Assembly (NCBI GenBank): GCA_963823555.1
Contig: CAWGMA010000001.1
Location: 1,184,001 to 1,248,000, forward strand
Origin: Candidatus Eiseniibacteriota bacterium
GTDB taxonomy: Bacteria > Eisenbacteria > RBG-16-71-46 > CAVPCR01
Length of the DNA stretch: 64,000 nucleotides
Direction: 5' to 3'
In this document: positions 1 through 64,000 of the stretch, in pieces
Numbering within the stretch: position 1 is the first letter of the stretch
Layout of the letters: every line of letters begins with the position of its first letter
Notes under the pieces: model-generated
Seen by the model: the letters and a program-made list of their open reading frames with translations, nothing else
Databases searched by the model: none
What the model was told of the DNA's origin: nothing
Program-made: the position numbers and the translations under genes

Positions 1-1
1 G

Positions 2-865
2 GTGGAGGGGGAAGCACTGGCCGCGCTCGTGGTCAACAAGCTCAGGGGGGCGCTGCTCGCGGCCGCGGTCAAGGCGCCCGGATTCGGTGATCGCCGGCAG
101 GCGGTCCTGGAGGACGTGGCGGTCCTGACCGGTGGTGTGCTCGTGACCGAGCAGACCGGACGCCGGCTCGAGACGGTCGAGGATCAGGACCTGGGCCGGG
201 CGAAGCGAGTGACGATCGACAAGGATTCGACCACGATCGTCGGCAGCGGTGGCGAGGCCGCAGCGATCAAGCAGCGTGCGGAGCAAATCCGCCGTCAGAT
301 CGATGAAGCCACCTCGGATTATGAACGCGATCAGCTCAAGGAACGGCTGGCGCGCCTCAGCGGCGGTGTGGCCGTGATCCAGGTGGGAGCCGCTACCGAG
401 ATCGAGCTCAAGGAGAAGAAGGCACGGATCGAGGATGCCCTGGCGGCAACCCGAGCGGCGGTCGAGGAAGGCGTGGTGCCGGGTGGGGGAGTGGCGTTGC
501 TCAGGACCATCCCTGCCTTGAAGGCCCTGGCCGCGGATGGGGACGAGGCCACCGGGGTCGCCATCGTGCGCCGCGCGCTCAGCGAGCCCACGCGGCGGCT
601 GGCCGCCAATGCTGGCGTCGACGGGGCGTTCATCGTCGAGCAGGTTCTCGCCCGGAGCGGCCCCGTCGGCTGGAACGCTCTCACCTCCGAGATCGAGGAT
701 CTGACCGCGCGCGGCATCATCGATCCCACCAAGGTGGTGCGAGTCGCCCTGCTGCACGCGGCCTCGATCGCCGGGCTCCTCTTGACCACGGAGGCCCTGG
801 TCGCCGACGTGCGCCGCGCCGAGGAGAAGCCGATGGGCGGTCCGCCCCCAGGCATGGGGTTCTGA
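2..865 (+). CDS. groEL: Chaperonin GroEL, C-terminal part (5' end outside window)
   Basis: [35 protein letters not shown] and IIDPTKV motifs; GGM-like tail. Confidence 0.97.
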
Positions 866-1105
866 TCCGCCTGGACCGGGCAGCCGCGATCTGCGGCGGG
901 CGCGGTCAAATCCTCACCATTTCTGCCCTGACCGCGGGTCCAGGAGCTGGGTGGCCCGCGGCCATGGGCTGCGGCTGCGGCCTCTCACCCGCATCCCGCT
1001 CATCCCCGGAACTGACGTTCTCCCTATCCGTTTCTCGTTTGACCGTGGCCTGGCGGCCGGCGTATATTGGCTTTGAGTGCCCCTCCTTGGCCTGCCCGCC
1101 GACCG

Positions 1106-1121
1106 TGGCATGGGGGTTGCT
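1106..1121 (+). promoter_or_regulatory. Putative sigma54 -24/-12 promoter upstream of the histidine kinase
   Basis: TGGCATGGGGGTTGCT matches TGGCAC-N5-TTGCW with the exact GG-N10-GC spacing. Confidence 0.55.
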
Positions 1122-1275
1122 GCCAGTACTCGCGGCGGCAACTGTGCAGGCGCCTTGTCCACGCATCTTCCCAGCCGCCTTGAGTGCCGCGAACAGGCAG
1201 AGCCGGGACGCGTCTTTTCACCAAGCTGCGAACGCCCTACCGGCGGGTGCCGGGGCGTGAGTTGCCCGCGTCTGG

Positions 1276-3423
1276 ATGGAGCCCATGGGCGAACTCGCAA
1301 GCACCCGAGATTTGCGCGGCCGGGAGGCCAATCACCCGGGCCGCACGGAGCCCGCGCGCCCGGCGGCTTCTTCGGATGCCGCCCCGGAGGCGCGCGAGGC
1401 CGCATCCGCGATGGATGCTGAGAACGCGGCGATCGCTCCGCTCGATTTCGCTGTCGAGCGACTCAACGAGGAGATCTCGCTTCTCCGCGACAAGAACCAC
1501 GAGTATTCCTTGCTCCTCCAGGTGCTCGGCGTCCTCCATGGCTCCCTCGAGCACGGTGCCATCGCGCGCATCGTGCTGACGGCTGTCACCGCCGGCAGCG
1601 CCCTCGGCTTCAACCGGGCGCTGCTTCTCCTCACCGATGCTGCCGGCGAGCGGCTGGTCGGTCGCGCCGGGCGGGGTCCCGCGAGCGGCGAGGAGGCCGC
1701 CCGCATCTGGGGCACCATTGGCGGCCAGAGCTTCGATGAGCTGGCGGCCTCAGCCGCCAGCGAGCGCCCGGGAGAAAGCGAGCTCGATCAGGTGGCGGCT
1801 CAGCTCTCGTTCCCTCTGGCGGCAGGCAGTTCGGTCTTCGCCGATGTCGTTCATGACGGGAAGCCGATCGTTGTGGACGATGCCGGATCGGACCCGCGCG
1901 TTCCGGCAGAGTTCCTCGCCTCCTTCCCCAGTGCGAGCTTCGTCGTGGCGCCGATCTGTTCCCCGGGGCACACGCTGGGTGTGATCATCGCCGACAACCA
2001 CTTCACCGGACGCCGCATCCGGGAAGAGGATGTCACGCTGCTGGCCGCTCTCGGTGAGCACGCCGGCCTCGCTCTGGAAAAGGCCCAGGTGTATTCGCGG
2101 CTCGCCCAGCGACTGGAGGAGCGATCCACCATCCACGAGGTCTCGAAGGGGATCCTGACCACGATCGACATCGAGACCGAACTTCTGATCATCGCTCGGA
2201 TCTCGGCCCAGGTCATCGGCGCTCACGGCTCGGTGTTGTGGTTGCTCGATGACGGCGAAGGTCTCCGGGTGGCGGCCACGTTCGGCGAGGGAGCGCGGCT
2301 CGCCGGGGCGGCGCCCGGAACGGTCGCCGATATTGCGCGGCAGGTCGTGGCCGACGCGTCCCCGGTGATCCGGCCGGAACTCGAGGGTATCGGGCCGGGA
2401 TCACTGCTCTGCGTGCCGCTCCTGGTCCGCGAGCGGCCGATCGGAGCCATCACGATCTTCGGCAAGGTCCAGGCTTCCTTCCTCGATTCGCCGATCTTCA
2501 CGGTCGAGGACCAGGAGTTCCTGGCGATCCTGGCCGATCAAGCCGCGATCGCCATCGAGAATGCCCGTCTCTTCGAGCGCGTACGGCAGACCGAGGAGCG
2601 CCTGCGGGAGGGGGAGGCCATCCGTGCCCGTACCGAGAAGCTGGCGGCGCTGGGCGAGATGAGCGCCAAGGTGGCGCACGAGATACGGAATCCGCTGGTG
2701 TCGATCGGTGGCTTTGCCCGGCGCCTGCGCCAGCACTTCGCTCCGGCCACGCGCGAACGGCAGGCGGTGGAGGTCATCATCTCGGAGACCGAGCGTCTCG
2801 AGCGTCTGCTGACCTCTCAGCTCGAGTTCGCCCAGCTGTCACCGCCACGGCTCGAGCTCACCGATCTGAATCAGGTCGTGGAGCATACCCTGCTTCTGAT
2901 CATTCATGAGGCCCAGCGACGGCGGGTACGCGTGCAGAAGCGCCTCGATTCCGCCCTGCCTCAATTGCTGCTCGATGCCGACCGCATCAAGCAAGTCCTG
3001 CTGAACCTGTTTCAGAACGGGATCCAGAGCCTCCCCGACGGCGGCCGCCTCCGGATCGAGACCAGCCGGCATGGAGATCAAGTCCATGTCGAAGTGGCTA
3101 CCGATGGTGAACCGATCCCTGGCGACATGATCGAGCGCCTGTTCGTTCCTTTCGCCACCTCCAAGAGCTCCGGTTCCGGACTCGGGCTTCCGGTGGCGCT
3201 GAAGCTCGTGCGCGAGCACGGCGGGCAGATTCGGGTGCGCAGTGAAGGGGAGTGGGGGGCGATCTTCTCCGTGGTGTTGCCTGTACCCGGCAATGAGGAG
3301 CGACGCGGCGGTCCGGACCGCAGGCAGCGCTTTCTCGACCGCCGGAACATGCCAGAGAGCGCATCCGAGGAGGCGAACGCGGCTTCCCATGCGCCAGCGG
3401 TGCGAAAGGACGGTCCCAGATGA
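1276..3423 (+). CDS. GAF-GAF sensor histidine kinase (cytoplasmic); start uncertain
   Basis: Two GAF-like segments, H-box VAHEIRNPL, N-box QVLLNLFQN, G2 GSGLGL; no obvious TM. Confidence 0.9.
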   Translation: MEPMGELASTRDLRGREANHPGRTEPARPAASSDAAPEAREAASAMDAENAAIAPLDFAVERLNEEISLLRDKNHEYSLLLQVLGVLHGSLEHGAIARIVLTAVTAGSALGFNRALLLLTDAAGERLVGRAGRGPASGEEAARIWGTIGGQSFDELAASAASERPGESELDQVAAQLSFPLAAGSSVFADVVHDGKPIVVDDAGSDPRVPAEFLASFPSASFVVAPICSPGHTLGVIIADNHFTGRRIREEDVTLLAALGEHAGLALEKAQVYSRLAQRLEERSTIHEVSKGILTTIDIETELLIIARISAQVIGAHGSVLWLLDDGEGLRVAATFGEGARLAGAAPGTVADIARQVVADASPVIRPELEGIGPGSLLCVPLLVRERPIGAITIFGKVQASFLDSPIFTVEDQEFLAILADQAAIAIENARLFERVRQTEERLREGEAIRARTEKLAALGEMSAKVAHEIRNPLVSIGGFARRLRQHFAPATRERQAVEVIISETERLERLLTSQLEFAQLSPPRLELTDLNQVVEHTLLLIIHEAQRRRVRVQKRLDSALPQLLLDADRIKQVLLNLFQNGIQSLPDGGRLRIETSRHGDQVHVEVATDGEPIPGDMIERLFVPFATSKSSGSGLGLPVALKLVREHGGQIRVRSEGEWGAIFSVVLPVPGNEERRGGPDRRQRFLDRRNMPESASEEANAASHAPAVRKDGPR

Positions 3424-3773
3424 GGAAAGTACTCATCGTCGAGGATGACGCGAACCTCTGCTTGCTATATGCCAGCGAGTTCACGGATCAGGGGTACGAG
3501 GTGGTGACGGCGCAGAGCGGGCAAGATGCGCTGGCCGCCGTCGATCTCTCGGATCCGGATCTCGTCGTCCTCGACATCAAGATGGAGCCCATGGACGGGC
3601 TCGAGCTGCTGGATCACCTGCTGCAGCGGCGGAAAGGCGTGCCGATCGTCATCAACTCGGCCTATCCGGACTTCAAGGCGGACTTCTCGAGCTGGGGCGC
3701 CGATGCCTACATCGTCAAGTCCTCCGATCTCACCGAGCTCATGGACAAGGTGCGGAGCTTGCTAGCCGCCTAG
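3420..3773 (+). CDS. Single-domain response regulator (receiver)
   Basis: VLIVEDD, VVLDIKM, YIVKS; ATGA overlap with the kinase. Confidence 0.93.
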   Translation: MRKVLIVEDDANLCLLYASEFTDQGYEVVTAQSGQDALAAVDLSDPDLVVLDIKMEPMDGLELLDHLLQRRKGVPIVINSAYPDFKADFSSWGADAYIVKSSDLTELMDKVRSLLAA

Positions 3774-3910
3774 ACCTGCCGGTCGGAGGGGATGTGACTG
3801 CCGGGCCGAGCTGCGCGGGCCAGTCCGCGGGGGCCTGGCTTGGGTGCCCGGCCTTGACCCCCGGCGGAGGGGTGTGGTAACTCTTTTGGCGGCCTTGTCG
3901 AGAGGCCAAG

Positions 3911-3986
3911 GCGACCCTAGCTCAGTTGGTAGAGCACCACACTGAAAATGTGGGTGTCCGCAGTTCGATTCTGCGGGGTCGCACCA
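3911..3986 (+). tRNA. tRNA-Phe(GAA)
   Basis: 76-nt cloverleaf, anticodon arm CCACA-CTGAAAA-TGTGG, TTCGATT T-loop, encoded CCA. Confidence 0.97.
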
Positions 3987-4052
3987 CCTTGCGAGGGCCA
4001 GGGCCCTCTCCGCTCCCGGGCTCCGGCCTGCGCCGGGGCCTGCACTTTGTGA

Positions 4053-4128
4053 GCTGGTGTAGCTCAGCTGGTAGAGCAACGCACTCGTAATGCGTAGGTC
4101 ATCGGTTCGATTCCGATCACCAGCTCCA
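4053..4128 (+). tRNA. tRNA-Thr(CGT)
   Basis: 76-nt cloverleaf, anticodon arm ACGCA-CTCGTAA-TGCGT, encoded CCA. Confidence 0.97.
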
Positions 4129-4202
4129 TTCTTCTCGGGCCCAGACGGGCGGCCTCCGGGTTCCGCCGGCGCCCAGTCATCCAAGTAGCCAGTGAGTCGA
4201 TC

Positions 4203-5573
4203 ATGAAGCGACCCGCGAACCTGATCTGCGGCGTGTCCGGTGCGCGCGGTGTCGTCGGCCACGGGCTCGACCCCGTGGTGGCGGCGGCCTTCGGTGCCGC
4301 CTTTGGCACCGTGGCCGGCGGTGGGCCCGTGGTGGTGGGGCGCGATTCGCGCGTCTCCGGCCCGCTGCTCGAGTCGGCGCTGATCGCCGGGATACGGGCG
4401 GTCGGGGCCGATGTCATCCGCATCGGGATCACGCCCACACCGACCGTGCAGAACATGGTCCGCGAGACCGGGGCTCGGGGTGGCATCGCCGTGACCGCAA
4501 GTCACAACCCCGCCGAGTGGAACGCATTCAAGTTCATTGCCGCCGATGGCACTTTCTTGACCGCGAGCGCGGCCGAGGCTCTTTACCGCGCGGTCGACGA
4601 GGATCGCTTCGCCTTTCGTGCCTACGATGAGCTGGGAGGCGAGACCAGCGACGGGAGCGCCATCGAGCGCCATCTGGAGCGCATCCTCGCCCTTCCCTTC
4701 GTCGACGGTGACGCCATTGCGCGCCGCCGGTTGACTGCGGTCGTGGATACGACCAACGGGGCCGGCGGGCTCATCCTGCCCACCCTTCTCGAACGGCTCG
4801 GGGTGCGCGTGATCGGTCTCAACCTCGATCCGACGGGGCGCTTCGCCCGGGGGCCGGAGCCTGTCCCTGAGAACCTGACTCAACTCGCGGCGCGTGTCGG
4901 GGAGACTGGGGCAGACCTCGGTCTGGCCTGCGATCCGGATGTGGATCGCCTGGCCTTGGTCACTGGCGATGGCAAGCCGCTGGGGGAAGAGATGACCCTG
5001 GCTCTGGCCACCCAGTTCGAGCTGGCCCGCCGGGGCGGTGGTGATGTGGTGACCAACGTCTCGACCTCGATGGCGATCGATGAAGTGGCCGATCGCCTCG
5101 GGGGGCGGGTGCATCGCACGGCGGTCGGGGAGGCCCATGTGGTGGAGCGGATCCGCGACGTCGGGGCGGTGATCGGTGGTGAGGGGAACGGTGGGGTCAT
5201 CTATCCGGAGCTCGGCCTGATGCGCGATGCCTCGGTGGCGGCAGCGATCATCCTCCAGCACCTGACGGCCTGGGGCGGGACGCTGGCGAGCCTGGCCGAG
5301 ACCGTGCCCCGTTTCACCATCGTCAAGGCCAAGCTCCCTCGGGGTCAGGCTGATCCCGAGGCGGTTGCTGCCCGGCTCCTCGGGGAACGGCCGGGAGGCA
5401 CCCTGGATCGCACCGATGGCGTCCTTGTCCGGTGGCCGGACCGCTGGGTCCACCTAAGGAGCTCCAACACGGAACCGATAATGAGAGTGATCGGTGAGGC
5501 GCGCTCACCCGATGCTGCCAGGGACCTGGTGGCGCGGGCACTCGCCCTGGCCGGCGCCCCGGCAGGCTCCTAG
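4203..5573 (+). CDS. glmM: Phosphoglucosamine mutase / phosphohexomutase
   Basis: TASHNP phosphoserine motif, DPDVDR metal loop, GGEGNGG; adjacent to glmS. Confidence 0.85.
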   Translation: MKRPANLICGVSGARGVVGHGLDPVVAAAFGAAFGTVAGGGPVVVGRDSRVSGPLLESALIAGIRAVGADVIRIGITPTPTVQNMVRETGARGGIAVTASHNPAEWNAFKFIAADGTFLTASAAEALYRAVDEDRFAFRAYDELGGETSDGSAIERHLERILALPFVDGDAIARRRLTAVVDTTNGAGGLILPTLLERLGVRVIGLNLDPTGRFARGPEPVPENLTQLAARVGETGADLGLACDPDVDRLALVTGDGKPLGEEMTLALATQFELARRGGGDVVTNVSTSMAIDEVADRLGGRVHRTAVGEAHVVERIRDVGAVIGGEGNGGVIYPELGLMRDASVAAAIILQHLTAWGGTLASLAETVPRFTIVKAKLPRGQADPEAVAARLLGERPGGTLDRTDGVLVRWPDRWVHLRSSNTEPIMRVIGEARSPDAARDLVARALALAGAPAGS

Positions 5574-5768
5574 GTGGGTGTGATACCCTGACCCTGCGCC
5601 CAAGAGAGAAGGTCCGTCCGGGATCGCCGCCCCGGGGCCGACTCGAGAGAGCGCCGGCTGGCAGGGCGAGCGGCAACCCGACCCCATCTTGGCTCCGGGT
5701 TCGCGGTTCCCTGCCCGACCCATGGCTCAACGCCTGCGCTGGCGCCAGGCAGGCCGGAGGTTCATCGC

Positions 5769-7610
5769 ATGTGCGGCATCGTGGGCTATGTCGGACAGCG
5801 GGACTGCATCGACATCCTGGTCGAAGGTCTCAAGCGGATGGAGTACCGCGGGTACGACTCCGCCGGAATCGCGGTGCCCGTGAACGGGGTGATCCAGACC
5901 GAAAAGACCGCCGGCAAGATCAAGTTCCTCGAGCGCCAGCTGGGGAACTCCCGCCCGCGAGGCGCGATCGGCATCGGCCATACCCGCTGGGCGACGCATG
6001 GTGAACCCACCTTCAAGAATGCCCACCCGCACCTCGATTGCACTGGCACGGTTGCCGTTGTTCACAACGGGATCATCGAGAACTATGGCGTCCTGAAGCA
6101 GCTCCTTGCCGAGGAAGGCCACGTCTTCACCACCGACACCGATACCGAGGTGATCGCACATCTGATCGAGAAGTACCTGGCGGGAGGAAAGGACGGCACC
6201 AAGCTCGAGACTGCCGTCAGCTCGGCGCTGGGGCGGCTCGAGGGCACCTACGGCATCGCCGTGGTCTCGACGCTGGATCCGGGCAAGGTGGTCTGTGCCC
6301 GTAATGGCAGCCCTCTCCTCCTCGGGATCGGCAAGGGGGAGAACTTCGTCGCCTCCGATGCCGCCGCCATTCTCGCCCACACCAAGCAGGTCGTGTATCT
6401 CGACGACCACGAGATGGCGGTGATCACGGCGGACGACTTCGCGACGACGACCATCGCCAACGAGACGGTCGAGAAACGGATCGAGTCGATTTCCTGGGAG
6501 CTGGATCAGATCGAGAAGCACGGGTTCGAGCACTTCATGCTCAAGGAGATCTTCGAGCAGCCGAACTCGATCCGCAACGCGATCCGGGGCCGCCTGGTAA
6601 CGGCGGAGGGAACGGCCCACCTGGGTGGTCTGAACATGACCACCGAGGAGTTGCGCGCCGTGGATCGCATCATCATCACTGCCTGCGGCACTTCGTGGCA
6701 CGCAGGGATGATCGGCGAGTACATGCTCGAGGAGCACGTGCGGATCCCCGTCGAGGTCGAGTATGCCTCCGAGTTCCGCTACCGGAACCCGATCATCAAG
6801 CCGGGCACGCTGGTTCTTGTCATCTCCCAGTCGGGCGAGACGGCGGATACCTTGGCCGCCATGCGCGAAGCCCAGCGCAAGGGGGCGCAAGCTCTGGGTA
6901 TCTGCAACGTGGTCGGCTCCACGATCGCCCGCGAGTCCGACGGGGGGGTGTACATCCACGCCGGACCGGAGATCGGCGTGGCATCCACCAAGGCCTTCAC
7001 CTCGCAGGTTGCGGTGCTCGCGATCTTGACGCTCGCTCTCGGGCGCTACAAGGTGATGTCCCGCGACGACGGCCGGCGCATCGTGAACGAACTCATGCGG
7101 ATTCCGGAGAAGATCGAGCGCGTGCTCGAGACCGCGCCCAAGATCCGGGAGATCGCCGAGCGCTACGCTCATCACAACAACTTCCTCTACCTCGGGCGTG
7201 GGGTGAATTTCCCGGTCGCCCTCGAGGGTGCGCTCAAGCTGAAGGAGATCTCCTACATCCACGCCGAGGGTTACCCGGCGGCGGAAATGAAGCACGGGCC
7301 GATCGCGTTGATCGACGAGAAGATGCCCGTCGTGTTCATCTGTCTGCGTGACTCCGCCTACGAGAAGATCATCTCCAACATGGAGGAGGTGCGCGCGCGG
7401 CGGGGGACGATCCTGGCCATTGCCTCGGAGGGCGACGAGGAGATCAAGTCGCGGGCCGATCACGTGATCTACGTGCCCGAAACGCTGGAGATGCTGTCGC
7501 CACTCCTGTCGGTGGTGCCGCTTCAGCTGCTCGCGTACTACATTGCCGTCCTTCGTGGTTGCGACGTCGATCAGCCACGGAACCTCGCCAAGTCGGTCAC
7601 GGTGGAGTGA
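5769..7610 (+). CDS. glmS: Glutamine-fructose-6-phosphate transaminase
   Basis: MCGIVG N-terminus, GHTRWATHG, SQSGETAD, PRNLAKSVTVE end. Confidence 0.98.
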   Translation: MCGIVGYVGQRDCIDILVEGLKRMEYRGYDSAGIAVPVNGVIQTEKTAGKIKFLERQLGNSRPRGAIGIGHTRWATHGEPTFKNAHPHLDCTGTVAVVHNGIIENYGVLKQLLAEEGHVFTTDTDTEVIAHLIEKYLAGGKDGTKLETAVSSALGRLEGTYGIAVVSTLDPGKVVCARNGSPLLLGIGKGENFVASDAAAILAHTKQVVYLDDHEMAVITADDFATTTIANETVEKRIESISWELDQIEKHGFEHFMLKEIFEQPNSIRNAIRGRLVTAEGTAHLGGLNMTTEELRAVDRIIITACGTSWHAGMIGEYMLEEHVRIPVEVEYASEFRYRNPIIKPGTLVLVISQSGETADTLAAMREAQRKGAQALGICNVVGSTIARESDGGVYIHAGPEIGVASTKAFTSQVAVLAILTLALGRYKVMSRDDGRRIVNELMRIPEKIERVLETAPKIREIAERYAHHNNFLYLGRGVNFPVALEGALKLKEISYIHAEGYPAAEMKHGPIALIDEKMPVVFICLRDSAYEKIISNMEEVRARRGTILAIASEGDEEIKSRADHVIYVPETLEMLSPLLSVVPLQLLAYYIAVLRGCDVDQPRNLAKSVTVE

Positions 7611-7639
7611 AGCGGGGGGACGGGGAGGAGGCAGCAAGG

Positions 7640-8032
7640 ATGCTCCGACCGATCCGGACCGAGGGGGCGCCGAGCCCGATCGGCCCCTACAGCCAGGCCG
7701 TCAGCGCCGCCTGCGGCGAACTGGTGTTCACGGCCGGCATGGTGGGTAACGACCCTGCCACGGGGCAGATGGTCGAGGGGGGAATCGCGGCCGAGACCGA
7801 GCGTGCCCTCGACAATCTGGCCGCGGTGATGGCCGCCGCCGGGCTTTCCTTCTCGGATGTCGCTCGCACCACCATCTACCTGGTCGATCTGGGCGAATTC
7901 CCCGTCATGAACACGATCTATGCTCGACGGATGGGGGACCATCGTCCGGCACGCTCGACCGTCGGCGTTGCCGCGCTGCCACTGGGAGCCCGGGTCGAGA
8001 TCGATATGCTGGCCGTCCGCCGCCCGGCCTAG
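7640..8032 (+). CDS. ridA: RidA/YjgF reactive-intermediate deaminase
   Basis: GPYSQAV and PARSTVGVAALPLGARVEID motifs; ATG 7640 follows GGAGG. Confidence 0.9.
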   Translation: MLRPIRTEGAPSPIGPYSQAVSAACGELVFTAGMVGNDPATGQMVEGGIAAETERALDNLAAVMAAAGLSFSDVARTTIYLVDLGEFPVMNTIYARRMGDHRPARSTVGVAALPLGARVEIDMLAVRRPA

Positions 8033-8047
8033 CCCGGTTCCACTCGC

Positions 8048-8077
8048 TTGTCGCGCGCGTCCCCCGTCTGCTAGGCT
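8048..8077 (+). promoter_or_regulatory. Sigma70-type promoter of tRNA-Sec
   Basis: TTGTCG-N18-TAGGCT with extended TG, 6 nt before the tRNA. Confidence 0.5.
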
Positions 8078-8083
8078 CCCGCC

Positions 8084-8181
8084 GGGAACGGATGAGTTCT
8101 GGTGGACTTCAAGGACTTCAAATCCTCATGTCGGGCGCTAATCACGTCCGAGGTGGGTTCGATTCCCACACGTTCCCGCCA
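8084..8181 (+). tRNA. selC: tRNA-Sec (UCA)
   Basis: 98 nt; anticodon loop CTTCAAA; 8/5 acceptor/T arrangement; 6-bp D-stem with TGGT loop; long variable arm TCGGGCG/CGTCCGA; GCCA end. Confidence 0.93.
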
Positions 8182-8230
8182 TCGACTCCCGGGCGGCCGT
8201 GGTGGTCGGACCCGGTGGGCGGCGGGGCTC

Positions 8231-8851
8231 TTGCTCGCGGTCACCATGATGGTGGGGCCGCGAGTCGTTTTTGCCGATGACGGGCGGGCGTTGGCCCACC
8301 GGCAGGAGCCCCCTTCCAGTGCGTCGCCTTGGTCCACGCTTCTTCGCTCCGTCGCCTTTCCCGGCTGGGGCCAACTGGAGAACGGGCAGCCGCTCAAGGC
8401 CGGCCTCGTGTTCACGGCCGAGGCCGGACTCCTGGTCAGCGGCGTCGTCGAGTTCCGGCGTGCGGAACGCAGTCGTGAGGCAGAACAGCGGGCCGCCGAC
8501 CGCGGTGATGCGGCAGCCGCCGAAAGGGAATACCAGAATTACTTGGATCGTCGGGATCGAGCCATCAGCCGCTTCTGGTGGACGGGCTTCGCCCTCCTCT
8601 TGAGCATGCTTGACGCCTATGCGGACGCGCATCTGCGCGACTTCGATCCGGGCAGCATGCCCGATCTACCGGCACCCGAGGGGGGGGCGGCCAACACCCT
8701 GGAATCCACCTCGGCCTCGGGGTCGGATCCCGGGGCGCTGTCTGCCGGTGCCTTCTTGCCGGAAGCCGTTCCGCACGACCCCGGGGCCGCGACCCCCACG
8801 ATCATCCTCGACGTCGACGCCCGGAGAGTGGGCGTTGCTTTCACGTTCTAG
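8231..8851 (+). CDS. DUF5683-like membrane/exported protein; start uncertain (TTG 8231 or ATG 8246)
   Basis: RSVAFPGWGQLENG and SMLDAYADAHL motifs; the ORF-track start lies inside selC and is not used. Confidence 0.65.
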   Translation: MLAVTMMVGPRVVFADDGRALAHRQEPPSSASPWSTLLRSVAFPGWGQLENGQPLKAGLVFTAEAGLLVSGVVEFRRAERSREAEQRAADRGDAAAAEREYQNYLDRRDRAISRFWWTGFALLLSMLDAYADAHLRDFDPGSMPDLPAPEGGAANTLESTSASGSDPGALSAGAFLPEAVPHDPGAATPTIILDVDARRVGVAFTF

Positions 8852-8879
8852 CCACAGCCGTATGCCCTAGAGCAGGCGA

Positions 8880-10685
8880 ATGACGAGCGATATCCGCAAC
8901 TTCTGCATCATCGCGCATATCGACCACGGCAAGTCGACCCTGGCCGATCGGTTGCTCGAGGTGACGCACGCCATCCCGACGAATCAGATGATGGACCAGG
9001 TCCTCGATGACATGGACCTCGAGCGCGAGCGCGGCATCACCATCAAGGCCCATCCCATTGCCCTCACCCACGAGGCGCGGGATGGGCGCACGTATCTCCT
9101 GAATCTCATCGATACGCCGGGGCATGTCGACTTCACCTACGAGGTATCGCGCAGTCTGGCCGCCTGCGAAGGGGCGATCCTCGTCGTGGACGCCGCCCAG
9201 GGCGTCGAGGCCCAGACCATGTCCAACTTCTATCTGGCCCTCGAGAACGATCTCGTCATCATCCCGGTGGTCAACAAGATCGACCTTCCGGCGGCGCGGA
9301 CCGAGGCCGTGGCGCACGAGCTCGCGGACCTGGTGGGGGAGACTCCCGACCGCGTTCTCCGGGTGAGCGCCCGGCAGGGGATCGGCATCGAGGAGCTGCT
9401 CGAGGCGGTGGTGGAACGCATTCCTCCGCCCGCAGATACCAGCAGATCTCCTTTGCGGGCACTCGTTTTCGATTCCGAGTTCAACCAGTTTCGGGGGGTG
9501 ATCCCGACCCTGCGCGTGGTCGATGGGGAGATCCGCACCGGCATGCGCGTGCGCTTCCACGCGAGCGGGCCGGAAGCCCCCATCTACGAGGTGCTCGAGG
9601 TGGGGCGCTTCCGCCTGAACCCGATCGCCATGCCCGCGCTCCGGGCGGGGGATGTCGGCTACCTGGTGGCCGGGATCAAGGACGTGGGTGAGGTCCAGGT
9701 CGGGGACACCATCCTCGATGCCGAGCGCACCGCCCTCCACCCGCTTCCCGGATATCAGCCGCTCAAGCCGATGGTCTTCTCCGGGCTCTACCCGGTGGAT
9801 ACCGACGACTACGCGGATCTCCGCGACGCCCTGGCCAAGCTCAAGCTGAACGACGCCTCGCTGTCCTACACGCCGGAGACCTCGGTGGCGCTCGGCTTCG
9901 GCTTTCGCTGCGGGTTCCTCGGACTGCTACATCTCGAGATCATCCGCGAGCGGCTGACTCGCGAATACAACCTGAACCTGATCTCCACGGTGCCCAGCGT
10001 CGAGTATCGGGTGCGCCTGGCCAACGGGGAGACCGTCCGCGTCGACAACCCCTCCCAGATGCCGCCGGCGATCGATGTCCTCGAGATCGAGGAGCCGATG
10101 GTCCGGGCCACCGTCGTCACCCCCCCCGATTACCTGGGCAACCTGATGAAACTCTGCCAGGACCGGCGCGGTATCTTCGGCGGGATCGAATATCCGGTGC
10201 CCAACCGGGCTGTCCTGCACTACGAGATGCCGCTCGCCGAGGTGGTGCTCGACTTCTACGACCGGCTCAAGTCGGTCTCGAAGGGGTACGCCTCGTTCGA
10301 CTACGAGGCGGGGGAGTACCGGGCTTCGAAGGTGGTCAAGATGGACATCCTCCTGAACGGCGACCCGGTGGATGCCCTCTCCGCCATCGTCCATGCGGAC
10401 AAGGCCTTCGAGTGGGGGAAGGAGCTCTGCGAGCGGCTGAAGGCCCTCATTCCCCGCCAGCTCTTCCAGGTCGCCATCCAGGCCGCGGTCGGCTCGCGGG
10501 TCGTCGCCCGCGAGACCATATCGGCTCTCCGCAAGAACGTAACGGCGAAGTGCTATGGTGGGGATATCACCCGCAAGCGGAAGCTCCTCGAGAGACAGAA
10601 GGAGGGCAAGAAGCGCATGAAGCAGATCGGCTCGGTCGAGGTTCCCCAGGAGGCCTTCCTGGCCGTCCTCAAGGTGGGCAAGTGA
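8880..10685 (+). CDS. lepA: Elongation factor 4
   Basis: [34 protein letters not shown]. Confidence 0.98.
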
Positions 10686-11353
10686 TGTCGCGCCGGGACT
10701 CGATGACGGTGGCGGCCGCACCCACCGCGCGCCGGGCCAAGTCGACCCTGCGCGAGTACACGGAGGCGATTCTCCTCGCCCTAGTGCTGACCTTCATCCT
10801 GCGCTCATTCGTGATCCAGGCCTTCCGGATTCCCACCGGCTCGATGGAGGACACGCTTCTCGTCGGTGATTTCCTCTTCGTCAACAAGTTCCTGTATGGG
10901 GCGCGGGTGCCATTCACCGACATCCACATGCCGGCGGTGCGGTCGCCCCAGCCCGGAGACATCATCGTCTTCCGCTACCCGCGCGATCCCTCGAAAGACT
11001 TCATCAAGCGCTGCGTGGCCGTCGAGGGACAGGTCGTCGAGATCCGAGAGAAGCGACTCTACGTGGACGGCGTTCTCCAGGACGAGCCCTTCACCAAGCA
11101 CACCGACCCGACCGTGCGCCAGGGCCGCAACGATCCGCGCGACAACTTCGGGCCGGAGCGGGTTCCACCAGGCCATCTCTTCATGATGGGCGACAACCGG
11201 GACAACAGCTCCGATTCCCGGTACTGGGGTTTTCTGAACCACGACCTGATCAAGGGCAAGGCGATGTTCATCTACTGGTCGTGGGATCCCCAGCACAAGC
11301 TCGGGTTCATCCCGACACCGCGCCTGGGACGGATCGGGGATCTGATCCACTGA
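10685..11353 (+). CDS. lepB: Signal peptidase I
   Basis: IPTGSMEDTL (Ser), FIKRC (Lys), GDNRDNSSDSR; TGATG coupling to lepA. Confidence 0.96.
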   Translation: MSRRDSMTVAAAPTARRAKSTLREYTEAILLALVLTFILRSFVIQAFRIPTGSMEDTLLVGDFLFVNKFLYGARVPFTDIHMPAVRSPQPGDIIVFRYPRDPSKDFIKRCVAVEGQVVEIREKRLYVDGVLQDEPFTKHTDPTVRQGRNDPRDNFGPERVPPGHLFMMGDNRDNSSDSRYWGFLNHDLIKGKAMFIYWSWDPQHKLGFIPTPRLGRIGDLIH

Positions 11354-11392
11354 GAGCCGGATGCGACGGGACCGGCCGGCGAGGGCCAGGGC

Positions 11393-12586
11393 ATGACGGG
11401 AGAGGGGCGGCTCGGGTACGGGCTCTATCTCCATTCGCCATTCTGCGCCACGAAGTGCCCATACTGTGACTTCTACTCCGGGGTCTTTCCCGCGTCGCGG
11501 ATCCCGGCTGCGGTCGCGGCCATGGTGCGCGAGATGGAGGAGGCCCGCGCCGATGCCCGGGTCGCGCCTCTCATCGAGCGGGGGCTGGTCACCAGTTTCT
11601 TCTTCGGCGGAGGGACGCCGAGCCATCTTCCCGAGTCCGAGCTCGCACGCCTCCTGACCGCCATCCGATCCTGCTTTTCCCTTGCACCAGGCGCCGAGGT
11701 GACGGTCGAGTGCAACCCCGAGAGCTTCACGGCCGACAAGGCGTCTCGATTGCGGGAGCTCGGGGTCGAGCGCGTGAGCCTGGGTGTGCAATCCCTGGAC
11801 GATGGCGTGCTGGCAGGCCTGGGCCGCCCCCATGATGCGCGGAGCGCCCTGGCTGCCGCCCGGGCGGCGCGGGAGCTCTTCCCCCAGGTGAGCTACGATC
11901 TGATCCTTGCTGCACCGGGTCTCACGCAGCCGGTCCTCGCCGACTCGCTCGATCGCCTGCTCGACCTGGGTCCCGACCATCTCTCGGCCTACGGCCTCAC
12001 GATCGAGGCTGGGACTCCGTTCTCGGCCCGCGTCGTGCGCGGCGACCTCGTCGAGGCCACGGACGATGAGTTCCTGGCCGAGGATGAGCTCGTCGAGTCC
12101 CGTGCCGCTCGGGCCGGTCTCCTCCGCTACGAGGTATCGAACTACGCTCGCCCCGGCGCCGAGTGCCGGCACAACCTCGACATCTGGCGCGGGGGCTACT
12201 ACCTCGGTCTTGGGCCGAGCGCGCACTCCTACCTTCCCTGCGGGGACCACGGCCTGCGCCGCGCCAATGTGGCCGATCTCGACCAGTACGTGAGCCGTCT
12301 CGAAGGCGGCGAATCGCCGGTGGCGACGGCCGAGATCATCGGGCGCGAGCAGGCGATGGCGGAGCGGTTTCTTCTCGGAATGCGCACGACCGAGGGCGTC
12401 GAGCTGGGTGCCTTCGCGGATCGCTTCGGCATCCCGGTCGAGGCCGCCGCGGGCAGCGAGCTGGCTGCCCTCGAAGCGGGCGGCTTCGTGATCCGGCAAG
12501 GCGGTCGGCTGGCCGTGACCCCGGCTGGTCGCGCCGTGCTGGACGCCGTCGTCGGCCGTCTCACGTCCCGCCTCGCGGCGGCGTAG
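11393..12586 (+). CDS. hemW: Radical SAM heme chaperone HemW (HemN-like)
   Basis: HSPFCATKCPYCDF, GGGTPS, YEVSNYA; typical lepA neighbour. Confidence 0.85.
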   Translation: MTGEGRLGYGLYLHSPFCATKCPYCDFYSGVFPASRIPAAVAAMVREMEEARADARVAPLIERGLVTSFFFGGGTPSHLPESELARLLTAIRSCFSLAPGAEVTVECNPESFTADKASRLRELGVERVSLGVQSLDDGVLAGLGRPHDARSALAAARAARELFPQVSYDLILAAPGLTQPVLADSLDRLLDLGPDHLSAYGLTIEAGTPFSARVVRGDLVEATDDEFLAEDELVESRAARAGLLRYEVSNYARPGAECRHNLDIWRGGYYLGLGPSAHSYLPCGDHGLRRANVADLDQYVSRLEGGESPVATAEIIGREQAMAERFLLGMRTTEGVELGAFADRFGIPVEAAAGSELAALEAGGFVIRQGGRLAVTPAGRAVLDAVVGRLTSRLAAA

Positions 12587-12598
12587 GCGGTTGCCGGG

Positions 12599-13720
12599 AT
12601 GCGCGCCGTTCTCGTCCATGACTGGCTCACCGGGATGCGCGGTGGAGAGAAGGTGCTCGAGGCCCTGGCCGAGATCTTCCCCGAGGCTCCCATCTATACG
12701 CTGGTCCATCGCCCGGGCGGAGTGAGCGCGGGGCTCGAGTCGCACCCGATCCGCACGTCCTGGCTCGGACGGTTGCCAGGCGCGCAGCACTATTACCGCC
12801 GATTGCTGCCGCTCTACCCTCTGGCCGCGGCATCGTGGCGAGTTCCGCCGTGTGACCTCGTGCTGTCATCGAGCCACGCCCTGGCCAAGGCGATTGCCAA
12901 ACCGAGGGGTGCGCTGCACGTCTGCTACTGCCACACGCCGATGCGCTATCTGTGGGACCTGTACGAGGACTATTTCAGCAAGGAACGAGCGGGTCTCGCC
13001 ACTCGCCTCGCCATGCGCGCCGTGCGCGATCCGCTCCGCCGCTGGGACCGGAGCACGGCGGCCGGAGTCGATCACTGGCTTGCCAACTCCGCGAACGTGA
13101 GCGAGCGCATCCGGCGGCTGTATGGCGCCGATGCGACGGTCCTCCATCCGTTCGTCGATCTCGAACGCTTCACGCCGCGATCGGGGGCAGAAGAAGCGGA
13201 ACCCCGTTATCTGGTGGTCTCGGCCCTGGTTCCCTACAAGCGGATCGATCTTGCCATCGCCGCGGCAGCCCGGCTCGGGCGTGGCCTCGATGTGGTCGGC
13301 AGCGGCCCCGATGAAGGAAGGCTGCGATCGATGGCGGGCGACCATGTCACCTTCCATGGCTGGGTCGACGATGCCGCGCTCGCGGGGTTCTACCGCCGTG
13401 CGCGCGCCCTCCTGATGCCGGGGGAGGAGGACTTCGGCATCGCCCCCCTCGAGGCGATGGCCTCCGGGCGGCCGGTGGTCGCCTATGGACGCGGGGGTGC
13501 GCTGGAGACGGTGAAGGACGGAGTCACCGGAATCCTCTTCACACCGCAGAGCGCCGAGGCCTTGGCTCAAGCGCTCCTCGCTGCCGAGTCGCAGGAATGG
13601 GACGCGCGGGCGATCCGCGCTCATGCCGAGGGATTCTCACGCCGCCGCTTCCTGGTGGCGGCCAGGGAGTTCCTGACCGGTCTCGGCCTCGAGGCCGGCG
13701 CCGCGGCCCAGCGCGCCTAG
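12599..13720 (+). CDS. Glycosyltransferase family 4
   Basis: VHDWLTGMRGGEKV, CHTPMRY, EDFGIAPLEAMASG. Confidence 0.92.
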   Translation: MRAVLVHDWLTGMRGGEKVLEALAEIFPEAPIYTLVHRPGGVSAGLESHPIRTSWLGRLPGAQHYYRRLLPLYPLAAASWRVPPCDLVLSSSHALAKAIAKPRGALHVCYCHTPMRYLWDLYEDYFSKERAGLATRLAMRAVRDPLRRWDRSTAAGVDHWLANSANVSERIRRLYGADATVLHPFVDLERFTPRSGAEEAEPRYLVVSALVPYKRIDLAIAAAARLGRGLDVVGSGPDEGRLRSMAGDHVTFHGWVDDAALAGFYRRARALLMPGEEDFGIAPLEAMASGRPVVAYGRGGALETVKDGVTGILFTPQSAEALAQALLAAESQEWDARAIRAHAEGFSRRRFLVAAREFLTGLGLEAGAAAQRA

Positions 13721-14871
13721 GGCTGGTCGAGCAGCTCGCGGATCACCTGCAGCAGCCCTTCGGCAGATGCCTTCCAGCTGAAGCACTGCGCCCGGGCGAG
13801 GCCGAGCTTCCGGAGTGTCTCCTGCCGCTCCTTGTCGCCGAGGAGCTCCGCCATCGCGGTGGCGAGGGCCCGGTCGTCTCCGGGCGGCACGAGGAGCGCC
13901 GCGCCACCGCTCACCTCGGCCAGGGCACCGCCCGCGGTTGTGATCACGGGAGCGCCGGCGGCCATCGCCTCGAGGACCGGCAGCCCGAACCCCTCGTACA
14001 GAGACGGCATGACGAATAGCCGCGCTCCCGCATAGAGAAGTGGCAGGTCGCCGGAGTCGACGTAGCCCAGGAAACGCAGACGGTCACCGAGAGGATGGCC
14101 GCGACGGAGATCGGCCGTGTCCCCCATGCCCCAGCCCTTGCCGCCGACCACGACCGCCTCGCCAGCGAAAGAGCCCGCCGCGGCGACCTCCGCCATGGCG
14201 CGGAGAAATCCCCCGAGGTTCTTCCGCGGCTCGATGGTGCCGACGAAGAGCACGTAATCGCGCTCGATGCCGAATCGCCGGCGCAGGTGATCGCGCACCA
14301 AGACCGGATCGAGCACACGGAATTCCGGACCGGCAGCCAGGGGGATGACGCGTACCCGCGACGGGCTGATCGGATAGAAGCGAACGAGGTCCCGAGCCGT
14401 GGCTTCGGAGATGGCGATGATGCGATCCGCGGCGCGGAACGAGCGGCGGGCCACCGGGGCGAGGAGGAGGCGGTTCCGCCGGGAGAGAGTTTCTGGATAG
14501 AGGCGGAACACAAGATCATTGCAGGTGACGACGAGCGGGATCTTGCCGCGAAGGGCAACGGGGAGCACCAGGTTCGTGCCCCAGAAGACGTCCAGCCGAT
14601 CGGCGGCAAGGAACTTGGCGGCGCCCCCGTGGAGCCACAGGGTTCCCCATCGTGCCGCGATGCCCTTGCCTTCGCGCACGATGAAGCGGCTCCCAGGGGG
14701 CAGCTGCTCAGCGACGCGATCGCCGTTCCGCATCGTGTAGCAGAAGAACTGGGCGGAGGGATCCTGCACCGCCATCTCGCGCAGGAGCTCCCGCACCGCG
14801 ACACCGATTCCGGTGAGCCGGGTGGCCAGCGGCCGGACGTCGATGCCGATGCGCAGGCTCGGGGAGGGCAT
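13717..14871 (-). CDS. Glycosyltransferase family 4 (MtfB-like)
   Basis: VGTIEPRKN, PSLYEGFGLPVLEAMA. Confidence 0.92.
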   Translation of the reverse strand: MPSPSLRIGIDVRPLATRLTGIGVAVRELLREMAVQDPSAQFFCYTMRNGDRVAEQLPPGSRFIVREGKGIAARWGTLWLHGGAAKFLAADRLDVFWGTNLVLPVALRGKIPLVVTCNDLVFRLYPETLSRRNRLLLAPVARRSFRAADRIIAISEATARDLVRFYPISPSRVRVIPLAAGPEFRVLDPVLVRDHLRRRFGIERDYVLFVGTIEPRKNLGGFLRAMAEVAAAGSFAGEAVVVGGKGWGMGDTADLRRGHPLGDRLRFLGYVDSGDLPLLYAGARLFVMPSLYEGFGLPVLEAMAAGAPVITTAGGALAEVSGGAALLVPPGDDRALATAMAELLGDKERQETLRKLGLARAQCFSWKASAEGLLQVIRELLDQP

Positions 14872-14878
14872 GCGGGAG

Positions 14879-14908
14879 AGAATGGCCGGGGAGTCCGTTT
14901 GCTGTCAA
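14879..14908 (-). promoter_or_regulatory. Sigma70 promoter, probably for a leaderless mRNA
   Basis: TTGACA-N18-CATTCT, 7 nt before the ATG at 14871; no SD. Confidence 0.5.
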
Positions 14909-14960
14909 CGCGCCCCTGGCCGCCTGGCGCGGCGATCCCCGGAGGCGCGTGCGGGGGGGA

Positions 14961-16250
14961 CTACGAGCCGGCGTCTGGTGGCGGGCTCACCTTGCGGGAG
15001 CGCCCGAGGAGCCCGGCCGCACCGAGGATCATGATCCCAGCGACGCGGCTTGTGGCGTAGCTCAGGGCCACCGCCCAGGCCACCGCGGCCGCGCCATGCT
15101 CCGGTGCCAGCCACCAGGCCAGACCGGCTGCGCTCGCTGCACAGATCAGGTTGGTGACCAGAGAGATGTCGGCGCGCTTGTGATAGAAGATGAGCATCTC
15201 GACCGGTGCGGCGAGCACCTGGAGCGCGACGGCGCAGAGGAGACCCCGCGCGACCGGCGCGGCGGCACCGTACTTGTCCGACCAGACGAGCGACATGACG
15301 GGGCCGGCGGCCGCAAAGGCCAGACCCAGGCCACCGACCAGGAGGCCGAGAAAGGGCAGCGAGCGGCGCTGCAGGTGCAGCGCTTCCCTTGCGTCCCGCG
15401 CCCGCGCGACACGTGCCGACATGACCATCAGGTACTGACTCAACAGGATCGTGATCGGCAATACGAGCTGGCTGGCCAGGTAGTAGTGCGCGGCTTCCAC
15501 GCTGCCGGCGCGAGCGAAGATGATGGGACCGGGAAGATACGTGGCGGCCACCCACAGCGCTCCGGCTCCGCCAAAGGTGAAGGACAGGCGCAGGAACTCC
15601 CGGCGATCCGTGACGGCGAGCCCGGTCCCCCCCGTTGCCCCCGGCGGAAGGAACCAGGCGGAGAGGAAGGCGTGAATGACGGGAGTGAGGGCGAGAGCGA
15701 TGGCGACCGATTGCCAGCGGGGTGGCTCGAGCAGGAGCGCGACCGCGAGCACGATCCCGACCCGGAGCGCGGTGGCGATGCCCCGGATGACCAGCTCGCG
15801 CCGCACGCGTTGCCAGGCGATGAAGATGCTCGAGGCGAGAGAGCCGAGTGCGGCCGCGAGCGCCCCGGCGAAGGCGGCGAACACGGCGCCGCTGCTCCCG
15901 CTCCCCGGGAAGGCGCGCTGGGCCAGAGTGGGGGTGAGCAGCGCACCGAGCGCCATGACCGCGAGACCGGCGCCGAGCTTGACGCCGAGACCAAAGCGGA
16001 CGACACCGCCGGCCTCCTCGCCAGCTGCCAGTCGCGCCGAGGCGAAGCGCACCACCGTGGGGTTGACGCCGCACTCGGCCGCCGCCGAGGCGATGAGGAG
16101 GATCATGAGACAGAAGGAGAGCGAGCCCATGGCCTCGGCGTCGAGGGTGCGAGCGAGCACCATCTGCGTGGCGAAGATGGCGCCCTTGGCGATGACGTCA
16201 CCACCGGTGAGCAGAAGGGTGGCCCGGGCGACGTAGGATCGCTGCACCAT
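14961..16250 (-). CDS. Wzx/MOP-family oligosaccharide flippase
   Basis: Many hydrophobic segments, N-terminal LARTL..MG flippase pattern, located among GTs. Confidence 0.75.
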   Translation of the reverse strand: MVQRSYVARATLLLTGGDVIAKGAIFATQMVLARTLDAEAMGSLSFCLMILLIASAAAECGVNPTVVRFASARLAAGEEAGGVVRFGLGVKLGAGLAVMALGALLTPTLAQRAFPGSGSSGAVFAAFAGALAAALGSLASSIFIAWQRVRRELVIRGIATALRVGIVLAVALLLEPPRWQSVAIALALTPVIHAFLSAWFLPPGATGGTGLAVTDRREFLRLSFTFGGAGALWVAATYLPGPIIFARAGSVEAAHYYLASQLVLPITILLSQYLMVMSARVARARDAREALHLQRRSLPFLGLLVGGLGLAFAAAGPVMSLVWSDKYGAAAPVARGLLCAVALQVLAAPVEMLIFYHKRADISLVTNLICAASAAGLAWWLAPEHGAAAVAWAVALSYATSRVAGIMILGAAGLLGRSRKVSPPPDAGS

Positions 16251-16395
16251 TTCAAGCGGCTTGACCAAGCGACTCCCTGGGGTTGACGCCACGGCTCGAA
16301 CTCCGCCGGCTGGCCCCGCGATGACCGGCTCCCTGGCGGAGGCCTGAAAGTGGGCGATGGCGGAAACGAGCGTGGCCCGGCATTATAGCCCCCCG

Positions 16396-17577
16396 ATGAG
16401 AGTCGCGATCGATGCTAGACAGCTCTGGGAACTGGGGATCGGCACCTATGTGCGGAATCTCCTCGGTGGACTCGCCCGCGCCGGCGGGCCGGAGCTCGAT
16501 CTCACGTTGCTGCTCCCACCCCGGCCCTGGCGCGATACCTGGAGCGATCCGGTGGCGGCCGGGGCCGGTTTCCCGGGCGCCGATGCGGCCGGCTCCGCTG
16601 CGCCACCGCCATCTCGGGTCGCCGCCCCCGCGGTCCGGGGCCTCGAGATCAGCGCTCCCAAGCAGTCCATGAAGGAGCACATCGCGATTCCATTCCGTCT
16701 CTTCTGGCAACGTCTCGATCTCGTCCATGCGCCGCATTATGTCGCTCCACTCGCTGTCCGGCAGCCCCTGATCATCACGGTTCACGACACCATCCACCTG
16801 CTCTTTCCCGAGTTTCTCTCTCCGGCGCGGCGCCGGATCGCCGGCCACCTGCTGGAGCTGGCGCTCCGGCGGGCGAGACGCGTGATCGCCGTGTCGCGGC
16901 GCACCGCGGACGATCTCGAGCACCTGTTTCCGTTCACCCGCTCCAAGCTGCGCGTCATCTACCCCGGCCTTGCTTCCCGCTATGCCGCCGGGGCTCCGGA
17001 TCCATCGAGCGTCGAGTCATGGCGGAGACGGCGCGGGCTTCCCGATCGCTACTACCTCGCTGTGGGAGCCATCCGGCCCCACAAGAACCTCCTTCACCTG
17101 GCCCGCGCCTATGCCGCAAGCGGCCTGGCCCCCGGATGGGAACTCGTGCTCGCCGGCGAGGCCCCGCTGCGGTTCGCGCCGCTCAAGGAGGAGATTGCCG
17201 CCGCCGCAGGGAGCGGCGTTCGGTTCCTCGGACGGGTCGCCGACGCCGATCTGCCGTTCCTCTATGCCGGAGCCACGGGGGTCGCGGTGCCTTCGCTCTA
17301 CGAGGGCTTCGGGTTGACGGCGCTGGAAGCCATGGCGATGGGCGTTCCGGTCCTGGCGGCGGCGACCGGCTCGCTTCCCGAAGTGGTGGGAGAAGCGGGG
17401 TGGCTCCTTCCTCCGCACGACCTCGCCGGCTGGAGCGAGGCCCTGGCCCGGGTTGCGCGCGATCAGGCCCTCCAGTCCGAGCTCGGAGCGCGCGGGCGGG
17501 AACGGGCACGGAGCTTCAGCCTGGAACGGCTGGGGGCGGAGACGCTCGAGGTGTACCGGGAGGCGGCCCGGTGCTGA
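16396..17577 (+). CDS. Glycosyltransferase family 4
   Basis: MRVAIDAR, GIGTY, PHKN, PSLYEGFGLTALEAMA. Confidence 0.92.
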   Translation: MRVAIDARQLWELGIGTYVRNLLGGLARAGGPELDLTLLLPPRPWRDTWSDPVAAGAGFPGADAAGSAAPPPSRVAAPAVRGLEISAPKQSMKEHIAIPFRLFWQRLDLVHAPHYVAPLAVRQPLIITVHDTIHLLFPEFLSPARRRIAGHLLELALRRARRVIAVSRRTADDLEHLFPFTRSKLRVIYPGLASRYAAGAPDPSSVESWRRRRGLPDRYYLAVGAIRPHKNLLHLARAYAASGLAPGWELVLAGEAPLRFAPLKEEIAAAAGSGVRFLGRVADADLPFLYAGATGVAVPSLYEGFGLTALEAMAMGVPVLAAATGSLPEVVGEAGWLLPPHDLAGWSEALARVARDQALQSELGARGRERARSFSLERLGAETLEVYREAARC

Positions 17578-17594
17578 TCGCGGGAAGGGAACGG

Positions 17595-19526
17595 CTAGCC
17601 CACGGTGATGATGCGAACGTGGTCGGGGAGCAGCCGGGCTAGCTGGCGCAGCACGTTGCCGCGCAGCATGTGATAGATCGCGGTGCGCTGACTCACTCCC
17701 ATCATCACCGCCTCGACGCCGAGCATGGTCGCGGCCTCCGCCAGCTTGTGGGCGGCGTTGTCAGCGATCTCCCAGATCGGCACCAGCGTGATGTCCTGCT
17801 GGCTCGCGAGCTCCGCCGCCTGGTTGAGGGCGGCGATCACATCCGCATCCGGTGTGAGCTGCTCTCCGGAGAAGAGCCCGGGCCACTCCGTGATCGAGAT
17901 CACGTAGAGGGCGACTCCATTCTCTCCCTTGACGCGGCGAATGGCCTCGGCGATGAGTCGCGGATTGGGGCCGCGGAGAGCAGCCAGGGTGGAGGAGGGA
18001 AGGAGCTTCTTCACCGCCCGGGCGTTGTCGAGATCGAGGATGGGTTCTCGCTCGAGCACCGCGCCGATCGCTTGAGCGCGAAGCCGCTCTGCCCGCCGCG
18101 CAACGGCCGGTAGCTTGTTCAGGGCCTTGACCGGCAGGTCGCGCCGGATGGCCAGTCCGATCAGGAGTCCGGTCAGGGTCACGGCGCCCCCGAACATCGT
18201 GGCGTGCGGTTTGGCGACGATGTTCACGCTCCATGCCGTGACGACCATGAGCGACGTGAAGAGACCGAGGACGAAGCCGGGACCGCGGCGGTGTCCGCGC
18301 CAGCGCTCCACATCGAGACCGATGGATGTGAAGGTGAAGGCGCCGAGCAGGCCGAACGAATACATGTCCCCCAGGAGCTCCAGGTGCCCCTTGGTGAGGA
18401 GGACGACAGCCACCGGGACCAGGGTGGCGAGGAGGATGGCCCGGTGGGGCGTGCCGTAACGAGCATTGCGTGAGGCCAGTGGTTTCGGCAGGTACCGATT
18501 CTTGGTCAAGGCGAGGAAGACGTGGTAACAGCCGATGATGGCGGTATTGGCCGCCAGGAGCAGCAGGCACCCCGCCGTGACGACCACCCCTGCGCGCGCC
18601 AGGATGCCGCCATGGGCGAACGCGAGATCGGAGATCAAGTGGTCGGCGGCCGCGGTCTTGGTCTCGGTCGAAAGCGTGGCCATCGACAGCGCCGTGAGTA
18701 GCGGCGATGTGATGAGGATGGTGAAGATGATGGCCGCCGTCGTCTTGTGCGCCGTGGGGGCGAGGGGGCGTTTCAGTGCCGGTGAGAGCTGGCTCACGCT
18801 CTCGAGACCGGAGAAGGCGAGCCAGGCTGCGGAGAAGCCGACGAGGATCACCCCGGGAGAAAGGCTGTGAACCGCCTTCGTCTGGGTCCAGATCACGCTC
18901 AGATCGGCCACGGCGCCGGTGGCGAGAGCGAGCACGATGACGCCCAGGTTCACCGTGAAGGCGACGAGCGCGAAGACCAGCGACAGGGCCGCGCTCTCCC
19001 GGATCCCGATGATGTTCACTGCCGCCATGAGCAGGAGGGCAATCACGGCCAGCGCGACGACATGGACCCCGAGTCCGGGCAGGAGCGAGCTCAAGTAGTA
19101 GAAACCGCTGGTCGTCGAGATCGCCGAGGTGAGGAAGTAATCGGTGATGATCAGCATGCCCCCGAGGGCGCCGAATCCGGGTCCGAAGGCGCTGGTGGCG
19201 ACACTCACGACGCCACCGCCTTCAGGGTGGGTGATCGTGACCTCGGAGTACTTGAGGGCGAGCAAGACGAAGCCGATGCCGGTGGCCACGACGAAGAGGG
19301 TCGTCAGGTCGCCGACCTGGCCGTGGAGGATGCCCGGCACGTAGTAGACGCTGGTGCCGATGTCGCAGAAGACGACAGCCCAGGCCAGCGGCCAGGTCAG
19401 GTTGCCCGGCAGCTTGGCCGGCTTGCGGCGAGTCCCCAGTGGTTGCTCCGGACCTTGGGCCGCCGCAGGCGTCTCCGCGGCGCCGCGGTCCGGAGGGGAC
19501 TCGGGATCTTCATCGCCACTGATCAT
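17595..19526 (-). CDS. APC-family permease with C-terminal USP-like domain (KimA-like)
   Basis: DIGTSVYY, PEGGG, FSGLES; multiple TMs; soluble C-terminal ...RGNVLRQL. Confidence 0.75.
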   Translation of the reverse strand: MISGDEDPESPPDRGAAETPAAAQGPEQPLGTRRKPAKLPGNLTWPLAWAVVFCDIGTSVYYVPGILHGQVGDLTTLFVVATGIGFVLLALKYSEVTITHPEGGGVVSVATSAFGPGFGALGGMLIITDYFLTSAISTTSGFYYLSSLLPGLGVHVVALAVIALLLMAAVNIIGIRESAALSLVFALVAFTVNLGVIVLALATGAVADLSVIWTQTKAVHSLSPGVILVGFSAAWLAFSGLESVSQLSPALKRPLAPTAHKTTAAIIFTILITSPLLTALSMATLSTETKTAAADHLISDLAFAHGGILARAGVVVTAGCLLLLAANTAIIGCYHVFLALTKNRYLPKPLASRNARYGTPHRAILLATLVPVAVVLLTKGHLELLGDMYSFGLLGAFTFTSIGLDVERWRGHRRGPGFVLGLFTSLMVVTAWSVNIVAKPHATMFGGAVTLTGLLIGLAIRRDLPVKALNKLPAVARRAERLRAQAIGAVLEREPILDLDNARAVKKLLPSSTLAALRGPNPRLIAEAIRRVKGENGVALYVISITEWPGLFSGEQLTPDADVIAALNQAAELASQQDITLVPIWEIADNAAHKLAEAATMLGVEAVMMGVSQRTAIYHMLRGNVLRQLARLLPDHVRIITVG

Positions 19527-19736
19527 GGGCCGGGATTCTACTCGATCCCGGCGTCCGGCAGCGGCAGGGATCCCCACGAGAGCCGCCGTGATGGCGATGG
19601 TCCAGTGTGGACCGCCGCTTCGGGGTCCGTGGAGGCGTGGTGGCTCAGGGGCCCGTTGACAGCGGGGTAGAGGCTGCCATTATCTTCCGATTCCGGGCGC
19701 CGGGGTGCCCCGGGTCCCGCCCATTCATAGGATCTG

Positions 19737-21143
19737 ATGAGCAAGAGCGAACGGAGAAAAGCGGAGGCGCGCCTCCAGGCCCTGCTGGCGACGAGCGACG
19801 TACTCGCTCTCGTGCTCGCCGTGATGGCAGCCTACGGCTTGCGATTCGCCTCCCCGCTCGTGGTCTTCTTCCCTGTTACCAAGGGGGTGCCTCCGCTCAG
19901 CCTCTACGTCGCTGCTGCCTTCGTCCTGGCCGCCGTCCTGATCCCCACGTTTGCCGCCATCGGGCTCTATCGCCCGCGGCTTCGTCTCGATCTCGCATCC
20001 CAGATGCGGCATGCGGCCCGCGGCGTATGGTGGGTCATGCTGGTGGCCATGGCTCTCGGCTTCTTCTACCGGGGGGAGAGCTTCTCGCGGCTCACGCTCT
20101 TGATCGCGGTCATGCTCCTTCTCCTCCTTGTGCCCATGGGGCGGGCGCTTGCCGTGGGTCCCCTGGCCAGGCGTTTCCTGCGTCCCTCGCGTCTGGCCGT
20201 GGTCGGTAGCGGCGGGAGCGCGCGCGAACTGGCCGCCCGACTGCGCGGGGCTCCCGAACCCGGGGCGCAGTTCGTCGGCCGCTTCGGGGACGACGAGGAT
20301 CAGGGCGGGGGCGAGGCCCCGGCCGGGCGGCTGGTCGATGTCGCGGGGCTCGTTACCCGCGGCGCCATCGATCGCGTCATCCTCGCTCTCGACGCGAGCG
20401 AGGCGGAGCGGGGGGCCGATCTGATCGCCGAACTGGCTCGCTTCGCCATCGAGATCGAGTGGCTCCCGGACCTCGAGGCTCTCGGACCAGGTTGCGTTCG
20501 CCTCGATGAAATGCTCGGCATGCCCGTCGTCGTCCTCGGCGAGTTTCCTCTTCTCGGCTGGAACAGCGCCGCCAAGCGCACCATGGATATCGCGCTCAGC
20601 GCTGCCGGCATGCTCACCCTGGCCCCGCTCTTCGCTGCCATCTGCGTCGCCATCAAGGCCTCGAGTCGAGGGCCGGTCATCTACCATCAAGACCGCGTCG
20701 GGCGCGACGGCAGACGTTTCGAGATGCACAAGTTCCGGACCATGAGGCTCGATGCCGAGACCCACTCGGGCCCCATCGCCGCTGCCCGGGAGGATCCGCG
20801 CGTGACATCCATCGGGCGCTTCCTTCGGCGCACGAGCCTCGATGAGTTGCCGCAGTTGTGGAATGTGCTGCGAGGGGAAATGAGCCTGGTCGGGCCGCGG
20901 CCGGAGCGACCTTGTTTCATCGATGATCTGGCAACCGAGATTCCGGATTACCTGCGTCGGCAGCGCGTGAAGTCGGGGATGACCGGTTGGGCCCAGATCC
21001 ACGGCCTGCGCGGCGGGGATTCGCCCATGGACGCCCGCATCCGCTGCGACCTCTACTACATCGAGAACTGGTCCCTGGCGCTCGATCTGCGCATTCTCTT
21101 CCGCACCATCTTCACGCTCCACCGGCAGCACAACGCGTATTGA
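19737..21143 (+). CDS. Undecaprenyl-phosphate glycosyl-1-phosphate transferase (WcaJ-like)
   Basis: [38 protein letters not shown]. Confidence 0.93.
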
Positions 21144-21188
21144 TGGGTCAAGGGGCGGGTGGCGACAGCCGGGGAGGGCGCTGCCTCC

Positions 21189-21824
21189 CTAGAACCTGAA
21201 AGCGATCCCTCCTGAAATCGAGATCGTTTCGCTCCGACTGCCGAGGTTGAGCTCGGTCAGGAACTCGTGCTTGCTGCTGAAGGGGTAGTCGAGGCCGAAG
21301 CGCACGTTCACGTCGAGATCGGTGTCGTCGTTGGCATTGCCGATCATGAACATGATGGCGCCGTAGGGAATGAGCGTGGTGCCGCCGCTCGTGGTGAAGG
21401 CCTTGGAGGCCACCGGACCGAAGTCGAAGTCGATCAGATCGAGATCACCTGCATGCTGCCAGCCGAAGGCGAAATCGCCGGCGAGATCCACGGGGAAATC
21501 GTTGCTCGCCCGGAAGAAGCGGTGCTTCACGTCTCCGGTGAGGCCGAAGAGCGTCTCGTTGCCATAGTCGAGGTCCGGGAAGCCGATCTGGACACCGATA
21601 TCGGTGTTGTCGGAGACTCCGGTGCGCATCTGGGCGACGATTCCGATCGGTTCTCCGAGGAGCAGGAAGCCGCCGAGGACGAAGTCATCCTTGCCGTATG
21701 GGACGGCGGTCGACCAGGTACCGAGGACCTGAGCCGGCGCTGCGGCCGGGATCATCAGCAGCAGGGAGATCGCCACCCATGCGAAGCGGGAGATGTGCTG
21801 CTTGGCGAGACGGGCGAGAGCCAT
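21189..21824 (-). CDS. Putative outer-membrane beta-barrel protein
   Basis: Signal peptide, alternating beta-strand pattern, C-terminal GIAFRF; SD AAGGAG; promoter TTGACG-N18-TAGCCT at 21956-21927. Confidence 0.65.
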   Translation of the reverse strand: MALARLAKQHISRFAWVAISLLLMIPAAAPAQVLGTWSTAVPYGKDDFVLGGFLLLGEPIGIVAQMRTGVSDNTDIGVQIGFPDLDYGNETLFGLTGDVKHRFFRASNDFPVDLAGDFAFGWQHAGDLDLIDFDFGPVASKAFTTSGGTTLIPYGAIMFMIGNANDDTDLDVNVRFGLDYPFSSKHEFLTELNLGSRSETISISGGIAFRF

Positions 21825-22048
21825 GGCGCATACTCCTTTCGGCAGGCCAGCCGGTTGCCAGGTGCCGGCGGCTCGGCTCAGGTCGCATCGGGAGCCGAGA
21901 GCCACGCTGTTCACGAGGCGGGCGGCAGGCTAACATCCGTCTCCTCGCGCCGTCAACGCGACAGCCGGATCGACGCGGTGCTGTTGGGGGCGGGACCTCA
22001 CCGCGCGGGGCTCGTTTCGGCGTCGGTCCGCCAGGGGGAGAGTGAATC

Positions 22049-23125
22049 TTGCACACCGTGCTCTCAGTCGTCGGAGTGCGGCCGCAGTTCGTGAAGCACG
22101 CACCCGTGTCCCGGGCCTTGCGAGCGCGGTTCCGCGAGCTGGTCGTCCATACCGGACAGCACTACGACGTCGCCATGTCCCACCTCTTCTTCGAGGAGCT
22201 GGGCATTCCCGAGCCCGATCGCCACCTGGGCGTGGGTTCCGGAACGCATGCCGAGCAGACGGGGCTCGTGGCCGAGCGCGTCGAGGCGGCCGTCGAGGAG
22301 CTGCGTCCTGATCTGGTCCTGGTGTTCGGCGATACCAACTCGACCCTCGGCGCTGCCCTGGCCGTGGCCAAGCTGCGCGTGCCGCTCGGGCATGTCGAGG
22401 CTGGTGTCCGCAGCGGCATGGCCGGGATGGCGGAGGAGATCAACCGCATCCTGGTCGACCATGCCTCGGATCTCCTGTTCGTTCCCACGCCGGCGGGTGT
22501 CCAGCATCTCCGGCGGGAAGGGGCCCATGGCGCGATTCACTTGGTCGGGGACGTGATGTGCGATGCGCTCGAGATGCACCTGGCGCGCGCCGCCCAGCGG
22601 CCGCATCCGGCCGGGGCTCTCGGCCTCGATCCAGGCGGTTACGTCCTCCTGACGATTCACCGGGCCGAGAACACGGATGATCCCCGCGCCCTGGCAGCGA
22701 TCCTCGATGGAGTGGCCGCGGTACGCGAGCCCATCCTGTTCCCCGTGCACCCGCGAACGAGGAAGGCTCTGGCCGAGCACGGCCTCGAGAAGCGCCTCGC
22801 GGCATGCGCCCATATCCGGGCCGTCGAGCCGGTGGGCTACCTCGACATGCTGGTGCTCGAGCGCGATGCTCGGATCGTGGTGACCGATTCCGGTGGCGTG
22901 CAGAAGGAAGCCTACCTGGTGGGGACTCCCTGCCTCACGGTCTTCGCCGAGACATCGTGGCCGGAAACGGTCGACGCGGGGTGGAATCGGCTGGTTCCGG
23001 CGGCGCGCGAGGAGATTGCCGCGGCCATCGCCGAATTCCAGCCCGCGGGGCCGCGACCGCCACTCTACGGGGATGGGCATGCCGCCGGGCGGATCAGCGA
23101 CATCATCGCAGACGTCCTCGGCTGA
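22049..23125 (+). CDS. wecB: UDP-GlcNAc 2-epimerase (non-hydrolysing)
   Basis: GVRPQFVK, HTGQHYD, HVEAGVRS, TDSGGVQKEA. Confidence 0.93.
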   Translation: MHTVLSVVGVRPQFVKHAPVSRALRARFRELVVHTGQHYDVAMSHLFFEELGIPEPDRHLGVGSGTHAEQTGLVAERVEAAVEELRPDLVLVFGDTNSTLGAALAVAKLRVPLGHVEAGVRSGMAGMAEEINRILVDHASDLLFVPTPAGVQHLRREGAHGAIHLVGDVMCDALEMHLARAAQRPHPAGALGLDPGGYVLLTIHRAENTDDPRALAAILDGVAAVREPILFPVHPRTRKALAEHGLEKRLAACAHIRAVEPVGYLDMLVLERDARIVVTDSGGVQKEAYLVGTPCLTVFAETSWPETVDAGWNRLVPAAREEIAAAIAEFQPAGPRPPLYGDGHAAGRISDIIADVLG

Positions 23126-23176
23126 GGAGCGCCGTGGCGCGACGGGCATCGAGGAGGGAGGGTGGTGCCGCCAGCG

Positions 23177-24022
23177 CTAGCGGCGGGTCGAGCGCTCGCG
23201 GAGCTTCTTGAGCTCGGACTCGCTCAGGCTATCGATTCCCTCGCGAGAGATCTTGTCCAGGATCGCATCGACCTCGGCCTCTTCGTTCTTGGGCGGTCTC
23301 GGGGGGCGGGTTGGCTTGGGCTGGGCGGCCCTGGGTTCGACCACCCGGAGCCCGCGGGAGCGGGCGCGTAGCTTCCGCCGCCAGCGGCCCAGGGCCGATG
23401 CGGGGCGCCAGTCCGCCCGGAGGTAGAGGAAGGCCACCGCCATCCCCGCCAGATGCGTGACGTGTCCGATCCCGTCCGAGGCGAAGCTACGGGCAGAGAG
23501 GAACTCCATCACGGCGTAGATGAGCACGAAGATACGGGCCGGGATGGGGAAGATGAAAGCAAGGAGAATGGGAGTGTCTGGATAGAGCATGGCGAAGGCG
23601 ACGAGCACTCCCATGACGGCTCCCGAGGCTCCGATCGTGGGCGTGCCCGAACCCAGCATGAAAAGCGCCGTGGCCACACCGGCCGCAATCCCCACGGTGA
23701 AGTAGAACTTCATGAATGCGTCGTATCCCCATTCACGTTCGATCGGTACGCCGAACATCCAAAGGGCGAACATGTTCATGAGGATGTGCCAGAAGTTGCC
23801 GTGGAGGAAGAGGTAGGTGGCGAGCTGCCAGATGTGGAACTCGCCGAAGACCGCCCGGGGTACCAGACCGAACGTCTGGTTCCAGGGGAACTCCACATAG
23901 AGCTGGGTGAGCAGGAAGATCCCGACGTTGGCGATGAGAAGCTGCTTCACCGCCCGTGTGAGCGGGCCGGGACCGAATGAGCTCATGGCACCTGACATGG
24001 TGAATCGGTTCGGGGTTCGCAT
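23177..24022 (-). CDS. Rhomboid intramembrane serine protease with C-terminal DUF6576-like domain; start uncertain
   Basis: HILMNM, GASG, HLAG; tail VDAILDKISREGIDSLS. Confidence 0.9.
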   Translation of the reverse strand: MRTPNRFTMSGAMSSFGPGPLTRAVKQLLIANVGIFLLTQLYVEFPWNQTFGLVPRAVFGEFHIWQLATYLFLHGNFWHILMNMFALWMFGVPIEREWGYDAFMKFYFTVGIAAGVATALFMLGSGTPTIGASGAVMGVLVAFAMLYPDTPILLAFIFPIPARIFVLIYAVMEFLSARSFASDGIGHVTHLAGMAVAFLYLRADWRPASALGRWRRKLRARSRGLRVVEPRAAQPKPTRPPRPPKNEEAEVDAILDKISREGIDSLSESELKKLRERSTRR

Positions 24023-24210
24023 CGTCCACTCTGGGGGCAGCCAAGTCGGGAGCAGGGGGATTCTAGCATCGGGCCGGGCTGCCGCCAACGTGGAGGACCC
24101 GTTTCTCATGGCCTTGTCGCGTTCACTCAAGTCCAGCTAAGCTTGAGTCGGGCCGTGCCGCCCTCCCAGGGCCTCGAGCAGCATCGTGCCCGAGCCCGCG
24201 GCATGCACGA

Positions 24211-25209
24211 GTGGGCGGCCGACCGCCGTCGGAAAGGAGCTTCGGTATCGTGTCTTCGAGGTTCAAGCCTAGGTTCTGGTTGTTTCTGGCGCCGGCTGTG
24301 GCTGTCGCCATCGGATCCTCCGTCCTTGGTCGAGCGGAAGAAGGGGGCGCCGGCTGGGACCCGGATCTCTCCCGGGGTGGATACGACATCTGGATGACGC
24401 GTGATCTGGGAGATGGGCGGTGGTCGGTCCCGGAGAACCTGGGACCGGATGTGAACACGGCCAATCGCGAGATGAGCCCGGCGTTGAGTCCGGACGGGAA
24501 GCTTCTCTACTTCGCGGCGCGGGACCGTGCCGACTCGACCCATCAGGGAGCGGACGACATCTACGTCTGTGAACGCGACGGCAACGGCTTCGGCCCGGCC
24601 CGGAACATGGGACCGGCGATCAACACGGTGTGGGAAGAGATCAGCCCGTGCCCGTTCCCAGATATGAAGACCTTCATGTTCTGTCGCCATGATGTCGTGC
24701 AACGTTCCTACGATCTCGCGCTGTCCCTGAACGTGGAAGGGGAGTGGCTCGAGGCCATCGGCCTCGGGCGGCCGCTGAACACGCCGGGCGAGGAGCGTTT
24801 CCCATCGGTCACCGCCGATGGCAAGGAGCTCTACTTCTGTGCCCAGTGGCGTGCGGGGCGGGGCAGCTGGGATATCTGGCAGTCCTATCGCGATGACCAG
24901 GGCAGCTGGAGCGATCCGATCAACCTCGGGCCCCGCATCAACACTCGGGATTCCGAGTATTCTCCTGCCATCTCGGGAGATGGCAAGCGCTTGTTCTTCG
25001 CATCCCAGCGCGGTGACAGTCGCAATTTCGACGTCTATCTGAGCGTGCGCCAGGAGGGCGGTACGTGGCAGGATCCGGTGCGACTGCCGGAGCCGGTCAA
25101 CAGCCGCTTCAACGAGTACTGCCCGGCGGTGGCTCCGGACGGCAAGACGCTCTACTTCGCTTCCGATCGCCACCGGGGTCGGGAGCTCGCGCCCGAGGTG
25201 GACGAGTGA
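24211..25209 (+). CDS. Exported PD40/TolB-like beta-propeller protein
   Basis: Five NLGPxINT...SPxxSxDGK-type repeats; hydrophobic N-terminal segment. Confidence 0.8.
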   Translation: MGGRPPSERSFGIVSSRFKPRFWLFLAPAVAVAIGSSVLGRAEEGGAGWDPDLSRGGYDIWMTRDLGDGRWSVPENLGPDVNTANREMSPALSPDGKLLYFAARDRADSTHQGADDIYVCERDGNGFGPARNMGPAINTVWEEISPCPFPDMKTFMFCRHDVVQRSYDLALSLNVEGEWLEAIGLGRPLNTPGEERFPSVTADGKELYFCAQWRAGRGSWDIWQSYRDDQGSWSDPINLGPRINTRDSEYSPAISGDGKRLFFASQRGDSRNFDVYLSVRQEGGTWQDPVRLPEPVNSRFNEYCPAVAPDGKTLYFASDRHRGRELAPEVDE

Positions 25210-25249
25210 ACGGCCACGATCGCCGGTCGCAGAGTACCCAGGTTCAGCG

Positions 25250-25630
25250 ATGAGCCAAGAAACCCCTGATGATGGCGAAACCAGCGTCCCCGCCCCCGAG
25301 CTCTGCTTGCGGGGTGGGGAGTGCTGTTATGTATGCGGCATCTCGCTGTCGAGCGGTGATGCTGCGGTCTGCTACCGGGACCGCCGTTTCTGGGATCAAT
25401 CCTTCTACTATCACGCCGGGTGCTGGGCCGACGCCGGTCTGCACCGGGAATCCATGGGACCAGACGCCCTGGCTAGTGGGTTAGTGGTCGAACTGGCCCC
25501 GGTGCCCTGCCTCGTTTGCCACGAGACGATCGAGAGTGGCGAGCTCATCAGGCGCGAGTGGGTGCGCGAAGGGAAGGGCGTGCGCATCGTCCATGCGCGC
25601 TGCTCCCCGCCGGGGAACGCGGCCGGCTGA
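25250..25630 (+). CDS. Small Cys/His-rich hypothetical protein with two CxxC...HxxC units
   Basis: CYVC...HAGC and CLVC...HARC; TGATG coupling to the next gene. Confidence 0.6.
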   Translation: MSQETPDDGETSVPAPELCLRGGECCYVCGISLSSGDAAVCYRDRRFWDQSFYYHAGCWADAGLHRESMGPDALASGLVVELAPVPCLVCHETIESGELIRREWVREGKGVRIVHARCSPPGNAAG

Positions 25631-27783
25631 TGGCACCCAGGCCTGAGCGCCCGGGGCGGCGGGCGGTCATCCTGCTCGTGCTGCTCGGGCTCGGCCTACG
25701 GCTCCTCTTCGCCGCTGCGCTCAGCGATGCCCCGGCTTTTCGGGTCCCCATTCTCGACGCGGCGGCCTATGACCGCTGGGCACGTGCCATTGCCAGCGGC
25801 GACCTCTGGCCACGTGAACCCTTCCACCTGGCGCCGCTCTATCCCTACCTGTGCGGCCTGGTGTACGCCTTGGCGCCGGACGGTCCCCTCGCGGTCGTGG
25901 TCCTCCAGCATCTGGCCGGGACAGCCCTGGCTCTGGCGGCAGGGATCCTGGCCGCGGGCCTGGGCGGTGCGGTAGCCGGGGTTGCCGCCACGTTCCTCGT
26001 GGCCACGTACGGTTCGCTGCTGCTGCACGAGAACCTGTTGCTTCCCGAGGTCCTGGGCGCGGTGCTCCTGTGGTCGGGGACCGCCATTCTCCTCGGCGCG
26101 ATGCGCGGACCCGAGTTGCCCCCGAGGGCGGCATTCAAGAGCGGGCTCGGGTTCGGACTCGCCGCGCTGGTGCGGCCGACGACTCTCCTTCCGGCCGCCG
26201 TGCTCGCGGTCTGGATCGCCATCCGGGCCCCGGGTGGCAGGGAATCCCGCCGGCGGACGGCCGTCCTCTTCATCGCAGCTGTTCTCCTCGCTGTCCTGCC
26301 GGTCACGCTCATCAACCGCCTCGCCGGAGGCGAGTGGGTGCTGGTCACGGCGAGCGGCGGATTCAACTTCTACGTCGGCAATCACGCGGACGCAGACGGT
26401 GGCTACGTGCAGCCGGCCGGTGTGGCGTTCACGCCGGGAGATGCCGGCGATCCCACGGGCCGGAGCCTGGCGGAGCAGGCGATGGGGCGCCCGCTTCGAA
26501 CGCGGGAGGTATCGGACTACTGGCTGGGTCGAGCACTCGATTTCATCCGTGAAGAACCGGGAAGGGCCCTCGCGCTTTACGGTCGGAAGATCTCCCTCTT
26601 CTGGAGCCGGGCCGAGATCCCGCAGATTGTCGACCTGCCGGCGGTGCGCGAGGAAGTGCCTCTCCTTCGCCGTTTGCCGCTGTCGGGGCCCTGGTTGCTC
26701 ATGCCTCTCGCCCTTCTCGGGCTCGTGATCGCCTTTCCGGGTCGACGCGAGGGCGAGGTCCTCCGCGTGGTCCTGATCACCTTCACCCTGGCCACGGCGC
26801 TCTTCTTCATCACCGAGCGCTACCGGATCCAGGCCGTGCCGCTTCTGGCCGTCGTCGCCGGCGGGGGCGCCGCCCGCGTCCTCACGATGATCCGGAGCGG
26901 GCGGCGGGTGCAGCTGTTGCTTGCGGTGGGGGCGCTCGTTCTCGCCGTGATGGCCGTTGATCCGCGCTGGCTGGGGCTTGGCGGGCGCCTGGGCCATCCC
27001 TGGGTGCCACCGATGAACCGTGCCCTCGGCCTGATTCGCACGGGCGCCGATTCCAGCGTCATCGCGCAATCCTTTGCCGATGCCGTGGCGCAGGGCCCGG
27101 AGGCATCCCGTGTCTACGTCAATCGCGGCGAGTGGCTCAGGCAGCGTGGTGATCTCGCCGGGGCTCGGCAGGACCTGATGCGGGCCGTCGCTCTCGATCC
27201 GGGTGACCCGCTGGCGTGGACGGCGCTCGGCGGCCTCGAGGCGGCTGCGGGACGGAATGCTGCGGCCGAGGCGAACTACGCCCGGGCGCTCGCCATCGAA
27301 CCGGGGCATGCCCCGGCCGCGCTCGGCCTCGGACAGGTCCTCCTCACCATGAGGCGGCCGGAGGAAGCGCTGGCGCCGCTCCGCCTCGCGCTCGCTGGTC
27401 CCGACTCCGCCGCCGCCCATGATGCACTCGGGGTCGCGCTTCTCATGACCGGCGCCCGCGATGAGGGCCTCGCCCATATCGAGCGGGCGCTCGCCATCGA
27501 TCCCGGCCGGGCGACGTTCCACCTCCACCTCGGGCTCGCCCTGGCCGAGGGTGGACGCCTGGCTGCCGCCGAGGCCGCGATCGGGGCCTCGCTCGCGCTC
27601 GATCCCGGTCACCGGGCGGCGCGCCTGTCGGCGATTCTCCTCGCTCGCGACCGGGGAGATTTCACCGGGGCGCGGGCACATCTGGACACGCTTCTGGCCT
27701 GGAATCCGGAAGACCAGGAAGCACTCCGGCTCAAGGCCGAACTCGGCGCGGCAGGGGAGACGCCGGAACCGCGCATGCGTTGA
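25630..27783 (+). CDS. GT-C fold membrane glycosyltransferase (PMT/ArnT-like) with C-terminal TPRs
   Basis: ILDAAAYDRWA, PLYPY, GFNFYVGN, ERYR; TPR repeats (ALALDP/ALAIEP). Confidence 0.8.
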   Translation: MAPRPERPGRRAVILLVLLGLGLRLLFAAALSDAPAFRVPILDAAAYDRWARAIASGDLWPREPFHLAPLYPYLCGLVYALAPDGPLAVVVLQHLAGTALALAAGILAAGLGGAVAGVAATFLVATYGSLLLHENLLLPEVLGAVLLWSGTAILLGAMRGPELPPRAAFKSGLGFGLAALVRPTTLLPAAVLAVWIAIRAPGGRESRRRTAVLFIAAVLLAVLPVTLINRLAGGEWVLVTASGGFNFYVGNHADADGGYVQPAGVAFTPGDAGDPTGRSLAEQAMGRPLRTREVSDYWLGRALDFIREEPGRALALYGRKISLFWSRAEIPQIVDLPAVREEVPLLRRLPLSGPWLLMPLALLGLVIAFPGRREGEVLRVVLITFTLATALFFITERYRIQAVPLLAVVAGGGAARVLTMIRSGRRVQLLLAVGALVLAVMAVDPRWLGLGGRLGHPWVPPMNRALGLIRTGADSSVIAQSFADAVAQGPEASRVYVNRGEWLRQRGDLAGARQDLMRAVALDPGDPLAWTALGGLEAAAGRNAAAEANYARALAIEPGHAPAALGLGQVLLTMRRPEEALAPLRLALAGPDSAAAHDALGVALLMTGARDEGLAHIERALAIDPGRATFHLHLGLALAEGGRLAAAEAAIGASLALDPGHRAARLSAILLARDRGDFTGARAHLDTLLAWNPEDQEALRLKAELGAAGETPEPRMR

Positions 27784-27942
27784 CCAGGTGCTGCCGGCTC
27801 TGCTAGCTTCGCCGCCCGATCACCGCGCGTTCGCCGTGAGCTTCCGATGAGGGCGGAACCGGAGGGGGAGGCGCGCGCGCCGTCGCTGGCGAGCCCCTGG
27901 CTCTTGTGGACCGCCCCCCATCTGTCCCGAGGGATCTTCCCC

Positions 27943-28560
27943 ATGAACCCGCTCGAGAAATCACCGCTCAAGGCCGGGCCTGCCGCTTCGCAGGTGGCCG
28001 CGGCACCCGGTGTCAAGTCCGACCGCTGGATTCGGCGGATGGCGCTCGAGCACCGCATGATCGAACCCTTCGAGCGACCGCCAGGTGCGCGAGGGCGTCA
28101 TCTCGTACGGGCTCTCGTCGTACGGCTACGACATCCGCATCGCCGACGAGTTCCGGATCTTCACCAATGTCAACTCGACGATCGTCGACCCGAAGCACTT
28201 CGACACCAAGTCCCTGGTCGATTTCAATGGGCCGGTCTGCATCATCCCGCCCAACTCCTTCGCCCTGGGCCGGTCCGTCGAGTACTTCCGCATCCCGCGC
28301 CACGTGATCACGATCTGCGTCGGGAAGTCGACCTATGCGCGCTGCGGGATCATCACCAACGTGACCCCGTTCGAGCCCGAGTGGGAGGGCTTCGTCACGC
28401 TCGAGATCTCGAACACGACGCCGCTGCCGGCCCGCATCTACGCCAACGAGGGCATCGCCCAGGTGCTGTTCTTCGAGGCGACGAGGAGTGCGAGATCTCC
28501 TACGCGGACAAGAAGGGCAAGTACCAGGGGCAGACCGGGGTCACGCTGCCGCGGCTGTAG
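27943..28560 (+). pseudogene. dcd: dCTP deaminase with two compensating frameshifts (pseudogene or sequence error)
   Basis: [15 protein letters not shown] in frame [12 protein letters not shown]...GKSTYARCG...[10 protein letters not shown] in frame B (from 28085); [13 protein letters not shown] back in frame A. Confidence 0.85.
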
Positions 28561-28637
28561 GCCGAGCCGGGGGGCGGGCTCTTACTACCAGCGTGCGCGC
28601 CCGGCCCGGGCCCCGCGACGGGGCGCGATACAATCCC

Positions 28638-28666
28638 TTTACAATCGAGCGAAATTGCGGTACGGT
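28638..28666 (+). promoter_or_regulatory. Sigma70 promoter
   Basis: TTTACA-N17-TACGGT upstream of the 28772 gene. Confidence 0.5.
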
Positions 28667-28771
28667 AGTAATCTAGCGGTTGCCCGGCTCGATGCGAGGT
28701 GTCTCGTGACAGTGATCGAGACGGTGCTGCCACTCCTACGGTAATGGATAGCACCTCAAGGAGGCCCATCA

Positions 28772-29476
28772 ATGAGGAGTTCGTTACTTGCCATCGCTCT
28801 CGTCGCCTGTCTGATCCCGGCGGCGGCCCTGGCTCAGTGGTCGGATAACTTCGACGCGTATGCGCCCGGGGGCCTGATCGGACAAAGTCCCTGGGATGGC
28901 TGGCAGGGGAACCCTGCCGCGGACGCGAATGTCACCGCCGCGCTATCCCGCAGTGCTCCGCACTCGGTCGAGATCTTGCCGACCTCGGATGTGGTCAACG
29001 ACATGGGTGCGCTGTACAGCTCCGGCCAGTACAGGCTGACTGGCTGGTGTTACGTTCCTGGCAACGCGACTGGCTCTCAGTACATGATCGTGACGAACAC
29101 GTACGTTCTTCCAAACACCTTCAATTGGTCGGCCCAGATCCTGTTTGACGGGACTGCGGGCGTCGTGGAAGACGACGTGACGGGCGCTCCGGGCGGTGGT
29201 GACCCCACGTTGCCGCTGATCCGCGACCGCTGGGTGCGGTGCGAGCTGCTGATCGACCTCGATACCGATAGCCAGACCTTCAGCTATGACGGTCAGGTGC
29301 TCTACACGGATACCTGGACCAACCATGTCAGCGCGAACGGAAGCCTCACGATTGCGGTGATCGATCTCTTCTCGAATGGTGGTGATTCCATCTACTGGGA
29401 TGACCTGGAACTCGTCGACCTGGGCGCCACCGCGGTCGAGCCCTCGACCTGGGGGCAGATCAAGAGCCGCTTCTAG
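28772..29476 (+). CDS. Secreted beta-sandwich (lectin/LamG-like) protein with C-terminal TWGxIK tail
   Basis: Signal peptide ending ALA-Q, SD AAGGAGG, ends ATAVEPSTWGQIKSRF. Confidence 0.8.
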   Translation: MRSSLLAIALVACLIPAAALAQWSDNFDAYAPGGLIGQSPWDGWQGNPAADANVTAALSRSAPHSVEILPTSDVVNDMGALYSSGQYRLTGWCYVPGNATGSQYMIVTNTYVLPNTFNWSAQILFDGTAGVVEDDVTGAPGGGDPTLPLIRDRWVRCELLIDLDTDSQTFSYDGQVLYTDTWTNHVSANGSLTIAVIDLFSNGGDSIYWDDLELVDLGATAVEPSTWGQIKSRF

Positions 29477-29510
29477 GAAACCCCCTCTTCGGGGAGGTAT
29501 CCGCCTTCGA

Positions 29511-29548
29511 GCAGAGGCCCGGGAATCCTCAGATTCCCGGGCCTCTGC
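29511..29548. terminator. Perfect 17-bp hairpin between convergent genes
   Basis: GCAGAGGCCCGGGAATC-CTCA-GATTCCCGGGCCTCTGC; no clear U tract. Confidence 0.65.
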
Positions 29549-29571
29549 ATGCGCGCTCGCCCGGTGGCTGC

Positions 29572-30360
29572 TCAGGCTGCGGGAGTTCCGCCCGGGCCGC
29601 CCTTGCCGCGATCCAGGGCATCGATGAACGGGCGGAAGAGATCGATCGGAATCGGGAACACGGTGGTCGAGTTGTTCTCGGTCGCCACCTCGGCGAGCGT
29701 CTGCAGGTAGCGGAGCTGGAGCGCGATCGGAGTGGCCTGGATGACCTGGGCGGCCTCGGACAGCTTCTGGCTCGCCTGGAACTCGCCCTCGGCCATGATG
29801 ATGCGGCTTCGCCGCTCGCGCTCGGCCTCGGCCTGCCGCGCCATGGCCCGCTGCATCTCCTGCGGCAGGTCGACATGCTTGATCTGCACGCTCGAGACCT
29901 TGATGCCCCAGGGATCGGTGTGCTGATCGAGAATGTGCTGCAGCCGCTCGTTGATCTTCTCGCGCTCGGCCAGGAGGTCGTCGAGCTCGACCTCGCCGAG
30001 GACGCTGCGCAGCGTGGTCTGGGCCAGCTGCGAAGTTGCATAGAGGTACTTCTCGACCTCGATGATCGCCTGGCGGGCATCGATCACACGGAAGTAGACG
30101 ACGGCGTTCACCTTCATCGACACGTTGTCGCGCGTGATGATGTCCTGGGGCGGCACGTCCATGGCCACCGTGCGCAGGTCGACCTTGACCATGCGGTCGA
30201 CGATGGGGATGAGGAGAATGAGGCCCGGACCCTTGACTCCGATGGCTCGACCGAGCCGGAACACCACAGCGCGATCGTACTCCTTGAGTATCTTGATCGC
30301 ACTCGAGAGGATGAAGATGCCGAGCAGGACGACGACCATGATCGGCGAAATCGGTATCAT
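29572..30360 (-). CDS. SPFH/stomatin (slipin) protein
   Basis: [38 protein letters not shown]. Confidence 0.95.
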
Positions 30361-30410
30361 GACGGTTCCCCCCTTCCCGGGACGCGCGCGGCGCCCCCCA
30401 AAGCGCGCCT

Positions 30411-31802
30411 CTAGCCGCCGGTGCTCCCGCCTTCCGGCGCGTCGCGACCCGTGATCGGGGCGACCCTGAGCAAGAGCCTCGTTCCGGATTCAACTCGCAC
30501 CCGGTCGCCGACCGCGATCGGCGCGTTCGCCTCCGCCGTCCACAGCTCACCGTGAACGAGTACGGTGCCCGGGCGTCCAGGGTGGATCTCGGCCCGGACC
30601 ACACCCTGTTCTCCGATCAGGGCGGGGAGCCCCGTAGCGGGCCGCCGTCGCTGCGCCATCATCCCCTTGGTGACCACGAACATGAAGAAGAGCGCGGTGG
30701 TGGCCACGGCGGGCAAGATCACTTCGAGGCGGATGCGGAGGAAGTCGGCCTCCAGCGATGGATCGATGTCGATGAGCATGAGCGATCCGAAGAACATGGC
30801 GATGACCCCACCGATCGTCAGGACGCCGAAGCTCGTGACCTTGATCTCGAGGATGAAGAGGATGATGGCAACGAGAATGAGGAGCAGGCCCGCGTAGTTG
30901 AGTGGCAGCGTGTGCAGGCCGTAGAAGGCCAGGATCATGCAGATGCTCCCGGCCACCCCGGGCAGGATGCTTCCGGGATTGTAGAGCTCCAGGAGGAGGC
31001 CGAGCATACCTAGTGTGAAGAGCACATAGGCGATGTTCGGGTCGGAGACGTAGTCGAGCACGCGGAAGCGCCAGTTCATGGTCAGGCGCTCGATGTGCGC
31101 GCCGCGGGTCGCCATCGTGACCTCGCCGCTCTCGAGGCGGACGGTGCGGCCGTCGAGCGCGACGAGGAGGCTGTCGAGACTCGGCGACACGAGGTCCACG
31201 ACGTCGATCGCGAGCGCCGAGTCGGCCGTCACGGACACCGCCCGCCGCACCGCCAGCTCCGCCCATTCCGCGTTCCGCTCGTTGCGCTGGGCAAGCGAAC
31301 GGATGAAGGCGACCGCGTCGTTCTCGGCCTTGCGCGCCATGACGGAGTCGGTCTGGGCCCCGCCCAGGTTCACCGGGGATGCGGCGCCGATGGCGCTCGC
31401 CGGGTGCATGGCGGCAACATGGGATGCATACGTGACGAAGACCCCCGCCGAAGTGGCCGTCGCTCCGGCGGGGGAGACGTAGGTCACGAATGGAACGCGG
31501 GAGGCGAGGATCGTCTTGGCGATGACGTGGGTCGACTTGTAGAGGCCGCCGGGAGTGTCCAGCTCGAGGATCACAGCCGCGGCGTCATCCTCCTCGCCAC
31601 GCTCGATGGTCTCGCGGATGTACTCGGCGGCGACCGGGTTGATCGCCCCGTCGATCGTGATCACGTAGACGAGGGGCTCATCGGCCTCCAGGCGTCCAGC
31701 GCCGCAGAGGAGAGAGACGACCGCAAGAGCAGCCGCCAGGGTGAGACGAACGGCGACCATGGCGCGGCGGCCAGGTGGTGGATTGGAAGTCCATCGGCCC
31801 AT
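30411..31802 (-). CDS. nfeD: NfeD membrane serine protease (long form)
   Basis: LDTPGGL, ATSAG, IGAASPV, VHGELW; canonical partner of slipin. Confidence 0.92.
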
Positions 31803-31849
31803 GGCGATTTCGTCCCTGGGGAAGGTCCGAGCGACCAGGAGGCAAAGCG

Positions 31850-31878
31850 ACTATGCAGTGGCCCCGAGGACCTGTCAA
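31850..31878 (-). promoter_or_regulatory. Sigma70 promoter of nfeD-slipin
   Basis: TTGACA-N17-CATAGT. Confidence 0.55.
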
Positions 31879-32026
31879 GCTACGCGGGAACCGGTCCGGC
31901 TCGCGGGGAGAACGCGATCCGGCGTCCCGGTGAGCGCTTGACACCCGCCGCGGCGCCTGACAACTTTGATCCGGCCCTGTGGCGAGTACCAGTCACCGTC
32001 TCGTGTCTCCCGCGCCCGGAGGATCG

Positions 32027-33085
32027 ATGTTCGCTGTTGCCATCATTGGGGCGACCGGACTCGTCGGCCGCACCTTTCTCAGACTGCTGGCGGCTCGCGG
32101 CTTTCCTATCTCACGCCTCGGGCTCTTTGCCTCGTCCCGGTCCGCCGGGCGGATGATCCCCTTCGCTGGACGCGAGCACCCGGTCGTCGCCCTCGCCGAT
32201 GCCGATCCCAAGGGATTCGACCTGGCCCTGTTCTCGGCTGGCGCCGAGGTGTCACGGCTTGCGGTCTCGCAGTTCGCCGCTGCCGGAGCTCTGGTCGTCG
32301 ACAACTCGAGTGCCTTTCGCCTCGATCCGGAGGTTCCCCTCGTCGTGCCCGAGGTGAATCCCGAGGCGCTGGCCCACTTCCCGCCGGGAGGGCGGGGTCG
32401 GGTGGTGGCCAATCCCAACTGCTCGACCATCCAGCTCGTCATCGCGCTCAAGCCGCTCGACGATGCGGCTCGCATCCGGCGGGTCACGGTGGCGACCTAT
32501 CAGGCGGCGGCCGGGGCCGGGCAGAAGGGGCTCCGGGAGCTGGAACGGGAGACCGCGCGGGCCCTCGCTGGCGAGGAGCCGAAGGCCCAGGTCTTCGCCC
32601 ATCCCCTCGCCTTCGAGGCGTTGCCGCAGATCGGATCCTTCCTTTCCAGCGGCGCCAGCAGCGAAGAGCAGAAGATGGTCGACGAGACGCGGAAGATCCT
32701 CCGGCTTCCCGAGCTCGCGATCTCGGTGACCTGCGTCCGCGTTCCGGTGCAGGTGGGGCATTCGGAGGCAGTCTGGGTCGAGACCGAACGCGCGCTCTCA
32801 CCAGAGGAGGCGCGGGCCCGCTTGGCGCGCACGCCGGGCATCGTCATCGCCGATGATCCTCATGCCGGGATCTATCCGCTGGCGCGGAGGGCGGCCGGGA
32901 CCGATCTTGTGCACGTCGGTCGCATCCGGCGCGATCCGGCGAGCAAGCACGGGCTCATCCTGTGGGTGGTCGCCGACAACGTGCGCAAGGGGGCTGCGAC
33001 CAACGCGATCCAGATCGCCGAGGCTCTGCTCGCCGTGACCCCGGTGGCCGCCGGGGTCAAGGATCGAGGCGCCGGGCGCCGATAA
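32027..33085 (+). CDS. asd: Aspartate-semialdehyde dehydrogenase
   Basis: GATGLVG, DNSSAFR, NPNCSTIQ, DNVRKGAATNA. Confidence 0.96.
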   Translation: MFAVAIIGATGLVGRTFLRLLAARGFPISRLGLFASSRSAGRMIPFAGREHPVVALADADPKGFDLALFSAGAEVSRLAVSQFAAAGALVVDNSSAFRLDPEVPLVVPEVNPEALAHFPPGGRGRVVANPNCSTIQLVIALKPLDDAARIRRVTVATYQAAAGAGQKGLRELERETARALAGEEPKAQVFAHPLAFEALPQIGSFLSSGASSEEQKMVDETRKILRLPELAISVTCVRVPVQVGHSEAVWVETERALSPEEARARLARTPGIVIADDPHAGIYPLARRAAGTDLVHVGRIRRDPASKHGLILWVVADNVRKGAATNAIQIAEALLAVTPVAAGVKDRGAGRR

Positions 33086-33142
33086 CCCGTACAGGCTCGC
33101 CCCTGGTCGCGGGCGATGCGGAGACGCGAAGCGGCGGATAAC

Positions 33143-33751
33143 ATGTTCGAGAACCTCGCGGGTGACCTGCGCGCCGCCCGCATCCACAATGCCAATTCAC
33201 CGAGCTGGGTGGACCAGAACGTGACAATCTGGCTCCACTACGGCATGCAGGCCGTGGTGGTCTACCGGTTCGGTCGCTGGGTGCAGACCTTCCGTATCCC
33301 GGTCGTGAAGCAGGTCCTCAAGATCCTGCAAGTCGCGTGGCGAACCTGGTGCGAGATGGTCTACGGCATCAACGTGCCGGAGTCGACGGCGATCGGACCC
33401 GGGCTATGCATCCACACCTGGGCGGGAGTATTCCTCCCGCACAACACGACGATCGGGCGCAACTTCACGGTCCAGCATGGAAACCTCATCGAGGACGGGG
33501 TCACGATCGGGGACGATGTCTATTGCGGGGTGGGGGCCAAGCTGATCGGGCGCATCCGGATCGGGAATCGGGTGCGGATCGGGGCCAACGCCGTCGTCAT
33601 CACCGATGTGCCCGACGATTCGACGGCGGTCGGCATCCCGGCGCGGATCATCCCTCATGCCCATGCCGAGAAGGACGCCGAACCGAGCTCTTCGCCTGCG
33701 AATCCGCTTCAGCCTGAGGGACCGCAGCAGGCGCTGTCGGCCGGCCGCTAG
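33143..33751 (+). CDS. Serine O-acetyltransferase-like hexapeptide-repeat acetyltransferase (short CysE/WcaB type)
   Basis: IGPGLCI, IGANAVVITDVP, VGIPARII. Confidence 0.75.
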   Translation: MFENLAGDLRAARIHNANSPSWVDQNVTIWLHYGMQAVVVYRFGRWVQTFRIPVVKQVLKILQVAWRTWCEMVYGINVPESTAIGPGLCIHTWAGVFLPHNTTIGRNFTVQHGNLIEDGVTIGDDVYCGVGAKLIGRIRIGNRVRIGANAVVITDVPDDSTAVGIPARIIPHAHAEKDAEPSSSPANPLQPEGPQQALSAGR

Positions 33752-33888
33752 GGACTCCGACTGCTTCGCGCCTCAGCACCGGGTCTGCATCGTCTGCATC
33801 CCTCCTCCGGCCGGTGCCTTCCGCTGCCGGCTGCCACCAGCTACAATGCCCTGTTCCCCGGACCAGGTTGTGATCCCCAGGAGCTCCC

Positions 33889-34797
33889 ATGGCGAGTCTC
33901 GTCTTCTCGGACGGGTATTACGCGGACATCGGCGGCCACGTCTTTCCAATGGAGAAGTTCGCGCTGATACGCCAGTTTCTGCTGGACACGGGCGCGGCTC
34001 GCGCGGAGGACTTCATCGCGCCGGAGCCCGCCTCCGATGAGGATGTGCTCCGGGTACACACGCCCGACTACGTGCGCAAGCTCAAGAGCGGGAGCCTGAG
34101 CGACGAGGAGATCCTCGCCCTCGAGCTTCCATTCTCCGCCGATCTCGCTCGCGCCTCCTGGCTGTGCGCCGGAGGGACGATCACCGCCTGCCGGCTCGCC
34201 GTGGAGCAAGGGTTCGCCGGGAATCTGGCCGGTGGATTCCACCATGCCTTTCCCGACCATGGCGAGGGCTTCTGCGTGCTGAACGACATCGCGATCGGGA
34301 TCCGGGCCGTGCTCGCCGCGGGTCTGATCGAGCGGGCGGCGGTCATCGATCTCGACGTGCACCAGGGGAACGGGACGGCCGCCATCTTCGCCGGCGAACC
34401 GCGCGTGTTCACGTGTTCCCTGCATCAGGAGCGGAACTACCCGCTCATCAAGCCTCCCAGCGATCTCGATTGCGGCCTGCGGGATGGCGCCACCGGGGCC
34501 GAGTATCTGGCCGTGCTGGAGCGGGCGCTGGGGGTCACGCTGGCCACCCGACCGGAGCTCCTGGTCTACGTGGCGGGGGCGGATCCCTACGCCGGGGACC
34601 AGCTTGGCGGTCTGGCGCTCTCGATCGACGATCTGGCAGCGCGCGACGAGGCGGTGTTCCAGGGTGCGGCCCTGAAGCGCGTGCCCGTCGTGGTGGTTCT
34701 GGCCGGCGGCTACGCCGCGGATGTGAGGGATACCGTGCGCATCCATGGCGCGACCATGCGTCGCGGACTCGCCTACCTCGAGGTGCTCAAGTCGTGA
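33889..34797 (+). CDS. Histone deacetylase-family Zn hydrolase
   Basis: HVFPMEKF, GGFHHA, DLDVHQGNG, GADP, GGY. Confidence 0.92.
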   Translation: MASLVFSDGYYADIGGHVFPMEKFALIRQFLLDTGAARAEDFIAPEPASDEDVLRVHTPDYVRKLKSGSLSDEEILALELPFSADLARASWLCAGGTITACRLAVEQGFAGNLAGGFHHAFPDHGEGFCVLNDIAIGIRAVLAAGLIERAAVIDLDVHQGNGTAAIFAGEPRVFTCSLHQERNYPLIKPPSDLDCGLRDGATGAEYLAVLERALGVTLATRPELLVYVAGADPYAGDQLGGLALSIDDLAARDEAVFQGAALKRVPVVVVLAGGYAADVRDTVRIHGATMRRGLAYLEVLKS

Positions 34798-35579
34798 GCG
34801 GAGAGTGGTTCGACATCGCCTTCGATGACCTGTATGCGGATCTCTACGCTCATCGCGACCGCGAGGAGGCGGAGCGGGCTGTGGGCTGGGTCGAGCGGGC
34901 GCTCGGGGCCAGAGGCCTTCCGGCGCTGGCGGGGTCTCGATGCGTGGATCTGGCCTGCGGTGCCGGCCGGCATCTCCTGGCGCTTGCCGGTCGGGGAGCG
35001 CGCGCCGTGGGCGTCGATCGATCGCGAGCCCTCCTCTCGCGGGCCCATGCCGCCCGGGAAGGAGAGGGATCGGGGACGCAATACGAGCTCGTTGCCGGCG
35101 ATCTCCGCCGCCTGCCCCTGGCCTCACGCAGCTTCGCGGTAGCCTTGAGCATGTTCACGAGCATCGGCTATTTCGCCCGTGACGAGGAGCACCGGGCCGC
35201 CCTGGTCGAAGTGGCCCGCATCCTTTACCCTGGAGGGGCGTTCGTGGTCGATTACATGAACGCGGAAGCGGTCGCGAGGACGCTCGTTCCGCGTTCCGAG
35301 CGGGAGGTCGGGGAGTACCTCGTCACCGAGGAGCGCCGCATCGACACCACACAGCACCGCATCGCGAAGCAAGTGCGGGTGAGCCGGCGTGCGACCGGGG
35401 AGCTCGTGAAGCTCTACGCGGAATCCGTCGCCATGTGGTCGCGGGCCGAGCTGGAGGCCCGGATTCGGGCTTCTGGCTTTGCGGTGCGACTCGCCGCGGG
35501 AGACTACGATGGCGGGCCGTTCACGACGCACTCGCCGCGGCTCATCCTGATCGCTGAGCTCGTGACAGCCGCAGCATGA
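34794..35579 (+). CDS. Class I SAM methyltransferase, candidate bacillithiol N-methyltransferase (NmbA-like)
   Basis: GTG start overlapping the HDAC stop; EWF...LYAHRD, DLACGAGRH, FTSIGYF; directly upstream of bshC. Confidence 0.8.
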   Translation: MSGEWFDIAFDDLYADLYAHRDREEAERAVGWVERALGARGLPALAGSRCVDLACGAGRHLLALAGRGARAVGVDRSRALLSRAHAAREGEGSGTQYELVAGDLRRLPLASRSFAVALSMFTSIGYFARDEEHRAALVEVARILYPGGAFVVDYMNAEAVARTLVPRSEREVGEYLVTEERRIDTTQHRIAKQVRVSRRATGELVKLYAESVAMWSRAELEARIRASGFAVRLAAGDYDGGPFTTHSPRLILIAELVTAAA

Positions 35580-35619
35580 AGCACGCCGCCATCACCATCG
35601 GCATCTTGACGGGGAACGA

Positions 35620-37293
35620 ATGAGCCAGGGAGCAGGCGGAACATCGACCAGGACGCGGCGCTCGCGCCCCGGCGCCGCTCTCATGCTCGGCGACATGGAG
35701 TATGGGCGCGCCTTCACGGGGCTCGCCACGGGCGATCCGACTCTCGATGGATTCCTGCCGCTGCTCCGCGATCTGCACCGGGGCGCGGCTCGCCGCCGGG
35801 AGGCCATGGTCGATCCGGGTCGCGGACCCCTCTGGGACGCGGTCGAGGCGCTCGCCGAACGCTGTCAGGCGCCCCCGGCGACCCGCCCTGCCCTGGCATC
35901 GCTCAGGGCTGGGGCTCCGGTCGTCTGCACCGGCCAGCAGCCCGGTCTCCTCGGCGGGCCCATCTTCATCCTGTACAAGGCGGCGACAGCCATTCACCTC
36001 GCCCGCGATCTCGAGCGCGCGCTGGGTGAGCCCGTGGTGCCCATCTTCTGGGTGGCCGCCGATGATTCCGATTTCAAGGAGGTCGCGCGAGCCACGCTGG
36101 CCACGGCCGACCTGAAGCTCGAAACGGTGGCCATCGACCCCGCACTCGAGGATCCCACGCGCATGGTGGGCGGCCTTGCGGTGACGGCGGGCCGGGATGC
36201 GGCGCGGAATGCGGCGCAAGCGACGTCCGGGCTTCCTTACGCTGCGCTCCTGTCCGAGCTGGCCGGAGCGACATGGGAACGGGGCCGGGACTGGGGCGAG
36301 GGATTCGCCGCCGTACTCTACGCTCTCCTTGGCGAGCATGGCCTGGTCGTGGTCGATGCCCGCGAGCCCGTGCTGCGCGATCTGGCTCGGCCTCTCCTCA
36401 CGCGCTATCTCGATGATGTGGCTGGGTACGCGCAAGTGGTCGATCGTGCCGGCGAGGCGCTGGCGGCAGACGGGCTTGGCCGTCAGCTCGGGACCTTCGC
36501 CGCGCGCTTTCCGCTCTATGAGGAAGAGCCGCCGTATCGCCTCCGCCTGGCCGACCCCGGAGGCGGGGAGGAGCACTTGGCGAGCTTCGCGACGCGAGCC
36601 CGCGCGGTCATGTCTCGTGGCGGCGCACTGTGGACGGGCGTTGCGCTGCGCCCGCTCGTCGTGGACACGACCCTGCCGGTCGTGGCCCGCGTGCTCGGTC
36701 CGGCCGAGGTGGCGTACATGGCGCAGCTGTCCGGTGCCTACGCCCATCTGGATGTGGTGATGCCGCCGCTGGTGCCCCGCCTGACGGGAACGCTGGTCCC
36801 GGCTCGGTCCGCACGGGTGGCGGCCGCCACCGTGGGTGGGCTTCCGGCCCTGGTCCGCGACCCCGCGGCCACGCTTTCGGCCTACTACAAGCGTCAATTG
36901 CCGCTCCCGGCGCGGCGTGCGCTCGAGGAGCTCGAGGGCAGCCAGCGCGCCGGCTACGCTCGGGCGCGCGAGGCGCTCGCGGCTCTCGGCCGGGGGCTCG
37001 ACCAGCTCGTCGACTCGGTCGCGACCAAGGCCGACTTCCAGCTCGCGCGATTGTGGCAAGCCGCCATCAAGCGCGAGAGGAAGAAGCGCGAAGCGGATGA
37101 ACCCTTCCTGCGCCACCTCGCCCCCTTCCTGCGTCCTGATCAGGGACTGCAAGAAAGGCGGCTGGCCACGCTCTCGGCGCTGGCTCTCGCCGGGCCGGGT
37201 CTGGTTTCGCGTGCGCTCGAGATGGCGGAGTCCGATCTCGCTCTGCTGCGCGCCGGGCGCGGTGAGCATCACCTCCTGGAATTTGACCCATGA
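35620..37293 (+). CDS. bshC: Bacillithiol cysteine-adding enzyme
   Basis: TGQQPGLLGGP...YKA, FWVAADDSDF, GPAEVAY, LQER. Confidence 0.88.
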   Translation: MSQGAGGTSTRTRRSRPGAALMLGDMEYGRAFTGLATGDPTLDGFLPLLRDLHRGAARRREAMVDPGRGPLWDAVEALAERCQAPPATRPALASLRAGAPVVCTGQQPGLLGGPIFILYKAATAIHLARDLERALGEPVVPIFWVAADDSDFKEVARATLATADLKLETVAIDPALEDPTRMVGGLAVTAGRDAARNAAQATSGLPYAALLSELAGATWERGRDWGEGFAAVLYALLGEHGLVVVDAREPVLRDLARPLLTRYLDDVAGYAQVVDRAGEALAADGLGRQLGTFAARFPLYEEEPPYRLRLADPGGGEEHLASFATRARAVMSRGGALWTGVALRPLVVDTTLPVVARVLGPAEVAYMAQLSGAYAHLDVVMPPLVPRLTGTLVPARSARVAAATVGGLPALVRDPAATLSAYYKRQLPLPARRALEELEGSQRAGYARAREALAALGRGLDQLVDSVATKADFQLARLWQAAIKRERKKREADEPFLRHLAPFLRPDQGLQERRLATLSALALAGPGLVSRALEMAESDLALLRAGRGEHHLLEFDP

Positions 37294-38027
37294 AATGCGT
37301 TGCCTTCGGTGCTCATCCCGATGATGTCGAGCTCGCGGCCGCTGGCACCCTGGCCCTGACCGTCCAGGCCGGGCATGACGTCCTGATCGCGGATCTGACC
37401 CAGGGGGAGCGAGCCACCGCCGGCAGCCCGGAGGAGCGAGCGGCGGAAGCCGCCGCTGCCGCTCGCGTGCTGGGAGTCCGGCGCTCGGGACTCGAGCTTC
37501 CCGACACCGCGCTCGACCGGGCGGACCAGAGTCAGCTCGAGCGCGTGGTCCAAGTCCTGCGACGCGAGCAGCCCGATCTCGTGCTCGCCCCGACCGGCCG
37601 CGACGCGCATCCCGATCATATCGAGGCTCATCACCTCGTCAGCCGGGCGGTCTTCCTCGCCGGGCTTGCCGGGTTCGCCCCGGAGGCCGGGGCGCCGCAC
37701 CGGACTTCGCTCGTTCTCTTCTATCCATCATCGCGTGAGATGTTCGGCCGCCCGGACCTGATCGTCGACATCAGCGCGGTCATCGATCGCAAGATGGCCG
37801 TGCTCGCGTGCTACACGTCCCAGTTCATCCGCGTCCGGGGCGGGCTGGTGACCCCGCTCAACGCCCCAGGCTTCCTCGAGCGTGTCAAGGCGCGGGCGGC
37901 TGCTGTCGGTATCGATCGCGGCATCGAGCATGGAGAACCCTTCTTCCTGGACCGCCCACTGACCACGACGGATCCGCTGCGGCTCCTTGCGCTCACGGCG
38001 CCGGGTGGAGATGGAGGAACGTCATGA
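37290..38027 (+). CDS. bshB1: GlcNAc-malate deacetylase
   Basis: GAHPDDVE, HPDH, YTSQF; between bshC and bshA. Confidence 0.88.
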   Translation: MKCVAFGAHPDDVELAAAGTLALTVQAGHDVLIADLTQGERATAGSPEERAAEAAAAARVLGVRRSGLELPDTALDRADQSQLERVVQVLRREQPDLVLAPTGRDAHPDHIEAHHLVSRAVFLAGLAGFAPEAGAPHRTSLVLFYPSSREMFGRPDLIVDISAVIDRKMAVLACYTSQFIRVRGGLVTPLNAPGFLERVKARAAAVGIDRGIEHGEPFFLDRPLTTTDPLRLLALTAPGGDGGTS

Positions 38028-39181
38028 CCCTGGGGCCGCTTGCGATCGGCATCACCTGCTACCCGACCACCGGTGGCTCGGGGATCGTGGCCACCGAGCT
38101 CGGGAAGCGTCTGGCCCGCCGCGGCCACAGCGTGCACTTCATCACCCACGCGGTGCCGGTGCGGCTCCGCCAGTTCGAGGAGCGGATCTCCTTCCATCCC
38201 GTCGAGACCGAGAGCTATCCGCTGTTCAGTCACCAGCCCTACGCGCTCAACCTGGCCGCCAAGATGAGCGAGGTCATCGAGCGCGAGCGCCTCGATATCC
38301 TGCATGTCCACTACGCGCTGCCGCATGCGGTGAGCGCCTACCTCGCCAAGCAGATCGTCCGACCTCGCGAAGTCAAGGTGATCACGACGCTCCATGGCAC
38401 GGACATCACGCTGGTCGGCCTCCAGCCGTCGTTCTTCAGCGTCACCAAGTTCTCGATCGAGCAGTCCGACGCCGTGACCGCGGTCTCCGCCTGGCTCCGG
38501 GACCAGACAGTCCAGAGCTTCGGCGTCCGCACCCCGATCCATGTCATTCGCAACTTCGTCGACTCGGCCCGCTTCGCTCCCGGCCGCGACGAGCGGCGGC
38601 GCCTGGCGTTCGCGCGACCGGAGGAGGTGCTGCTGATGCACGCCTCCAACTTCCGCCCGGTCAAGAACACGCCGCGCGTGATCGAGGTCTTCCATGCCGT
38701 GGCCGAGGCGGTACCGGCCCGGCTCCTGCTCGTGGGGGAGGGGCCCGAGCTTCCCGCCTGTCGCGACCTGGCCTCGGAGTTCGGTCTCGGCGATCGCATC
38801 ACCTTCATGGGGGATCAGGAGTACATCGAGGCGCTGCTGCCGGTCGCGGATATCTTCCTCCTGCCGTCCGATCACGAGAGCTTCGGGCTCGTCGCGCTGG
38901 AGGCGATGAGTTGTGGGGTCACGGTGGTGGCGACGCGAGTCGGCGGCATGTCCGAGGTCATCACCGACGGCGAGACCGGCTTCCTGCTGGATCCCGGCGA
39001 TGTGGCGGGGATGTCCGCGCTCACGATCGCGCTGGCGCGGGATCCGGAGCGCAGGGCCCGGGTGGCGGCGGCGGCCCGCAACGAGGCGGTGCAGCGCTTC
39101 GACATCGATGCCGCCGTCGATCACTACCTCGATCTCTATGCGGCGCTTCTCAGCGGGACGCTGCCGGGCGCCGGAGGATGA
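38024..39181 (+). CDS. bshA: GlcNAc-malate synthase
   Basis: IGITCYPTTGGSG, HVHYALPH, TTLHGTDITLVG, SNFRPVK. Confidence 0.95.
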   Translation: MTLGPLAIGITCYPTTGGSGIVATELGKRLARRGHSVHFITHAVPVRLRQFEERISFHPVETESYPLFSHQPYALNLAAKMSEVIERERLDILHVHYALPHAVSAYLAKQIVRPREVKVITTLHGTDITLVGLQPSFFSVTKFSIEQSDAVTAVSAWLRDQTVQSFGVRTPIHVIRNFVDSARFAPGRDERRRLAFARPEEVLLMHASNFRPVKNTPRVIEVFHAVAEAVPARLLLVGEGPELPACRDLASEFGLGDRITFMGDQEYIEALLPVADIFLLPSDHESFGLVALEAMSCGVTVVATRVGGMSEVITDGETGFLLDPGDVAGMSALTIALARDPERRARVAAAARNEAVQRFDIDAAVDHYLDLYAALLSGTLPGAGG

Positions 39182-39971
39182 ACCCCACCATGCGCCCGGT
39201 CGGCTCGCCCGAGCGCGCGGAGAAGTAGCGATCGCGCCGGCATAGCGTGCAGCTCTCGGGATCGGTGATGGCCGGGGGCGCGATGCCACCCGCTTCCAGC
39301 TTGAGCCGGGTCGCATGAACCAGGTCGAGATGCGGCCGCTCGCGCCGGCCTGGACGAAGCGTGCGCGGATCGAAGCGCGCGGCCACCTCGGGACCGACCT
39401 CGAAGCAACATGGGCCGATCCCCGGTCCGATGACGACCCGCATATGCTCGGGTCTTGCCCCCGCCCCGACCAGGGCGGCAAGACCGCCCTCGATGATCCC
39501 CGCGACCACACCACGCCAGCCCGCATGGAGGGCACCGATGACTCCCGCGGAGAGATCGGCGACGAAGATCGGCAGGCAATCCGCCACCGTCACCAGGAGC
39601 GCGAGGTCCGTCCTGGCGGTGACGAGCCCATCGGCCTCTCCGACCGGCCCGGGCTCGTCGACCGTGACCACCCGGGCGCCATGCACTTGAGCCATACGGG
39701 CACCGCGTCCGGGATGGATCCCGGCAGCCGCGTAGAAGCGGGCCCGGTTCTCGGTAACGGCCTTCGGGTCGTCGCCCGTGTTGCCGCCCAGATTGAGCGA
39801 GGCGTAGGGCGGAGCACTCACTCCACCATGGCGAAGGCTCATTCCGGCAAGGAGTTCCGGCGAGTTCCTGAAAAACCACTCGACACGAAGCCCTGCTTCG
39901 CGTGGCTTCTCAGGCTCTGGAGGCGGTGTCGCCCCCGGCCGGGGATGTGTTAGATACTCGCGATCATCCAT
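39150..39971 (-). CDS. pgeF: PgeF/YfiH laccase-domain protein
   Basis: SLNLG, QVHG, ADCLP, HAGWRG, GPCCFEVG. Confidence 0.9.
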   Translation of the reverse strand: MDDREYLTHPRPGATPPPEPEKPREAGLRVEWFFRNSPELLAGMSLRHGGVSAPPYASLNLGGNTGDDPKAVTENRARFYAAAGIHPGRGARMAQVHGARVVTVDEPGPVGEADGLVTARTDLALLVTVADCLPIFVADLSAGVIGALHAGWRGVVAGIIEGGLAALVGAGARPEHMRVVIGPGIGPCCFEVGPEVAARFDPRTLRPGRRERPHLDLVHATRLKLEAGGIAPPAITDPESCTLCRRDRYFSARSGEPTGRMVGFILRRPAASR

Positions 39972-40077
39972 GGGTGGTTCGCCGCCCCTCGTGGACTCGG
40001 CTCGCGGCCGGGTCGGAAACCGCCGACTATAGCTCCTATTTCCGGACCAGAGGGCTTTCAAGCTCGGGAGGCCTCGC

Positions 40078-41178
40078 ATCACCGTCCTCCGCGCCCGACG
40101 ATTCCTGATCCTGGCCGAAGGTGCCCTGGGCGCCTTCAGCGCGAAGACCGCCGTCGGTCTCATCCGCTATCGCGGTTCCGAGGTGGTCGGCGTCCTCGAC
40201 TCGGCCGCTGCCGGCCGCACCCTCGGGGATGTTCTGGGCATCCCCCATCCGGCGCCGGTGGTCGCCACGCTCGAGGCCGGCCTCGACCTGCATCCGGATA
40301 CGCTCCTGATCGGCATCGCCCCCCGCGGGGGAGGTCTCCCCGCGCCCTGGCGCGCGATTCTCATCGGTGCCATCTCGGCCGGACTCGATGTGATGAGCGG
40401 GCTCCATGTCTTCCTCGCCGATGATGCTGAGCTGGCTTCGCTCGCCGCGCGCCGCGGCGTCGAGCTCATCGACCTCCGGCGGCCGCCGGCGGAGATCAAG
40501 CTTCCGCGCGAGGCGCACGCCCCGCGGCCGCATGCGCGGCCGCTCGTCATCCTGACCGTGGGCAGCGACTGCAACGTGGGCAAGATGACAGCTGCACTCG
40601 AGATCGTGAAGGCGGCACGCCAGGCCGGCATTGACGCGAGCTTCGGAGCCACCGGGCAGACGGGAATTCTCATCGCCGGCGGTGGCATCGCCGTCGATCG
40701 CGTGGTCGCCGATTTCATCGCCGGGGCGACGGAGGCCGTGATCGACGACTTGGGCCCGGTCGAGTGGGTGGTGATCGAGGGTCAGGGATCGCTCCTCCAC
40801 CCCGCCTATTCCGGCGTTACTCTCGGGCTTTTGCATGGGGCGCGCCCGGATGCGATGATCCTGTGTCATCACGTCGGGCGGACGCGGATCGAGGGCTATG
40901 AGGTGTCCCTGCCGCCGCCGGCGGCGCTCGTGCGCCTCTACGAAGAGGCCGCGTCCTGGGTCGCTCCGGCCCCGGTCGTGGGCTTTGCCCTCAATGGGCG
41001 GGGCGCTCCCCCCGAAGTGCTCATCGAGTACGCCGCCCGCTGCCATCGCGAGACCGGGCTCGTGGCGGTGGATCCCTTGGTCGAGGCCCCGCGCCTCGTC
41101 ACCGCGATCAGGGAGTCTATGAAGAGTCGGGGCGCAAGGCCCTCTCGCGCCGCCGCGCCGGCGAAGGAGCCAGGATGA
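40078..41178 (+). CDS. DUF1611 / DgcN-like protein; start proposed at ATC 40078
   Basis: AKTAVGLIRY, SGLH, DCNVGKMT, TGQTG, EGQGSL; conserved sequence extends upstream of the called GTG 40183. Confidence 0.8.
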   Translation: MTVLRARRFLILAEGALGAFSAKTAVGLIRYRGSEVVGVLDSAAAGRTLGDVLGIPHPAPVVATLEAGLDLHPDTLLIGIAPRGGGLPAPWRAILIGAISAGLDVMSGLHVFLADDAELASLAARRGVELIDLRRPPAEIKLPREAHAPRPHARPLVILTVGSDCNVGKMTAALEIVKAARQAGIDASFGATGQTGILIAGGGIAVDRVVADFIAGATEAVIDDLGPVEWVVIEGQGSLLHPAYSGVTLGLLHGARPDAMILCHHVGRTRIEGYEVSLPPPAALVRLYEEAASWVAPAPVVGFALNGRGAPPEVLIEYAARCHRETGLVAVDPLVEAPRLVTAIRESMKSRGARPSRAAAPAKEPG

Positions 41179-42242
41179 GAATCCAGGTGGCCACGGTCGA
41201 TCTGGAGACGCAGCTTCCCTTCATCACGGCCCATGGCGGTTCGCGCCAGCATCAGAACGTGCTCGTCCAGATCGAGCATGAAGGTCTGATCGGGCTCGGA
41301 GAAGCCGCACCCACTCCCTACCATGGCGAGACGGTGGCCAGCGTCAAGGCGGCGCTCTCGACCATGATCCCCGCCGTCGAGGCGGTCGGCAGCCCCGTCC
41401 AGCTCGAGGCGATCCATGGCGCCATGGATCGCGTGCTGGCGGGCAACCGCGCGGCCAAGGCGGCGATCGATATCGCCTGTCATGACTGGATGGGGAAGCG
41501 GGTCGGGATGCCGCTCTACGCTCTGTTCGGACTCGATCCCACCTCGGCTCCGCCGAGTTCTTACACGGTGCCCATCGTACCCCTCGAGCATCTGCGCCAG
41601 GCGATGGCTGCGGGCGAGGGCTTCGGCGCCTTCAAGGTCAAGATGGGTGATCCCGGGGATGGCGAGCGCTTGAGCCAGGTACGCGCCGCCACGCAGAAGC
41701 CGATTCGCGTCGATGCCAATGCGGCCTGGAACGCAACCGAAGCGATCGGCCGGTTGCCAGAGCTCACGGCCGCCCACGTCGAGCTCCTGGAGCAGCCGGT
41801 CGCCGGGGACGACCTTCTCGGGCTGGCCCGCGTGCGCGACGCATCGCGCATTCCGGTTCTCGCCGACGAGCCGGCCCTGACCGCGCTCGACGTGCCGCGC
41901 CTGGTGGGGATGGCTGACGGCGTCAACGTCAAGCTGGCGAAGGCGGGAGGAATCCGTCCCGCTCTCGCCATGATCCAGGTGGCGCGCTCCCTGGGGCTCC
42001 GGATCATGCTCGGGTGCATGATCGAGTCCTCGATCGGGATCGCTGCTGCCGCCCACCTCTCGCCGCTGGTGGACTGGGTGGATCTGGACGGCCACTTGCT
42101 CCTTGCCCGCGATCCTGCGCGCGGGCTGTCGCTTGTCGGGGGCCGCGTCGAACCGCGGGCGGCGCCGGGGCTCGGCGTGGAGCTCACCGCACCGGTGTTC
42201 GATCGCGGGGAAGGCTCGGACCGGGAGCGCCCCTCCTCATGA
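41175..42242 (+). CDS. Enolase-superfamily dipeptide epimerase / DgcA-like racemase
   Basis: KVK, VDAN, EQP, ADE, NVKLAKAGG, GCMIES, DLDG. Confidence 0.88.
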   Translation: MRIQVATVDLETQLPFITAHGGSRQHQNVLVQIEHEGLIGLGEAAPTPYHGETVASVKAALSTMIPAVEAVGSPVQLEAIHGAMDRVLAGNRAAKAAIDIACHDWMGKRVGMPLYALFGLDPTSAPPSSYTVPIVPLEHLRQAMAAGEGFGAFKVKMGDPGDGERLSQVRAATQKPIRVDANAAWNATEAIGRLPELTAAHVELLEQPVAGDDLLGLARVRDASRIPVLADEPALTALDVPRLVGMADGVNVKLAKAGGIRPALAMIQVARSLGLRIMLGCMIESSIGIAAAAHLSPLVDWVDLDGHLLLARDPARGLSLVGGRVEPRAAPGLGVELTAPVFDRGEGSDRERPSS

Positions 42243-43165
42243 GCGGCCATCACGGCATGGGCCACCAGTCGGAGCGTGGCGTTCTCGAGCGGCGCCTGCG
42301 GGTGGCCTTCGTCATCACGGCGCTCATCCTCGTCGCGGAGGTCGCCGGCGGCATCCTGACGAGAAGCCTGGCGCTCCTCTCCGATGCCGGGCACGTCTTT
42401 ACCGATCTGTTCGCCCTCGGCATCTCGGCGTATGCGCTCAGCCTCTCCCGCGTGCCTCCCGACTCGGCGCGCACGTACGGCTATCACCGGGCCGAAGTGT
42501 TCGCAGCGCTCGCCAACGGGATCGGCCTCGTGGCCATCTGCGTCTGGATCGTGGCCGAGGCCGTGAAGCGCTTCCAGGCCCCGGTCGCCGTCGATTCGGG
42601 CCCGATGACCGTCGTGGCCCTGGTCGGGCTCGCCGCCAACATCGCCATTGTGCTGCTCCTGCGCGGCCATGCCGGCGAGAACCTGAACGCCAGGAGCGCG
42701 CTCATGCACGTGATCGGCGATCTTCTCGCCTCGGTGGCCGTGGTCGGCGGCGGGCTGGTGATGTGGGCCACCGGCTTCTACCTGATCGACCCCATCCTGA
42801 GCCTGGTCGTCGTCGCCATCCTGGCTCGCGGCGCCACCCGGATCATCGCCGAAGCCTCGCACATTCTCCTCGAAGGGACCCCGCGCGGTATCGAGCTGTC
42901 CAAGGTGGAACGGGCCATCAGTCAGATCGATGGGGTGCGCGGAGTGCATGATCTGCACATCTGGAGTCTCTGCTCCGAGTACGCGGCGCTCTCGGTTCAC
43001 GTCATCATCCAGGAGCAGTCGACGAGCGATGCCCGGGAGATCGTCGACCGCGTCGGAAACATGCTGGCCGAGCGCTACCGCATCATCCATACGACGATCC
43101 AACCTGAAAGCGTGCCCTGCGCCGTCGAGGATTCGGCCGTTTGCTCGCAGGAGCACAGCCACTAG
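42239..43165 (+). CDS. Cation diffusion facilitator (CzcD/ZitB-like)
   Basis: SLALLSDAGH, TYGYHRAE, HVIGD, HDLHIW. Confidence 0.93.
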   Translation: MSGHHGMGHQSERGVLERRLRVAFVITALILVAEVAGGILTRSLALLSDAGHVFTDLFALGISAYALSLSRVPPDSARTYGYHRAEVFAALANGIGLVAICVWIVAEAVKRFQAPVAVDSGPMTVVALVGLAANIAIVLLLRGHAGENLNARSALMHVIGDLLASVAVVGGGLVMWATGFYLIDPILSLVVVAILARGATRIIAEASHILLEGTPRGIELSKVERAISQIDGVRGVHDLHIWSLCSEYAALSVHVIIQEQSTSDAREIVDRVGNMLAERYRIIHTTIQPESVPCAVEDSAVCSQEHSH

Positions 43166-43191
43166 GGCATGACGCCCTGGGGGAGGTCGCG

Positions 43192-44001
43192 ATGCGTGTC
43201 ACCATCCTCGGCTCGGGCACCCTGGTTCCCACGGGTATTCGCGGTCCGGCCGGTTATGCCGTCCATGTCGCGGACACGGTGCTGCTCCTCGATGGTGGTA
43301 CCGGCACGCTCCGCCGCCTGGCCGAAGCCGGTATCGACTACCGTGCCATCGACCAGGTCTTCTACACGCACATTCACCCCGATCACACCGGAGACCTGAT
43401 CCCGTTTCTCTTTGCCCAGCGCCACACCCCGGGATTCCGTCGCGTTCGTGACCTGTGGGTCTCGGGGCCGCGCGGGTTCACGTCGTTCTACGAGCGCTTG
43501 ACCGCGGTCTTCGATCGCTGGATCGCGAGCGATGGCTACGCGGTTAACGTGCGCGAGATGTGGGAGGGTGGAGTCGACCTGGGTGGGGTGCGCGTCGACG
43601 CCGTCGCGCTCCGTCATTCGGTGGCTGCGGTCGGCTATCGCATCACGGCTCCCGACGGGGCCACGGTGGCCTACACCGGCGACACCGATGTCACGGCAGC
43701 GGTGAGTGAACTGGCTCGCGACGCCGACCTCCTCATCGCCGACTGCTCGACGCCCGATGAGGGCAAGGTGGAGGGGCATCTGACGCCAGGACTGGTCGGC
43801 GAGCTGGCGCAGGCCGCCCGCGTCCGGCATGTCGTCCTGAGCCATCTGTATCCGGAATGCGACGGCGTCGATATCGAGGGTCAGTGCCGGCGCCGCTATG
43901 ATGGCGAGGTCGTGCGGGCGCATGACCTGATGCGCATCGAGGTCCGAGCCGGAGCGCCGCTCGTGATCACCGCGGCGTCACCGGGACCGATCACGACCTA
44001 G
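43192..44001 (+). CDS. MBL-fold hydrolase, RNase Z/arylsulfatase-like
   Basis: ILGSG, THIHPDHTGD, YTGDT, LSHLYP. Confidence 0.82.
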   Translation: MRVTILGSGTLVPTGIRGPAGYAVHVADTVLLLDGGTGTLRRLAEAGIDYRAIDQVFYTHIHPDHTGDLIPFLFAQRHTPGFRRVRDLWVSGPRGFTSFYERLTAVFDRWIASDGYAVNVREMWEGGVDLGGVRVDAVALRHSVAAVGYRITAPDGATVAYTGDTDVTAAVSELARDADLLIADCSTPDEGKVEGHLTPGLVGELAQAARVRHVVLSHLYPECDGVDIEGQCRRRYDGEVVRAHDLMRIEVRAGAPLVITAASPGPITT

Positions 44002-44027
44002 CCGGGGGGCCGGGGCGGGAGAGCGTT

Positions 44028-45440
44028 ATGGCGGAGTCCTCGGGACAGCCGCTTGCAGACTGGGAGGCGCAGGTGCCGGCTACCCTGCGGGCGCTGGCTG
44101 CTCGCCTCGCCGCCGCCGGACACTCCGCCTACCTCGTCGGCGGCTCGCTTCGCGATCTCCTTCTTGGCCGGATCCCCGCGGACTGGGATCTGGCGACGAG
44201 CGCGGTCCCCGGTGAGGTGCGCCAGCTATTCGATCGCGTCATACCGACGGGCGAGAAGCACGGCACGATGACCGTCGTCATCGGCGATGTCGCCTACGAG
44301 GTCACGACGCTCCGCGAGGACGGGGTCTATTCCGATCGCCGCCGGCCGGATCGCGTCGAGTTCACCTCGGATCTCGAGGTGGACTTGAGGCGCCGGGATT
44401 TCACCATCAATGCCATGGCGCTCGACCTGTCCAGCGGGGCCCTGGTCGATCCCAGCAGCGGGCGTGCCGACCTCGCCGCCGGCATGGTCCGAGCCGTGGG
44501 CGACCCCGACCGGCGCTTCGCCGAGGATGCGCTCCGCCTGCTCCGGGCGGCCCGTTTCGCCGCACAGCTCGGGTTCACCATCGATGAGCCGACTCGAGCG
44601 GCGATGCAACGCCGGGCGGATCTCATCAAGGAGATCGCGCCCGAACGCGTGCGAGAGGAGTTGATGGCGCTCCTTGCCGCCGACCGCCCGGCGCTCGGGA
44701 TCGCGCTCCTCTCTGCGGTGGGTGTTCTCGCCCACTTGATCCCGGAGCTGGAAGAGGGGATCGGCGTCACGCAGAACCGCTTTCATCGCTATGACGTGTT
44801 CACTCACGTGCTGTTCACGGTCAACCGCGCCCCGGCCGGGCGGCCGCGGGTCCGCCTGGCCGCGCTCCTGCATGACCTGGCGAAGCCGCGCACGCGTGAG
44901 CTCAGGGAGGGGGAGGCGACCTTCTACGAGCACGACAAGATCGGGGCCGAGATGGTCGATACGATCATGAAGCGGCTGCGCTTCTCGAACGCCGAGCGCC
45001 TGGCCGTCGTCGGTCTCGTCAAGAACCATCTCATCCTCTACAGCGCCGAATGGAGCGACGCCGCCGTCCGGCGCCTGATCCGGCGCGTGGGGGAGGAGAA
45101 CCTTCCGGACCTCTTCGCGCTCGCCGCCGCCGATGCCAGTGCGCGGGGCCGGGGAGCGGGGGAGCCGGCGGGGCTCCCCGGGCTCGAGAAGCGCGTTCGG
45201 GCGATCCTGGCCGCCCGGGATCGAGAATTGCCGGTCAAGCTCGCCCTGGATGGGGCCGACATCATCGCTGCGCTCGGCATCGCGCCCGGACCCGAGGTTG
45301 GGAAATGGCTTGCGATGCTTCGGGAGGCCGTGATAGACGATCCGGGACGCAACACGCGCGCTGAGCTCCTTGCCATCTTGAGACGCAGTGCTCCAGGGAT
45401 GGCGCCCGGTGTTCAGGGGGACCAGCCTGAAACTGAATGA
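44028..45440 (+). CDS. cca: Class II tRNA nucleotidyltransferase with HD domain
   Basis: GGSLRD, DWDLAT, RRDFTINA, EDALR, LLHDLAK; flexible loop present. Confidence 0.8.
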   Translation: MAESSGQPLADWEAQVPATLRALAARLAAAGHSAYLVGGSLRDLLLGRIPADWDLATSAVPGEVRQLFDRVIPTGEKHGTMTVVIGDVAYEVTTLREDGVYSDRRRPDRVEFTSDLEVDLRRRDFTINAMALDLSSGALVDPSSGRADLAAGMVRAVGDPDRRFAEDALRLLRAARFAAQLGFTIDEPTRAAMQRRADLIKEIAPERVREELMALLAADRPALGIALLSAVGVLAHLIPELEEGIGVTQNRFHRYDVFTHVLFTVNRAPAGRPRVRLAALLHDLAKPRTRELREGEATFYEHDKIGAEMVDTIMKRLRFSNAERLAVVGLVKNHLILYSAEWSDAAVRRLIRRVGEENLPDLFALAAADASARGRGAGEPAGLPGLEKRVRAILAARDRELPVKLALDGADIIAALGIAPGPEVGKWLAMLREAVIDDPGRNTRAELLAILRRSAPGMAPGVQGDQPETE

Positions 45441-45522
45441 GCGGCAGGGTCCTTAGGGATTGGCCGACGTCGGCTTTTGGACCGCTGCACAGACGGCAAG
45501 ACTCCAGGAGGTGGAGGTGATC

Positions 45523-46890
45523 GTGCCCTCTATCGAGGCCTTCCAGCGCGCATCAGATTCCCCGGCTCGGAGGCCGCGGAGACATGATCTTCTCCACGCC
45601 TGTTTTCTCGCCACCTCCCTCCTGATAGGCGCCCTGGCCATCAACTGCAGTCCCGGCCATGACGTGCCCCGCCCGGGGATGGGCGAGATTCGCCTCCTGG
45701 ACGCGAGCCTCCTCGACCAGACGATGGCAGTGGCCGATCGGTTCGAGCAGGAAATCGGGCGCCACGGGTCCCTCTCCCGGGCCCTGGCGGGGGGTGCGGG
45801 GATACCGGCTGCGGCCGTGGACTCGTGGATCCACGCCTTCTCGGACGTGCTCGACCTCCGGCGCCTCCGGCCTGATGACCGCATCCTCGTCGAGTTCATG
45901 GAGTCTGGCAGCCCGGCCCGGGTCGAGCTGTTCCGCAGCCCGGCCGAGCGCTACGAGGCGGTGCGGACCGCTTCGGGGACCCTGTCGGCGCGACGGATTC
46001 CCGTCCTCAAGGAGGAACGGGTCCGCCATCTGGCGGGCGCTGTCGAGACCTCGCTCTACGAGGCCATGCTCGCCGCCGGGGGCGACGGGGAGACGGTGGC
46101 CCGCATGGCCGATCTCCTGGCTTACGATGTGGATTTCTTCACCGACCCGCGTCCCGGAGATCGCTTCGACGTCCTGGTCGAGGAAACCTGGGTGGAAGGG
46201 GAGCGAGTGGGCGGCGGAACGATCCTCCTCGCCCGTTACGAAGGGCAGCGAGCTGAGCAGACGGCCTACCGTTTCACTGCGCCCGATGGACATGTCGACT
46301 ACTACGATGCCGCCGGCGCGTCGCTCAGGAAGGCGCTCTTGCGCTCGCCGCTCAGCTACAGGCGGGTCACCTCGCACTTCTCGAACCGGCGCCTCCACCC
46401 GATCCATCGGACCTACCGCCCGCACTGGGGGGTCGATTTCGGGGCTCCGATCGGGACGCCGGTGGTCGCCGTCGGCGACGGCACGGTCCGGTTCGCCGGG
46501 TACAAGGGCGCGAACGGGAACCTCGTCATCCTCAAGCACCCGAACGGGTACGAGACCTACTATCTCCACCTGCATCGATTCGCCTCGGGCGTGCGCACCG
46601 GGGCCCGGGTGAAGCAAGGCCAGCTGATCGGCACGGTGGGGAAGACCGGGGTGGCGACCGGCCCCCATCTCGACTTCCGGGTCAAGCATCGCGGGCGGTT
46701 CCTCGATCCTCTCAAGCTGACCCTACCGCCGGGCCCTCCGGTTCCAGCTGACAGCCGGCTGGCCTATGCCACGGAGCAGAGTCGACTCGTGGCCCTGGTC
46801 AGCCGTATCGCCCCTGGGGAAGCCGTCCCCGCCAGCGAACTCGTACACTATGCCGACGGTGTGAAGGTCGAGGAGGGCAATAACCTGTAG
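45523..46890 (+). CDS. M23 peptidoglycan DD-endopeptidase (MepM-like)
   Basis: HWGVDFG, YLHL, ATGPHLDF; N-terminal hydrophobic anchor. Confidence 0.9.
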   Translation: MPSIEAFQRASDSPARRPRRHDLLHACFLATSLLIGALAINCSPGHDVPRPGMGEIRLLDASLLDQTMAVADRFEQEIGRHGSLSRALAGGAGIPAAAVDSWIHAFSDVLDLRRLRPDDRILVEFMESGSPARVELFRSPAERYEAVRTASGTLSARRIPVLKEERVRHLAGAVETSLYEAMLAAGGDGETVARMADLLAYDVDFFTDPRPGDRFDVLVEETWVEGERVGGGTILLARYEGQRAEQTAYRFTAPDGHVDYYDAAGASLRKALLRSPLSYRRVTSHFSNRRLHPIHRTYRPHWGVDFGAPIGTPVVAVGDGTVRFAGYKGANGNLVILKHPNGYETYYLHLHRFASGVRTGARVKQGQLIGTVGKTGVATGPHLDFRVKHRGRFLDPLKLTLPPGPPVPADSRLAYATEQSRLVALVSRIAPGEAVPASELVHYADGVKVEEGNNL

Positions 46891-46938
46891 CCCTCGGGCC
46901 CCATCGCCGAAGGCCCTTCGATCGGCCCGTCTTGTTCG

Positions 46939-46995
46939 GAGGCCAGACGCCGGGTGTTGCGTTGCACTCATCCGGCGTCTGGTCTCTTTGCGTTT
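46939..46995 (+). terminator. Intrinsic terminator
   Basis: 18-bp stem GAGGCCAGACGCCGGGTG/CATCCGGCGTCTGGTCTC followed by TTTGCGTTT. Confidence 0.7.
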
Positions 46996-47028
46996 GGAAG
47001 CGGAGAGCGGAAGGCGGAGAGCGGAGGT

Positions 47029-47072
47029 AACAAAAGAACGCACGAGCAGCACCTCCGAGTGCCGCCCGTGCG
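47029..47072 (-). terminator. Intrinsic terminator of the 47697 gene
   Basis: 14-bp stem CGCACGGGCGGCAC/GTGCTGCTCGTGCG followed by TTCTTTTGTT on the minus strand. Confidence 0.75.
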
Positions 47073-47118
47073 CTCTAATTGAGCCCTAGGCCCTATGGGG
47101 TCTGCAGCGGGTCGCGCC

Positions 47119-47697
47119 TTACGGAGCGACGAAGTGCTGCTGGAAGAACGACAGGTCGCCCAGGTCCGGCGCGCCACCGCTCAGGTTCAGGTCGCCCTGG
47201 AACCCGGGGCCGCCGGAGACGAACGCCTGCTGGAAGATCGAGAGGTCGGAGAGAGCGACGAGGGTGTTGCCGTCCTCGTCCGGGCTCGTGACCTCGTTCA
47301 GGGTGCGGAAGAGGCCCACCGACACGATGCGGATCTCGACGACCGCCGTGCTCTGGCAGGAACCGCCGCCCTGATCCAGCTTGGTCGCGTTCCAAACGAC
47401 GTTGCCGTTGGCATCCGACGCCGCGTTCGGATTCAGGACCACTGGATTCTGGCACGGTGCCTTGATCTCGAGTTCGATGTCGTTCGCCGGCCAGTTGGCT
47501 ACCGGCTGACCCGCCGCATTGCGCAGCGTGCCGTCAAAGGTGTATTGGAAAACGGGATTCCCAACTTCGATGTTCTTCGGGCTACGGCCCAGTCTGGAAT
47601 CGAAGGTGCTCTGCTGCGGGTCCGGCACGTTCGCCAACGCCATCCCGGTGATGAGAACCAGGGCCAGACACACGACCGAGGAAACCGCAAGACGCAT
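47119..47697 (-). CDS. Secreted protein with Ig-like region and dockerin-like duplicated Ca-binding C-terminus
   Basis: Signal peptide ending ALA-N, SD GGAGG, repeats DEDGNTLVALSDLSIF and DLNLSGGAPDLGDLSFF. Confidence 0.7.
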   Translation of the reverse strand: MRLAVSSVVCLALVLITGMALANVPDPQQSTFDSRLGRSPKNIEVGNPVFQYTFDGTLRNAAGQPVANWPANDIELEIKAPCQNPVVLNPNAASDANGNVVWNATKLDQGGGSCQSTAVVEIRIVSVGLFRTLNEVTSPDEDGNTLVALSDLSIFQQAFVSGGPGFQGDLNLSGGAPDLGDLSFFQQHFVAP

Positions 47698-47943
47698 TCT
47701 TGTACCTCCCAGGTGGGCCAGCCGCCACACCGTCGGTAACCGACGCTATCCAAGGATGTTCGGGGCGTCTGCCAGCAAGCAGGGCCCCAGGCTCGTAAAG
47801 GAGTCTAGCAGATTCCCCGGACATGTGCAAAAGGCTTGTTTTGCTTCCGGATGAGGCCCCCCGGCAGCCCGGTTGAGGCTCCCCGGGGCCCGCCCTGCTG
47901 CGATGAGCCGGCTCCCCTGGGACCGGCTGCCGCCGGGCTTTCG

Positions 47944-47973
47944 TTGACCGGATTCGGCCCCGGATGCTAACCT
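47944..47973 (+). promoter_or_regulatory. Sigma70 promoter
   Basis: TTGACC-N18-TAACCT with extended TG. Confidence 0.55.
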
Positions 47974-48010
47974 GCCGGGCTTACAGCTGTTATGGCATCG
48001 GCCGGGGTCA

Positions 48011-49006
48011 ATGGAAGATGATCTGATGGTGGAGTTGGCCTTTCAGGTGCCCGTCGAGGCGGATCTCGCACGGGTGGACCGCCTGATCCAGGAGTTTTTC
48101 CATGCGAGCGCGAGCGGCCTGGCCCGCGATGTGGCGCGGCACGTGCTCGCAACCAATGGCAAGCGCGTGCGACCGACGTTGCTGCTCCTCGTGGCGCGGC
48201 GCCAGCGGGAGACGCCGGAGCGCGCGATCCTCTCCGGGGCGGCGGTCGAGCTCATTCACATGGCCACGCTCATCCATGATGATTCGATCGATCGCAGCAT
48301 GCTGCGGCGTGGGCTGCCCACCATCAATTCGATGTATTCCGACCAGGTGTCGATCATCATGGGCGACTTCGTCTATTCGAAGGCGTTCGCCGTGATGGTG
48401 GAGCGCGGGCTCTACCGGGAGATGGGTATCCTCGCCGAGACGGCGCATGTCATGAGCCGCGGCGAGATGCGGCAGCTCGAGCGCAAGAACCGCTTGACCT
48501 CGACCGAGGCCGACTACCTGGAAGTGATCGACGAGAAGACGGCATCCCTGTTCCATGCCGCGTGCACGATCGGAGCCATCGCTCGCGGCAGTTCGGAAGA
48601 GGAAATCGCCGCCCTCGGTCGGTTCGGGATCGCCTACGGGCGCGCTTTCCAGATCACCGACGACCTCTTCGATTTCATCGGTGAGGAGGCCGTGATGGGG
48701 AAGGCTCGCGGTTCGGACCTGAAGAGCGGGCGGGTGACCTTGCCGGTCATCGCCGCGCTCGCCAATGCCTCGCCGCGCGAGTGGAGCCGGATCGAGGAAG
48801 TGGTGTTGAGCGGGGGGCTCGCCAACGGGTTGTGGGACGAGGTGGTGTCGTTCATCGATCTCAAGGGTGGCGTGGACTACTGCTTCGAACGTGCCGCCCA
48901 TCATGCCCGGGAGGCGCGGGCGATTCTCGAAGAAGTCGACCTCGACACCGACTCCCGCCAGGCGCTGGCGGCAGCGGTCGACCATGTCGTGCAGCGCCGG
49001 CGCTGA
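48011..49006 (+). CDS. Long-chain polyprenyl diphosphate synthase (IspB/HepT-like)
   Basis: GKRVRP, LIHDDSID, EKTASLF, FQITDDLFD. Confidence 0.92.
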   Translation: MEDDLMVELAFQVPVEADLARVDRLIQEFFHASASGLARDVARHVLATNGKRVRPTLLLLVARRQRETPERAILSGAAVELIHMATLIHDDSIDRSMLRRGLPTINSMYSDQVSIIMGDFVYSKAFAVMVERGLYREMGILAETAHVMSRGEMRQLERKNRLTSTEADYLEVIDEKTASLFHAACTIGAIARGSSEEEIAALGRFGIAYGRAFQITDDLFDFIGEEAVMGKARGSDLKSGRVTLPVIAALANASPREWSRIEEVVLSGGLANGLWDEVVSFIDLKGGVDYCFERAAHHAREARAILEEVDLDTDSRQALAAAVDHVVQRRR

Positions 49007-49027
49007 TTCAAGCCGAGGAGCGAGCGA

Positions 49028-49423
49028 CTGGAACGTTCGGAGACGAGCCGAAGGGCAAGGCGGCGGCTGAAGCCACAGGAAGAAGCGCGCGCGCTCGCCC
49101 GCACGGCGGCGGAGCACGCCGCGAGCAAGAAGGCCGAGGACATCCTCGTTCTCGACCTGACCGGCCTGTCGCCGGTCTGTGATTTCTTTGTGATCTGCCA
49201 CGGCGAATCCGACATCCAGGTCAAGGCCATCGCCGACGCCGTGGTCGAAGGACTGGAGCACGAGGGTGCCGGGCCCTGGCACGTCGAGGGCTACTCCGGC
49301 CGGAGCTGGATCCTCCTCGACTACGTCGATGTCGTGGTCCATGTCTTCCATCGTGACGCCCGCCTCCACTATCGCCTCGAGGACCTGTGGGGAGACGCGC
49401 CCCGCGAGGTGCTCGAGGCCTGA
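49028..49423 (+). CDS. rsfS: Ribosome silencing factor; start proposed at CTG 49028
   Basis: SKKAEDILVLDL...DFFVIC, WILLDYVDVVVHVF, YRLEDLWGDAP; conserved N-terminus lies upstream of the called GTG 49190. Confidence 0.88.
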   Translation: MERSETSRRARRRLKPQEEARALARTAAEHAASKKAEDILVLDLTGLSPVCDFFVICHGESDIQVKAIADAVVEGLEHEGAGPWHVEGYSGRSWILLDYVDVVVHVFHRDARLHYRLEDLWGDAPREVLEA

Positions 49424-49482
49424 CGGGCTCCCGCCAGCCGCTCGCGGCTAGGCGCCGATCGCCCGGTCCTGGGGTAACCCCG

Positions 49483-51135
49483 TTGATCGACCAGTACCTC
49501 AAATCCGAGCTGGCTCGAGCGGCATGCGCCGTGCTCGATCTGGCGCCGTCCGATGTGCCTGACGTGCCGCTCGAGGCGCCGCGGCAAAGGGAGCACGGCG
49601 ATCTGGCTTCGAGTCTCGCCCTGGTCCTGGCGCGGGCCCACAGGCGGCCGCCGCGGGAGCTGGCGCTTGCCCTCATCGATCGCCTGACGCTCGATCCGCG
49701 GCGCGTGGCCCAGGTCTCCGTGGCGGGGCCGGGGTTCATCAACTTCCAGCTGGGAAGTCCCTGGATCCTGGAGCAGCTCGCCGGGATCTTGACCCATTCC
49801 GAACGCTTCGGGGACAGCGCCGTCGGCGCTGGTGCGAAGGTGCAGGTCGAGTTCGTGAGCGCCAATCCGACGGGCCCGCTCAATGTCGTGAGCGCGCGGG
49901 CGGCCGCGGTCGGCGATACCCTCGTGCGTCTTCTCAGGGCATCGGGCCACGATGCGGCGAGCGAGTTCTACGTCAACGATGCCGGCCGGCAGGTGCAACT
50001 CTTTGCCGAGTCGATGGCGGCGCGCCTCGAACAGGCGAGGGGCGACGAGGCGCCGATTCCCGAGGAGGGCTACCACGGAGACTACGTCCGTCTCGTTGCG
50101 GAGGAGGTGGCGGCGGCCGGCGCCCTGGATGGCGTGCCCGCGGGCGAACGGCTGGAACGGCTTCGCGAATCCGGCATCGCGATCATGTTGCGGGAGCAGA
50201 AGAGCCACCTCGAGCGTTTCGGCGTCGAGTTCGATGTCTGGTTCCGGGAGTCGTCGCTGCATGCCTCGGGTGCCTTGGACACGGCGCTCGCCGAGCTCAA
50301 GGACGCCGGCTATGTCGTCGAGCGTGACGGCGCCCTGTGGTTTCGGACGACGGCTTTCGGCGACGATCAGGATCGGGTGGTCGTGCGTTCGGACGGCATG
50401 CCGACCTACTTCCTGGCCGACATCGCCTATCACCAGAACAAGCACAAACGCCGTTTTGAGCGCGTGATCGACATCTGGGGACCGGATCACCACGGGCATG
50501 TGCCCCGCATGCAGGCCGCGGCGCAGGCGCTCGGCCATGGACCGGACTGGCTCGAGGTCCTCATCGTGCAGCAGGTGAACCTCCTGCGCGGGGGACAGCC
50601 GGTGAAGATGTCGAAGCGCGCCGGCGAGTTCGTGACGCTGGATGAGCTGGTGGCCGAGGTCGGGCGCGATCCCGCGCGCTTCTTCTTCCTCATGCGGCGG
50701 ACCAACGCCCATCTCGATTTCGATCTCGATCTGGCCAGGGCGCAGACCGAGGAGAATCCCTGCTTCTACGTGCAGTACGCCCACGCCCGGATCGCGCAGA
50801 TCCTGGCCAACGCGCGCCGGCAGGATGTGACGGAGCGCACGCCGGATCAGGTCGAGTTCGAGCGTCTGACTGAACCCTCGGAGCTCGCGCTGGCCAAGCT
50901 CCTGGTCACGCTGCCGGAGGTGGTGAGCGGTGCCGCCCTGTCCCGCGAACCGCACCGGATCACCACGTACCTGCGCGAGGTGGCCGCGCTCTTTCATCGC
51001 TTCTATCACCTGGAGCGCGTGGTGGGGGTCGAGGAGGAGCTCATGCATGCCCGGCTCGCCCTCACGCGGGCCACGCAGGTCGTGCTGCGCCGCGGCCTCG
51101 GGCTGATCGGCGTCAGCGCGCCGGATCGGATGTAG
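49483..51135 (+). CDS. argS: Arginine-tRNA ligase
   Basis: GPGFINF, EFVSANPTGPL, KMSKR, YVQYAHARI, SAPDRM; TTG start inferred. Confidence 0.96.
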   Translation: MIDQYLKSELARAACAVLDLAPSDVPDVPLEAPRQREHGDLASSLALVLARAHRRPPRELALALIDRLTLDPRRVAQVSVAGPGFINFQLGSPWILEQLAGILTHSERFGDSAVGAGAKVQVEFVSANPTGPLNVVSARAAAVGDTLVRLLRASGHDAASEFYVNDAGRQVQLFAESMAARLEQARGDEAPIPEEGYHGDYVRLVAEEVAAAGALDGVPAGERLERLRESGIAIMLREQKSHLERFGVEFDVWFRESSLHASGALDTALAELKDAGYVVERDGALWFRTTAFGDDQDRVVVRSDGMPTYFLADIAYHQNKHKRRFERVIDIWGPDHHGHVPRMQAAAQALGHGPDWLEVLIVQQVNLLRGGQPVKMSKRAGEFVTLDELVAEVGRDPARFFFLMRRTNAHLDFDLDLARAQTEENPCFYVQYAHARIAQILANARRQDVTERTPDQVEFERLTEPSELALAKLLVTLPEVVSGAALSREPHRITTYLREVAALFHRFYHLERVVGVEEELMHARLALTRATQVVLRRGLGLIGVSAPDRM

Positions 51136-51185
51136 CGCTCACCAGCGCGACGTTCGCTACCCATGAATCAAAGAGGAGGGATGTT

Positions 51186-52127
51186 GTGACTGCGCCATCG
51201 CAGAAGACCGCCCAGGACGCCATCGTGGTCGTCGGATCGCTGGCGCTCGACACGGTGAGGACGCCGCTGGGCGAGGCGGAGGATGTCCTCGGCGGCTCGG
51301 CGGCCTACTTCGCGCTCGCCGCGCGTCTGTTCGTGCCGGTCAGCGTGGTCGCCGTCGTGGGGCAGGATTTCCCGCCGCCGCATCTCGATCTCTTGCGGCG
51401 ATCCGGGATCGATCTCGACTCGCTCGAGATCGCTCCAGGCGAGACCTTCCGCTGGGGCGGCGAGTATGGAGCCGACCTCAATCAACGGACGACCCTCTTC
51501 ACCTACCTGAACGTGTTCGAGCGCTTCAAGCCGAAGCTCGGCCCCGCACTCCAGAACGCCCGCTATCTCTTCCTCGCCAATATCGATCCCGACCTGCAGC
51601 AGGAGGTCCTGGATCAGGTCCGCAAGCCGGAGCTCGTGGTCTGCGACACCATGAACTTCTGGATCAGCGGCAAGCGCGAGGCTCTGGTCCGAACTCTGAG
51701 CCGCGTCGACGTGTTCATCCTGAACGACGGCGAGGCCAGAGAGCTGTCCGGTGAATCGAACATGTGGCGCGCGGCTCGTGCCATCCTGGCCATGGGTCCC
51801 CGGGCTGTCGTGATCAAGAAGGGAGAGCACGGGGCCATCCTGGTGACCGCCGAGGATCGATTCACCGCCCCGTCGTACCCGATCGAGATGGTGTACGATC
51901 CGACGGGAGCAGGAGATAGTTTCGCCGGGGGCTTCATGGGCTACCTGGCGGCCCACCGTGCGGCGGGCCCGGCCGAGCTCCGGCGGGCCGTGGTCTACGG
52001 CACCGTTGCCGCTTCGTTCAGTGTCGAGCGCTTCTCCGTCGATGGCCTGGTCGGTCTTGCCCGCGCCGATCTGGAGCGCCGCGGGCGGGAGCTTTCCACG
52101 CTGGCGCGCTTCGACTTGCCGTCATAG
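51186..52127 (+). CDS. PfkB-family sugar/nucleoside kinase
   Basis: GGSAAYF, DPTGAGDSFAGG. Confidence 0.9.
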   Translation: MTAPSQKTAQDAIVVVGSLALDTVRTPLGEAEDVLGGSAAYFALAARLFVPVSVVAVVGQDFPPPHLDLLRRSGIDLDSLEIAPGETFRWGGEYGADLNQRTTLFTYLNVFERFKPKLGPALQNARYLFLANIDPDLQQEVLDQVRKPELVVCDTMNFWISGKREALVRTLSRVDVFILNDGEARELSGESNMWRAARAILAMGPRAVVIKKGEHGAILVTAEDRFTAPSYPIEMVYDPTGAGDSFAGGFMGYLAAHRAAGPAELRRAVVYGTVAASFSVERFSVDGLVGLARADLERRGRELSTLARFDLPS

Positions 52128-52271
52128 CGCGGGGGCCGGTGATTGTCCGGCCCGGTCGGTGGGCGTTCAGGTCTTTTCGCTGGGGCATCTCGCCCGAGCA
52201 GCCGAAAACCATAGGGCAGGCCCGGCGGGCCCGGTTGTCCCGGGCCGCGTTCAAGGCATCCTCGACATCGC

Positions 52272-54305
52272 ATGTTTGAAGAATTCTTTCAGCTGCGCGA
52301 GAACCCTTTCGCTCTCGCCCCCAACCCGCGTTTCATCTTTCACAGCCACGAGCACTCGGAGGCGCTGGCCCACCTGCGCTACTGGGTGGAGAACGGCGAA
52401 GGCTTCGTGCTGATCACGGGCGAGGTCGGGACCGGCAAGACGACGGCCCTCTTCGATCTCATCGCCCAGCTGCCGACCGACTGCGCGGTGGCCTTCGTGG
52501 CCAACTCGACGCTCACCATTCCGGAGCTGCTCGAGGAGATCTGCCGGCGATTCGGGCTCGAGGTTCCACCTGCGGCTTCCAAGCCGGCCCTGCTCGGGCT
52601 CCTGGAGAAGTACCTGTCCGCCCGGATCGAGCGCGGTCTGGGTTCGCTGCTCATCCTCGATGAGGCCCAGAACTTCGAGGGACAGGCGCTCGAGGAGATC
52701 CGGCTGCTCTCCAACCTCGAGCGCATGGATGGCAAGCTGATCCAGATCGCTCTGGTTGGACAGCCCGAGCTGGAACGCAAGCTCGCCCGGCCCGAACTCC
52801 GGCAGCTCAGGCAACGCATCGGAATCCGCTATCGCCTGGGTCCCCTCAGCGAAGAGGAGACGCTTCACTACTTGCACCACCGCATCACCGTGGCAGGAGG
52901 GGATGCCACGATCATCATCCCGGAGGCTACGGCGGCGACGATCCACCGGCTCACCCACGGCATCCCGCGCGAGATCAACATCGTGGCGAGCCAGGCCCTG
53001 ATCAACGCCTTCGTGGCCAGCGCCTCATGCGTCCTTCCCGAGCACGTGCAGTCCGTCGTGGATGACTTCGAGTGGGCCTCGATCTTCGGGGATGAGATAC
53101 CGCCCCCCAGGGCGCGCCTCGGCCGGCAGGCAGCCGAAGACACGAGACCAGGCCCGGCTCCTGGAGGCCCGGCCACAACGCGGGTGACGCGCCCCGAGCC
53201 ACGACCGGAACCGCCGCGAGCGGCCCCGAGGCCTGAGATCTCACGGCCGTCCGCTCCGGCACCGAGGCCGGTCCCGCCGGTTCCACCCGCCGCCCGGCCG
53301 GTCACCCAGCGGCCTGCAGCCGACGCCCGTCCGGGAGCTCCCCAGCCGCCGCAGGGACCGGCCGCCATGACGCCCGGAGGAGTTCACGGCAGTGACCGCG
53401 CGGCGGCCCCGCCACCCCACGAGAGATCCCGGCAGGAAAGCGGAAGCCACCAGGCGGGAGAGGGCGGCGATGCGGAGCACCGGGGCCGCCCTCCGCTCGG
53501 CGTGGTGATTGGTGGTGGTGTCGAGCCGAGACGCGAGGGGATCCCGGCGAGCGGGGAGCCAGAGGTGGCATCTCGGCGCCGCGAGGCAGCGCCGGCCCAC
53601 GTGCCGGGTCAGGCCGCGGCGGCGGGCCGCCCGGCCGGGCGCGGAGCGGGGGGGACGGAAGCCCCATGGTTCGACTCGCTCACCGATGCGCCGGTCCGGC
53701 GTCGCTGGCCGCTTGTTCTGGCTGTCATCCTCATCGCGGCTGGAATCGTCAGCGTTTTCTTCTGGCAATTCGGCATCGTGATCACCCGGGCGCCGGAGCG
53801 GGACCGCGCCGAGATGGTGACCGGCACGCGGGAGTCGGATCCGGCGGAGACAGCCCCTCGCACGGAGGTTGCCGAGATGGCGCGAGGAACGGTTGGCGGC
53901 GCCGATCCTTCGGCAGCGCCTCCTCGGGGAAATCGAGATCGCGAGGACGCAGCTGCGATGGCAGGGGAACCCGCTGCGGCACCTTCGGAGACACCCCCGG
54001 CGGTCCCGGATGGAATCTCCACCCCCGAATCGCGAACCCATGCTCGCCCGGGCGGCGCGGGGCCCTACACCATCCAGCTCGAGTCGTTCATCGACGGCGA
54101 CGCCCAGGTGGTCGAGCGCACGCGGGCCTACTGGATCCAGCTGCTCGGCGGTCCGATCGAGATCGTCGAGGCGGATGTCGAGGGCGATCTGTGGCACCGC
54201 GTCCTCTTCGATCGCTTCGCGTCGGAAGAGGAAGCCCGGGAGCTCCTGACCAGGCTCAAGGCCGGAGGCAACGTGCGTGACGATGCCATGGTGACGCTGC
54301 GCTGA
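52272..54305 (+). CDS. ExeA/GspA-like AAA ATPase with Pro-rich linker, TM and SPOR-like C-terminus
   Basis: FFQLRENPF, GEVGTGKTT, LDEAQ, QLRQRI, GIPREIN; YTIQLESF...WHRV. Confidence 0.85.
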   Translation: MFEEFFQLRENPFALAPNPRFIFHSHEHSEALAHLRYWVENGEGFVLITGEVGTGKTTALFDLIAQLPTDCAVAFVANSTLTIPELLEEICRRFGLEVPPAASKPALLGLLEKYLSARIERGLGSLLILDEAQNFEGQALEEIRLLSNLERMDGKLIQIALVGQPELERKLARPELRQLRQRIGIRYRLGPLSEEETLHYLHHRITVAGGDATIIIPEATAATIHRLTHGIPREINIVASQALINAFVASASCVLPEHVQSVVDDFEWASIFGDEIPPPRARLGRQAAEDTRPGPAPGGPATTRVTRPEPRPEPPRAAPRPEISRPSAPAPRPVPPVPPAARPVTQRPAADARPGAPQPPQGPAAMTPGGVHGSDRAAAPPPHERSRQESGSHQAGEGGDAEHRGRPPLGVVIGGGVEPRREGIPASGEPEVASRRREAAPAHVPGQAAAAGRPAGRGAGGTEAPWFDSLTDAPVRRRWPLVLAVILIAAGIVSVFFWQFGIVITRAPERDRAEMVTGTRESDPAETAPRTEVAEMARGTVGGADPSAAPPRGNRDREDAAAMAGEPAAAPSETPPAVPDGISTPESRTHARPGGAGPYTIQLESFIDGDAQVVERTRAYWIQLLGGPIEIVEADVEGDLWHRVLFDRFASEEEARELLTRLKAGGNVRDDAMVTLR

Positions 54306-54377
54306 GGCGGCGCATCACCGGTCCGGTCACCGATCACCTTCCCGTTTTCCGCGTGTCACAATAATTGTCAGTAACAA

Positions 54378-56237
54378 CTATTGTACTTGGGGCGCCACCG
54401 CGTAGATGAGGTGGGGTCCGGCGCGGAAGCGTGGCGCGAAGGAGGCCAGGTCCTGCGGGTGTGCGATGAGCCGGACGTAGTTCGTGCGCGCGCCGCGGGC
54501 GGTCGGCTGCTGGCCGGTCCAGTAATCGGTGAAGCGGCGTCCGGCATAGGCGGCGTTGATGCCGCGCTTCTCCGCCGGCACCCACAGGTAGGTGGCGCGG
54601 TGCGCCCGGCAGAGGGCGAGCAGCGTGGCTTCATCCTCGGCATAGAGGGCGGTCGCGAAGTCCGCGATGCCGCGCCGCATCGCCGGGATCTCGAGCAGTC
54701 CATCCGTGACCGTGGGGATCCCGGAGACGAGCTGGATCGCGTAGCCATAGCCCCAGTCGCCGAGGACGATGTCGCCGGGACGAGCATGATCGCGGAGCCA
54801 GTGTAGGGCGGCATTCGTTTCCGGCGCGCGACGCGCAGGCAGGACCGCGACCAGGCGGCGGGCGTCGTTCGCGGTCCACAGGAGCCCGCCCACGGCGATC
54901 GCGGTCGCGGCGAAGGCGGCGATCGGCCGGCGGTGGCGCCGGGGACCCTGCCCCTGCGCGCGCCAGGCGCCGGCGACGAGGAGGGCGGGATAGAGCGCAA
55001 GCAGGGGGCCGGCGAGCACCTTGTTGCGAGCGAAGAGCAGGGTGAGGATGAAGAAGACCGCCGTCGCCGCCTGCCATAGCCGGAAGCCCGCACCCGTTCC
55101 GGAGTCCGCGATGAACGGCCTCCGCCGCGGCATGCGGCGTCCCAGGACATACAACGAGAGCAAGGGGATGAGAGCCGAGAAGTAGTCGGCATCGACGAGA
55201 TGCGCCGGTCTCGGCGAGTCCATCTCGGCATTGGTGGCGAGCAGCACCGCGCCGATGTCGTTCCCGCCGAAGCCCAGTTTCTGCGCGATCGCTCCGCCCA
55301 CGCTGTCGTACGAGGACGGTGCGGCGGCAACGATGCTCGCCATGATGGCGAACGCCGCCAGGGCGATACGGAGCGCGAGGTGCCGTTGCTGGGGCCGTAC
55401 CTCGGGGCCGAAGCGGGTGAACACGAGGGCGAGGACGATCGCGGAGAGGGCGAGGATCCCGGTACGACTCAGAGCGAACGGCTCGGCGCGGAGGTAGGGG
55501 ACGAGAGGCGAGAGCGCCATCACCAGGATGAGGGATGGCAGGATCGCGATCACATGCCGCCGCCGCAGGCGGTCGGCGGCGAGGAGGACGAGGAGCCCGA
55601 TCGACTCGAGAGCGACCAGAATGAGGGGCACGCGCCAGGCGAGGACGGCGGTACCCAGACAGAGGGCGGCGGCTGCGCTCGCCATGTTGAGAGTGCGCGG
55701 TCTCGACGCGGAGAGGGCTGCGGCCAGAGCGGCGAGGTGCCCGGTCAGGAGGAGCGCGCCGAGCGCGTCGTAGCGCAGCCAGTGGCCCGCCGTGCGGTGG
55801 ACGTGCGCGGGGCAGACGGCGGCGAAGGCCGCGGCGAGGAGCGCCGGTCCCCGGCCGAGACCGAGTGCGCGCGCGGCGATGTAGAGCGGCACCGCGATCA
55901 TCGCCCCGCTGAGGGCGATGAAGAGAACCGCCGCCATATCGAGGTCCAGATCGAGACCGAGCGTGCGAAGCGCGCGGTGCCAGAAGGCGACCGCCGGATA
56001 GAGCAGGGTCGGGAGGAACTCCGGAATCGGCTTCCCGTAGGGCGCCAGCCCGAGGGGATCCACGGCGGGAACCTGTCCGGTCGCTTCCACGGCGGCCGTC
56101 ATGCGGATGTGGAAGGCAGGATCGAAGTCCCACTCGACGCCGCCGGCCTGGCGGACCGGCTCGAGGCGCAGGAGCGTGCCGCCAGCGACGATGGCGACGA
56201 GGCCGATGAGGGCCAGGGCCCGCATGCCGCCGGGCAT
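54378..56237 (-). CDS. Stt3/AglB/PglB-like GT-C glycosyltransferase with variant motifs
   Basis: DFDPAFHIR, HRTAGHWLRYD, TNAE, LGDWGYGYAIQ...TVTDG; multiple TMs plus soluble C-terminal domain. Confidence 0.65.
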   Translation of the reverse strand: MPGGMRALALIGLVAIVAGGTLLRLEPVRQAGGVEWDFDPAFHIRMTAAVEATGQVPAVDPLGLAPYGKPIPEFLPTLLYPAVAFWHRALRTLGLDLDLDMAAVLFIALSGAMIAVPLYIAARALGLGRGPALLAAAFAAVCPAHVHRTAGHWLRYDALGALLLTGHLAALAAALSASRPRTLNMASAAAALCLGTAVLAWRVPLILVALESIGLLVLLAADRLRRRHVIAILPSLILVMALSPLVPYLRAEPFALSRTGILALSAIVLALVFTRFGPEVRPQQRHLALRIALAAFAIMASIVAAAPSSYDSVGGAIAQKLGFGGNDIGAVLLATNAEMDSPRPAHLVDADYFSALIPLLSLYVLGRRMPRRRPFIADSGTGAGFRLWQAATAVFFILTLLFARNKVLAGPLLALYPALLVAGAWRAQGQGPRRHRRPIAAFAATAIAVGGLLWTANDARRLVAVLPARRAPETNAALHWLRDHARPGDIVLGDWGYGYAIQLVSGIPTVTDGLLEIPAMRRGIADFATALYAEDEATLLALCRAHRATYLWVPAEKRGINAAYAGRRFTDYWTGQQPTARGARTNYVRLIAHPQDLASFAPRFRAGPHLIYAVAPQVQ

Positions 56238-56256
56238 CGGGCGCGTCAGCGGCGGC

Positions 56257-56763
56257 TCACGGGCAGCCCTGCTGTCCCGTGGCTGCAGTGCGGAACGTGG
56301 TCTGCGCACTCGTCTCGAGTTCCCGGCCATCCTGGTTGCGGGCGATGATGAAGTTGAAGGTGTAATTGGTCGAGGGGAGGAAGTCGAAGGGGAGTCCGAG
56401 CGTGCGCTCGGTGCCCGGGATCGGCTGACCGCTCGCGCTCGTCTCCGGGTTGGAGAGGAAGACCGCATTCACGTCGAGCGCCGCTCCTGGTTGCAGGGTG
56501 GCAAGGAAGTAGCGTGGGGCCTCGTCGTCGTATACCGCCGTGGTATCGAGCGGGCTGTTGAATGTGACATAGATCGTATCCCGGCAACTCGCGTTCTGAC
56601 TTCCGGCCGTGGGCTCGACGAGCACGACGCGGAAACTCTCCGTGACGTTGGGACCGCCTCCCTCGTCGCAGCCCGGTGCGACCATGAGGACTGCGGCTGT
56701 TGCAGCCAGGATCGAGGCGATGATCATCCATCGCCGCTCAGAGAAGCGGGTATCTGCCTTCAT
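56257..56763 (-). CDS. Lipoprotein with Ig-like (Big_5-like) domain
   Basis: Hydrophobic signal ending VAPG-C; IYVTFNSPLD, LPSTNYT, FRTA. Confidence 0.7.
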   Translation of the reverse strand: MKADTRFSERRWMIIASILAATAAVLMVAPGCDEGGGPNVTESFRVVLVEPTAGSQNASCRDTIYVTFNSPLDTTAVYDDEAPRYFLATLQPGAALDVNAVFLSNPETSASGQPIPGTERTLGLPFDFLPSTNYTFNFIIARNQDGRELETSAQTTFRTAATGQQGCP

Positions 56764-56806
56764 GCTCTCTCCTCTTATCGTTCGCGATGCAGAAGAATCC
56801 GAAGGG

Positions 56807-57694
56807 TCACCCTTCGACCTCGGCGGCGAGGACCTCGGCATAGGATGCGCGTAGGGCGAGCGTCACCGGGCCCGGGACTCGAGGTCCCAGGGAACGCCCG
56901 TCGACGCTCTCGACGGCACGGATTCCGGCCACGGAACCGGTGGCGAACATCTCCGTCGCTGCGCGCACCTCCGCCGTGGCCACGGCCCGCTCCTCGACCC
57001 GCATCCGGGCTGCCCGGGCCAGCTCGATCACCAGATCGCGCGTGACACCCGCCAGCAGGCCCTGGTCCTTGGGAGGAGTGACGATGATGCCCTCCCGCAC
57101 CAGAAAGACGTTGGCCGCCGTCGTTTCCTTGACCCAGCTCTCGTACACCAGGAGCGCCTCATCCGCTCCCGCGCTCACGGCCTCCGCGGCGGCGAGAACG
57201 TAAGGCAGGTGGTTCAGCGATTTCAAGCTGGCCCAATCTGCCGGTCGCGGAGCCGCGAGGGCCACGGAGGCGAGGCGGATGGGGCGCGGGTCCGAGGGGG
57301 GAGCTCCAGGCGGCAGGGGCTCGACCTGCGCCAGACACGTGGGCCTGGCAGTGGCCGGGGGCACGGCCAGCCCCGAATCGGGCCCGCGGGTGACGAGGAG
57401 GCGGAGCCGGCCTTCTCCCGCCTCGAGGCCGTTCAGGCGCAGGAGCTCGGTCAGGGCCGGGGCCGGAAAGGCGGCTGCCGGGGCCAGATCCAGCCGCAAG
57501 AGCTCGAGCCCCTGGGTCATGCGGGCGAGGTGTTCCTCGAGACGGACGATGCGCCCGCGGTGGATCCGGAGCGTCTCGTAGAGCCCGTCGCCGTAGCGCA
57601 GGCCACGGTCCCGCGGGCTCACGCGAATCGCCGTCTCGGGGACGATCTCGCCGTTCCAGAGCCAGAAGGTCTCGCTCGCCGCCGTGGGGATCAT
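56807..57694 (-). CDS. pabC: Class IV aminotransferase / aminodeoxychorismate lyase
   Basis: DRGLRYGDGLYET, LKSLN, LAGVTR; coupled to pabB. Confidence 0.75.
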   Translation of the reverse strand: MIPTAASETFWLWNGEIVPETAIRVSPRDRGLRYGDGLYETLRIHRGRIVRLEEHLARMTQGLELLRLDLAPAAAFPAPALTELLRLNGLEAGEGRLRLLVTRGPDSGLAVPPATARPTCLAQVEPLPPGAPPSDPRPIRLASVALAAPRPADWASLKSLNHLPYVLAAAEAVSAGADEALLVYESWVKETTAANVFLVREGIIVTPPKDQGLLAGVTRDLVIELARAARMRVEERAVATAEVRAATEMFATGSVAGIRAVESVDGRSLGPRVPGPVTLALRASYAEVLAAEVEG

Positions 57695-59196
57695 CTTGCT
57701 CCTTCCACCGCCTGGGGGCGGACCGGAGCCGGGGTGTCCGCGGTCTGGAACGCTGCCAGCACCTGGGCAAATTGCCGCGCCTTGTCGCAGGTTTCCGCGT
57801 ACTCGCTGTCGGCATCCGAGTCGATGACGATGCCGCCGCCGACGCGGTACTCGACCTCCCCGGCGGCGATCGTGGCCGTGCGGATAGTGATCGCCAGGTC
57901 GAGGTCGCCGCCGGCGTCCCAGTAGCCGACCGCACCGGTGTAGAAGCGCCGGGGTTCGCCCTCGAGCTCGCGCAGGATCTCGATCGCCCGGATCTTGGGC
58001 GCGCCCGTGATCGAGCCGCCGGGGAAGGTGGCCCGGATGAGATCGACCGTTCCGGTCCCCGGCCGGGCGATCGCATGCACGGTCGAGACCAGGTGATGGA
58101 CGGCCGGGTAGCTCTCGACGGCGAAGAGGGGATCGACGCGGACCGTGCCGGGGATGCTGACCCGTCCCAGATCATTGCGCTCGAGATCCACGATCATCAC
58201 GTGCTCGGCCCGATCCTTGGCGCTCGCGCGCAGGCGTTCCAGCTCGACGTGGTCGGCGGCGGGATCGGCGCCGCGCGGGCGCGTGCCCTTGATGGGCGCG
58301 GTCTCGAGGTGATCGCCGCGCCGGGAGAGGAAGCGCTCCGGGGAGAAGCTCAAGACCGCGACCGAGCCGAGATCCAGGTAGGCGCCATGCGGAACGCGAC
58401 CATGACGGCGATGCGCGAGAAAGAGCGCCAGGGGCGGGGCGGACCAGGGGGCGCGCAGCGCTCGCGACAGATTCACCTGATAGATGTCCCCGGCGACGAG
58501 GTGGTCGCGGATCCGGGCGATGGCCGAGCGGTACGCGGGCGATGGCCCATCGCCCGCGCCTGGTGCGAGATCGGTCAGCGGCGATGTCATCGCTGGAAGA
58601 TCGACGGGGGGCTCCGCCATTGCGGCCGCTTCCACGGCGGCGGCCACGTCGTTTCCCCGGAGGGTGGTCATGACGCCCGAGATGGGGCGTCCCCGCCGCG
58701 GCTCGCGGCCGGCCACGAAGGCGCGGTCGTGCGCCTCATCGAGGACCAGGACGGAGTCGTAGAACGCCGCTGCGAGATCGGGAATGCGGGCCTCTGTGCG
58801 GTGCCCGTGAACAGGGGGCAGGCGTTCGATCCAGTCGGCGAGCTCGAAGCCGAGGGCGAGCACCGCCCCCGAGGCCCAGGGCACGCCGGGCGGCGTGCCT
58901 CCCGGCCGGGCTTCGGCGGCGAGGGCCGCCTCGAGGGCGCGTAGCGGGTCGCCCGTGGCGCATGACGTGGCGATGATGCCGCGCCCTGGATCCCAGCGCT
59001 CCTCGACCAGTTGGTCCCCGTAGGCGAGGAGAACGCGGTGGGGGTTCCAGGTGAGATAGCTCATGGCTCCGCGCGGCGTCACGCCCCCGTCCCCGTCGAG
59101 CCAGACGGGATAGCGAGCTCGAGCGGCATGTTGCGCCAGCCGGGCTGAATCCGGCAGGGCCGGCAGTCGATGCAGGAAGGGACGCGGGGACGACAT
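57691..59196 (-). CDS. pabB: Aminodeoxychorismate synthase component I
   Basis: GDIYQVNL, SPERF, PIKGT, VDLERNDLG, FPGGSITGAPK. Confidence 0.85.
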   Translation of the reverse strand: MSSPRPFLHRLPALPDSARLAQHAARARYPVWLDGDGGVTPRGAMSYLTWNPHRVLLAYGDQLVEERWDPGRGIIATSCATGDPLRALEAALAAEARPGGTPPGVPWASGAVLALGFELADWIERLPPVHGHRTEARIPDLAAAFYDSVLVLDEAHDRAFVAGREPRRGRPISGVMTTLRGNDVAAAVEAAAMAEPPVDLPAMTSPLTDLAPGAGDGPSPAYRSAIARIRDHLVAGDIYQVNLSRALRAPWSAPPLALFLAHRRHGRVPHGAYLDLGSVAVLSFSPERFLSRRGDHLETAPIKGTRPRGADPAADHVELERLRASAKDRAEHVMIVDLERNDLGRVSIPGTVRVDPLFAVESYPAVHHLVSTVHAIARPGTGTVDLIRATFPGGSITGAPKIRAIEILRELEGEPRRFYTGAVGYWDAGGDLDLAITIRTATIAAGEVEYRVGGGIVIDSDADSEYAETCDKARQFAQVLAAFQTADTPAPVRPQAVEGAR

Positions 59197-59403
59197 GGCG
59201 CCGCATCCTAGCATTCGTGGTCGCTGCCGGGCGCAGAAGCCTGGCCCCACGGCTGACGCTGCCGTAGCCACGATCGACCATGGGATGCGCAGTGCTTGGA
59301 CGGGGATCGATGCCCTGCGCCCGAGAGCGCCACGCGTGGGAGGCGGGTGTGGCGTCAAGCGTGATCCTTCGCGAGTGGCTCATCGCTTGCTGATCGCTCT
59401 CGC

Positions 59404-61875
59404 GTGCCAACGATTGCGCTCTATCGCGTGCTCGCCGTTCTCGCCGGCGCCATCCTGTTCGTCTCTGTCGTGGCGCCCTTCGACACGTCGATGCTCGGCG
59501 GCGTGGCCCTGGCCGCGCCTCTGCTATCGCGGATGCTCGGGAGGCAACGTCGTTGGCGGCTCTTCCGGGGAGTGCTGCGCCTGGGGCTCGTGAGCACTGC
59601 TCTTATCGCCGCGGCCGGGACCGAGGTCGGCATGCGCCCGTCCGGCGTCATGGCGGAGCTCGCCCGCATCACGGCCGAGGTCGGGGCGAACGCGGACCGG
59701 GACCGACCTCAGCTCTGGCTCGGTCGCATCACGGGGATTCCGTTCCCCGTCCCGGATGGCACCGAGGCCCACCTCGCGCTCGCCGGTCGCCTCGGCGGCG
59801 CGGGGCTCGAGCCGGTTCGCGGTCGCATCGTCGTCTCCTTTCCGGATCGAACGCCGGAGCCAGGGGAATGGTGGCTCGTTCGCGGCGTGATCGTCGTTCC
59901 CGAACCGCGGAGGAACCCGGGAGGCATCGATGCGCGGGGGCGAGCCGAGCGACTCGGTTGGGCGGGACGGATGACCGTCGTGCGCGCGAGCGCTGCGCGC
60001 CGGCTCGCGTCGCGGCCCTCACTCGCCGCGCGGCCGGATCTCGCCCTTGCGACCGGCATCGGGGTCGTGCGCGCGCGTGTGCACCACGCCCTGGCCGCGC
60101 GCATGGCGGCCGAGACCGCAGGTCTCGCCGAGGCCATGTCGCTCGGCATGCGCGGCTCCCTGTGGCCGGAGACGGGGGCGGCCTTCCGGGCTCTCGGCTG
60201 GTCGCATCTGATCGCCGTCTCGGGGATGAACGTCGGTTTCGTGGCGGGGCTCGCGGCGGCAGGGCTCGGCATCTTTCGCGTGAGATGGCGATCGCCGGTG
60301 CTCGCGCTCGTCATGGTCGCGTACGGCGTGGTCACGGGTGGTGAGCCGCCCGTCATGCGCGCCGTCGTGATGGGGCTCGCAGCACTCCTGGCCCGGGCGA
60401 CGGAGCGCGCGCTCCCGACGGGGCGCTCACTGGTGCTGGCGGCCTTTCTGAGCCTGGCCGCCGCGCCGCGCTGGATCGAGGACGCCGGGTTCCAGCTGTC
60501 CTTCGCCGCCATTGCGGGCATGGCCCTCCTCGGTCCGCGGATCGACTGGTCGCATCCGCTGGCATGGCTCGCCGGTCGTACGCGACTGGCGCGCTTCGTG
60601 GTCCTGCCGTTGTGGACCGGCTTCGCCGCTCAGGTCGGGTGCTTGCCCATTCTGGCCGAGACCTTTCATTGCGTGAGCCCCTGGGGCGTGATCACGGGAC
60701 CGGTGGCGATTCCGCACTCCGGGATCTTCGTGTCGGCGTTGCTTCTGGGGATGCCGCTCCTTGCGCTGCCCGGACCGCTCGGCGCTGGGCTTCTCTCGGG
60801 CGCGGCGGTGCTCGGCGAGGCGCTCATTGCCGGGAGCCGTCTCGGAGCGCGGCATCTGGCTGCCCCCTGGCCGGTGCCGCCTCCGGGACCGCTCCCGATC
60901 GCGGCGCTCGTGCTCGGGGTGTGCGGGGTGTCGCTGCTTCGCGGGCGGCCGGGGCCGAGGGCGGTGGCTGCGCTGGTGGCGGTCGCGGCCGGGATGGTGA
61001 TCCTCTGCGGGCTGCCGCCGCCGGGAGGGCCGGTGGCGTGCGTGGAGGTCGTGTTCCTCGATGTGCGGCAGGGGGATGCGATCCTCGTCGTCGGCCGGGG
61101 CGCGCCGGGATGGGAGCGCCACCTCGGACTCAGGCGGAGGCCCCGGTGCGTGTTCGCGATCGATGCCGGGGATGCGCCGCCGGAGGGGCTCGACTCGGGC
61201 GCACGGATCGTGGCGCCAGCGGTGGCGGCCTTGGGAGCGCGGGGGATCGACGCCTTCATCGCCTCGCATGGCGACCGCGATCACGTGGGCGGGTTGCCTG
61301 GGCTCGCGCACGCGATGTCGATCGAGGAGATCTTCTGGCCGGCGCCCTACGAGCCGCCGCGGGCGATTCTTGCGTTGACAGCGGAGGACGGCGGCAAGCG
61401 CTCGCGTCTGAAGCGCGCCGCGGCTGGGGATACGCTCCTCGCGCTGCCGGGTCTCGTGGTGCGAGCTCTGCACCCGCCGCGAGACTATGGCGGCGATGAG
61501 AACAACGGCTCGCTCGTGGTCCTCATCGAGGCGCCGGGGACGCGGGTGCTCCTTGCCGGAGATATCGAAGCGGAGGGGGAGTCGGTGCTCTGCGCGGAGG
61601 GCGGGACGCTGCGGGCGGATGTCGTGAAGGTGCCGCACCACGGGAGCGCGACCTCGAGCGGAGCGGAACTGGTCGCCGCCACGCACGCCCGGCACGCGGT
61701 GGTGAGCGTGGGCCGGCGGAACCGCTTCGGGCATCCCGATCCAGCGGTGCTCGCGCGGTGGGGGGAGGCCGGAGCGCGGGTGTGGCGCACCGATCAGGAG
61801 GGGGCGGTGATCGCCCGGATCGAGCGGGGGCGGGTGGGGGTCAGGTGCACGGTGGGGGAGCCTGGGAGCACGTGA
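59404..61875 (+). CDS. comEC: DNA uptake channel ComEC/Rec2
   Basis: HLIAVSGMNV, GFQLSF, DVRQGD, SHGDRDH, KVPHHGS, FGHP, WRTD. Confidence 0.92.
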   Translation: MPTIALYRVLAVLAGAILFVSVVAPFDTSMLGGVALAAPLLSRMLGRQRRWRLFRGVLRLGLVSTALIAAAGTEVGMRPSGVMAELARITAEVGANADRDRPQLWLGRITGIPFPVPDGTEAHLALAGRLGGAGLEPVRGRIVVSFPDRTPEPGEWWLVRGVIVVPEPRRNPGGIDARGRAERLGWAGRMTVVRASAARRLASRPSLAARPDLALATGIGVVRARVHHALAARMAAETAGLAEAMSLGMRGSLWPETGAAFRALGWSHLIAVSGMNVGFVAGLAAAGLGIFRVRWRSPVLALVMVAYGVVTGGEPPVMRAVVMGLAALLARATERALPTGRSLVLAAFLSLAAAPRWIEDAGFQLSFAAIAGMALLGPRIDWSHPLAWLAGRTRLARFVVLPLWTGFAAQVGCLPILAETFHCVSPWGVITGPVAIPHSGIFVSALLLGMPLLALPGPLGAGLLSGAAVLGEALIAGSRLGARHLAAPWPVPPPGPLPIAALVLGVCGVSLLRGRPGPRAVAALVAVAAGMVILCGLPPPGGPVACVEVVFLDVRQGDAILVVGRGAPGWERHLGLRRRPRCVFAIDAGDAPPEGLDSGARIVAPAVAALGARGIDAFIASHGDRDHVGGLPGLAHAMSIEEIFWPAPYEPPRAILALTAEDGGKRSRLKRAAAGDTLLALPGLVVRALHPPRDYGGDENNGSLVVLIEAPGTRVLLAGDIEAEGESVLCAEGGTLRADVVKVPHHGSATSSGAELVAATHARHAVVSVGRRNRFGHPDPAVLARWGEAGARVWRTDQEGAVIARIERGRVGVRCTVGEPGST

Positions 61876-62019
61876 TCAGGGATTTCGTGCGGTCGGCCTC
61901 GCCTCGCTTCGGCGTCGCAGGACAGCCCGGTTCCCCCTGCCGGCTGGGGCGGGTATATGGGTTCCGCCTGGGATGTTTCCGCTGAAACAAGTGCGCGATC
62001 TCCAGACGGGCGCCTCGCG

Positions 62020-62280
62020 CTGCAGCGGTGCCGACAGCACTCGGTGTTTCGCCAGGAGGCAGGTGTGTCGCGCCCGGTTTGGACACAACCGGCGTCGCCC
62101 CTGGTTGCAGAAGAGCGGGGCCGAGGGGTCGAAACTCTCGTGGCGCGACTGCTTGTAGAGCCAGAAGCGAGAGAGCTTCTCAACGAGCGCATCTGGTAGG
62201 AACATGTCACCAACACGCTCGCCCTTGGCGATCTCGGGACGAAGTCTGACCCGCGTGCGCGGCGTGCCGGAAGATCCATC
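62020..62280 (-). pseudogene. Tyrosine recombinase/integrase remnant (internal fragment); boundaries approximate
   Basis: GTPRTRVRLRPEIAKGERVGDMFLPDAL...PLFCNQ resembles the catalytic-Lys hairpin region; no N-terminal Arg box, HxxR or Tyr seen. Confidence 0.5.
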
Positions 62281-62659
62281 CTGCGCCCGCGGCGCTTGCC
62301 GTAACAGCGAAAGGGGCGTACCCTCGGTGGCAATTCAGTAGGCTCCTCGCATGCCGAGCGCCGCACCCCATCCAGGTCGCCGACCGAGGAGGCGGGATCT
62401 ACTTGGTCCCAAGGAGGTGCCATGGACCGGCGGAGTGGCTGGCTTGGCTCGATCCCGTCACGCCTGTCCGTTGCCTCCACCTGTTTCGGCACCCGCCAGC
62501 ACGATAAAGACCGCCCACAGACGCGAACATCCCGCTTTCGCTGCGGTCCCTGCGCCTCAACGGCGCGACTCATTCCAGGGGGGGACATCAAATGACGGGG
62601 AGACTTTGGTCTGGTTCCTCTAACCGGCCACGCCCAAATCCGAGGGGAGGACTTCAGTC

Positions 62660-63556
62660 ATGACACGCAGGGCAGTTGGCGCGCTATGCGTCGTGGTCCT
62701 GGCGGCCGCGCTTGCATCAGGCTTCGTTCTCTCCATGCCTGCCATCGCCCAGAATCTTGTCTACAACGGCGATTTTGAGTACGGCAACCAGGGTTTTGTG
62801 TCCGAATACTCCTATTCGCCCGGTAACATCTGGGCCGCGAGGACCTACGACATCGTCACTGATCCTAGCCACTCGCATCCGTACGCCGTTTCCTATGGTG
62901 ATCACACCACGGGTTCTGGCCTGATGATGGCCGTCAATGGCGCCACGGACGGCGGGTCCGTAGTCTGGTCGCAGACAATCCCGGTGGCCCCCGGGTCTCG
63001 ATATGTTTTCTCCATCTGGCTCTCCTCTTGGGTCGAGGACTCGCCAGCGCAACTCGACCTGCGCTTCAACGGCCAGCCTGCGGGGATGATCTCCGCTCCT
63101 ATGACCACCGCGCTCTGGGAGCGATCGGAGAGAACTTGGGACTCGGGCGGCAACACCACGCTGGTCATCAGTATTGTCGATAGAACCACCGCCTTCGGAG
63201 GAAACGACTTCGCCCTGGATGATCTATCGATGACTCTCGCCGAACCGGCAGCCGCAACCGGAGAGCCTCAACCGTCGGTTCTTCCCTCCGTCCGTGCATT
63301 CCCGAATCCGACAAGTTCGCACACGAGCCTGGCCATCACGGGAGTCCCCGCTACCTCGTGCCGTGTCGACATCTACTCTGTAACCGGGATTCTGGTTCGA
63401 AGCCTAGCTTGCTCGGCTGGCGGAGCCGGAGAGGAGGTGGTCATGCTACCGTGGGACGGACGAAATCGGGACGGTCAACCTGCGGCGCGTGGCGTCTACC
63501 TGGCTCGACTTCACGAGTATCCGACAGTTGAAGCCAAGATCGTCTTGGTTCATTAG
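62660..63556 (+). CDS. Secreted carbohydrate-binding-like protein with C-terminal FlgD-Ig / T9SS-type-A-like domain
   Basis: Signal peptide; NLVYNGDFE, GNDFALDD; AFPNP...IYSVTGILVRSL...WDGRNRDG...GVYLARL. Confidence 0.8.
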   Translation: MTRRAVGALCVVVLAAALASGFVLSMPAIAQNLVYNGDFEYGNQGFVSEYSYSPGNIWAARTYDIVTDPSHSHPYAVSYGDHTTGSGLMMAVNGATDGGSVVWSQTIPVAPGSRYVFSIWLSSWVEDSPAQLDLRFNGQPAGMISAPMTTALWERSERTWDSGGNTTLVISIVDRTTAFGGNDFALDDLSMTLAEPAAATGEPQPSVLPSVRAFPNPTSSHTSLAITGVPATSCRVDIYSVTGILVRSLACSAGGAGEEVVMLPWDGRNRDGQPAARGVYLARLHEYPTVEAKIVLVH

Positions 63557-63715
63557 GATGTGGTCAAGTAGACGCTCCGGATGGGGCGTTGAAGCCTGAG
63601 CCCGAGTGTCCGAAGATAAGCGACGGTCGCGATCCCAATGCGGTGCAACCTTCGACGTGGGTGATCAGAGCATCGTGGGCCCGATGAGTAGGCAAGGGCT
63701 CCTGACCTCGAAGCA

Positions 63716-64000
63716 TCACCGCCGGCCGCTGGCGCGCCCCGCCCCCTCGACCTTGATCCGGCCCCAGGTCGCCGGGGCGACAGGGGTCACGAGCGGGAGA
63801 TCATCGGCAATGAAGATGTCCCAGTTGCCGTTGCGGTGCGAATGAAAGGCGATGCGCTGCCCGTCGGGTGACCAGCGCGGGCGCGTGTTGTAGAGCCCGT
63901 CGGTGGTGATCGGGACCGCGAAGGATCCATCCTCGGTCATGATCCAGATGTCGAACGGCAGCTGGGTGAGTTGATCGAGGTTCAGCACGCCGTCGCCCGG
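63716..64000 (-). CDS. TolB/PD40 beta-propeller protein, C-terminal part, with TWGxIK tail (5' end outside window)
   Basis: PRWSPDGQRIAFHSHRNGNWDIF; VTPVAPATWGRIK. Confidence 0.8.
   Translation of the reverse strand, partial: PGDGVLNLDQLTQLPFDIWIMTEDGSFAVPITTDGLYNTRPRWSPDGQRIAFHSHRNGNWDIFIADDLPLVTPVAPATWGRIKVEGAGRASGRR

Follow-up and report, generated by a model that had tools for sequence, protein, structure and literature searches.

A short C-terminal tail on exported proteins of Eisenbacteria and its possible link to type IX secretion

The gene at positions 28772-29476 of the window (the whole stretch of 64,000 nucleotides that was analysed) encodes a 234-aa protein that starts with MRSSLLAIALVACLIPAAALA/QW and ends with ATAVEPSTWGQIKSRF*. 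The original prediction held that this TWGxIK tail, also found on a PD40 protein of the window, is shared by unrelated exported proteins and serves as a secretion, cleavage or attachment signal. The locus thus raises two questions: whether the tail is a genuine tag, and which system might read it.

The tail in the window and in the source genome

The features of the window that bear on these questions are as follows.

28772..29476 (+): 234-aa exported-protein gene, with signal peptide, jelly-roll domain and C-terminal tag
28772..28834 (+): putative Sec signal peptide, residues 1-21, ALA/Q (from the sequence; heuristic call SPI)
28835..29419 (+): passenger, ConA/lectin-like beta jelly-roll, residues 22-216 (AlphaFold2, Foldseek), without a Pfam family
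29423..29476 (+): tag copy 1, residues 218-234, G-A-T/A-V-E-P-S-T-W-G-Q-I-K-S-R-F* (from the sequence)
29447-29464 (+): TWGQIK core of copy 1 (from the sequence)
29432 (+): putative P1' of the PorU-site-like T/AV in copy 1 (presumed cleavage)
62660..63556 (+): 298-aa protein with a terminal FlgD-Ig/T9SS type A-like CTD (PF13860, E 2.8e-6)
63716..63793 (-): tag copy 2 on a PD40/TolB-like propeller protein, whose gene runs past the window end

In the AlphaFold2 model of the window protein, residues 22-216 form a confident jelly-roll (mean pLDDT 87.6). The tail lies outside this domain, which stops at residue 216, and a helix at 227-233 was modelled with low confidence (pLDDT about 60). Since the fold ends before the tail, the model rules out that the tail is an integral strand of the domain. 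With the passenger model, Foldseek returned ConA-like folds, and the best matches were TtX122A/B (TM about 0.53-0.55). An identity as a clostridial neurotoxin binding domain was rejected, because the TM values of 0.36-0.44 represent generic jelly-roll likeness. The tag stands at the protein end in 21 of 23 near-length homologues. On the 3' side of the stop codon (29478-29550), two GC-rich inverted repeats were seen by eye and are probably a terminator, and a NfeD + SPFH/Band 7 gene pair (29572-31802, -) is convergent with the tagged gene.

The DNA pattern of the tag matched twice in the window, versus 0.05 matches expected from 100 shuffles. In copy 2, TWGRIK (63752-63769, -) is followed by an 11-residue extension and Pro occupies the putative P1'; the 5' end of this PD40-type protein is outside the window. 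Its gene lies tail-to-tail with the CTD gene at 62660..63556, an instance of the long signal alternating with the tag. The 298-aa CTD protein also gave weak matches to TIGR04183 and to the PorU and PorZ C-terminal models. Of the candidate partners named in the original prediction, the window encodes a rhomboid (PF01694), an AAA_22+SPOR ATPase and an STT3-like GT-C protein, and no link between these and the tag was found here.

The source genome (4.62 Mb, 67% GC, four contigs) was searched with [ST]WGx[IVL]K. Among 59,860 six-frame ORFs, 108 matches were detected, whereas four permuted control motifs gave 3, 8, 4 and 3 matches genome-wide. The match lies within 25 residues of the stop in 107/108 cases, where position alone would put 21%. 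Thus, the motif is common and C-terminally biased, as the original prediction expected. A position matrix gave the consensus [GC]-[AP]-[TV]-[AP]-V-E-[PA]-[SAT]-T-W-G-x-I-K-[AS]-x-[YF]-R*, with hardly any gain over the strict matches.

By home-made heuristics for genes and signal peptides (the first gene caller missed 22 of the 108 motif matches), a signal peptide was called in 70/107 tagged ORFs at the best-scoring start and in 83/107 at a near-best start. The corresponding values were 167/800 and 231/800 for other genes, and 143/262 and 185/262 for CTD proteins. About seven of the 24 tagged ORFs without a call have a signal peptide by eye. Many tagged ORFs without one (e.g. C1:145977-146665) resemble frameshift fragments, which are probably assembly errors. 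The 105 tagged passengers fall into 64 unrelated families. Both the enrichment for signal peptides and the N-terminal diversity foreseen in the original prediction were therefore observed. The same holds for the lack of a TM helix, as no TM segment was detected in 105 tagged proteins. The tagged ORFs have a median length of 230 aa, and the largest called has 503 aa; the median of the CTD proteins is 618 aa. When 59 tagged proteins were scanned against Pfam, 22 matched a family (beta-helix, PKD, CHRD, LTD, PD40, CBM, cytochrome c and others) and none had a model covering the tail. An NCBIfam scan of 52 tails gave nothing beyond one match at E 1.2.

Two further loci were recorded. At C1:1650359-1653470, there are three tandem lipoprotein-like tagged genes; in two of these, the tag is present once more internally, between duplicated domains. 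The gene at C3:702719-703483 encodes a tagged multiheme c-type cytochrome which, if exported, is a candidate for surface electron transfer.

Open-access full text yielded no paper with the tail motif in several spellings, no Eisenbacteria paper on a C-terminal sorting signal or type IX secretion, and no paper that pairs Poribacteria with a C-terminal motif, although there are papers that mention both Poribacteria and type IX secretion. The tail is a real and genome-wide C-terminal tag, and apparently an undescribed one.

Relation to type IX secretion and to known signals

SprA (451 bits; cut-off 200) and PorU (475 bits; cut-off 420) were detected in the source genome. The PorU gene adjoins a PorV-family gene, and the genome has more PorV-family barrels as well as 150 or more PF13860 matches. 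A local CTD HMM found 265 CTD ORFs, and in 262 of these the CTD is terminal (FlgD-type). With the same HMM, no CTD was detected on the 108 tail ORFs. Thus, the tail and the CTD are mutually exclusive. Eleven of the 64 tagged passenger families occur also in CTD proteins. In seven swapped tail/CTD pairs, the homology runs up to the linker, with [AGP]-[VI] mostly in register. For example, the domain of the window protein is followed by PT/AV and a FlgD CTD in homologue P0025, and by AT/AV and the tail in the window protein. The likeness of the linker to those of T9SS cargo, which had been pointed out in the original prediction, is in agreement with these swaps and with the co-occurrence with SprA.

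The same domain ends in a dockerin-like module in homologue P0023. Among P0023, P0026, P0027 and P0028, it carries terminal dockerin-like repeats or a short FLP-containing tail, presumably of a kind typical of Chloroflexota. Thus, the domain pairs with several kinds of terminal tag.

Of the 107 tagged genes, 38 adjoin a CTD gene, whereas 1000 random draws gave a mean of 13.4 and a maximum of 23; among other signal-peptide genes, this was observed in 15/152. A looser PorU-like site was found in 154/220 CTD linkers versus 270/839 control windows. At the putative site of the 107 tails, the residue pair is small+V/I in 50, Pro+V/I in 38 and another pair in 19. K/R occupies position -6 in 83% of the 262 CTDs. 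In the 83 short-ended tails, Lys is at -5 (60%), -6 (29%) or -4 (11%) from the C-terminus, and the Lys at -5/-6 together with the terminal Arg parallels the CTD end.

No dedicated receptor gene recurred near 93 tagged loci, near the T9SS genes of three other genomes or near the single-copy gene described below. One PorV2-like clade is common to all four sampled lineages, and the NCBIfam PorV2 model is not specific to them. Co-folding of a PorV2-like barrel with the tail scored 0.01 against a mark of 0.32, in an analysis in which the controls did not fold. Downstream of porU-porV, at C1:706584-715022, unannotated genes are possible accessory parts of the SprA/PorV/PorU system; homologues of two of them lie next to PorV-family genes in Poribacteria (L162) and Fermentibacterota (L172).

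The closest known signal is compared here in detail. Like the T9SS type A CTD (TIGR04183/PF18962; here FlgD_ig PF13860), the tail forms the C-terminus of proteins that start with a Sec signal peptide and have a folded passenger, and it has a conserved Lys 5-6 residues from the end (motif E) with a terminal Arg/Lys. A PorU-like site in the preceding linker is shared in part, with small+V/I in 50 of 107 tails and Pro in 38. Both occur in the same genomes, on the same passengers, where SprA, the PorV family and PorU co-occur. However, the CTD extends about 100 residues past the site, whereas the tail has a median of 15. The CTD is an Ig-like 7-strand beta-sandwich, and the tail is helix or coil in two AlphaFold2 models. 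The CTD has motifs B and D (GxY); the profile of 107 tails has neither, but an invariant W-G. Furthermore, unlike the CTD, the tail has passengers capped near 500 aa and was not found in GldN-positive genomes. Thus, the tail is not a type A CTD, since its fold and length differ and motifs B and D are missing.

Other signals were compared in the same way. According to PMC11969387, Prevotella intermedia has short CTDs of 40-55 aa, which fold as three-stranded sheets and retain motifs B, D and E, and the PorU site consensus is PT/GI. These CTDs are shortened signals like the tail, and PT/GI resembles the T/AV, T/AI and S/GI before the tag; however, the tail is a third of their length and has at most an E-like end. 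For T9SS type B/C CTDs, passages of PMC10202324 and PMC12618676 indicate that the shuttle barrel differs between signal classes. Unlike the tail, these signals are domains of 100 residues or more, and type B cargo usually adjoins its shuttle gene, as tagged genes do not.

LPXTG, PEP-CTERM and GlyGly-CTERM resemble the tail as short C-terminal motifs on many unrelated exported proteins. They are tripartite signals, in which the motif is followed by a TM helix and a basic cluster; the tail has neither (TM 0/105). Thus, the tail is not a tripartite sortase-type signal. A BAM beta-signal was also rejected, because the tail has Lys where that pattern needs a hydrophobic residue and the passengers are not barrels.

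Distribution across lineages

In the phylum of the source genome, 149 of 151 genomes matched the T-only pattern, most with 10-90 copies (controls 0-6). Family f9 of this phylum gave 0-5 T-only matches, and it has few tags despite SprA, PorV, C25 and many CTDs. It was dropped as a tag-negative control because the HMM shows 2-4 real tags. A lamin-tail-like tagged protein (C1:312520-313191) is syntenic and kept even in tag-poor f9 (L026, L028, L034, L042); its gene is near a lamin-tail + CTD-like gene and barrel genes.

A scan of a genome collection gave at least 80 loci. Fourteen of these 80 were dropped, being out of frame or in an ORF under 100 aa, and 66 have an in-frame terminal tag; one of the 66 (L057) is a membrane protein and probably a chance match. 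The lineages among the matches listed include Poribacteria, Eisenbacteria, Latescibacterota, Krumholzibacteriia, Fermentibacteraceae, Ignavibacteriaceae and others, and the ORFs among the matches listed have a median of 272 aa and a maximum of 511 aa. Similar tails had been anticipated in Poribacteria, Latescibacterota and Eisenbacteria; they occur there and, in addition, in Krumholzibacteriia and Fermentibacterota. In the ESM Atlas, one weak match (0.75) to a 71-aa Poribacteria cluster was obtained, as a lead only.

SprA_N matched in 27 of the 31 tag-bearing genomes behind the listed loci, weakly in Poribacteria, and in four there was no match. PorU-type C25 proteins were detected in 20/20 tag-bearing genomes searched (15/15 of those behind collection loci), and the PorV family and FlgD CTDs in 5/5 each; the PorV-family matches number 7-19 per tag-bearing genome. 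The canonical Bacteroidia T9SS has a GldKN ring and a GldLM motor. In contrast, GldN (PF19841) was found in 0/32 tag-bearing genomes versus 5/5 Bacteroidota controls, and likewise in 0/85 of the carriers described below, by one Pfam model that may miss diverged copies. GldM was found in 0/5 genomes, in a search without a positive control. This check of the ring (PorKN/GldKN) and the motor (PorLM/GldLM) covered N and M.

The tagged protein of Ignavibacteriaceae has 138 aa and consists of a signal peptide, an FN3-like domain and the tag. It represents a single-copy family of 130-146 aa with a near-invariant tail and no Pfam or NCBIfam model. The family was matched in 60/61 genomes of its class, and 31/31 loci read end in the tag. 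The same FN3 domain directly precedes the CTD in seven source-genome proteins.

Of 301 genomes of the Bacteroidota phylum, 85 have the strict pattern of this tail, in 84 of them as a single copy; the control gave 0. All 85 carriers are SprA-positive, and the pattern is carried by 0/64 SprA-negative and 0/74 GldN-positive genomes, although this profile consists of few whole lineages and not independent events, so that the counts overstate independence. The SprA-negative group is probably the Chlorobiota without SprA, which are mentioned in part of PMC12611786. Among the remaining 79 SprA-positive, GldN-negative genomes, at least 21 have the full gene by HMM, and the single-copy gene is thus present in at least 106 of 164. 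In up to 58 of the 164, the strict pattern and a listed full-length gene were both missing. In 21 SprA-negative and 19 GldN-positive genomes, a loose pattern matched at near the control level, and none of 30 such loci fetched had a terminal tag. In one genome (G328), a repeated DNA element gave 31 loose-pattern matches versus 8 for the control, and it is not a protein tag at the one locus checked. Phylogenetic profiling against T9SS genes, suggested alongside the original prediction, thus linked the strict pattern to SprA. The single-copy FN3+tail gene is a candidate undescribed T9SS-associated gene.

Small residue + V/I stands at the putative site in 60/67 single-copy tails, and the tail is coil in the AlphaFold2 model of the family. 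Named carriers are Rhodothermus marinus (WP_012842694.1), R. bifroesti, Rhodocaloribacter litoris (WP_228350195.1) and Cyclonatronum proteinivorum (WP_124245596.1). The gene has housekeeping neighbourhoods, and at many loci (L238-L251) it is upstream of pyrR or the pyr operon. In the source genome, a tagged gene with a cohesin-like passenger, recognised by eye (C1:377798-378346), is also just upstream of pyrR. This shared position may be conserved or a coincidence.

Possible functions of the tail

We propose, with moderate confidence, that the tail serves as a minimal signal that targets proteins to a SprA/PorV/PorU type IX-like export system without detectable GldN. Its terminal position, the signal-peptide enrichment, the cap near 500 aa, the exclusion of and exchange with CTDs, and SprA without GldN were observed; export, receptor binding and cleavage are what the proposal would add. 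After Sec export, the folded passenger would present W-G-x-I-K-x-x-[YF]-R, in which the invariant Lys and the terminal Arg would be placed like CTD motif E. The Lys near the end is functionally important in type A CTDs, according to a passage of PMC10994853. A PorV-family barrel would bind the tail in the SprA pore. PorU would then cut the copies with a small residue after [ST] (T/AV, S/SV, T/AI), and these would be released or lipid-linked, whereas copies with Pro in that place would likely stay uncut. Sites of the form T/E/D/N|G/A/S are given for PorU in an excerpt of PMC10202324. In F. johnsoniae, as part of PMC10994853 states, loading of the translocon is energy-free and release of the cargo requires energy. 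Therefore, release without detectable GldN calls for an explanation, and the size cap may, speculatively, reflect it.

Several results weaken this proposal. According to PMC10994853, the interface of the type A CTD with PorV and SprA buries about 1,850 square angstroms, an area that 15 residues could hardly match. Even the shortest CTDs described so far are much longer than the tail, which is also without motif D or an Ig fold. Pro is at the putative P1' in 38 of 107 tails, some tagged proteins (lipoproteins, the multiheme cytochrome) could be periplasmic, and no dedicated receptor gene adjoins tagged genes. In addition, since f9 and up to 58 of the 164 genomes have few or none, the tag is not needed for the SprA system.

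The lipoproteins, the cytochrome and the Pro residues would suit another reading, in which the tail is an amphipathic docking peptide of the periplasm or outer membrane through which small proteins are anchored to the membrane or to a conserved envelope protein co-travelling with SprA. The modelled helix at 227-233 is consistent with this, and W, I and Y/F at 1, 4 and 8 with basic residues fit a membrane-binding helix, a pattern seen in MinD-type targeting sequences. However, that helix has low confidence and is absent in the second model, and the hydrophobic moment of the tail is greater at 170 than at 100 degrees. The invariance of W, G and K suggests that a protein recognises the tail, and the in-register CTD exchange, the clustering with CTD genes and the 0/64 SprA-negative genomes point to T9SS. 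We consider docking rather unlikely.

CTD genes are found next to tagged genes at three times the chance frequency. This could also be explained if the tail attaches to a carrier or scaffold that bears a CTD, and is co-exported with it or captured by it, as a dockerin is by a cohesin; the small size of the tagged proteins and the dockerin-like end of P0023 are compatible with it. However, no single carrier family recurs beside tagged genes, the PorU-like site before the tail would be left unexplained, and the single-copy gene sits among housekeeping genes, so such capture seems improbable. The PorU-like site itself, which starts about half of the source-genome tails and 60/67 single-copy tails, and the C25 proteins in 20/20 genomes would agree with a signal for processing or turnover only, recognised by PorU or a tail-specific protease in proteins that are exported by a different route. 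As no other outer-membrane route is indicated, and the size cap and CTD replacement fit transport better, we regard processing alone as very improbable. The claim of a secretion, cleavage or attachment signal in the original prediction is thus supported by the CTD exchange and the SprA co-occurrence, whereas sorting, cleavage and attachment are what we infer.

In all T9SSs studied, the removal of cargo from SprA depends on the GldKLMN energy chain (PMC10994853). A doubtful extension of the targeting proposal is that the tag is the signature of an ancestral motor-less type IX secretion in at least six FCB-related lineages. The FN3+tag protein of Rhodothermus and Ignavibacteria would then be a core part, for example a release factor that takes the place of GldKLMN in freeing cargo from the SprA-PorV site, and Bacteroidia would have lost the tag on gaining the motor.

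To our knowledge, all described T9SS signals are folded domains. If the targeting proposal is true, a 15-residue signal in SprA systems without detectable GldN would be a new signal class, and it would provide a handle on how SprA systems manage without the known motor. For protein display, too, a short export tag would be useful, and the cultured carrier Rhodothermus marinus makes the tail directly testable. In uncultured Eisenbacteria and Poribacteria, the tail reveals a hidden, mostly unannotated putative secretome of up to about 2-3% of genes.
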